From the NCBI GenBank assembly GCA_029856625.1, contig JAHKLG010000002.1, positions 1-32,771 of the forward strand: 32,771 nucleotides of DNA. Reading direction: 5' to 3'. The position numbers and the translations under genes are program-made. This DNA is from Candidatus Njordarchaeota archaeon. GTDB lineage: Archaea; Asgardarchaeota; Njordarchaeia; Njordarchaeales; Njordarchaeaceae. Positions 1 to 32,771 of this stretch are shown one piece after another. The notes under the pieces are model-generated. The model was given only the letters and a program-made list of their open reading frames with translations. It searched no databases and was not told the DNA's origin. Position 1 is the first letter of the stretch; every line of letters starts with the position of its first letter.

Positions 1-1
1 C

Positions 2-313
2 ATTTCTCAAATCCTAGAATTCTGCGAAGAAAAAGCACATAATCTTATCTCCAAGAAGTATTCTGGCAAACTACTAGCCTTCACAATTGAAGCCGACGTC
101 ACAGTGAAGAACAATTTTGTAAAGGCTTTACTAGAGATAAATGTAATAATTAGTCCATTATCCCCATTAGTTATGCAAGAAGAAAAAATAGCCGAATACG
201 CTGCAAATGTTTTCATTAACTGCTTTCAGAAGAGGTTAAGAAAACATGGAGAAAAAAACTATGAGGAACGAAGAACAAGTAACCCCAAAGGAATTCCTGG
301 AAGGAATACTTAA
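2..313 (+). CDS. 3' end of a gene entering from the window edge (hypothetical protein, partial)
   Basis: Frame 2 is open from nt 2 to TAA at 311-313 (..ISQILEFCEEKAHNLISKKYSGKLLAFTIEADVTVKNNFVKALLEINVII..). The other + frames are closed. The antisense 69-aa ORF 7..216 has Ser/Phe-rich shadow-like composition. No family recognised. Confidence 0.4.
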   Translation: MSQILEFCEEKAHNLISKKYSGKLLAFTIEADVTVKNNFVKALLEINVIISPLSPLVMQEEKIAEYAANVFINCFQKRLRKHGEKNYEERRTSNPKGIPGRNT

Positions 314-1301
314 TTGCGACAAACCCATAATTATACTACCCCATGAACAAGCAGATATAGATGCTTATGCAACGGCATGGCTTTTTCGAGATTTTCTTAA
401 ATTAAGAGGAAAGAAGGCATATATCTATCTTGATTCTCCCTCGCTTGAACTACGTCGTTTTATAGAAGCCTTAAATTTGAAGACCTTCAGCGATGATTAT
501 GATCGCGTTCTTAAAATGTTGGAAGAAACAGAAGAATACTGCCTCCTACTAGTAGATATTCATGATTATCGTAGATTCTCATCAAGCAAGATAAAGAATC
601 TCGTGGAGAGATCAACAATTATTTTCATAATTGATCATCACTATGGCCAAATACCGAGAGAAAAAAAGATTGTGGCTTATAGGAGGTTTTATCCATCTTC
701 TTGTGAGGTTGCACTAGAACTATTAGAGAATGAAAAAGAATTCGCGATGCTTATAAAGAGGAAAGAATTAGCAAATGCTTTAATCGGCGCGATTCTCTTC
801 GATACTAATTTCTTTCTCAACGCTCAACCAAGAACATTTTACCACATTTCAGAGCTTGTTAAAAATGGTGATTTAAAGCTTGTTTATCAAATACTAAAGG
901 AAAAACAGAGAGAACTCCCAGAGAGAATAGCAAGACTAAAAGGTGCTCAAAGGCTCCAACTACTAAAAATTGGGAACACTCTAATAACAGTGAGCAAAAT
1001 TGGATCATATGAATCATCCGTCGCCAATGCTCTACTCTCATTAGGCGCTGACATTTCTCTCGTAGTCTCAAGGAAAAAAGAGAACTCTAAGAGATACATC
1101 AGAGTAGTTGGGAGAAGCAGAAAAAAAGTAAACATGGCCGCGATTTTTTCTAAACTCGCTAAAAGTCTCGGAGGAGTTGGAGGAGGTCATGAAAGAGCAG
1201 CTGCTATTCAGATTCCTGTGGATAGAATCCAAAGCGAAGAAGAATTGGTAAAAGAAATAATCAAAGAGATCCTTAAAATATTGCAGAATGCATTATCTTA
1301 A
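246..1301 (+). CDS. DHH/DHHA1-family phosphoesterase (NrnA / archaeal RecJ-like)
   Basis: Motifs occur in canonical order: DxD (HEQADIDAYATA), DHH (IFIIDHHYG), DHHA1 GGGH (GGVGGGHERAAA). The ~350 aa size fits. ATG 246 is preceded by GAGGT at 232-236. Confidence 0.8.
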   Translation: MEKKTMRNEEQVTPKEFLEGILNCDKPIIILPHEQADIDAYATAWLFRDFLKLRGKKAYIYLDSPSLELRRFIEALNLKTFSDDYDRVLKMLEETEEYCLLLVDIHDYRRFSSSKIKNLVERSTIIFIIDHHYGQIPREKKIVAYRRFYPSSCEVALELLENEKEFAMLIKRKELANALIGAILFDTNFFLNAQPRTFYHISELVKNGDLKLVYQILKEKQRELPERIARLKGAQRLQLLKIGNTLITVSKIGSYESSVANALLSLGADISLVVSRKKENSKRYIRVVGRSRKKVNMAAIFSKLAKSLGGVGGGHERAAAIQIPVDRIQSEEELVKEIIKEILKILQNALS

Positions 1302-2525
1302 CCCTTTCCGCTTCCTAAAGAATTCTCTTATCCTCGTTATTCCCTCAACAAGCGTTTCTGGGGATTCGATTACTGGAGCAAATGATAGCCTTAGCCATCC
1401 TTCAAAACCATTAAAGTCTACTCCAGGAGCTAATGCTACTTGATACTCATTTATAAGAGCTTTCCAGATCTCTTTTGAGTTGGGATTATATCTTGATGCA
1501 TCAAAGAAAACATAGAAGCCGCCTTCTGGCTCTAAAACATAGAGATCCTCAATCTCTTTGAGCAAGTTAACAGTCTTCTCTGCAACTTCCTTGTACTTCA
1601 ATTTCCCTTTTTCATAGAATTCTGCTAGTTCCTTAAGGGCATCATCATCATTAAACAGCTCTGTTAAAACTACTTGAACCGGACTACTGGGTGCTAACGT
1701 CCTGGCTTGCTCGATAGTCTCTATTGCTCTCACTAATTCCTCCGGAACTATTAAGTATGAGGCACGCCATCCCGGAGCCCTCAGCTCCTTGCTAAGAGTG
1801 CATGAAAAAATCTCTTGATCTTTGGGTTTTCTTGCAAGGTACTTTGGTTTTTCTTTAAAGATAAAGGCCCTGTATGCTAGATCAATTAAGATATAAATTC
1901 CTTTTTCTTCCGCGATATCGTTTAATGCTGAGAGCATTTCGTCAGTCCATACTTGACCATCGGGATTACCAGGAGACGTTATTACTATTAATTTTGTACG
2001 CTCGCTGATGAGAGCTTGTAATTCATCAAAATCCGGAGAGAATTTTCCGTCCTTTATAATTTTCCAGAATTTAGCTTTAGCCTTTCTCCCAAGTTCTAGT
2101 TCAAGCTGTCTTACATAATTAAGATATCCAGGAGACGTAAAAATCACTTCATCCCCTGGATTAAGGAGAGCTAAGTATACAGCACCAATTTGCTCAGTAC
2201 TTCCTAGTCCAAAAATTATTTGATTCCATTCAACTTTTCTTCCCCAAATTTTTTCTTCATAATGAGCTATCGACTCCCTTATTTCTGGATACCCAAGGGT
2301 AGGAGAATACTGTGCTGCCTTAATCCAAGAGTCTTCTTCGGAAAAAACTTTTAGTGTTTTTTCCTTTAGAACTCTGGGGGGAGGATCCTGAGGCCATCCC
2401 CCTGCAAGATATATGAGAGGGCGCGGAAATTTTTCAGGATGCTTCCTAAATTCTGCAACTAGATTCATTATTTCCCTAATTGAAGAGGGGTGCTCAATCA
2501 TCCATTTAGCCAAATCGCTAATCAT
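1293..2525 (-). CDS. PLP-dependent aminotransferase, class I/II (substrate not assignable)
   Basis: Signature around the PLP lysine (SCTLSKELRAPGWRASY, cf. SKxxxxxGxRxGY). ITSPGNPDGQV block. 410 aa. ATG 2525 is preceded by GAGGTGAT. Confidence 0.85.
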   Translation of the reverse strand: MISDLAKWMIEHPSSIREIMNLVAEFRKHPEKFPRPLIYLAGGWPQDPPPRVLKEKTLKVFSEEDSWIKAAQYSPTLGYPEIRESIAHYEEKIWGRKVEWNQIIFGLGSTEQIGAVYLALLNPGDEVIFTSPGYLNYVRQLELELGRKAKAKFWKIIKDGKFSPDFDELQALISERTKLIVITSPGNPDGQVWTDEMLSALNDIAEEKGIYILIDLAYRAFIFKEKPKYLARKPKDQEIFSCTLSKELRAPGWRASYLIVPEELVRAIETIEQARTLAPSSPVQVVLTELFNDDDALKELAEFYEKGKLKYKEVAEKTVNLLKEIEDLYVLEPEGGFYVFFDASRYNPNSKEIWKALINEYQVALAPGVDFNGFEGWLRLSFAPVIESPETLVEGITRIREFFRKRKGLR

Positions 2526-2531
2526 ATATTA

Positions 2532-2539
2532 ATCACCTC
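2532..2539 (-). promoter_or_regulatory. Shine-Dalgarno (GAGGTGAT) for the aminotransferase, next to the ftsY stop codon
   Basis: The reverse complement of 2532-2539 is GAGGTGAT, complementary to the conserved archaeal 16S 3' end (..AUCACCUCC). It lies 6 nt upstream of ATG 2525. Confidence 0.45.
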
Positions 2540-3474
2540 TACGGAAGAATCTGCTTCACAAACCATTCAGCATTAAATGGTAATAAATCTTCATATTTCT
2601 GTCCAACCCCTATGTATAATATCGGCGCTTTAGTTATGTAACAGACTGTTATAGCCGCTCCACCTTTTACATCAGCATCCACCTTGGTGAGAATATTGGC
2701 ATCAATGCCCACCTTTTCATGAAATTCCCTCGCTTGATTAGCTAAGTCATTTCCCGCGAGCGCATCCGCTATAAATATCTTAATATCCGGCTTAGAGACT
2801 CGAGCGATTTTCTTCATCTCTTCCATTAAATTAATATCCGTACCTAACCGCCCCGCGGTATCTATTAATACCACGTCCTTCCTCTTTGCTCGTGCATGAG
2901 CTATCGCATCGTACGCCACGGATGCCGGATCTGCTCCGTAGTTTCTCCTTATAAGAGTAACTCCAAGTTTCTTCGCATGCTTTTCTAATTGCTCAATTGC
3001 CCCAGCTCTGAACGTATCTGAAGCAACTAGTACTGGTGAAAAACCCCTTTTTTGAAAAAGCCATGCCAATTTGGCTATCGTAACTGTCTTACCCGAACCA
3101 TTTGGTCCTAAAAATAAGATAACAAAGGGTCTCCATTCCTCACCAGCTTTCATATGTTTAATATTTTCCTCTCTCCTCTTACTTATTAGAGTAACTAAAT
3201 CAACGCTTTCCTTAGGAGTTAAAATTTCAAGAATTTTTTTCCTAAGGACGCTTTTTATAAACGCCTTTATATCAGTAAATCTCCTTACTTTTTTTCCTAC
3301 AAGTTCCTTTTTCAACTCCTTTACTATCTCATCAGCAACACCAACTGCTACATCATTCGCTATCAGGGATAACTCAAGCTCCTTTAAAATCTTGTCGAGT
3401 TTTTTCTCTGAAATCACCTGCTGAGAGAGCTTCTCCACAACAATGTTCAGAGATACTTTTAATCGATCAAACAC
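2539..3474 (-). CDS. ftsY: Signal recognition particle receptor FtsY
   Basis: SRP-GTPase NG domain: G1 GPNGSGKTVTIAKLA, G3 DTAGR, G4 TKVDADVKGG. No Met-rich M domain, so not Ffh/SRP54. 311 aa. GTG start at 3474. Confidence 0.9.
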   Translation of the reverse strand: MFDRLKVSLNIVVEKLSQQVISEKKLDKILKELELSLIANDVAVGVADEIVKELKKELVGKKVRRFTDIKAFIKSVLRKKILEILTPKESVDLVTLISKRREENIKHMKAGEEWRPFVILFLGPNGSGKTVTIAKLAWLFQKRGFSPVLVASDTFRAGAIEQLEKHAKKLGVTLIRRNYGADPASVAYDAIAHARAKRKDVVLIDTAGRLGTDINLMEEMKKIARVSKPDIKIFIADALAGNDLANQAREFHEKVGIDANILTKVDADVKGGAAITVCYITKAPILYIGVGQKYEDLLPFNAEWFVKQILP

Positions 3475-3613
3475 GCTTCTTCACCAGATTAAGTCATAAG
3501 CTTAAAAATAGTAGCTAAGAAATGAATTCTTTAAGATAGTTCTTATAATATAAAAGGAGACTACAGAGAATTAGAGTCTAGAAGAAATTTGCTATTTATT
3601 TTGGTGCTGAGTA

Positions 3614-5644
3614 TTGAAACATGAAAGAAAAGGATATGTACTGGGAATCGATATAATTCCAGGGGACAGAAAAGACCCAAAATTCGCGTACGTAGTATTA
3701 AATGAGAATGGAGAAAAAATCTCTTCTGGAGAAATCCAACGTAGTACCTTACTAAACTTTATCCGTGAACATAAGATCAAAGTATTAGCCCTCGATAACA
3801 TTTTTGAGTTATACCCCTCAACAAGAGAAATAATCTATTTCCTAAAATTGGCTAAAGTAAGACTTATTCAAGTCACAGGACCACCAGGAAAAGCGCAGAA
3901 GCTCTCTCATATAGGGCGAATGTATAAGCTATGGAAAGGTGGTAAACTCTCTCCCCATGATGCCGCTGAGTTAGCTGCAAAATTGGCCTGGTCGGGAATT
4001 GGATCTGAGGTTAAAGTCTTTGAAGATATTACAGAAATAACTATTTCGCGTACGAGATCATTGGGGGAAGGAGGGCAACACCAGGCAAAGTATGCTAGGA
4101 TAATTGCTTCCGCGATACAAAGTGTTGTAAAAGAAATCGAAGACACTCTACGTAAGCATAATATGTCATTTGACATAGCGATGAGAGAGGGAGATTATGG
4201 AGTAAAGGGTGCAAAGATCTACGTGTATGAACCTTACGAGAAGGTTAGGGGAGTCGTAAATGAATACCATGGTAACCTTTTCAGAATTGAAGTAAAACCA
4301 TTAGAAAAAGAAAGATTAATTTTCACAGGCCAAGATACCCTTAGCGACAAAAAACGCTTTTTAATCTGTGGAATAGATCCAGGAGAAACTACAGGTCTAG
4401 CCATCTTAGATCTCTCAGGCAGAATTCTCCATATAAGTAGTAAGAAAGAATTTGGTTTATCCAATATACTCGAAACGATTTATACTTACGGAAAACCTGT
4501 ACTAATCGCAACAGATGTTCCTAAACTTCCTCAATTTATTGAAAGAATTTGCAGAAAAACGGGCGCTATTCTCCATGTACCAAAACAAGTGATAGGGGTC
4601 TCTGAGAAAAATGAAATCATAAGGCAACTTGGAATAAAGGTAACTAATACCCATGAGAGAGATGCTTTAGTAGCTGCTTTAATGGCATATAAAAAATACC
4701 AAAAAGTTTTTCAAAAAATTGACAAAATCCTTTCATACATACCCTTTGATTTGGATCCTAATGAGATAAAGCGAGATATACTTTTTGGATTATCAATAAA
4801 AGAAGCGATTTATAGGGCATTTGAGAGAAATATTACCTCATTATTACGAGCTGAGGAAAAACGTGAGAAAGCGATTATAACTGGTGATCAGAGAATATTG
4901 GAGGAAAATAAGAAACTCCACGAGAGAATTGTTGAACTAGAAAACAGAATAAGTTTCCTAGAAAGAGAAATAGATACTCTCCAGCAAGCATTAAGGGAGA
5001 AAGAAAAAGAAATCTCTAAGCTTAAAGATGAGATATTTCTAGAGAGGCAAAAATATAGACAGAAGATTCAGCATGAGCTAGAAAAAATTAAGGATAAACA
5101 CGTTAAGGAATTAGAAAACGAAGTGTCTAATCTTCGTTTAAAACTTTATAGATATCAAAGAAAGGTTGAAAAACTGTCTAGAATTATCGAGAATCTCCTT
5201 AGAATTATTAAGAAATCCTCTTCAGAAATTGTAATAAAGCGCGTGGAATCTCTTACGAGAGAGGCGATTGAAAAACTCGACAAGACATATGGTATTGTAG
5301 CAGGAGACGTGCTTTATATTGTTAATCCTAGTGGAGCTGGAGAGAATATAGCCAAAACTCTCGTTAATAGAGGAATAAAAGCCATTATAATCGAAGAAAA
5401 GACATTACCTGAACCCGCGCTTCAAGTATTTGAGCAAGCATCTATACCTATACTCTATCCAGAAGATTTCGATCCAGCCTTAAATATTGAAAACGAAGAC
5501 ATAATGATCATTTCATCTAAATCTCTAGAAAAGGCTATCAAGAACGCGGAACTTAGAAATATGTCAGAGGAAGAAAGAAACTATTTCATAGTCATGGAAA
5601 TCATAGATGAATATCGTAAGAATAGAAAGAAAATGTTTGAATAA
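3614..5644 (+). CDS. DUF460/COG2433-like protein: two RNase H-fold (RuvC/YqgF-like) modules, a coiled coil and a C-terminal domain
   Basis: Two 'GID..PG' openings (YVLGIDIIPGD; ICGIDPGETTGLAILDLSGR). Long heptad-like stretch (..LENRISFLEREIDTLQQALREKEKEISKLKDE..). The architecture matches my recollection of archaeal DUF460. TTG 3614 is the only plausible in-frame start after the TGA at 3608-3610. Confidence 0.6.
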   Translation: MKHERKGYVLGIDIIPGDRKDPKFAYVVLNENGEKISSGEIQRSTLLNFIREHKIKVLALDNIFELYPSTREIIYFLKLAKVRLIQVTGPPGKAQKLSHIGRMYKLWKGGKLSPHDAAELAAKLAWSGIGSEVKVFEDITEITISRTRSLGEGGQHQAKYARIIASAIQSVVKEIEDTLRKHNMSFDIAMREGDYGVKGAKIYVYEPYEKVRGVVNEYHGNLFRIEVKPLEKERLIFTGQDTLSDKKRFLICGIDPGETTGLAILDLSGRILHISSKKEFGLSNILETIYTYGKPVLIATDVPKLPQFIERICRKTGAILHVPKQVIGVSEKNEIIRQLGIKVTNTHERDALVAALMAYKKYQKVFQKIDKILSYIPFDLDPNEIKRDILFGLSIKEAIYRAFERNITSLLRAEEKREKAIITGDQRILEENKKLHERIVELENRISFLEREIDTLQQALREKEKEISKLKDEIFLERQKYRQKIQHELEKIKDKHVKELENEVSNLRLKLYRYQRKVEKLSRIIENLLRIIKKSSSEIVIKRVESLTREAIEKLDKTYGIVAGDVLYIVNPSGAGENIAKTLVNRGIKAIIIEEKTLPEPALQVFEQASIPILYPEDFDPALNIENEDIMIISSKSLEKAIKNAELRNMSEEERNYFIVMEIIDEYRKNRKKMFE

Positions 5645-7033
5645 TTATGTCTTTACCCGCCTTTTTCTCCGCCTTTCTCCTTTAGGTGATATCCATTTCG
5701 TTGTTATTATTCCAAATAGGATTATTAGTATCATCACAATAGCTATTGCTATCCATAATTCCCAATATTTTTTCTCTTCTTTCTCTTTCAGTTTAACTTC
5801 AGAAATTACTTTTAGCGTTACACTTTTGCTAATAACGAAACCGAATTGGGAAATCATCTGAACGTCCACGATAATCGTTCGAGAATTATTTGGAATTAAA
5901 TCTATCTTGAAGCTATATATTCCTGGTTCAGTTACATTTTTTTCAAAGCTTCCAGTGGTTAATGTGGCATTGCTTGCATCTAAGATCTTGTAGTATACCT
6001 TTAATGTGGTATTTCCGTAACCTTCACCTACTTGAATTCCAATGTACCCTGGACTTAATTCGTATAGATCCCAGCCCGTTATATTGATAATCGGATAAAT
6101 ACTCAGCGCGGCAATTCCTTTTTCAATTACTTGACTAAGGTACGCAATCGAAACCTCTGGTGCTTCTAGTCCAATAGATTTCCTCCATACGTAATTTCTG
6201 AATAGGTATACAAAAGCTGGATATAAATCTCTGAATCCGAATGTTAGAAATGATCCGCTTGCATTAAGTAGTATAGATGTGTTAGAATCTAATGCAAGTA
6301 ATACTCCGTAATTCTGTAATTCTTCTGGTATCTTTTTCGCCTCATTAGCGATATCTATGAGAATTATGCGAAGAGACTCCCTCCCAAATTCATTTAATAT
6401 TTGCTCATATAGAGTTGCGATCCATGTTTTTACTTTATTAACTGCTATTTCATCACTCATGTTAAGGTAGATTAAAATGGTTATTTCTTTGAAATCATCT
6501 ATCGTTAGCTTACTTCCATTAATTAATGTTATATTCAATGCAGTAAGCGGACCATAAAGCGGGGACACAGTGTAAGGCGATCCATAAGTGCATTGATGGT
6601 AAGCATAGAAATTCGATGTTGCTAGTAGACTTTCATTTAGTGATAAATCTTCTGAAATATTCCTAACAAAAAAGACCTCATAACCATTCATATATTCAGA
6701 GTTATTAGTAATGTTTTTCACGTATTCAATAGGTAAAATATTTATCTCCATAATATTTCTCCAGAAGTTATCATTGTTCTTGAATTCTTCTAATAACCAT
6801 AAGGCCGCCTCATATAAACTTGAAAAATTCATTAGACTTCCATTAGAGAATTTTATTGTTGCAACAGGTAAAGTGTTATTCTTAAGAAATCTTGGAGCAT
6901 AATTATACGCCCTTAAACTGTTCGTAATATTAACGCTTTTAGACTCCTTACTCAACGAATCATTAAGTGGCGTGAAAAAAATCATTGTTATGATCAAGAG
7001 TAATACTGGAAGACTTTTTTTCAGAGATTGCAC
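5645..7033 (-). CDS. Secreted, C-terminally membrane-anchored protein, probably a heavily N-glycosylated surface protein (function unknown)
   Basis: N-terminal signal-like segment (SLPVLLLIITMIFFTPL). C-terminal TM (WELWIAIAIVMILIILFGIITT) followed by a basic tail (KGERRRKRRVKT). I count 19 N-x-S/T sequons in 462 aa. GTG start at 7033 with GGTGAT (rc of 7039-7044) 5 nt upstream. Confidence 0.65.
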   Translation of the reverse strand: MQSLKKSLPVLLLIITMIFFTPLNDSLSKESKSVNITNSLRAYNYAPRFLKNNTLPVATIKFSNGSLMNFSSLYEAALWLLEEFKNNDNFWRNIMEINILPIEYVKNITNNSEYMNGYEVFFVRNISEDLSLNESLLATSNFYAYHQCTYGSPYTVSPLYGPLTALNITLINGSKLTIDDFKEITILIYLNMSDEIAVNKVKTWIATLYEQILNEFGRESLRIILIDIANEAKKIPEELQNYGVLLALDSNTSILLNASGSFLTFGFRDLYPAFVYLFRNYVWRKSIGLEAPEVSIAYLSQVIEKGIAALSIYPIINITGWDLYELSPGYIGIQVGEGYGNTTLKVYYKILDASNATLTTGSFEKNVTEPGIYSFKIDLIPNNSRTIIVDVQMISQFGFVISKSVTLKVISEVKLKEKEEKKYWELWIAIAIVMILIILFGIITTKWISPKGERRRKRRVKT

Positions 7034-7038
7034 TTAGA

Positions 7039-7044
7039 ATCACC
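7039..7044 (-). promoter_or_regulatory. Shine-Dalgarno (GGTGAT) for the GTG-initiated surface-protein gene
   Basis: The reverse complement of 7039-7044 is GGTGAT, 5 nt upstream of GTG (7033-7031). Confidence 0.4.
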
Positions 7045-7084
7045 AAATTATTAATTTACTAGGATGTTAATCGTTACTTCTATG

Positions 7085-8131
7085 TTAAGATGTTTTATTA
7101 ATGCGCTCGTTTAGCCTATTAATTATATCCTTTAAGAGGTTTAGTATTTCCTCTTGTCTTTCTGCTGTTTTCTTGATGATATCTAGAAGGTTAGATTCTA
7201 AACTCGTAACCTTGTTGAATAATTCATCTAGCTGTGATTGAACATTTTTCAATCCCTCAGCTATACTCCGCAAATCTTTAAATTCCTCGTATTTCTCACC
7301 CTCCTCTCTCTTTCCTCGCTCTACTTTCTCAATCAATTCCCCAGGCTTAACTCGTGCTTCTTGAATTTCTTCTTTAACAAATTCTCGTTCGATCTCTGGT
7401 ATCCGCAGAAGCTCTTTTTTAACACTTACCTCCTTTATAATCAACTCTCTTACATTTGGAATCTTCTTCTTTTCTCCAATGAGCCAAAATAGAATATTTA
7501 CAAAGATCTGCGCATTATCATAATGCTTAATCCAATCATTACTAAACATTTTATAAGAACCAATCACACCTAGTCTCCCATTTCCGTATCGAGATATAAC
7601 TATAACCGGCGCATTCGGTGGGTTATGTCTAGGACTTGTTATCGCTATTGGCTTGGTGTGAGCTCTTTGCTTTATTATAAAGGAGCACCCCTCGGGATAG
7701 ATTATTTTTTCTACACCAAAAGTTATGCTATCAACTTTATTGAATGTGTTTATTATGACTACACTACTTCTTTCTCCTCTAACAATATCACATCGTGGGA
7801 AAATTCCAGCTAATGCTGTGATTTCTTCTAAATTATTAACTAGACCTACATCACCGAATTTATCAAACATTATGAGAAGAGAACCTCCTCTCACAAGGAA
7901 ATCGCGGAGAACAGCCAATTCCTCCTTCTCATATTTGTAATATGTCTTTGCGGGAATTACTAATACACGTGCCCGTCCGATTAACTGCTCATCGAAGGAA
8001 CTCATTTCAATTATGTTAAAGTCTAGATTTACGAGGAGTCTTGCAAGTTCATTGTACTCTCTCTTAATATTGCCTAGGACAGATTCTTGGTCAAAAAGAA
8101 TTGATATCTCACTTGTAGACAACTTATTCAC
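7085..8131 (-). CDS. GIFT/DUF4350-like domain protein (IFT52/GldG-type N-terminal domain) with a C-terminal coiled coil
   Basis: Blocks typical of the GIFT/DUF4350 fold: ILFDQES.., VLVIPAKTYYKYEKEELAVLRDFLVRGGSLLIMFD, NNLEEITALAGI, and GRLGVIGSYKMFSNDWIKHYDNAQIFVNILFWL (cf. the IFT52 block ..GKLxVLGSxxMFsDxYLxKEENxK...WL as I recall it). The last ~120 aa are Glu/Lys-rich heptads. GTG start at 8131. Confidence 0.5.
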   Translation of the reverse strand: MNKLSTSEISILFDQESVLGNIKREYNELARLLVNLDFNIIEMSSFDEQLIGRARVLVIPAKTYYKYEKEELAVLRDFLVRGGSLLIMFDKFGDVGLVNNLEEITALAGIFPRCDIVRGERSSVVIINTFNKVDSITFGVEKIIYPEGCSFIIKQRAHTKPIAITSPRHNPPNAPVIVISRYGNGRLGVIGSYKMFSNDWIKHYDNAQIFVNILFWLIGEKKKIPNVRELIIKEVSVKKELLRIPEIEREFVKEEIQEARVKPGELIEKVERGKREEGEKYEEFKDLRSIAEGLKNVQSQLDELFNKVTSLESNLLDIIKKTAERQEEILNLLKDIINRLNERINKTS

Positions 8132-8220
8132 TCTCTTTCATGTCTCACAATTCAATAAGAGAGAATAATAGCTAAAAATATCACTAATTAAGGTAGGATT
8201 AGAATGTGAGACAAAGAAGG

Positions 8221-8298
8221 TGGTGCCCCGGGCGGGATTTGAACCCGCGTCGCGGGATTGAGAGTCCCGCATGCTTGACCGGGCTACACCACCGGGGC
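8221..8298 (-). tRNA. tRNA-Glu (anticodon CUC), 3' CCA encoded
   Basis: The reverse complement folds as a cloverleaf: acceptor GCCCCGG/CCGGGGC, D arm GTGT..GCAT, anticodon stem CGGGA/TCCCG with loop CTCTCAA (CTC at 34-36), T arm GCGGG-TTCAAAT-CCCGC, discriminator A, then CCA. It is a GC-rich island in an AT-rich context. Confidence 0.9.
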
Positions 8299-8388
8299 GC
8301 TTTATTAAATCCTTTTTCTTAGTAGTCTTGAGAATAGATTTTTAAGTTTTTCTTTATTTCTCCACGTATTATGCTTGAAAAGAAAAAT

Positions 8389-8934
8389 TTATTCTCCATA
8401 GAAAAGGATTTCATTCAATCTCATTACAGCAAGAATTATCTTTTTTCTGTTCTTACTAACGTCTTTTCTATAGCCAGCCAATTCGTTTAAAATGCTTCTT
8501 ATTTCTCGCTGCTTATTTATATCTGCTAATGTCTCTAATGCTCGCCTAATTTTTAGCAATAACCTTTTTACTTCAAATTTTATTAGTTTCTTATTGATTA
8601 CTCGAGAGACATGAAGCATTTCTCCCATTAGCATTTTTCGAGCACGGTCTTCTTGCACCGCTTCTACTATCGCATCCTCCGTATGCACAAAGAGCTCTGA
8701 GTAGTATATGGCTCCTAAAATCTCCTTATCTATATGAGTTTTTGGTCTCACACGTATAATTGCTTTAACATAGTCCTTCTCAAGCGGGAATAACCTTACT
8801 TCAGCCTCAAATAAATCAGTCTCAAATTTTTTGAGAGCAATATCCTCTGATGAAAAGAATAACAGCGATTTTAGATAATTTAAGGATCTTTCTATACGCT
8901 TCATTCTTTCTTCTATTCTCTCTAGCAGGCTCAT
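8389..8934 (-). CDS. Hypothetical helical protein, last gene of the L21e array
   Basis: 181-aa ORF 11 nt downstream of rpl21e on the same strand, with Lys/Glu/Arg-rich helical composition. No family recognised. Confidence 0.55.
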   Translation of the reverse strand: MSLLERIEERMKRIERSLNYLKSLLFFSSEDIALKKFETDLFEAEVRLFPLEKDYVKAIIRVRPKTHIDKEILGAIYYSELFVHTEDAIVEAVQEDRARKMLMGEMLHVSRVINKKLIKFEVKRLLLKIRRALETLADINKQREIRSILNELAGYRKDVSKNRKKIILAVMRLNEILFYGE

Positions 8935-8945
8935 TCCATTTTACC

Positions 8946-9242
8946 TCAAGCGCTCTTGAAAGGTCTGATGTGTTCTGGTCTTGCTATTACTTTTTTCATT
9001 TTTCCGCCATCCCTAATTAATATTACGTAAGCTCGCCCCCTCTTTTCGATAATTGTACCAATCTTTCCGTGAAATCTTGGATGGGGCATTCCCTTATGAA
9101 TACTTGGATCAATTTTTATTACTACTTTATCGCCCACGTTGTATGGATATATTATTCGGCTTAATGGTGGAAGTCCTCTTTCACGAGGAGATTTTCTAAG
9201 AATTTGTCTAGTTCCTGCACGAAATCCCTTTGAGTGCTTCAA
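8946..9242 (-). CDS. rpl21e: 50S ribosomal protein L21e
   Basis: MKHSKGFRAGTRQILRKSPRERGLPPLSRII..GDKVVIKIDPSIHKGMPHPRFHGKIGTI.. is the canonical L21e sequence pattern. 98 aa. Confidence 0.92.
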   Translation of the reverse strand: MKHSKGFRAGTRQILRKSPRERGLPPLSRIIYPYNVGDKVVIKIDPSIHKGMPHPRFHGKIGTIIEKRGRAYVILIRDGGKMKKVIARPEHIRPFKSA

Positions 9243-9865
9243 TGCAATCCCTCCTTGTATCTCGTAATATATCTCATTCCATCCTTGAACAACTTTATAA
9301 CTGTTTTCCTTCTAGACTCATTAACGATAATAGTCTTCAAAATATCAATAATTTGGGCTTTTCGTAGAGGAATAAGCCCTAAGTTCTGCATTATATAAAT
9401 TATTAACGTTACTAAGGCATGAGAAATGCTCATGCTATTTTCTAGAATAATCTTTGAATAATTTATGATAATTAATTCATCTACATGCTTAGCCAATGTC
9501 CTCAAACGCTTTTCAAATTCCTTCTTTTCATAGGCTACGTAACGAAAACTATCTAATACGATTAGATATGCTGTTTTTTCCTTTAGTAATTCGGCTAGGA
9601 TGTCAGTATTTAATATTGATATATCAAAAATTATGGCAAGATCTACCCTATCTCTGACTAATGATATATCAAAAATTTCCTCCCCTACACTAATAATGGT
9701 CACAGTATATACGTTCTCCCTAGTCTTTTGAAGAGGAAGAACTTGAATACGAGTCTGAGAGCTCTTACCTGCATCTTCTAGGTGTATCCTTTTAATAAAG
9801 CTTACGAGAAGAGATATAACTTCCTCAATAGCTCCTAGTAGGAGAATTCTTAATGCCATTTTCAC
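9239..9865 (-). CDS. IorB / 2-oxoacid:ferredoxin oxidoreductase gamma-domain-like protein, degenerate (GGQG motif absent)
   Basis: Length (~200 aa) and block order resemble IorB. LRILLLGAIEEVISLL aligns with xILIxGVGGQGIxLxS. VDLAIIFDISILNTDILAELLKEKTAYLIVLDS aligns with ADxLxAFEPxEAxRxxxYLKxGGxVIVN. There is a helical C-terminal half. The gene overlaps its IorA-like partner by 4 nt. Confidence 0.45.
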   Translation of the reverse strand: MKMALRILLLGAIEEVISLLVSFIKRIHLEDAGKSSQTRIQVLPLQKTRENVYTVTIISVGEEIFDISLVRDRVDLAIIFDISILNTDILAELLKEKTAYLIVLDSFRYVAYEKKEFEKRLRTLAKHVDELIIINYSKIILENSMSISHALVTLIIYIMQNLGLIPLRKAQIIDILKTIIVNESRRKTVIKLFKDGMRYITRYKEGLH

Positions 9866-11499
9866 GTGTCCTCCTTAGATGCGCTTTCCTCTATTATAGC
9901 ATTTATTGGGCAAAAAATCTCACAGAAACCGCAACTCATGCATTCAATGGGATCTATAAGAATAGCCCCCTCAAAGTTCCTTTTAATTGCTGAACAATGA
10001 GTATTGAGCGCGCATTGGCCGCATTTTGTGCATATTTTATAGTTTATCATAATCTTCTTCTTCTCAAACCTTTGTTTCTTAGAAATTATTAAAATTTCTG
10101 GTATTTCTCCTGGAGAATTGCGCAGATTTATCAATTTATCTGGTGTATCAACATAATAGGGGTTCGCGCCTTCCCTCCTTAATATCCTCTCTAATCTTTT
10201 TCTAGATGTATCATCATTACAGACAATAAGAAATCTCGTCTCCAAGCCTTTTCTAATCGTTGAAATTATTTCATAAATTGAGTTAATGTCGTGTTGTAGA
10301 AGGAAATCCTCTATTACTATTAAGTCTCCTTTCTCGAAAGAATTAGCTTTAAATTTTGTTGAGAACCTTATGGTTACTCCAATATTTTTTTCACAAGCTT
10401 TTTTCCATTGCTCGGCATTATTTAAATCATTACTATATATTATTAACCTTTTAATGCCAAACATGCGCATAAAATTGATTGTTGCTGAGATCCATGGCGT
10501 ATTTATAGTAGGTAGACTCTTATGCATCATTGTTACTATCTCTTGAGTCCTCATCACCGCATCTAAAAAGTCGCTCGTAAAATACCTAACCTCCTTATCT
10601 AGAATCTTCTTAAAGGATTTATAGTAATGAATCTTGGGAATAAAATCAATTTTCCCCTCCATATAGATTTTAGAAAGTTCTTTAATGAGGAGATTTGCTG
10701 GAAAATCTGATTTCAAATCAATTAATACTATCTCAATGGGCTCATTATCCATTATTGTTTCAAGTATTTCTGGTATCATTGGATACGAAAAGCCTAATTT
10801 AACTAAGGATGGTCTCTCCTTCCAGCTATAACTAGACCATATGGAGTTAATAACTGAAGATGCATAACCAATAGTGATGACTGTAACTTTTTTATTCTCT
10901 GGAAAATACTCGAAAAACTCTTTTGCATTCACTAAGTTTCGCAAAAAGCGCTTCTTGTCTTTTGCTATAATACTAGTAAGTAATTTGGACCTTCTTTTAG
11001 AGCGCGATCTATGAGGTAGAGGGGGGAAAATTACCTGTTTGAGGATTATGCTTTGGGGAACGTATAGTATTATTGGCATATACTTTTTCTTCAACGCATC
11101 CGATAAAGCTATAATCCCGTCTCTTAAATCCTGGAGATTTTTTGGCTCTATTATAAGAATATCCTTACTCACATTGGTTATTATACTCCGAGAATCTACG
11201 CAATTCTCAGAGAAAGTGTTCGTCATTATTATCCATAAACCATTTCTTATCATGTGTTTAAGGAGGATTGGTGGTGAAGAGAGAAGGTCTTCTTCAAACA
11301 CTAAAACAGCATAATTATTTCTAGTGACTAAATCATGTTCTACAATACTTATTAACTCTCTATAAAATACTGTGTCGATTGTGCTTTCCTTTAATTTAAC
11401 TATGCGAGATTTGATAGAATACGGAATGAATACTCCTTCAACCCCGATACTTTCTAATCCAGCCATTAAATAATCTAATCCAGAATACATTTCAGACAA
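9862..11499 (-). CDS. IorA (indolepyruvate:ferredoxin oxidoreductase alpha)-like protein with a C-terminal 2x[4Fe-4S] ferredoxin domain; TPP-binding motif apparently lost
   Basis: Collinear blocks against IorA as I recall it: GLDYLMAGLESIGVEGVFIPYS ~ GNEAIARGALEAGVxxAxGYPGTPSS; GLWIIMTNTFSENCVDSRS ~ GLVIVSADDPxxHSSQNEQDSR; LIIEPKNLQDLRDGIIALSDALKKKYMPIILY ~ PVLEPSDxQEAxDxxxxAFELSExxxxPVILR; VTVITIGYA..LVKLGFSYPMIPE ~ GIITSGxAY..VLKLGxxYPLP. At the C-terminus, CTKCGQCALNTHC and CMSCGFCEIFCP provide 8 Cys. GDSTFFH..LDN is replaced by IEDFLLQH..CND. Confidence 0.6.
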   Translation of the reverse strand: MSEMYSGLDYLMAGLESIGVEGVFIPYSIKSRIVKLKESTIDTVFYRELISIVEHDLVTRNNYAVLVFEEDLLSSPPILLKHMIRNGLWIIMTNTFSENCVDSRSIITNVSKDILIIEPKNLQDLRDGIIALSDALKKKYMPIILYVPQSIILKQVIFPPLPHRSRSKRRSKLLTSIIAKDKKRFLRNLVNAKEFFEYFPENKKVTVITIGYASSVINSIWSSYSWKERPSLVKLGFSYPMIPEILETIMDNEPIEIVLIDLKSDFPANLLIKELSKIYMEGKIDFIPKIHYYKSFKKILDKEVRYFTSDFLDAVMRTQEIVTMMHKSLPTINTPWISATINFMRMFGIKRLIIYSNDLNNAEQWKKACEKNIGVTIRFSTKFKANSFEKGDLIVIEDFLLQHDINSIYEIISTIRKGLETRFLIVCNDDTSRKRLERILRREGANPYYVDTPDKLINLRNSPGEIPEILIISKKQRFEKKKIMINYKICTKCGQCALNTHCSAIKRNFEGAILIDPIECMSCGFCEIFCPINAIIEESASKEDT

Positions 11500-11501
11500 C
11501 T

Positions 11502-12413
11502 TTAGTTCACCACAGTCAATATTTCTGCCGAATTTTCTTTAACAAGAATAGTATGCTCAAATTGCACAACCCATAATCCTCTTGATTCCAATAATGGAGG
11601 GTATAGATAAACGAGCCCTCTTTTATTGTATTGTATAAAGTTGTTCAAAAGCTTAATGTAATCCTTTTTCCTTTTAGTAATCCATCTTGCAGCAAAGGGT
11701 AAGTGATTAAATTTTTTAAAAAGAAGATTAAGAAAGTTATCCGAGATTTTTCTAATCTCCTCACTTATTGAAAATATATGCGTCTTATTCCATAGGGGTC
11801 TTGTGGAACCATCCTTGGAGGAGGGGACTAAGAAAGGTTCTATAGCTAATACTTGTCCTTTTCTAACTTTAATACTCTTGCCCTTTATCGGTTTGTTGGG
11901 AATAAAAATGCCAGCATGAAGCTTCCAGCGCTCTATTGAATGCCCACCTAAATCTTCTAATACTCCAAATCCTAATTCATGTGATTTCTTCCATATTATT
12001 TCGCTAATATCGCTGACCCTAATGCCATCTTTCACCACTTCGATAGCTTCTTCTAAAACTTCTTTACCAGCTTTTAATAGCCTTGTCATTATTTTCGATA
12101 CGTTGCCTACGCTAATGCTTAATGCTGCATCTGCTATTGCCCCATTAATATGAGCACCTACATCAATTTTTATAATCCCACTACCAGGAATCTTAGTCAA
12201 ATCTCCAGGTAGGCCCGCATAATGAGCAGCAATTTCATTTATGGATATATTAGCTGGAAAGGCGGGTTTTGCGCCTTTTTTAATTATCGATTTCTCTATA
12301 GCCTCACATAACTTAACGATGCTCTCCCCCGGCTTTAGTGATCGCACTTCCTTTAAAACTTCTGCAACTATACGTCCAGCTTCTAACCAATGCTCTATCT
12401 TCCTATCAGTCAT
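11502..12413 (-). CDS. map: Methionine aminopeptidase, type 2 (archaeal/eukaryotic type)
   Basis: FPANISINEIAAHY, IKIDVGAHINGAIADAA, GGHSIERWKLHAG, LAIEPF and QFEHTILV blocks carry the pita-bread metal ligands. ~300 aa. Confidence 0.9.
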   Translation of the reverse strand: MTDRKIEHWLEAGRIVAEVLKEVRSLKPGESIVKLCEAIEKSIIKKGAKPAFPANISINEIAAHYAGLPGDLTKIPGSGIIKIDVGAHINGAIADAALSISVGNVSKIMTRLLKAGKEVLEEAIEVVKDGIRVSDISEIIWKKSHELGFGVLEDLGGHSIERWKLHAGIFIPNKPIKGKSIKVRKGQVLAIEPFLVPSSKDGSTRPLWNKTHIFSISEEIRKISDNFLNLLFKKFNHLPFAARWITKRKKDYIKLLNNFIQYNKRGLVYLYPPLLESRGLWVVQFEHTILVKENSAEILTVVN

Positions 12414-13399
12414 GATGATTCACCAATTCTTCTTAACTCTTGCAAAAAAATGATAAAATAAACTATGATCCAAACCGTTGCGCCTACAAAATAAATCAAA
12501 GCTTGGTAAGCTACGTATATCTGGTAGTTTACAAATCCAGAGAGGTAACGAAAAGATTCGATAGAGAATATCGTCGTATACATAATGACTGATAAAGCGG
12601 TAATTTTCCCTCCAAGACCTACCCTATTAATTCCCTTAAACCATCTAATTATGTTTGAAATTGCCAATATGCCTAAGCATGGAATATATAACCATGGGAA
12701 GAGTTGAGGAAGATAAAGGTATGCCAAAGCGAACATTACAAAGAAGATTATTTCCATCAAATATATTTTCCTTCTCGGTATCACTACCGTTGGATCATAT
12801 TGCTTAGCTCCTTCATATATTAGCAATGTAAAATCCCCAATACTACCCGCAGCCACAACTAATGAGGATACTATGTAGGATATTTCTATCGAATCCTGAA
12901 AGAGCATAGTAAAATGTCTTAAAGACCACTTTGTGATCGTTAAGTAAAAGAGGATCACTATTTTTGCTAAGGAAACGAAGGATAAGAGAGCTAGAAGGAT
13001 GAAGATAATCATGCCCTTTCTTCGCTTCTTAGCAATTAAGTAAGGGAGTATTATTACGAAAAAAACGAATGAAAATAGCGGTGTGACCACGGGAATTAAA
13101 AATAGGAATAATACTGTTACTACAAGAATGGAGAAGAAAGTCACCTTGGAAATCGGAAGCTTGCTTAACTCCTTAAGGAGAATATCAATCGTTTTAATAT
13201 GGATTTCATAATAGTATAAAAGGAAAAAAATCCACGGAGCAAGCAAAACTGTAACCAATAATAACATCCATAAAATTGAAATTCTAAACTCGATCCACGC
13301 ACTCATTAATACACGAGATAACCATAAAAAGTACAAGACTATAAGGATTACAACCATGTAATACGCTATCTGAGAGTATCTAGAACTGCTCTCTTCCAT
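12410..13399 (-). CDS. Polytopic integral membrane protein (about 8-9 predicted TM helices), unknown function
   Basis: The 329-aa ORF is almost entirely hydrophobic segments separated by short basic loops. Its stop overlaps the MetAP start by 4 nt (ATGA). Confidence 0.7.
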   Translation of the reverse strand: MEESSSRYSQIAYYMVVILIVLYFLWLSRVLMSAWIEFRISILWMLLLVTVLLAPWIFFLLYYYEIHIKTIDILLKELSKLPISKVTFFSILVVTVLFLFLIPVVTPLFSFVFFVIILPYLIAKKRRKGMIIFILLALLSFVSLAKIVILFYLTITKWSLRHFTMLFQDSIEISYIVSSLVVAAGSIGDFTLLIYEGAKQYDPTVVIPRRKIYLMEIIFFVMFALAYLYLPQLFPWLYIPCLGILAISNIIRWFKGINRVGLGGKITALSVIMYTTIFSIESFRYLSGFVNYQIYVAYQALIYFVGATVWIIVYFIIFLQELRRIGESS

Positions 13400-13417
13400 T
13401 TAAAACGCCGATAAAAC

Positions 13418-13427
13418 TTATATTATA
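13418..13427 (+). promoter_or_regulatory. Candidate TATA box for tRNA-Leu
   Basis: TTATATTATA is centred ~35 nt upstream of the mature tRNA 5' end. This is consistent with a TSS ~25 nt downstream of the TATA and a short leader. Confidence 0.35.
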
Positions 13428-13456
13428 GAAGCATACTCTGGAAAGATATGGAGCAT

Positions 13457-13539
13457 GCGGGGGTTCCCGAGTGGTCAAAGGGGCCTGGTTCAGGACCAGG
13501 TGGCGCAGGCCTTCGCGGGTTCGAATCCCGCCCCCCGCA
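13457..13539 (+). tRNA. tRNA-Leu (anticodon CAG), class II with long variable arm, no encoded CCA
   Basis: Acceptor GCGGGGG/CCCCCGC. Anticodon stem CCTGG/CCAGG with loop TTCAGGA (CAG, G37). Variable arm TGGCGCAGGCCTTC. T arm GCGGG-TTCGAAT-CCCGC. Discriminator A followed by CTA. Confidence 0.9.
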
Positions 13540-13574
13540 CTATACACAATCTTCCATAGTTGCTAAACCTTAGC

Positions 13575-13640
13575 TGTCATGATGAGCGGGCTACACTTTG
13601 AGGATTACCGATGAGATATTGAGAGTATGCTGATAACTAT
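13575..13640 (+). ncRNA. Candidate C/D box sRNA (2'-O-methylation guide)
   Basis: C box ATGATGA (13579-13585), 12-nt spacer GCGGGCTACACT, D' TTGA (13598-13601), C'-like GATGAGA (13610-13616), 13-nt spacer, D box CTGA (13630-13633). It is intergenic, between tRNA-Leu and the mvk stop. The first spacer is complementary to the D-arm of the tRNA-Glu at 8221-8298. Confidence 0.45.
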
Positions 13641-13653
13641 ATCAACAATACCT

Positions 13654-14634
13654 TTATTCTACATAAACACCGCGATTCTGAGGTTTCGCTATGAGACATA
13701 AATAATCTCTCTGAATCCTTTCTTTTGCACTAATAGCCTTGCTCCAGTCTTTAAAAAGCGCTATCACACAGCCTCCAATGCCCGCTCCCGTAAGCTTAGC
13801 ACCTATAGCCCCCGCTTTCCTTAAAGCAAATACTACTTTCTCAATTTCCTCAGAACTCACTCCTATCGCTGATAGTAATCCTTGGTTAATATTCATTAGA
13901 TTACCAAGCATTTCCAAATCCATATTACGATTCTTAAACATATTCCACACCCTTTCACTAATTTCACCAATAATATCGAAGATTCCATCAATAAAGCTTG
14001 GTAGCTTTTTTCTTAGTTCTGCTACGTATTCCACTGCTTCTTTAGTTTTTCTCTCCACTCCTGTATACACTAGAAGAAGAGGCAGCTCGTTCTCAACATT
14101 TAGTCGCTCTATCCTTGGCCCCTCTTCACTCCTAGTGAATTTGATTACCCCACCATACGTCGCGATATAATTATCGATTCCGCTTGGACGGCCATGAGAT
14201 ACTTTCTCCGCTTCATAAGCAATCTCATTAATAAGATTAGCCGACAATGATATCCCTAAATATTTTAATACAGCAGCAGTGAATGCGACCGCTGTGGATG
14301 CTGATGTTCCTAATCCTGAGGCCGCTGGCGCTTGAGTAGAAATGTGAATTTCAATGCCCTTTAACGCATTTACCTTCTTAGGAAATTTCTTAGCTATAAC
14401 GTCAATTATCCTCTTAAATGGTTTAAAAATCGGTGGTGGTTCTTCATTAAAAACGTTCCATTCGATGTTATAGTTCTCTGATAATATCTTCATGCTCCTT
14501 TCCGGTGATTCTTTTAGAGTTACTCTTGTTCCCAGATTTAACGCCATTGCGATCGCTGGATAGCCATACACTACAGCATGTTCTCCAAAAAGAATTATTT
14601 TTGAGGGAGAAAACGCCCTAATAATCCGTCTCAT
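13654..14634 (-). CDS. mvk: Mevalonate kinase (GHMP kinase family)
   Basis: N-terminal SPSKIILFGEHAVVYGYPAIA (MVK motif I). GHMP motif II PAASGLGTSAS. C-terminal KLTGAGIGGC. 326 aa. Confidence 0.88.
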   Translation of the reverse strand: MRRIIRAFSPSKIILFGEHAVVYGYPAIAMALNLGTRVTLKESPERSMKILSENYNIEWNVFNEEPPPIFKPFKRIIDVIAKKFPKKVNALKGIEIHISTQAPAASGLGTSASTAVAFTAAVLKYLGISLSANLINEIAYEAEKVSHGRPSGIDNYIATYGGVIKFTRSEEGPRIERLNVENELPLLLVYTGVERKTKEAVEYVAELRKKLPSFIDGIFDIIGEISERVWNMFKNRNMDLEMLGNLMNINQGLLSAIGVSSEEIEKVVFALRKAGAIGAKLTGAGIGGCVIALFKDWSKAISAKERIQRDYLCLIAKPQNRGVYVE

Positions 14635-14655
14635 AATATCCGTCTCTCCTTAAAT

Positions 14656-15198
14656 TTATTTAAGTAAAGCCAGAGCTATTCTTTCGAGTAGTATTTTTTC
14701 GATCCATTCATTAACATTATCATAAGATCTTTTAATAGCTCGAACTTCTTCTCTAGTAACCCTATATTGCTCAATAATTCTTTTTATGCATGGTTTACAT
14801 TGATTAATATACTTATCCACCTCTATTGCATCAGAAAATCTCTTAAGGTAAGTTCTCACATCATCGAGATTCCAACTCGCGTCCTTTGACGCGAAGACTA
14901 CTATGACGTACTTCTCACTCTCCTTTATTTCGAAAAATTTTATTGCCTCTCTTATCTGGTCGGTACCCGCTAACCTTAATAGTAATTCAAGATTTGGTTT
15001 TTTTGCTCTATTCTCGCCCATCTTAAAATCTTTTAACACTATGTTAACTGCATGAAAGATTATTTTCAAATCGATAATTAGCCAGCACGGCAACAGGGCT
15101 AAGAATATGTTTCTAGATTCTAGATAGTTTATGATTTCTTCCATTTTACTTCGTTTTCTTACAATGCAAAACAGGAAACCAAGGAGATCGAAATCCAC
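14656..15198 (-). CDS. cgi121: KEOPS complex subunit Cgi121
   Basis: LELLLRLAGTDQIREAIKFFEIKESEKYVIVVF and the C-terminal EKILLERIALALLK resemble M. jannaschii Cgi121 (..MEILVRASGQRQIHEAIKIIG.., ..ERVLEKIALIEL) as I recall it. The longest ORF starts at GTG 15198. ATG 15144 (MEEIINYLES..) is a likelier start. Confidence 0.6.
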   Translation of the reverse strand: MDFDLLGFLFCIVRKRSKMEEIINYLESRNIFLALLPCWLIIDLKIIFHAVNIVLKDFKMGENRAKKPNLELLLRLAGTDQIREAIKFFEIKESEKYVIVVFASKDASWNLDDVRTYLKRFSDAIEVDKYINQCKPCIKRIIEQYRVTREEVRAIKRSYDNVNEWIEKILLERIALALLK

Positions 15199-15314
15199 CT
15201 TTATTCCCCAGTTAATACTCTCGTATTACCCAGAACATATTTGGAAAAAACTCTTTCTTATAAGCGTAATGTACTCTAGAACTTTTCAGAATTTATTATC
15301 TAAAGGTTATTTTT

Positions 15315-15503
15315 ATGCGAATGAAACTTGTAACTGTACACCTTCCTGAGAAATTTTTAGAAGCATTAGATGCACTAGTAGCTGAGGGTCGTTATCCTAA
15401 TCGCAGTGAGATAATAAGAATAGCCATTAGAGAATTCTTGCGAGAAGAGTTTTGGGGAACAAGAAAAATCAGGAAAAATAATAGAGCTGAAGAAATTCTG
15501 TAA
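15315..15503 (+). CDS. Ribbon-helix-helix (CopG/NikR-N-like) DNA-binding protein
   Basis: [39 protein letters not shown] is a textbook RHH beta-strand/helix/helix pattern. 60-62 aa. Alternative ATG at 15321. Confidence 0.75.
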
Positions 15504-15520
15504 CTCTTTATTACTATTTT

Positions 15521-17371
15521 TTAGCCTCCCCTAAGCATAGAATTTCTTAAAAGAAAACGTCTTAAGAAGTCCTCCTCGTTAATATCTCCGAGAATTTCAC
15601 TTAATTTAACAGATTTGATACCTAATTTCTCTTTTACACTTCTGTATTCTTGAAGAGATTTAATCCTACCCTTATAAATTAATATTCTCAAAACTCTCTT
15701 TGGGTTATACCCAGCAATTCTCACTATTTTTTCATCAAGATCATACTCCGCACATATTCTCGTTAACTCTTCTTCACTTAATCTTTTCACCAAATGCAGT
15801 ATCACGTCGCCCCGGATAGCGGATACGCCTATAAGATCTATGAATTCCTTTCCAGCGTAACTTAACATATTCTTTTTGCTGATCACCCTTGATAAGGGCT
15901 CTGGATCAATTGGTAATTTGAGCTTTAATTTCCCATTTACAAGTTCAATAAATTCGGTCGGCAGTGCATGGAAGTAATTTTCTAATATTTCTTCGTAAAG
16001 TACGGGAATTCTATATTTTAAGCAGAATGAAAATAAATAACTAGGTCTTAGCGCAATTGTCTCTGTTAAGTTCAATTCCTTAAGCCCTCTCATTACTAAT
16101 AGCCTAAGACTCCATAATAAGTCTGATTTATCTATCCTCTTAATAAACGGCAAAGCCTTACGTCCATGTTTCTGGACTATTTCTAATAAACTTTTGACAA
16201 AGGAAAGAGCCGGTTCCGGCTCTCCTTTTTCGTTTCTTTTTAACATTATTAGGCAAAAACCCCTCTCTGGCAAAAGCTCTTGCGTGTAAATTATATAGTT
16301 GTAATTATCTATAGCAAGCCTCGCTCCAATTATCTCAGAAGAGTCAAAAACTCTTAAGGAGGGAGCCTTAAAAGCATCTACTTCTCTAATAATTAGATCC
16401 TCGCTAATTCGTATATTTCTTTGGTCCTCCTCAATAATGAGCCTTTCTGGATCGTATTGCACAAATTCTATTCTAGTATATTGAGGTTTAAGTAAAACTT
16501 CCAATTCCTTCGATAAAAACTTTCTTTCTTTAAGAAATTCCCTAATATGCGATGCTAAAAGCTGTTCTTCACTTATACCCATTTCGCTTAATAATTTTTG
16601 TTTTAAATCTTCTGGATCCTTAGCTCCAAACTCTATGCCTATATGTTTGTACAATTCTTCGAAGAGATCTGGAGATATACTTCTCTCTTTAGAGATCTCT
16701 AAAAGAATTGTAGATAGATCCCTTGAAATATAAACTCCTGATACTATCATTGAACTTTTTTCATTACTCCCTCCTTTTAGAGATACGCTATATCCTAACA
16801 AATTCCATGCATCTTTTATTTTTCTGATAGGTGGTTTCGCCAGAACACTAAAGAAGATAGCATCCTTGAGAACCTCTTTAATCCTCATCCGTTCGTTTTC
16901 AATGACTTCCAGATACTCTTTAGGAGCTTGCTCTTCCAATGCCTCCATTTTCTCCAATGATTTTCTAAGATCTTTAATGATTTCTGATAACTCATCATAA
17001 GTTGAAACAATTTTGTTAATGACTTTTTCTAACAGAGCTCCACTCCTAAGAAGATTGGCTAATTCATTCTTTAATGGAATGATTATTTCCCTCGCTTTTG
17101 ATAACTTCTTAATATATTCGGGTTCTATTGCTGTTAGTTCCTCCCTAATCTTTTCGCATATTCCTCCTAGCTCATCTATTCTCTTTCGAATTTTTGCTAT
17201 ATAATCAATCAATTCATCTAACTCTCTCAACGAAAGATTTCTACGAGCCAATTCGAGCAATTTATCTAAGTACCGCATCTCATTTTCTAGTCTCTGAAAC
17301 TTATTCACCCTTTTTTTGTACTCTATTATGTCCTGCAAAAATCTAGATAACTCCTTATTTGTTGCAGTCAT
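15521..17371 (-). CDS. Large hypothetical protein (616 aa): N-terminal coiled coil, globular C-terminal two-thirds, C-terminus ..MLRGG
   Basis: Long uninterrupted ORF with protein-like composition. Its start overlaps the upstream PfkB gene by 17 nt. No catalytic or nucleotide-binding motif recognised. Confidence 0.7.
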   Translation of the reverse strand: MTATNKELSRFLQDIIEYKKRVNKFQRLENEMRYLDKLLELARRNLSLRELDELIDYIAKIRKRIDELGGICEKIREELTAIEPEYIKKLSKAREIIIPLKNELANLLRSGALLEKVINKIVSTYDELSEIIKDLRKSLEKMEALEEQAPKEYLEVIENERMRIKEVLKDAIFFSVLAKPPIRKIKDAWNLLGYSVSLKGGSNEKSSMIVSGVYISRDLSTILLEISKERSISPDLFEELYKHIGIEFGAKDPEDLKQKLLSEMGISEEQLLASHIREFLKERKFLSKELEVLLKPQYTRIEFVQYDPERLIIEEDQRNIRISEDLIIREVDAFKAPSLRVFDSSEIIGARLAIDNYNYIIYTQELLPERGFCLIMLKRNEKGEPEPALSFVKSLLEIVQKHGRKALPFIKRIDKSDLLWSLRLLVMRGLKELNLTETIALRPSYLFSFCLKYRIPVLYEEILENYFHALPTEFIELVNGKLKLKLPIDPEPLSRVISKKNMLSYAGKEFIDLIGVSAIRGDVILHLVKRLSEEELTRICAEYDLDEKIVRIAGYNPKRVLRILIYKGRIKSLQEYRSVKEKLGIKSVKLSEILGDINEEDFLRRFLLRNSMLRGG

Positions 17372-18311
17372 TCCGAATCAACTCTCCGCTTTTAATTACC
17401 CTCCTCAATATATTCTCTTTCCTTTCAATTAATAACGTGGTTATTTTCTTGATATTTTTTCTTAATAGTTTAGGGATTTCTAGAGTTCTTCCACATGATA
17501 GGTAACTTTTAGGAAACAGTGAACCATCTATTAAAAGTGATGCCAATGCATTAGCATACGAAAGACTTTCTGCTAAATCCATTGTCTCTTGATACTTAAT
17601 AGTAAAGGCGGAGATAAAAATATCTCCCGCACCTGTAGGATCTCCTTTAACTACATAAGCGGGCGCGTATACTTTCTTTTTCTCTTCTCGATCAAAAAGT
17701 AATGCTCCCCTATCACTTAAGGTTACAATAAATATTCTTCCCAACTTTCTTTTTAGAACACAATATTCTTCAAGCGAAGCTTTAACTATGGTAGCGTTAT
17801 TTATTATGGATAGCAGCTCTGGATTCGGTTTTGCAAGTATTATATGTCCATTTTTATCACTTTTCCTAAGGAACCCCTGAACATCTATTGCTACTAATTC
17901 ATACTTATCTACAAGGTATTCTACCACGCTCAAGTCAAATTCATGCATTACTGGGCTTAAGACAATTGGAGAGCTAGAGTAGTGCTTCTTGATCATATCT
18001 TTTATGCGAGGTAAATTAATTACGGTTATTTCCCTTGTAAGGATTCTTGACTTTCTTTGACCAGCCGCTTCATATACATGCTCAAACTTAATCGTAGTTG
18101 GTGTCTTAATAAAGTATCCCTTATACGGAACTTTACATGAAAAGTCTGCCCCAAGGGAACCTATGATATATGCTTCCCAACTTAAAACATCAGCTCCTAT
18201 TGAACAGAAAAAAGCAGGCCCTCCTATTCTAACTTCACCACCTATTTTATCAATTGTATAACTAGCAAGAATCAACAAGGACTTCATAATACTGCCCAGA
18301 ATCAAATTCAT
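17355..18311 (-). CDS. PfkB/ribokinase-family carbohydrate or nucleoside kinase
   Basis: C-terminal anion-hole motif GDPTGAGDIFISAF (DxxGAGD). N-terminal GGPAFF.. sheet region. 318 aa. Confidence 0.8.
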   Translation of the reverse strand: MNLILGSIMKSLLILASYTIDKIGGEVRIGGPAFFCSIGADVLSWEAYIIGSLGADFSCKVPYKGYFIKTPTTIKFEHVYEAAGQRKSRILTREITVINLPRIKDMIKKHYSSSPIVLSPVMHEFDLSVVEYLVDKYELVAIDVQGFLRKSDKNGHIILAKPNPELLSIINNATIVKASLEEYCVLKRKLGRIFIVTLSDRGALLFDREEKKKVYAPAYVVKGDPTGAGDIFISAFTIKYQETMDLAESLSYANALASLLIDGSLFPKSYLSCGRTLEIPKLLRKNIKKITTLLIERKENILRRVIKSGELIRNDCNK

Positions 18312-18427
18312 TTATTCGACATTATTTTATGGGGAGTACTTTTTAATAACTCAAAGAGAACGTAATAAGTATTTCTTGAAAAGCATTGCTGATAATTATG
18401 CTTGAAAAATTCGGGTGAATATAACAA

Positions 18428-18979
18428 ATGATTCATAGAAGAGAATTTAGCCATAACGAGAAATTAGAAGCTCAGAGAGACATGATTAAAAGATATCATT
18501 CTTCTTTTAGTGAATCTTGCTTAATATCCTTTGGAAGTTTTTTAATTGACAGTGCACTATTTAGAGTAAAGGATCCAAAAGTTAGAAGATGGTTGGAGAG
18601 ATTTCTCGGAGAAAATTCTGATGAACTAGAGATAAAGGTATTGGTGAGAACTAATCCATATAAGACTCTTCAAATTCTTTGGTCAAAGTACTTTAGGATA
18701 GCTTTAAAAGGACATAATTTGAAGACTTTTTTGCAAATAATAGATAAGCTGGAAGAGCTGAGATATAGTAAAGATGATGAGTGTTACATGAGGAAAGGCG
18801 TGAGAGTAATTCCGCTAGCACCCGCGTGGATTCCAGAAAATCGAGTTTTAATAGACTTAATACTCGAATATCTGGCAGGAAGAATCCCAGAAGAGGAAGC
18901 GAGAAGAGTATTTTATAGCGCTTTTTTAAGGATCTTTAAGGAAAATAATCCCCAAAAATTACCCAATTCCCTCACTTAA
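18428..18979 (+). CDS. Hypothetical protein
   Basis: 183-aa ORF with ATG start, upstream of and co-directional with rnhB (54-nt gap). No family recognised. Confidence 0.55.
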   Translation: MIHRREFSHNEKLEAQRDMIKRYHSSFSESCLISFGSFLIDSALFRVKDPKVRRWLERFLGENSDELEIKVLVRTNPYKTLQILWSKYFRIALKGHNLKTFLQIIDKLEELRYSKDDECYMRKGVRVIPLAPAWIPENRVLIDLILEYLAGRIPEEEARRVFYSAFLRIFKENNPQKLPNSLT

Positions 18980-19033
18980 AAATCGTGATATAGAATAATA
19001 ACACTAATATAGCCTTTACCTTAGCTTTAGGTA

Positions 19034-19735
19034 ATGATTAAAATGGCGGTCCCAGAGCCCAAATTTGATTTTTACATAATTAAGGATTCCAGAAATTTAT
19101 CATGCAATTCAATAATAATGGGGATAGATGAGGCAGGACGCGGACCTGTTCTTGGCCCATTAGTAATTTGTGGATTCGTCACCTGCGCCCTAAATGTACT
19201 TAGATTCCTTGAAATGGGATTAAAAGATTCAAAAGAATTAACTCCTCATCAGCGAGAGAGAATATACCTGCAACTTTTACGGCTTCCAGCAATAATTCTG
19301 GTGGCAGAAATCTGGCCTAGAACAATTGACAATTGGATAGAGTCTGGAAAAAGTTTAAATGAGCTAGAAGCGTACATTGCCTCGTATCTTATAAAAGAAG
19401 CTTATTCTAGATGTAAAAAAATAAGGTACGTCTTTATAGATGCCCCTTCGACATCAGAAAGTTACGAGAGATACCTTCATAAGTACTTAGTGTTGAATAA
19501 AATAGCTCTATTTGTTGAAGAAAAGGCTGATAAAACGCGCCTAATAGTCTCTGCAGCTTCCGTTATTGCTAAGTATATAAGAGACGCCAGAATCAGGGAA
19601 ATATCTAAGAGATTAGGAATTAATGTTGGTAGCGGATATCCAAGTGACCCTCACACAAGGAGAGTGCTTGGTCTTCTACTAGAAAGGTACCCCGAATTTG
19701 TTAGGAAGAGCTGGAAAACCATTAAAAAGCTTTGA
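19034..19735 (+). CDS. rnhB: Ribonuclease HII
   Basis: GIDEAGRGPVLGPLVI (catalytic DE), DSKELT, FIDAPS, ASVIAKYIRD, GSGYPSDP. The true start may be an internal ATG (19043 or 19118, giving MGIDEAGRG..). Confidence 0.9.
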   Translation: MIKMAVPEPKFDFYIIKDSRNLSCNSIIMGIDEAGRGPVLGPLVICGFVTCALNVLRFLEMGLKDSKELTPHQRERIYLQLLRLPAIILVAEIWPRTIDNWIESGKSLNELEAYIASYLIKEAYSRCKKIRYVFIDAPSTSESYERYLHKYLVLNKIALFVEEKADKTRLIVSAASVIAKYIRDARIREISKRLGINVGSGYPSDPHTRRVLGLLLERYPEFVRKSWKTIKKL

Positions 19736-19738
19736 TTT

Positions 19739-20191
19739 TTAACCCTTCTCTAATTGTTCCAGCCGTCTTCTTAATTGATCGATTTCCCCCTGCAACTTAT
19801 TCATCATTTCTTGAATTTGTAGCAGCATTCTTCTGGAGTTTTCAATTGATTCCCTAACTATTCGCTCTTTGTCATTCATTTTCTCTATAGCTTCCTCAAG
19901 AGTCATTGGTAACGCTATTTCCGCTCCCACATCAACTAAAACTTTCTCCTCAATCACAATCTCCCCTTTAACGAATACTCCACTACCTAAGTTTATTAGC
20001 CCAGATAATCTTTTCTGAGGCGACTTAACAAGCTCCTTGAGAGCATTCCGCGTTCTCACAATATCCGAAAGCATAACCATGTTAGCTTCAATTAATTGTT
20101 GGTAAACGCTTGCCAAGTTCTGTAATTCTAATACCCGCCCTAGTTTCGCTTGAAGACTCCTCCGTAACTCATCTATAGACGCTTCACTCAT
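19739..20191 (-). CDS. pfdA: Prefoldin alpha subunit
   Basis: 150 aa. Coiled-coil N- and C-terminal arms flank a double beta-hairpin core (LINLGSGVFVKGEI..KVLVDVGAEIALPMTLEEAIE). It sits directly downstream of rplX, as in many archaea. Confidence 0.85.
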   Translation of the reverse strand: MSEASIDELRRSLQAKLGRVLELQNLASVYQQLIEANMVMLSDIVRTRNALKELVKSPQKRLSGLINLGSGVFVKGEIVIEEKVLVDVGAEIALPMTLEEAIEKMNDKERIVRESIENSRRMLLQIQEMMNKLQGEIDQLRRRLEQLEKG

Positions 20192-20202
20192 TCTTAGTCA
20201 CC

Positions 20203-20460
20203 TTATGGAGCCCAAATAGCTGGATTTTCAGCCATTATTAACTTTCTTAACTTTGCGTTTTTAACTTCCTCTGGCGAGATTTCTTTAATATCTACAATCT
20301 CTATTTGTGTCCTCTTTAAGCCTTGGGAACCTATTTCGGAAAAGAATTTCTCAAGCGCATTCTCTAATGAAACAGCTCGAATCTCCTTTGAAACATAGAA
20401 AAACCTCTTAAGCCTACGGTATCTTCCAGTGATTCTATATGTTTTTATCTTAGAACTCAT
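20203..20460 (-). CDS. rplX: 50S ribosomal protein LX / L18Ae (eL20 family)
   Basis: KTYRITGRY..KEIRAVSLENALEKFFSEIGSQGLKRTQIEIVDIKEISPEE matches the LX pattern (..YxxxGSxHxxKRxxIxI..EI). 85 aa. GGAGG/GGTGG is present upstream. Confidence 0.8.
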   Translation of the reverse strand: MSSKIKTYRITGRYRRLKRFFYVSKEIRAVSLENALEKFFSEIGSQGLKRTQIEIVDIKEISPEEVKNAKLRKLIMAENPAIWAP

Positions 20461-20568
20461 CTAACCACCGCCTCCATTCTATTTGAAAGTCATGATGAAC
20501 AATCTTCTTTAGTACATTATAATAATTTTTTGCGTTAATCGGAAATGTCTTAGCTTTTAACTATGTTG

Positions 20569-20985
20569 CTAGCTACTACTGAGATAGTAAACTAGGAGGA
20601 GCGGGATACTTACGGATAATGTCTGAGAAAAAATGAATAATTCAAGATATTTATCAATAAATATAATCCAGTCCATTAACTCTGCGAATACCCAAATGAA
20701 AATCATATTCTGGATGCTTAATACTATGAAAACGCTTAGAAGAGGAATTTGTAACCAATGCTTAGAAATTATCTTTTCTGAAAGATATTCCCCGATCATA
20801 ACCGCCAGTAGATAGTTTGCAAAGAGAACTAAGGCTCCTACCACTAATAGGATTATCTCATCTCCTGAAACAGCTCCTATTCTACATCCAAAATATGCTT
20901 GAGGAACATAAGCTATGGAGAGTATCGTAAACATTAACAATTTATCACGCAAATAAAGACCCATCAATTCTCCCTCATTTCTCAC
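20569..20985 (-). CDS. Small integral membrane protein (about 4 TM), unknown function
   Basis: 138-aa hydrophobic ORF. Its start overlaps the stop of the NYN-domain gene by 4 nt. Confidence 0.55.
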   Translation of the reverse strand: MRNEGELMGLYLRDKLLMFTILSIAYVPQAYFGCRIGAVSGDEIILLVVGALVLFANYLLAVMIGEYLSEKIISKHWLQIPLLSVFIVLSIQNMIFIWVFAELMDWIIFIDKYLELFIFSQTLSVSIPLLLVYYLSSS

Positions 20986-21569
20986 TCTAAATTTTTCATT
21001 TCCTTAGGCTTTAACTCAATAATTTCGTCAGCTGCGTTTTTGAGAGATACCGAAAATCCCGGTTCAAAGCCCATAATGACAGCTATAGCACCTTCGCTTT
21101 TTATCTTCTGAAGAATCGGTAAGCATCTCGAATCTCTACTACCAATTATTATGACGTCAATAGCTTCTTCTTTTAAGAGTCGCATTACTTCAACGGCCAT
21201 CGCAACATGAATGTCTCCTACTGGAACCACACGGGGTTCAAATCCACTATTAGATAGCGCTTTTATGAGAGATGATGGAGCATCAGGACTTAAGAGAGCT
21301 ACTGCTATACTAACTCTACCGAATTTCTCTGCTTTCTTACGAATTTCTTTAAGTGATATCCTTTTTCCATTCACTTTACGGAGAAGATTTGGCCCATCTA
21401 CAATAATACCTACCTCCTTCTTGCTATGTCGAAATAGCTTCATTATATAATCTGATAATCTATTCTGAAGCAGTTCTAGGAATGATTGTGAACTGGACTC
21501 AGAACTATTTAACGAATTAATATCGTTGCCATCTTTGTTCTCTCTCATTATATCACCAAATACTTGCAA
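20982..21569 (-). CDS. NYN/LabA-like (PIN-related) domain protein, putative RNase
   Basis: GIIVDGPNLLRK.., ..VGDIHVAMAVEVMRL.., IDVIIIGSRDSRCLPILQKIK blocks are typical of the COG1432/LabA NYN fold with conserved acidic residues. Confidence 0.65.
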   Translation of the reverse strand: MQVFGDIMRENKDGNDINSLNSSESSSQSFLELLQNRLSDYIMKLFRHSKKEVGIIVDGPNLLRKVNGKRISLKEIRKKAEKFGRVSIAVALLSPDAPSSLIKALSNSGFEPRVVPVGDIHVAMAVEVMRLLKEEAIDVIIIGSRDSRCLPILQKIKSEGAIAVIMGFEPGFSVSLKNAADEIIELKPKEMKNLE

Positions 21570-21612
21570 AACTAAGATTCAGGGATATAATAGTATGGTA
21601 AAGTTATAGTCC

Positions 21613-23583
21613 TTAGATTGCAAAGAAAATGCTCTTTAATTTATTAACTATTCGAACCCTCTTGGTTTTCTCATGAATAATGGCATCAATGTACTCATTA
21701 ATTAAGGCATCATATTCTACTTTGCTTACTTCACCCTTCAAGAACTTCTCAGCTTCCTCAAAGATCATTCTGCGAATAATTGTCAATCGTCCCTCGATTC
21801 TCCTTAGCTCTGATGCATATTCCCTTACTTCTGGATATTGAGAGATAATCCTGCTTATTAACATAAAAATTGTTTCTCTCTTCTTATATGTCTCCTCTAT
21901 TTTGTTTCTGAGATCCATAAGCGTTGAGGCCGAAGGACGTCGCCCGAGAACTTCCCTAATAAGTTTCTGATCAGTTTCATTCTCGATTGCTATGTACTCC
22001 TCATACGCCTTTATTAACTGAGAAACCGTCGCTATTATACGTTTCCTTCTCGGAATTTCTGGCAATGCTCTCCTTCTCTTAACAGTGACTGCCTCTGTAA
22101 TCATTAACGTTAGAGTTACCAATACAATCGCCAAAGGTATCATTATGACTACAGCCCTTAGCAAGACTAATTTATTCATATCTATGCGCAGATGGATAAG
22201 CGTATTCATAGGGGGTATAAGCATAGAGAAATGTAGCCTTCTCTCCATGTAAGGAATTAATAATCTCTCTACCGTCCATCTGGACTCATTATACATTAGC
22301 TTGGGGTTGCAAGAGCTTAAATTCATGCTCAAAATATGAGGCGTTAATATTCTTAGGGTGTAGGAACTCATTGTTGCGTTTATTATTGGAGAGAGAGGGA
22401 TGCTCAGGGATATTGTGTCATTCTTAACTACTGGTTGAATAGTGTATTCAACATAGAATTTCACTAGTTCATTTCCAGTTACTGGCGTCCTTAATTTTAC
22501 TTCCACAAAAGTATAGTTTTCGAAAATCCCTTCGCCCTTATCTTCTGTAACATCTAATTTACCAAAATCATCGTATGCTCTTATGTTTTCTACGTTTTCT
22601 GCTAGGCCTATTCGCAACTTAAGAGTACCCCAGTCCCGCGCCACATTATGTGCATTCGAAGCTGGCGTTATCGCCTCAATATAAAATTCATCACGCACCC
22701 TTATCTTACCACTTGTTGTTATCTCTATTTCCCTAATCGCATTCGGAAACCTTAAAGGAAGATAGGTATATCCTTCAGGCGCTATGGTTTTGAGCTTGTA
22801 GAAGTATTTTATTTTTACCAATTTCTCATAAGGAGTAGAAAAATTGAATGGTTCTACATTAGATTCTACCCAGTATACCTCGCTACCCGATATCGATTTT
22901 CCTTCCTTTGGTTCGATATCTTCAAACGTAACCTGAACATCCCCGGTGGGTGGAGCGATTATGGATACTCTTGCTTTATCAAGCTTGTAGGGAAGAAGAG
23001 GCATTTTATAAACTACCAAGTAGCAATAAATATCATCATTGTTAGGACTCTCTAGCCAAGCAAAATTTGGTAAGTCACTTAACAGAATTATAGTGTACTC
23101 CTCTCCTTTGTAAATTGGTCTCTCAAATATAACGGCTATTCCAATATAGTCCTTGGAGAAAGTATGGATTCTCCACTCAATCTTCCTGAAATTTTCTTCT
23201 TTAAATGCCCCGAGGACTCTAAAGTATACTATTTTTCTCCAGAAATCCTTCGGATAATAAATTAGGATAGCATTAAAAGATCTTTCATCTTCGTTCTTAA
23301 TCTTTATAGTTTCGTTAAGAATAACATATAGGTAATCATTTATATTGAAAGTCCTGTAAACCTCGATTGAAATGTTTTGACGTTGTGAGGGAAAATTGGG
23401 CTCTACCGTCGATGAAACGGATCTCTTATTCGGAACTGCTGAAATATCAAATATACCAGGATTTTTTATTCTTCGAAAGTTTCTTTGAGAATATGTCATC
23501 ATTGGGAGCAATGCCAACTGAACCACTAATAGAATTACTAATAATCCTGAGACAAGTATAATGTTCTTGTTTCTTCCCAGCAT
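21613..23583 (-). CDS. Ribophorin I / OST1-like single-pass membrane glycoprotein (tentative)
   Basis: Signal/anchor, a ~440-aa extracytoplasmic domain with 8 sequons, a TM helix, then a KRRR stop-transfer and a ~160-aa coiled-coil tail. Several sequence blocks line up by eye with Ost1/RPN1 (see finding). AGGAGG (rc of 23594-23599) lies 10 nt upstream of the ATG. Confidence 0.5.
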   Translation of the reverse strand: MLGRNKNIILVSGLLVILLVVQLALLPMMTYSQRNFRRIKNPGIFDISAVPNKRSVSSTVEPNFPSQRQNISIEVYRTFNINDYLYVILNETIKIKNEDERSFNAILIYYPKDFWRKIVYFRVLGAFKEENFRKIEWRIHTFSKDYIGIAVIFERPIYKGEEYTIILLSDLPNFAWLESPNNDDIYCYLVVYKMPLLPYKLDKARVSIIAPPTGDVQVTFEDIEPKEGKSISGSEVYWVESNVEPFNFSTPYEKLVKIKYFYKLKTIAPEGYTYLPLRFPNAIREIEITTSGKIRVRDEFYIEAITPASNAHNVARDWGTLKLRIGLAENVENIRAYDDFGKLDVTEDKGEGIFENYTFVEVKLRTPVTGNELVKFYVEYTIQPVVKNDTISLSIPLSPIINATMSSYTLRILTPHILSMNLSSCNPKLMYNESRWTVERLLIPYMERRLHFSMLIPPMNTLIHLRIDMNKLVLLRAVVIMIPLAIVLVTLTLMITEAVTVKRRRALPEIPRRKRIIATVSQLIKAYEEYIAIENETDQKLIREVLGRRPSASTLMDLRNKIEETYKKRETIFMLISRIISQYPEVREYASELRRIEGRLTIIRRMIFEEAEKFLKGEVSKVEYDALINEYIDAIIHEKTKRVRIVNKLKSIFFAI

Positions 23584-23677
23584 TCTTTTCAGCCTCCTTA
23601 TTTAGGTAAAGATAAGACCCTAAATATATGAAATCTCAGCATACTTACTCTTGCGAAATTAGTTTTTCAGCCTCTTT

Positions 23678-24835
23678 TCAATCCGTGTAAATTGTGAGTA
23701 CATCACCATCTTCCAATGGAAAACTAAGACCTACTCTCATTTTTCGGATTTTTGAATATTTGCGTTCTACTATCGCAAATTTAAATTTTCTAACAAAATC
23801 ACTGTGAATCCTTTCTGCAGCATCCTTTACGGTAGCTCCGCGTGTTAAGACTATGGCTCTTTCTGCTATTTTCCCATCCTTCTTTGTCCATATGCGTATA
23901 AGATTTAATTCCTCTATGATCCCTCTTCCTATTTCAGTGCGCCCAATTCTTTTTATCGCAGAAACGGGAATTACTCGGAGACCTTTAACTATTGTTTTTA
24001 GCTCAGCATAAGCCCCATACGATCCTGGCAAGTCGCCTTTTGTCGCAATAACTATAGCTTTCTTAAAGACCGTCCTCCTATCCAGTGCGTTTAAAATATC
24101 CTCCTCATCTACTGGACCATGTATTTCGAGAATACAATTCTGGATTCCCATACTGGTTAAGAATTCTTTGAGCTCTTCTATGGAGAAAACCGTGTATTGG
24201 GCACCGTATATCTGAATACCTCCTCTAGATAATTTTAAGAATCTAATAGGTGGCTTGGGACGATCTATTACTATCCTAGCATCTTTAAGGACCTTAAAAA
24301 GGACCTTTATTTGCCATTTAACATCTTGAGATAAGTCTATTACCAGACCTACTATATCTGAGTTTCTTACAATTGACAATAGAGCTCTACCATTTGGCGT
24401 CTCATCTATGTTTTCAGATAGGATAGGTGGAAGATCTATGACTTGAATCCACACTCCCTCGTATTTAAAGATTCCAATGGAGGGCAGAATAGTTGTCTTA
24501 CCCACCTCTTTCGTATTTTCTGTGAGCATATTGAAAAGAGATGTTTTACCCACACCGGGCAGACCAAGTAATGTGAATTGTACATCTCCTTCTTTAGGAA
24601 TAGAAAAATACGGAGCCCCTCTTCTCTTCTTAGCTATTTCTTGCTTTTTTGATAATTCAAGCTTGAGTTTCATTAACGTTTTCTTAGCATGCATTAAGAG
24701 TTTTTCTGTTCCCTTGTGTTTAGGCGTAAGAGAGATGAATTCCTCAAGAGCCCTTATTTTCTCCTCTAAAGTTTTCGCCTCCAGATACTTCTGGTAAGCC
24801 GCCTTGGCTTCTGCAGGTAAATTTGCCGGCATCAA
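23678..24835 (-). CDS. DRG/Rbg-type (Obg-like) GTPase with C-terminal TGS domain
   Basis: Helical N-terminus (..KYLEAKTLEEKIRALEEF..), G1 GLPGVGKTSLFN, G3 DLPP, G4-like ATKGD. TGS-like C-terminus (VKDAAERIHSDFVRKFKFA..GDVLTIY). Confidence 0.85.
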   Translation of the reverse strand: MMPANLPAEAKAAYQKYLEAKTLEEKIRALEEFISLTPKHKGTEKLLMHAKKTLMKLKLELSKKQEIAKKRRGAPYFSIPKEGDVQFTLLGLPGVGKTSLFNMLTENTKEVGKTTILPSIGIFKYEGVWIQVIDLPPILSENIDETPNGRALLSIVRNSDIVGLVIDLSQDVKWQIKVLFKVLKDARIVIDRPKPPIRFLKLSRGGIQIYGAQYTVFSIEELKEFLTSMGIQNCILEIHGPVDEEDILNALDRRTVFKKAIVIATKGDLPGSYGAYAELKTIVKGLRVIPVSAIKRIGRTEIGRGIIEELNLIRIWTKKDGKIAERAIVLTRGATVKDAAERIHSDFVRKFKFAIVERKYSKIRKMRVGLSFPLEDGDVLTIYTD

Positions 24836-25166
24836 TGATCCCTTATTTTATAATCCCTAAAAACATATTTTGGCTGACTAGGCTTTTTATTCTTAAGATG
24901 ATATACCTTCTTAAGAAAAATTAAAACCAAATTTAAAAACTGAAATAGATTGATGAGACTCAAAGATATAGGAAGATAGAGATCCCCCAACAGGGCTAAA
25001 TCTGGTAACGTTTTCCTAATGGATTTAGAGGAGAAATTAGATTAATGTAGTTTGGAGGAACATTTGAGAACCTTTGCCTAAATTTATTCAATATCCTCGG
25101 ATCCCTGTTAAGAGATGACTAACACTATATCAGAAACCAATTTTAGAGTTTTGGGTGAAGAACTTA

Positions 25167-26204
25167 ATGAAGGCGGCTATAATCTACTCAGAAATTTACG
25201 AAAAAGTTGATTTTGGCCCTGATCATCCATTTAAACGCGAACGCTTTATTCTTACTAAGAGATTGTTTGAGGAAGAATTCCCAGAAATCCCATTCCTTGA
25301 GCCAGATGTTGTTGATTTAAGTTACCTAAGAAAAGTACATTCTAATGGTTACATAGAAAAGGTAAAGAGACTAAGTATGCGAGGCTATGGTTACTTATCT
25401 ATTGACACTCCCGTGTTTAAGGGCATTTATGAATGGGCTCTGACTTATTGTGGTGGGAGTCTATTAGGTGCTAAGGAATTATTAAAGGGGAGCTACAGAG
25501 TTGTGTTTAATCCTTGTGGAGGTCTTCACCATGCAAAATATGATGATGACGGAGGTTTTTGCGTATTTAATGATGTTGCGCTTGCTGCTGTGTATTTTTA
25601 TGAAAAAGGAAAAAGAACCGCTATCGTAGATATTGATGCGCACGCTGGAGACGGTACAATGCTTATCTTATACGAGAAACCAGTATTGAAGATTAGTATT
25701 CATGAGGACCCGACTTTTTTGTATCCTGGTAACGGTTTTATTGATCAATTTGGTGCAGGTCCAGGGTACGGATATAATATCAACATTCCTCTTCCACCAG
25801 GTACATCTGATGAAGAGTTATTAATCGTTTTCAAAAATATTGTAATTCCAGCGCTCGAAAAATACGAGCCAGAATACATAATTTTACAGAGCGGTGTTGA
25901 TGGCTATAGAAAAGATCCTTTGACTCATCTCTCGTATACAGCTCACGGTTATCATCAAATAGCTGAACTATTAAGGAAAACTGAATTACCTATATTAATG
26001 CTTGGAGGTGGTGGATACTACGTTTCTGCAGTCCCAATTCTGTGGGCAACAATATTTGCGACTCTGATTGATAACTTTGAAAGAATCCGTTCCAAAGTTT
26101 TCAGTTTAGATCCAGAACCATCCAAATCAGATAAAGAAATAAAGTCATCTGTAAAGGAAATTGTTAAAATTCTTCTAGAGGAGCACCCATTCTTCAGAGA
26201 ATAA
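25167..26204 (+). CDS. Histone deacetylase-superfamily Zn-dependent deacetylase (AcuC/HDAC/acetylpolyamine amidohydrolase-like)
   Basis: GGLHHA, DIDAHAGDGT, SGVDGYRKDPL and GGGGY blocks carry the catalytic His pair and Asp/His metal ligands. ATG 25167 has GGGTGA 9 nt upstream. The longest ORF starts at GTG 25155. Confidence 0.85.
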   Translation: MKAAIIYSEIYEKVDFGPDHPFKRERFILTKRLFEEEFPEIPFLEPDVVDLSYLRKVHSNGYIEKVKRLSMRGYGYLSIDTPVFKGIYEWALTYCGGSLLGAKELLKGSYRVVFNPCGGLHHAKYDDDGGFCVFNDVALAAVYFYEKGKRTAIVDIDAHAGDGTMLILYEKPVLKISIHEDPTFLYPGNGFIDQFGAGPGYGYNINIPLPPGTSDEELLIVFKNIVIPALEKYEPEYIILQSGVDGYRKDPLTHLSYTAHGYHQIAELLRKTELPILMLGGGGYYVSAVPILWATIFATLIDNFERIRSKVFSLDPEPSKSDKEIKSSVKEIVKILLEEHPFFRE

Positions 26205-26225
26205 GTAAATGGATGTTTAAAATTG

Positions 26226-26933
26226 CTATTTCTCTATTAGAATTGCTCCTTGAGGACATTTGAGAAGCTCGAGAACATTCTGACTAAGCATTTTAATAAT
26301 CGTTTTCTCAGAAAGTCCTAAGTTTAAAAAGATGGCGCGAAGCGCTCTAGGAGAAATTAGTTGAAAAATATCTTCGGCTCCGCTACCGAATAATATTCTT
26401 TCATTAACCTTTTCAAAGAGTTTTACCTTCCTTCTAAATAGACCAAAAATCTTAGCCCTTTCTGGTGGTTTTAATTCAAGAAGTTTTTTAATACGAATTT
26501 CCAGGAATGAAAACTTGGTCTGCTTTATTAAATTAATATGCTTTTCTGCGAGGATCTCAGAGAGGAAAGATATATCAGCGCTTATCACGGTTATATCTCT
26601 TGCTCTTAGAGCTCGCTCAAAGTTTTTCTCGTCCTTTGGTACAAAGAAAGTGATATATGGAATGTTCTCCTTTTGGAAAAAATTTATGAGTTTCTCATCT
26701 AATGAAGAGACCTTTGGGAGTTTAATGAAGAATATTAGGTGGATCTTATTCTTTAAAATTTGAAGATGCCCTCTAAGGAAATCTCTTAACTGTTCTGTCT
26801 CCATGTCACTTATAAATTTCTCAATCGAGATTCCTACGCCACTAAAACCTAAATGATGTGCAAAAAAGATTAACTCTAGAAAATTCTCCTTAGAGGGGAT
26901 TAAATGAGAATCAAAATATTTTTTTCGAGCCAT
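26226..26933 (-). CDS. rnp3: RNase P protein component 3 (Rpp30/Rnp3)
   Basis: 235 aa. N-terminal YFDSHLIP..HLGFSGVGI and C-terminal RILFGSGAEDIFQLISPRALRAIFLNLGLSEKTIIKMLSQNVLELL follow the Rpp30 TIM-barrel pattern (..SSdAxxxxelRsPxdlxxlxxxLGl..). Confidence 0.65.
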   Translation of the reverse strand: MARKKYFDSHLIPSKENFLELIFFAHHLGFSGVGISIEKFISDMETEQLRDFLRGHLQILKNKIHLIFFIKLPKVSSLDEKLINFFQKENIPYITFFVPKDEKNFERALRARDITVISADISFLSEILAEKHINLIKQTKFSFLEIRIKKLLELKPPERAKIFGLFRRKVKLFEKVNERILFGSGAEDIFQLISPRALRAIFLNLGLSEKTIIKMLSQNVLELLKCPQGAILIEK

Positions 26934-26948
26934 TCTTTAGCCCCATTA

Positions 26949-29900
26949 CTAGAAAAATTCATCTAATGAAATAATTTTTCTGCCACGTACCACTTCTCCC
27001 TCAATATCCGACAAGTCTTGATCATATTTTTCAGCTAATTGATTAAGCATGCCTTCTATATCACCGCTACTAGAGACCGAGAATAAAAGTAGATCCGTTT
27101 CTTGAAAAACAGTGAATCTTTGTGAATTATAAGGGCTTGCTCCGTACCTCGACAGCAGTTCTTTTGCAACGGGAGCGTATTTGAGCACTGTTTTTTGGAA
27201 AATTGTTTGTATGATCTTTCCTCCGCATTTTGTGCACTTGCCCATTAATGGTGGCCTGCGGTAACGGGTATTACATGACGTGCACCTAAACTGTTGTGTT
27301 CCAAAAGCCCTTAAGTTACCCATGATGTCTGGGAACAAATGAGCCTCCAGAATCTTATCCGATACTTCCGTAATATTTATTGCTTGAATTTTCTCCATGA
27401 GGGAAAATTGCCTTTTTATCTTCTCCTTCATGGATTTTAAGGCCTTATAAGACGTTACAGTAGGCCCACAAGCAATATCAGATGTATTGTGAGAAAAGTA
27501 AAATCCATAATACTGTTCGGGCTTTCCAAGTTTCTTTTCTACATTCATTATAAGCTCTTCCACTTCGTCTGGTTTTGGAAAGTCTTGGGACTTTCTATAA
27601 AACTCGAGGGGGATCTTCTCCATAACATCCATGTTATAAACTTCGCTATCAACTTCTAGTGGGTTCAGGATTACTGTGACAACAAGTGGCGCGTCCATCA
27701 TACCTCCGCGAGTCTTGGGTAGATACTCTCTTGAGAAGTTTATTAGCGCGTCTAATAGCAAAATTATAGCGTCCTCATCTCCATCACAATTTCGTCTCTT
27801 AGCGGCATGCCAGTATGGATGCGCAAATGTACCCCTAGCCTTTGTAAGTCCTATAATTCTACCTATGATTCCCGCTGAAGTATGAGGAGCTAATCCTATG
27901 ACTAAATGTCCAATGAGATCCTCTTTAGTCTCTATATTGTAAAAAGGTTCCAGGCCATAAAATTTCACTAAAAGCTCATCAACAAATTTAGCTACCCTAA
28001 CCAAGTATTCCGCAGCATCTTCATTAATAATTATATCTTGTACTTTAAGCTCTACAATCTGATTCTCATCTATGAGAGGTTTACCATAAATGTCATGCGT
28101 ATATCCTAATTCTCTTAACCTTTCTATAGAAACACCAATTTCTTTTGGCTTGAAATGCGTAAGGGGTATATCGGTTGCATCAAACCTTATAGTTCCATCC
28201 TTAAATACATATAATCCATGACGACCCCTAAGAACTCCCTTTTCAAGGGGCTCGGGTATCTTTTTTCCAGACGTCAATCCTATAACTCCTTTTAATTCCT
28301 TCGGAGTAGGGACTTTTAGTCTTGTTGTAGCCTTTTGTAAGACTTTAGCAATATCTATTGTATACGATCTGTACGGTACCATTCTGATACCGCATTTTGG
28401 GCACAATTGCTCTTCACTAGCTTCTCTCCCACATCTAGGACAACGATAAATGATTACTGTTCTATTACCGCATTCGGGACACTTATTCTCGTATGTATAA
28501 ATGTTACAGCGTTTGCAGTATTTACTAACTGCTTCAATTTTACTTTTTTGTTTATTTATTGCAGCTCTAATGATTGATCTAGATCTCGATCCTATATTAC
28601 CAATCGGAAATAAAACGTGAACCGGCGGCTTCATCATTCTCTCTTTAGCTTTTTCTGGTCTCCCCATTCTCGCGCCTATGAATACGGGGTATTTGTCCCT
28701 TATATCAATGCCGCTCTTCCTCACAGCATCTAGTCCATCTTTAATTGAACTTACGTTCTCAGGAACTCTCCTTAAAAGCTTTTTAAGTAAAATCATATCT
28801 TGAGAATTCAGAACAATTTTTCCATCCTTAATGTAGTGTTCTATGAAAAGTTTTTCCAGAATTTCCTTTATGTTCTCCTTGTATTCTAACTCATTATCCC
28901 AAGCTTTCTCGATTGCCGTCTTAAGCAATACAACTTCGTATCCAGTGATATTTCTCCAGAAATATACCCATCGTGGGTGAAGAGGAATTTTTAATTTCTC
29001 TGATATCAGCAAAGCAAAGGTGGCATCTCTTTCTGCCTTAGCTATAATGTCGGATAGGCTCATTCCTTCTATATTCCATTTTCTCTCTTTTAGTGCTTCC
29101 TCTAATTCTTGTTCCCACCATTCTTCTACGATGGGAGATGGTAGAATTACATGATTATTTTCTAAGAATTCTCCGATAGCTATTAGGATATCTCCTAGAA
29201 AGAGAATTTTTTCTATCTTACCCCTAATCTCTTTAGCTTGCTCTACCGTTCGAACAAAAACAACAGACCCATCTTTAAGCTTTACTAAAGGGGGCATTAT
29301 AGAGTCTACGGGCAATACCACAGCTCCTTTGCCGGGTCTCTCGGTTTTTATCTGCGTGCCAATAGCCAAAAATTCGTCTAAGATATACATCGTTGCGGGA
29401 TGAATTCCGACTGCAGCTAATCCAGTGTTTCTTGATCTTCCATACCTTAATCTGAATCCACCAATCGCTGATGGAGAAGAAAGCACAGGTCTTCCAGCGA
29501 TTACATCGCTCAAATAAGTATAATCAGGAGAAATTTCTCTCTCATTCTCATTTTTATTTCCATCATGTTCTAATGCATTAGCCTTCAGTACGAATTCCTT
29601 TAACCACTCCCAACCAGAGATCTTGCATCTCTCAATTATCTTAAGTACTTTTTTTGCTTTAGCGATTAATCCATCATTTATAGCTAATACAGCTCCTCCT
29701 CGTACCTTACTGGTTTCTATGTCTGGCAAATTTCTATAAGGCCCTGAGACCTCAACATCGAGAGTAGCCTCACCCGTCACTTCAATCGGGAGATGCTTTA
29801 ATACATAAATTATTTTCTCTCGATCTACAGGATATTGGAGATTAGAATGCCTATTATATAGAACTACTTCCTCTACAAATCTTTCAATTGCCCTATCTGA

Positions 29901-30440
29901 TGCCCTATAAGGAGGCAAACCTAAAACTTGTCTTACATAATCTGCTATAACTATTGTTAACGCTGTTTCTGTCCCACCTGCTGATCTTATTGGTCCAGCA
30001 TAGTACACTGCAAGATGTCCATCTTTTCTTATCTTCACTTGAGTAATTCCTTCTAGGGGAGCTGCTGTAATCCCATTAACGAGAATTGCTGTGGCTGTTT
30101 TTATTGCTTGTTCTGCTCTTTTTTCTAAGTTTTCTATTCCATATTTTCCTTCTGCAATCTCTTTGGCAATTATGAATGCTATTTCTTCAGTTTCCTTTCC
30201 ATCATTCAGAAGTTCTCTAATTCTCTTAGCAATTCCCGGAGGACCTATCATTGCCTCTACTCGTGAAGCCATATCTGTAGCAATCTTTATTTCCGGAAAT
30301 GGTTGGGGATCAAAACCTTTTTCTCTGGCTTTTCTGGCGACTTCATAAGCTGCTGTTACCTTTCTAATTATGTCTAAGAAGTAACTCCTCAACTCTTCAG
30401 GCATTTTGATATCTTTTGGAATTTCTATTCTCATCATCAT
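26949..30440 (-). CDS. polC: DNA polymerase II (PolD) large subunit DP2
   Basis: 1163 aa. Characteristic N-terminus (..YFLDIIRKVTAAYEVARKAREKGFDP..). Clustered CxxC zinc modules (CKRCN..CPECG..CPRCG..CPKCG; CTSCN..CTKCGG). DP2-type blocks such as GEATLDVEV and HPYWHAAKRRNCDGDED. No intein-sized insertion. Confidence 0.93.
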   Translation of the reverse strand: MMMRIEIPKDIKMPEELRSYFLDIIRKVTAAYEVARKAREKGFDPQPFPEIKIATDMASRVEAMIGPPGIAKRIRELLNDGKETEEIAFIIAKEIAEGKYGIENLEKRAEQAIKTATAILVNGITAAPLEGITQVKIRKDGHLAVYYAGPIRSAGGTETALTIVIADYVRQVLGLPPYRASDRAIERFVEEVVLYNRHSNLQYPVDREKIIYVLKHLPIEVTGEATLDVEVSGPYRNLPDIETSKVRGGAVLAINDGLIAKAKKVLKIIERCKISGWEWLKEFVLKANALEHDGNKNENEREISPDYTYLSDVIAGRPVLSSPSAIGGFRLRYGRSRNTGLAAVGIHPATMYILDEFLAIGTQIKTERPGKGAVVLPVDSIMPPLVKLKDGSVVFVRTVEQAKEIRGKIEKILFLGDILIAIGEFLENNHVILPSPIVEEWWEQELEEALKERKWNIEGMSLSDIIAKAERDATFALLISEKLKIPLHPRWVYFWRNITGYEVVLLKTAIEKAWDNELEYKENIKEILEKLFIEHYIKDGKIVLNSQDMILLKKLLRRVPENVSSIKDGLDAVRKSGIDIRDKYPVFIGARMGRPEKAKERMMKPPVHVLFPIGNIGSRSRSIIRAAINKQKSKIEAVSKYCKRCNIYTYENKCPECGNRTVIIYRCPRCGREASEEQLCPKCGIRMVPYRSYTIDIAKVLQKATTRLKVPTPKELKGVIGLTSGKKIPEPLEKGVLRGRHGLYVFKDGTIRFDATDIPLTHFKPKEIGVSIERLRELGYTHDIYGKPLIDENQIVELKVQDIIINEDAAEYLVRVAKFVDELLVKFYGLEPFYNIETKEDLIGHLVIGLAPHTSAGIIGRIIGLTKARGTFAHPYWHAAKRRNCDGDEDAIILLLDALINFSREYLPKTRGGMMDAPLVVTVILNPLEVDSEVYNMDVMEKIPLEFYRKSQDFPKPDEVEELIMNVEKKLGKPEQYYGFYFSHNTSDIACGPTVTSYKALKSMKEKIKRQFSLMEKIQAINITEVSDKILEAHLFPDIMGNLRAFGTQQFRCTSCNTRYRRPPLMGKCTKCGGKIIQTIFQKTVLKYAPVAKELLSRYGASPYNSQRFTVFQETDLLLFSVSSSGDIEGMLNQLAEKYDQDLSDIEGEVVRGRKIISLDEFF

Positions 30441-30584
30441 ATTCGCCTAAGACTTTGTGGAAAAAATCAACTACTGGGAAAGTTCTCGAAGCTAATTAAT
30501 GGTTATGGTTTACTTTCATTCGAGAGAGTCACCAAATATTTGAAACTAGCAAACATGTGTCTCATACAAACCCTTTAACAATGC

Positions 30585-31844
30585 TCACTGATTAACCATA
30601 TGTTTAAGAAGAATTACAATATCTCGTACTTTCGCATTTGTTTTTATTCCCCTCGGATTAAAATGCGTCCGAGAAGCTTTGTAGCCCTTGCTTTTAAGTG
30701 AGTTAATCACCGAATTAATAGAAGGAATCGACATTCGCAATCTCCTCGCAATTTCCTGTAAGTCATAAAAGAAAGGAATGTCTATTGCTTCTAATTCCCA
30801 CTCAAAGATTCTTTTAATTAACTTAGCATTCCTTGGATTTACACTCAATTCATCTATTTTCTTTAACATTTCCCTTGAAAATTCCTCTTCAAATATCCTC
30901 CCAAGCCACAAAGGACCTATAATCTCTGTTAATCCATGTTCCTCCATTTCACAGAGTTCTCTTGGTCTGTTCTGCAATCCTTTACTAAAGTAGAACTGAG
31001 TACAAATGTTACAGAAAGATACCCACCCAATTTCCTTCCAGAACTTATCAGCTTCCTTTCTTCCTCTGAGAACCAGTAAAGCTAGTTTAATAAAATGATG
31101 AGAAAAAATTGCAAAAAGCGGAACTATTCTTCTAGCCAGAATACTAGCTTCACGTCCTATGAAATATATCAGCGCACGCACAGCCATTTCTTTGGAGAAG
31201 GGGCTTTTCACGAGAAAACAGCCATACTTCCTCATAGCTGCTTCTATGAATTTTCCAACTAATGGTGCTGTATCTGTAGCAGTGACTAATAATAACCCAC
31301 CTTTCCCTTTTATACATCGTACAGCATTAAAAATAAAGCGTGCTGGTGATCCATACGGATCAATTTCAATTATATCTGGTATCATGCCCGTGTTTCTAAG
31401 ACGTAAGAATAGATAGTTCGCATCATAGTTTGTAATGGTTAAATCACTTTCTATTTTTAGGTAGGATGCGTTAAATTTCATTATCTTTATGCTTAGCTTG
31501 TTTATATCATTCAACAAAACTTTCACTTTAGGATTCTTTATCTCGTTTAACACTCTAAAGCCACGGATTCCAGTTCCAGCTAGAGCCTCTATATATAGGA
31601 TTCTTTCATCCTCTTTTTTTGGTTGCCAGTATAAATCCATGTAAGCTTTAATCGCAAGAAGGGAGAGATCTCGATTGACTTCCATAACCGGATTATAAAA
31701 AACCGGGAGAGAGGTGGGCATATATTCGTTTTTCCTCTTAACATAATAAAAGGGATCAGGTACAAAGATTTCCGTCTTTCCCTCTCTAATTTTTCGGAGA
31801 TGTAAATTATCAACAACTACTGTCTCTCTAAGAAACTCCACCAA
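30585..31844 (-). CDS. trm1: tRNA (guanine26-N2)-dimethyltransferase Trm1
   Basis: FYNPVMEVNRDLS, SAM-binding EALAGTGIRGFRVLNE, IDPYGSP, LLVTATD. 419 aa. Confidence 0.85.
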   Translation of the reverse strand: MVEFLRETVVVDNLHLRKIREGKTEIFVPDPFYYVKRKNEYMPTSLPVFYNPVMEVNRDLSLLAIKAYMDLYWQPKKEDERILYIEALAGTGIRGFRVLNEIKNPKVKVLLNDINKLSIKIMKFNASYLKIESDLTITNYDANYLFLRLRNTGMIPDIIEIDPYGSPARFIFNAVRCIKGKGGLLLVTATDTAPLVGKFIEAAMRKYGCFLVKSPFSKEMAVRALIYFIGREASILARRIVPLFAIFSHHFIKLALLVLRGRKEADKFWKEIGWVSFCNICTQFYFSKGLQNRPRELCEMEEHGLTEIIGPLWLGRIFEEEFSREMLKKIDELSVNPRNAKLIKRIFEWELEAIDIPFFYDLQEIARRLRMSIPSINSVINSLKSKGYKASRTHFNPRGIKTNAKVRDIVILLKHMVNQ

Positions 31845-31865
31845 AAATTCTCACCAAAATGTCCC

Positions 31866-32246
31866 TCAGCCTTTTATCATTGGAATTTTGACTTTGTGGT
31901 ACCGGAATTGCCGGAACCAGTAATCTAGATATGGACATTTTTCTGGTGCGTATAGAGATCCTCCTACATAACACTCATAAAGATGTTCACATGATAAGCA
32001 GGGAAATGATTCAAGTGCATTATTGAATATTGATCTCTTCTTTACAACCACTTTTCCCTGATAATCATTGTCGTATTCTATTAGGTAAAGCCGATGTAGA
32101 GTCTCTAGTGCAAGGCTTGCTTCTCTAGAGCTGAAACCTAATTCTTCGACCATTTCATAAATTTCGGTTAAAGAAACCCCATTCTTTTGCTTTCTGAGAT
32201 AAGACCATATAATAGAAATTAAATCGGGCTCCTTCATTTCCTTCAT
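31866..32246 (-). CDS. Winged-helix plus 4-Cys (Fe-S type) protein, RPC34/TFE-beta-like (tentative)
   Basis: N-terminal WH (LISIIWSYLRKQKNGVSLTEIYEMVEELGFSSREASLALETLHRLYLIEY). C-terminal PCLSCEHLYECYVGGSLYAPEKCPYLDYWF gives C-x2-C-x5-C-x11-C followed by Y..W. This is the pattern I recall for the RPC34/RPC39 and crenarchaeal TFE-beta Fe-S domain. Confidence 0.5.
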   Translation of the reverse strand: MKEMKEPDLISIIWSYLRKQKNGVSLTEIYEMVEELGFSSREASLALETLHRLYLIEYDNDYQGKVVVKKRSIFNNALESFPCLSCEHLYECYVGGSLYAPEKCPYLDYWFRQFRYHKVKIPMIKG

Positions 32247-32341
32247 AGAGTATAACCCAGTTGAATACTTATTGAAATATAATTTTGTTTAACTTTTATG
32301 GAGTTTTGCTAGTAATAAAGATAGTTCGATAGGGATTAAAA

Positions 32342-32771
32342 GTGAATCGCTATATATTTGATAAGAAAGTAACTGGTTCTATTACCACGCTCAAGAACTT
32401 CTTCTTAACAGGCCCTCCTAGGTCTGGTAAAACAACCTTACTTATGCAAATTATGAGCTCATTAAAGGAGTATAACGTAAGAATTGCTGGAATAATGTGT
32501 CCTGAGGTAAGGAGACACGGCTTTAGATGGGGATTCAAGATAATTGACTTGAAGAGAGGACGCGAAGGAATTCTAGCTAGTATTGAGGTGAGAAAGGGGC
32601 CTAGAATCTCTAAATATAGGGTGAATCTGCAGGATTTAGAGGAAATAGGAGTAAAAGCACTCGAAGAAGCCTTAGTGGATAATTCACAAGTTGTTATAAT
32701 CGATGAAATAGGAAAAATGGAACTCGTATCTCCAAAATTTTCTCGCGTTGTTAAATCACTATTAGATAGTA
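32342..32771 (+). CDS. THEP1/NTPCR-family nucleoside-triphosphatase (COG1618), 3'-truncated by the window edge
   Basis: The frame is open from the TAG at 32330-32332 to the window end. Walker A FFLTGPPRSGKTTLL, Walker B VVIIDEIGKMEL, and RWGFKIIDL. It is missing from the ORF track because it has no stop. GTG 32342 is the only obvious start. Confidence 0.75.
   Translation, partial: MNRYIFDKKVTGSITTLKNFFLTGPPRSGKTTLLMQIMSSLKEYNVRIAGIMCPEVRRHGFRWGFKIIDLKRGREGILASIEVRKGPRISKYRVNLQDLEEIGVKALEEALVDNSQVVIIDEIGKMELVSPKFSRVVKSLLDS

Follow-up and report, generated by a model that had tools for sequence, protein, structure and literature searches.

The oligosaccharyltransferase (OST) of eukaryotes includes a non-catalytic subunit called Ost1, or ribophorin I, whose human form, RPN1, docks the ribosome in the mammalian OST-A complex. 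Ost1/ribophorin I counts as a eukaryotic signature protein (ESP) and figures in the argument that the N-glycosylation machinery of the eukaryotes' Asgard ancestor was already ribosome-coupled and made up of several subunits. Human RPN1 (6S7O chain E, 8B6L; 607 aa) belongs to an ER complex with at least eight subunits; its signal sequence is followed by a pair of luminal beta-sandwich domains, a single transmembrane (TM) helix and a cytosolic four-helix domain. Yeast Ost1 (Ost1p; 6EZN, 6C26, 7OCI, 8AGB) has 476 aa and is without the cytosolic helical domain. The Asgard archaeon Candidatus Prometheoarchaeum syntrophicum MK-D1, of the Lokiarchaeia, encodes an Ost1 of 607 aa; its cytosolic domain has been crystallized as a bundle of four helices resembling its human counterpart, and it was shown to pull down ribosomes (PMC11417166, 2024). 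PDB entry 8WHN, 'Ribophorin 1 superfamily protein', is presumably this domain. The pull-down makes outdated the statement in the original prediction that no archaeal function had been tested. For the lineage considered here, the Njord ancestor is inferred by Eme et al. (2023) to have had about one copy of ribophorin I, and one early Njordarchaeota survey leaves ribophorin I out of its list for the group.

We analysed a stretch of 32,771 nucleotides (the window) in which a ribophorin I/OST1-like membrane protein had been proposed from the sequence. This protein is very probably a divergent Ost1/ribophorin I orthologue from a Njordarchaeales-type Asgard archaeon, with an OST helper role according to the scheme proposed below. 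The ORF listing returned a single ORF with an ATG start and 656 aa, identical in position and sequence to what had been quoted, with the following parts.

21613–23583, minus strand: complete Ost1/ribophorin I-like gene, 656 codons plus stop (21613–21615); from ORF call, homologues, AlphaFold (AF2) model and Foldseek
23494–23583, minus strand: predicted N-terminal signal peptide or signal anchor, residues 1–30 (MLGRNK followed by hydrophobic residues 7–30); from hydropathy and AF2
22180–23373, minus strand: extracytoplasmic beta-rich Ost1 domains, residues 71–468, with eight sequons including N247 and N402, and with D338/G341; from AF2, Foldseek and hhalign
22078–22176, minus strand: single TM helix, residues ~470–502, followed by KRRR..RRKR (503–517); from hydropathy and AF2 (helix 472–505)
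21616–22077, minus strand: cytosolic basic helical domain, residues 503–656, with four predicted helices; from AF2, pI, hhalign and Foldseek

By standard searches the MK-D1 protein is recognizable as a ribophorin, whereas the window protein is not. At E ≤ 10, hmmscan against Pfam returned a spurious match to Otospiralin only, and neither NCBIfam (hmmscan) nor PDB sequences (phmmer) gave a match for the protein itself. It falls below the gathering threshold of Pfam Ribophorin_I (PF04597), and its orthologues P0001 and P0002 are likewise without a Pfam domain. The absence of a significant match to this profile is literally the outcome that the original prediction had named as counting against it. 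Because the protein has no direct match, its sequence link to ribophorin I needs intermediate sequences, profile–profile comparison or structure. In a word-indexed homologue search, the single sequence and a 17-sequence alignment alike recovered nothing beyond a 98%-identical copy, and a scan of genome contigs with the single protein found no relative. An exhaustive phmmer search over 1.84 billion representatives recovered 23 relatives, most matching end to end; 21 are 579–660 aa long, and the other two have 433 and 150 aa.

We scanned 22 family sequences, the window protein and 21 relatives, against Pfam; eight passed Ribophorin_I, with a best E of 4.7e-25. The close relatives P0003, P0008 and P0011 score 32–39 bits against a cut-off of 25, and the intermediate P0012, which matches the window protein at E = 7e-46 by phmmer, scores 69 bits. 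For profile comparisons we used a close-only profile, built from the 17 closest relatives, and a wide family profile that also takes in distant members. Aligned by hhalign to the distant Pfam-positive members, the close-only profile gave a probability of 100% and E = 1e-45 over columns 67–651 (564 columns), TM helix and tail included. Its alignment to the human RPN1 sequence covered residues 238–412 (E = 2.4e-6), and an hmmsearch of PDB sequences with it returned no RPN1 or Ost1 chain at E ≤ 1. The wide profile matched human RPN1 6s7o_E at E = 8.5e-27 (chain residues 69–605) and yeast Ost1 6c26_1 at E = 1.8e-8; since these strong PDB matches are driven by its distant members, we added the hhalign and structural evidence. 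Intermediates and profile–profile alignment thus connect the protein to bona fide Ribophorin I/Ost1 members. Four blocks that had been lined up by eye all reappeared when HMMER aligned the family profile to human RPN1 and yeast Ost1; in the yeast case, the N-terminal block pairs with the family block that includes EVYRTFNINDYLYVILNETIKIKN.

The AF2 model of the 656-aa protein had a pLDDT of 83.1 and a pTM of 0.64. Searched against the PDB with Foldseek, as had been suggested, it returned human RPN1 or yeast Ost1 chains at all of ranks 1–8 (E from 7.4e-28, for human RPN1 as best match, to 5.2e-19), followed at rank 9 by E = 4.8e-7. Residues 71–468 are modelled as all-beta with pLDDT mostly 85–97, and by AF2 and Foldseek the luminal region has the Ost1/RPN1 fold. 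Luminal domains and TM helix superpose on yeast Ost1p with target-normalized TM-scores of 0.60–0.62 (rmsd ~7 Å, ~476 columns), and the alignment to full-length RPN1 8b6l_O extends over 623 columns. In structural alignment, identity to human RPN1 is merely 12–13%; R-x-I-E-[IV] and RD-x-x-G-N/K are common motifs. Within the latter, D338 and G341 are invariant in the family alignment columns, as part of a 'YDDFGK' motif whose RPN1 counterpart is RDEIGN. Sequence and model together show homology to ribophorin I/Ost1 from end to end, through the luminal beta domains and the TM helix to the helical domain in the cytosol. The ribophorin I/OST1-like identity first proposed is therefore borne out by Pfam-positive relatives, hhalign, the AF2 model and the top eight Foldseek matches.

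A hydropathy scan found exactly two hydrophobic segments, at residues ~5–33 and ~467–502, with KRRRALPEIPRRKR directly after the second. AF2 places a helix at residues 3–28 and then a low-confidence linker (27–59); this extra linker of ~30 residues after the signal sequence distinguishes the protein from human RPN1. A hydrophobic N-terminus is also seen in most homologues. By the positive-inside rule, the C-terminus would lie in the cytoplasm. There are nine N-x-S/T sequons, eight in the ectodomain (residues 31–468) and one in the tail; shuffled ectodomains are expected to hold 3.3 ± 1.7, and 1.3% of shuffles reach eight. Because of the two hydrophobic segments, the KRRR..RRKR run after the second, and the distribution of sequons (eight outside, one inside), the protein shows a predicted type I topology, with the beta-sandwich domains outside the cell, one TM helix, and the basic helical domain in the cytoplasm. 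Hydropathy and sequon counts agree with the N-terminal signal or anchor, the ~440-aa ectodomain with eight sequons and the single TM helix followed by KRRR..RRKR that had been described. The 17 close homologues carry 7–14 sequons in the ectodomain and 0–3 in the tail. Two positions are conserved among them, N247 (15/17) and N402 (16/17), at which the protein itself is probably N-glycosylated. Its sequon density, 1.37 per 100 aa, ranks second among 27 window ORFs, with cytoplasmic proteins in the window at 0–0.5 per 100 aa.

In the tail, AF2 predicts four helices of ~30 residues each (510–545, 552–582, 587–615 and 621–655), following the TM helix. The original description of a ~160-aa helical, coiled-coil tail stands as to a helical region, here ~155 aa long and basic; the model gives four helices and not one long coiled coil. 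E528 is invariant within a YEEY motif, and a C-terminal N-x-L-[RK] motif, here NKLK (N647), is conserved; the YEE and N-x-L-R motifs of the MK-D1 tail align with these. The wide profile matched 8whn_A at E = 7.8e-19, and the match of the close-only profile to the 8whn sequence was weak (hhalign E = 3e-4, probability 40%). Judged by sequence and model, residues 503–656 are predicted to correspond to the four-helix bundle with which RPN1 and the Lokiarchaeon Ost1 bind ribosomes. Ribosome binding, demonstrated for the human and MK-D1 proteins only, is suggested for this tail by homology and its basic pI (9.6–9.9). With this domain the Njordarchaeales-type protein differs from yeast Ost1 and has the same architecture as human RPN1 and Lokiarchaeal MK-D1 Ost1. 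Unlike RPN1 in its ER complex, it would sit in the cell membrane.

As originally noted, the gene is embedded among core archaeal genes. Together with its neighbours it forms a co-directional run (DRG–Ost1–NYN–4TM–LX–PfdA) that ends in the genes for L18Ae/LX and prefoldin alpha.

23678–24835, minus strand: DRG-type GTPase (MMR_HSR1 and TGS), upstream neighbour; from Pfam
23593–23629, minus strand: candidate expression signals read from the sequence, a TATA-like A/T-rich ATATATTTA (23621–23629) and AAGGAGG (23593–23599), 9 nt before the ATG
20982–21569, minus strand: NYN-domain protein (TIGR00288 family), downstream neighbour; from Pfam and NCBIfam
20569–20964, minus strand: conserved 131-aa protein with four TM helices (4-TM protein) and no recognizable family; from alignments
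20203–20460, minus strand: ribosomal protein L18Ae/LX; from Pfam, gene calls and translation
19739–20191, minus strand: prefoldin alpha; from Pfam, gene calls and translation

The DRG GTPase gene adjoins Ost1 in every related locus showing that flank (L001, L050, L051, L057 and L058), the NYN gene follows Ost1 in seven related contexts (loci L001, L050, L052, L057, L058 and L059), and in all loci seen the 4-TM gene either lies against the NYN gene or overlaps it. The fixed neighbourhood of DRG GTPase, Ost1, NYN and 4-TM protein across the Njord-type clade is a new observation. The 4-TM protein forms only seven clusters in 5.8 billion proteins, six of them seen next to Ost1. It had no Pfam match and no PDB profile match, its AF2 model reached a pLDDT of only 66, Foldseek found nothing at E < 0.9, and hhalign to the Ost3/DC2-like protein of locus L055 gave a probability of 0.1%. 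Given this low-confidence model and the lack of Pfam, PDB, hhalign or Foldseek support, we do not claim it as a small OST subunit of the Ost3/DC2, Ost5 or DAD1 type.

Pfam scans of all ORFs of ≥110 aa found no STT3 in the 32.8-kb window, and neither an Asgard STT3 nor an Ost3/DC2-like protein gave a tblastn match there, in agreement with the earlier statement that no AglB/STT3 gene lies in it. Nor was AglB/STT3, Ost3/DC2 or another OST subunit found in related Njord-type loci. One distant relative (L055/L056) has STT3 (PF02516, 161 bits), a gene for a 141-aa Ost3/DC2-like protein (PF04756, E = 1.6e-4) and a Ribophorin_I gene, in this order.

The lack of a direct Pfam or PDB sequence match, and the presence of integrins and the LTA4 hydrolase N-terminal domain, other beta-sandwich proteins, among the lower Foldseek matches, could be read as signs of an unrelated surface glycoprotein or adhesin whose generic beta-sandwich domains resemble Ost1 superficially. 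However, RPN1/Ost1 and all other folds lie 20 orders of magnitude apart in Foldseek, the alignment to Pfam-positive relatives runs on through TM helix and tail, and both length and architecture agree with those of human RPN1; we regard an adhesin as extremely improbable and effectively refuted. The protein might also be Ost1 by descent and yet serve mainly as a ribosome receptor or Sec translocon accessory without AglB, or as a partner of the NYN nuclease and the 4-TM protein, which we consider unlikely. Ribosome binding is the only function tested for any archaeal Ost1, AglB and other OST genes are missing from the vicinity in 7 of 7 Njord-type contexts, and these contexts keep the DRG GTPase and the order Ost1–NYN–4-TM protein (–L18Ae–prefoldin alpha), with overlaps of 4–11 nt between the NYN and 4-TM genes. 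That synteny, however, may merely reflect a narrow clade with little rearrangement, and in another Asgard lineage the Ost1 gene stands directly behind STT3 and an Ost3/DC2-like gene. Moreover, conservation is strongest in the luminal domains, which are not involved in binding ribosomes, and these keep the invariant D338/G341 motif common to RPN1.

It is similarly doubtful that Njordarchaeales-type Ost1 has been uncoupled from the AglB locus and belongs to a lineage-specific module with a translationally coupled NYN nuclease and the clade-restricted 4-TM protein, beside DRG, L18Ae and prefoldin. If it did, the 4-TM protein would be an unrecognized membrane partner, for instance a new OST or translocon subunit or a membrane anchor of the NYN RNase, and ribosome docking at the membrane would be linked to RNA processing or surveillance. 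The Ost1–NYN–4TM neighbourhood offers a small, testable lead to further partners.

In the favoured reading, a divergent Ost1 orthologue that helps OST, the protein would be inserted by the Sec pathway and then reside in the cytoplasmic membrane beside the catalytic AglB/STT3, where it may act as a scaffold or substrate-facilitating subunit. By analogy with RPN1, its cytosolic four-helix domain would dock ribosomes at the SecYEG translocon while they translate, allowing co-translational N-glycosylation of nascent chains.

Close relatives are labelled Njordarchaeales or Njordarchaeia (Asgard), and distant family members Hodarchaeota or Promethearchaeota; these labels are NCBI submitters' names. 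For the PolD DP2 gene, the best match, at 79% identity, lies on a contig labelled 'uncultured Nitrososphaerota archaeon'. We rejected a TACK placement, because this contig is 100% identical to the one whose genes carry the Njordarchaeales label at NCBI; Njordarchaeales have also been reported to be artefactually drawn toward TACK/Korarchaeota (PMC10307638). The Asgard labels and the copy inferred for the Njord ancestor (Eme et al. 2023) fit the description of archaeal ribophorin I as an Asgard ESP. Because the gene lies in a type of Asgard genome in which such genes had already been reported, the call is correct but not new; ribophorin I in Asgard archaea is of a known kind, to which this gene adds nothing new in kind. 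What the Njordarchaeales version appears to be, from sequence and model, is a complete Ost1 that includes the counterpart of the ribosome-binding tail. Since it is too divergent for Pfam or NCBI annotation, domain-based tables of ESP presence and absence can under-count the family; every named relative in public records is entered as a 'hypothetical protein'.

The Ost1 gene is a single ORF at 21613..23583 (-) with an ATG start, and its 656-aa product was as quoted in the original prediction, which had read it as a ribophorin I/Ost1-like protein. An A/T-rich TATA-like element lies upstream of the ATG, and AAGGAGG lies 9 nt 5' of the start. A Kyte-Doolittle scan gave two hydrophobic segments (residues ~5-33 and ~467-502), the second followed by KRRRALPEIPRRKR, and eight of the nine N-x-S/T sequons fall between them; hydropathy and sequon counts thus confirmed the arrangement first described, with a basic run after the second segment. 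When the inter-segment region was shuffled, 3.3 ± 1.7 sequons were expected and 1.3% of shuffles reached 8. Sequon density was 1.37 per 100 aa, second highest among the 27 ORFs of the window, whose cytoplasmic proteins have 0-0.5.

Searched directly, the window protein had no meaningful match in Pfam, NCBIfam or PDB sequences, and a word-indexed homologue search returned only a 98%-identical copy. Using phmmer against 1.84 billion representatives, we found 23 relatives (E = 1.6e-219 to 1e-4), most matched end to end; 21 were 579-660 aa long and two were shorter (433 and 150 aa). The anticipated Ribophorin_I match therefore failed for the window protein itself but held for its family: among 22 sequences scanned (the window protein and 21 relatives), eight passed the 25-bit cut-off of PF04597 (best E = 4.7e-25). 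Close relatives scored 69 bits (P0012, E = 7e-46 to the window protein), 32 bits (P0003, E = 4e-82), and 36 and 39 bits (P0008 and P0011).

A profile of the 22 family sequences matched human RPN1 (6s7o_E, E = 8.5e-27, chain residues 69-605), a 'Ribophorin 1 superfamily protein' (8whn_A, E = 7.8e-19) and yeast Ost1 (6c26_1, E = 1.8e-8). Its alignments reproduced all four blocks that had been paired by eye with RPN1/Ost1. D338 and G341, within a YDDFGK motif aligned with RDEIGN of RPN1, are invariant in the family, as is E528 in the tail. Because a close-only profile of 17 sequences found no RPN1/Ost1 chain among PDB sequences (hmmsearch), these PDB matches are carried by the distant members, and the link was therefore rechecked independently by hhalign and by structure. 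The close-only profile aligned with five distant members over 564 columns (probability 100%, E = 1e-45; residues 67-651, comprising ectodomain, TM helix and tail); three of those five members score 64-89 bits on PF04597. Against sequences taken from the family-profile search output, it matched human RPN1 over residues 238-412 (E = 2.4e-6, probability 89%) and, weakly, the crystallised Lokiarchaeon tail over residues 514-646 (E = 3e-4, probability 40%).

An AlphaFold2 model from a 17-sequence alignment (mean pLDDT 83.1, pTM 0.64) was composed as follows:

Residues 3-28, N-terminal helix
Residues 27-59, low-confidence linker
Residues 71-468, all-beta region
Residues 472-505, long TM helix
Residues 510-545, 552-582, 587-615 and 621-655, four tail helices of ~30 residues each

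In a Foldseek search of the PDB, the first eight places were taken exclusively by RPN1/Ost1 chains (8b6l_O, 8pn9_E, 6s7o_E, 8agb_E, 7oci_A, 6ezn_A, 6s7t_E and 6c26_1; E = 7.4e-28 to 5.2e-19), bearing out the predicted fold, and an integrin ranked ninth (E = 4.8e-7). The TM-score against yeast Ost1 was 0.60-0.62, normalised by target. Some 620 columns aligned with full-length RPN1 at high rmsd, as a difference in inter-domain orientation would lead one to expect. We place the beta domains on the outer side and the tail on the inner side, judging from the run of positive charges behind the TM helix and from where the sequons fall: among 17 homologues, ectodomains carry 7-14 sequons and tails 0-3, with N247 conserved in 15 and N402 in 16. 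Tail pI is 9.6-9.9. The ribophorin I/Ost1 reading is thus supported.

The gene lies in a conserved setting:

24835 down to 19739 (-), co-directional run of DRG (a DRG-type GTPase), Ost1, NYN, the 131-aa 4-TM protein, L18Ae and prefoldin alpha

Core archaeal neighbours were present as predicted, comprising, besides DRG, NYN, L18Ae and prefoldin alpha, PolD DP2, RNase P p30, RNase HII, CGI-121, mevalonate kinase, MetAP, FtsY and Trm1. The DRG / Ost1 - NYN - 4-TM core recurs in five related loci (L050, L052, L057, L058 and L059), among which Ost1 identity falls to 24% and GC ranges from 36% to 48%. In P0012's lineage, only DRG / Ost1 is retained. The 4-TM gene (20569-20964 (-)) directly follows a TIGR00288-type NYN gene (20982-21569 (-)), itself after Ost1; this order is invariable, also in those five loci, and an overlap of 4-11 nt between the two genes is frequent. 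The 4-TM protein is clade-restricted (131-143 aa, four TM helices; P21, Y24, Y60, K68, H69, P74, F89, W91, S113 and Q114 invariant), matched no Pfam or PDB family and gave a poor predicted model. Among 5.8 billion proteins it is represented by just 7 clusters, six of them seen on Ost1-bearing contigs; the seventh, P0029, is tentatively assigned to one. That Ost1, NYN and the 4-TM protein form one module seems improbable.

As originally stated, the window holds no STT3 (Pfam scans of its ORFs of ≥110 aa and a search with Asgard sequences), nor was an Ost3-like gene found in it. A more distant Asgard-type contig, L055 (also L056), has three genes head to tail at 7106-11818:

STT3, 690 aa
Ost3/OSTC(DC2)-like 3-TM protein, 141 aa (PF04756 E = 1.6e-4, below cut-off)
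Ribophorin_I protein, 605 aa

This tight cluster looks like an OST operon and links the Ost1 family to the oligosaccharyltransferase at the genomic level.

The homology, fold and topology of the window protein are demonstrated; its probable function we infer from the eukaryotic complex and one archaeal study. There, the cytosolic domain of MK-D1 OST1 adopts a four-helix bundle resembling its human counterpart, and ribosomes are pulled down by this domain but not by the extracellular one (PMC11417166). By analogy, the window protein would most likely be a non-catalytic AglB partner that acts at the Sec translocon and links the docking of ribosomes with N-glycosylation during translation. A plausible heavy client is encoded at 5645-7033 (-), a 462-aa ORF that begins with a signal-like segment and has RRRKRR after a C-terminal TM helix. 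The product matched no Pfam or NCBIfam family and has 19 sequons against 5.1 ± 2.0 expected (4.1 per 100 aa, the window maximum), making it a candidate secreted, membrane-anchored, heavily N-glycosylated surface protein.

Ribophorin I/Ost1 as a kind, and its occurrence in the Njord lineage, are already known: lists of Asgard eukaryotic signature proteins have included it since 2017, OST1 is present in TACK and Asgard archaea (PMC11417166), and a reconciliation table gives the Njord ancestor 1.03 copies (Eme et al. 2023). In the first Njordarchaeota preprint, the lineages listed with ribophorin I are Hermod-, Freyr-, Sigyn- and Tyrarchaeota, and the absence of Njord from that list fits a subfamily escaping domain screens. 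What is added here is that proteins annotated as hypothetical belong to this family below Pfam detection, and that their neighbourhood is conserved.

Among genomes, the window's DP2 is matched best, at 79% identity, by a locus (L005) that bears the label 'uncultured Nitrososphaerota archaeon'. That locus is identical in DNA over 9449 bp to L050, which carries a 55%-identical Ost1 orthologue and whose Ost1 and 4-TM proteins are labelled 'Candidatus Njordarchaeales archaeon' by NCBI; one DNA thus bears two labels in two public MAGs. For the rest of the clade the labels are Njordarchaeia or Njordarchaeales, and in older records Korarchaeota, Thermoprotei or Bathyarchaeota, exactly the artefactual attraction of Njordarchaeales to Korarchaeota/TACK described by Eme et al. 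2023 (PMC10307638). Distant Pfam-positive members carry Hodarchaeota and Promethearchaeota labels. We conclude from submitters' labels that the contig is of Njordarchaeales type within Asgard.

Elsewhere in the window, we noted the following:

7085-8131 (-), 348-aa protein matching the IFT52 GIFT domain (E = 2e-13) and DUF4350, adjoining the sequon-rich surface protein gene; L051 has a 499-aa relative with faint GIFT matches near Ost1
8221-8298 (-), tRNA-Glu(CTC)
12410-13399 (-), 329-aa protein with ~9 TM segments and no family, its gene overlapping the methionine aminopeptidase start (11502-12413 (-)) by 4 nt; a ~327-aa gene with no Pfam match followed by Peptidase_M24 is the same pair in L001, L050 and L051
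13457-13540 (+), tRNA-Leu(CAG)
15521-17371 (-), 616-aa soluble protein with a coiled-coil N-terminus and no family except a weak SMC-like match; it is conserved at this length (615-616 aa) next to the PfkB kinase in both L001 and L050, while L058 has a 615-aa gene with no Pfam match
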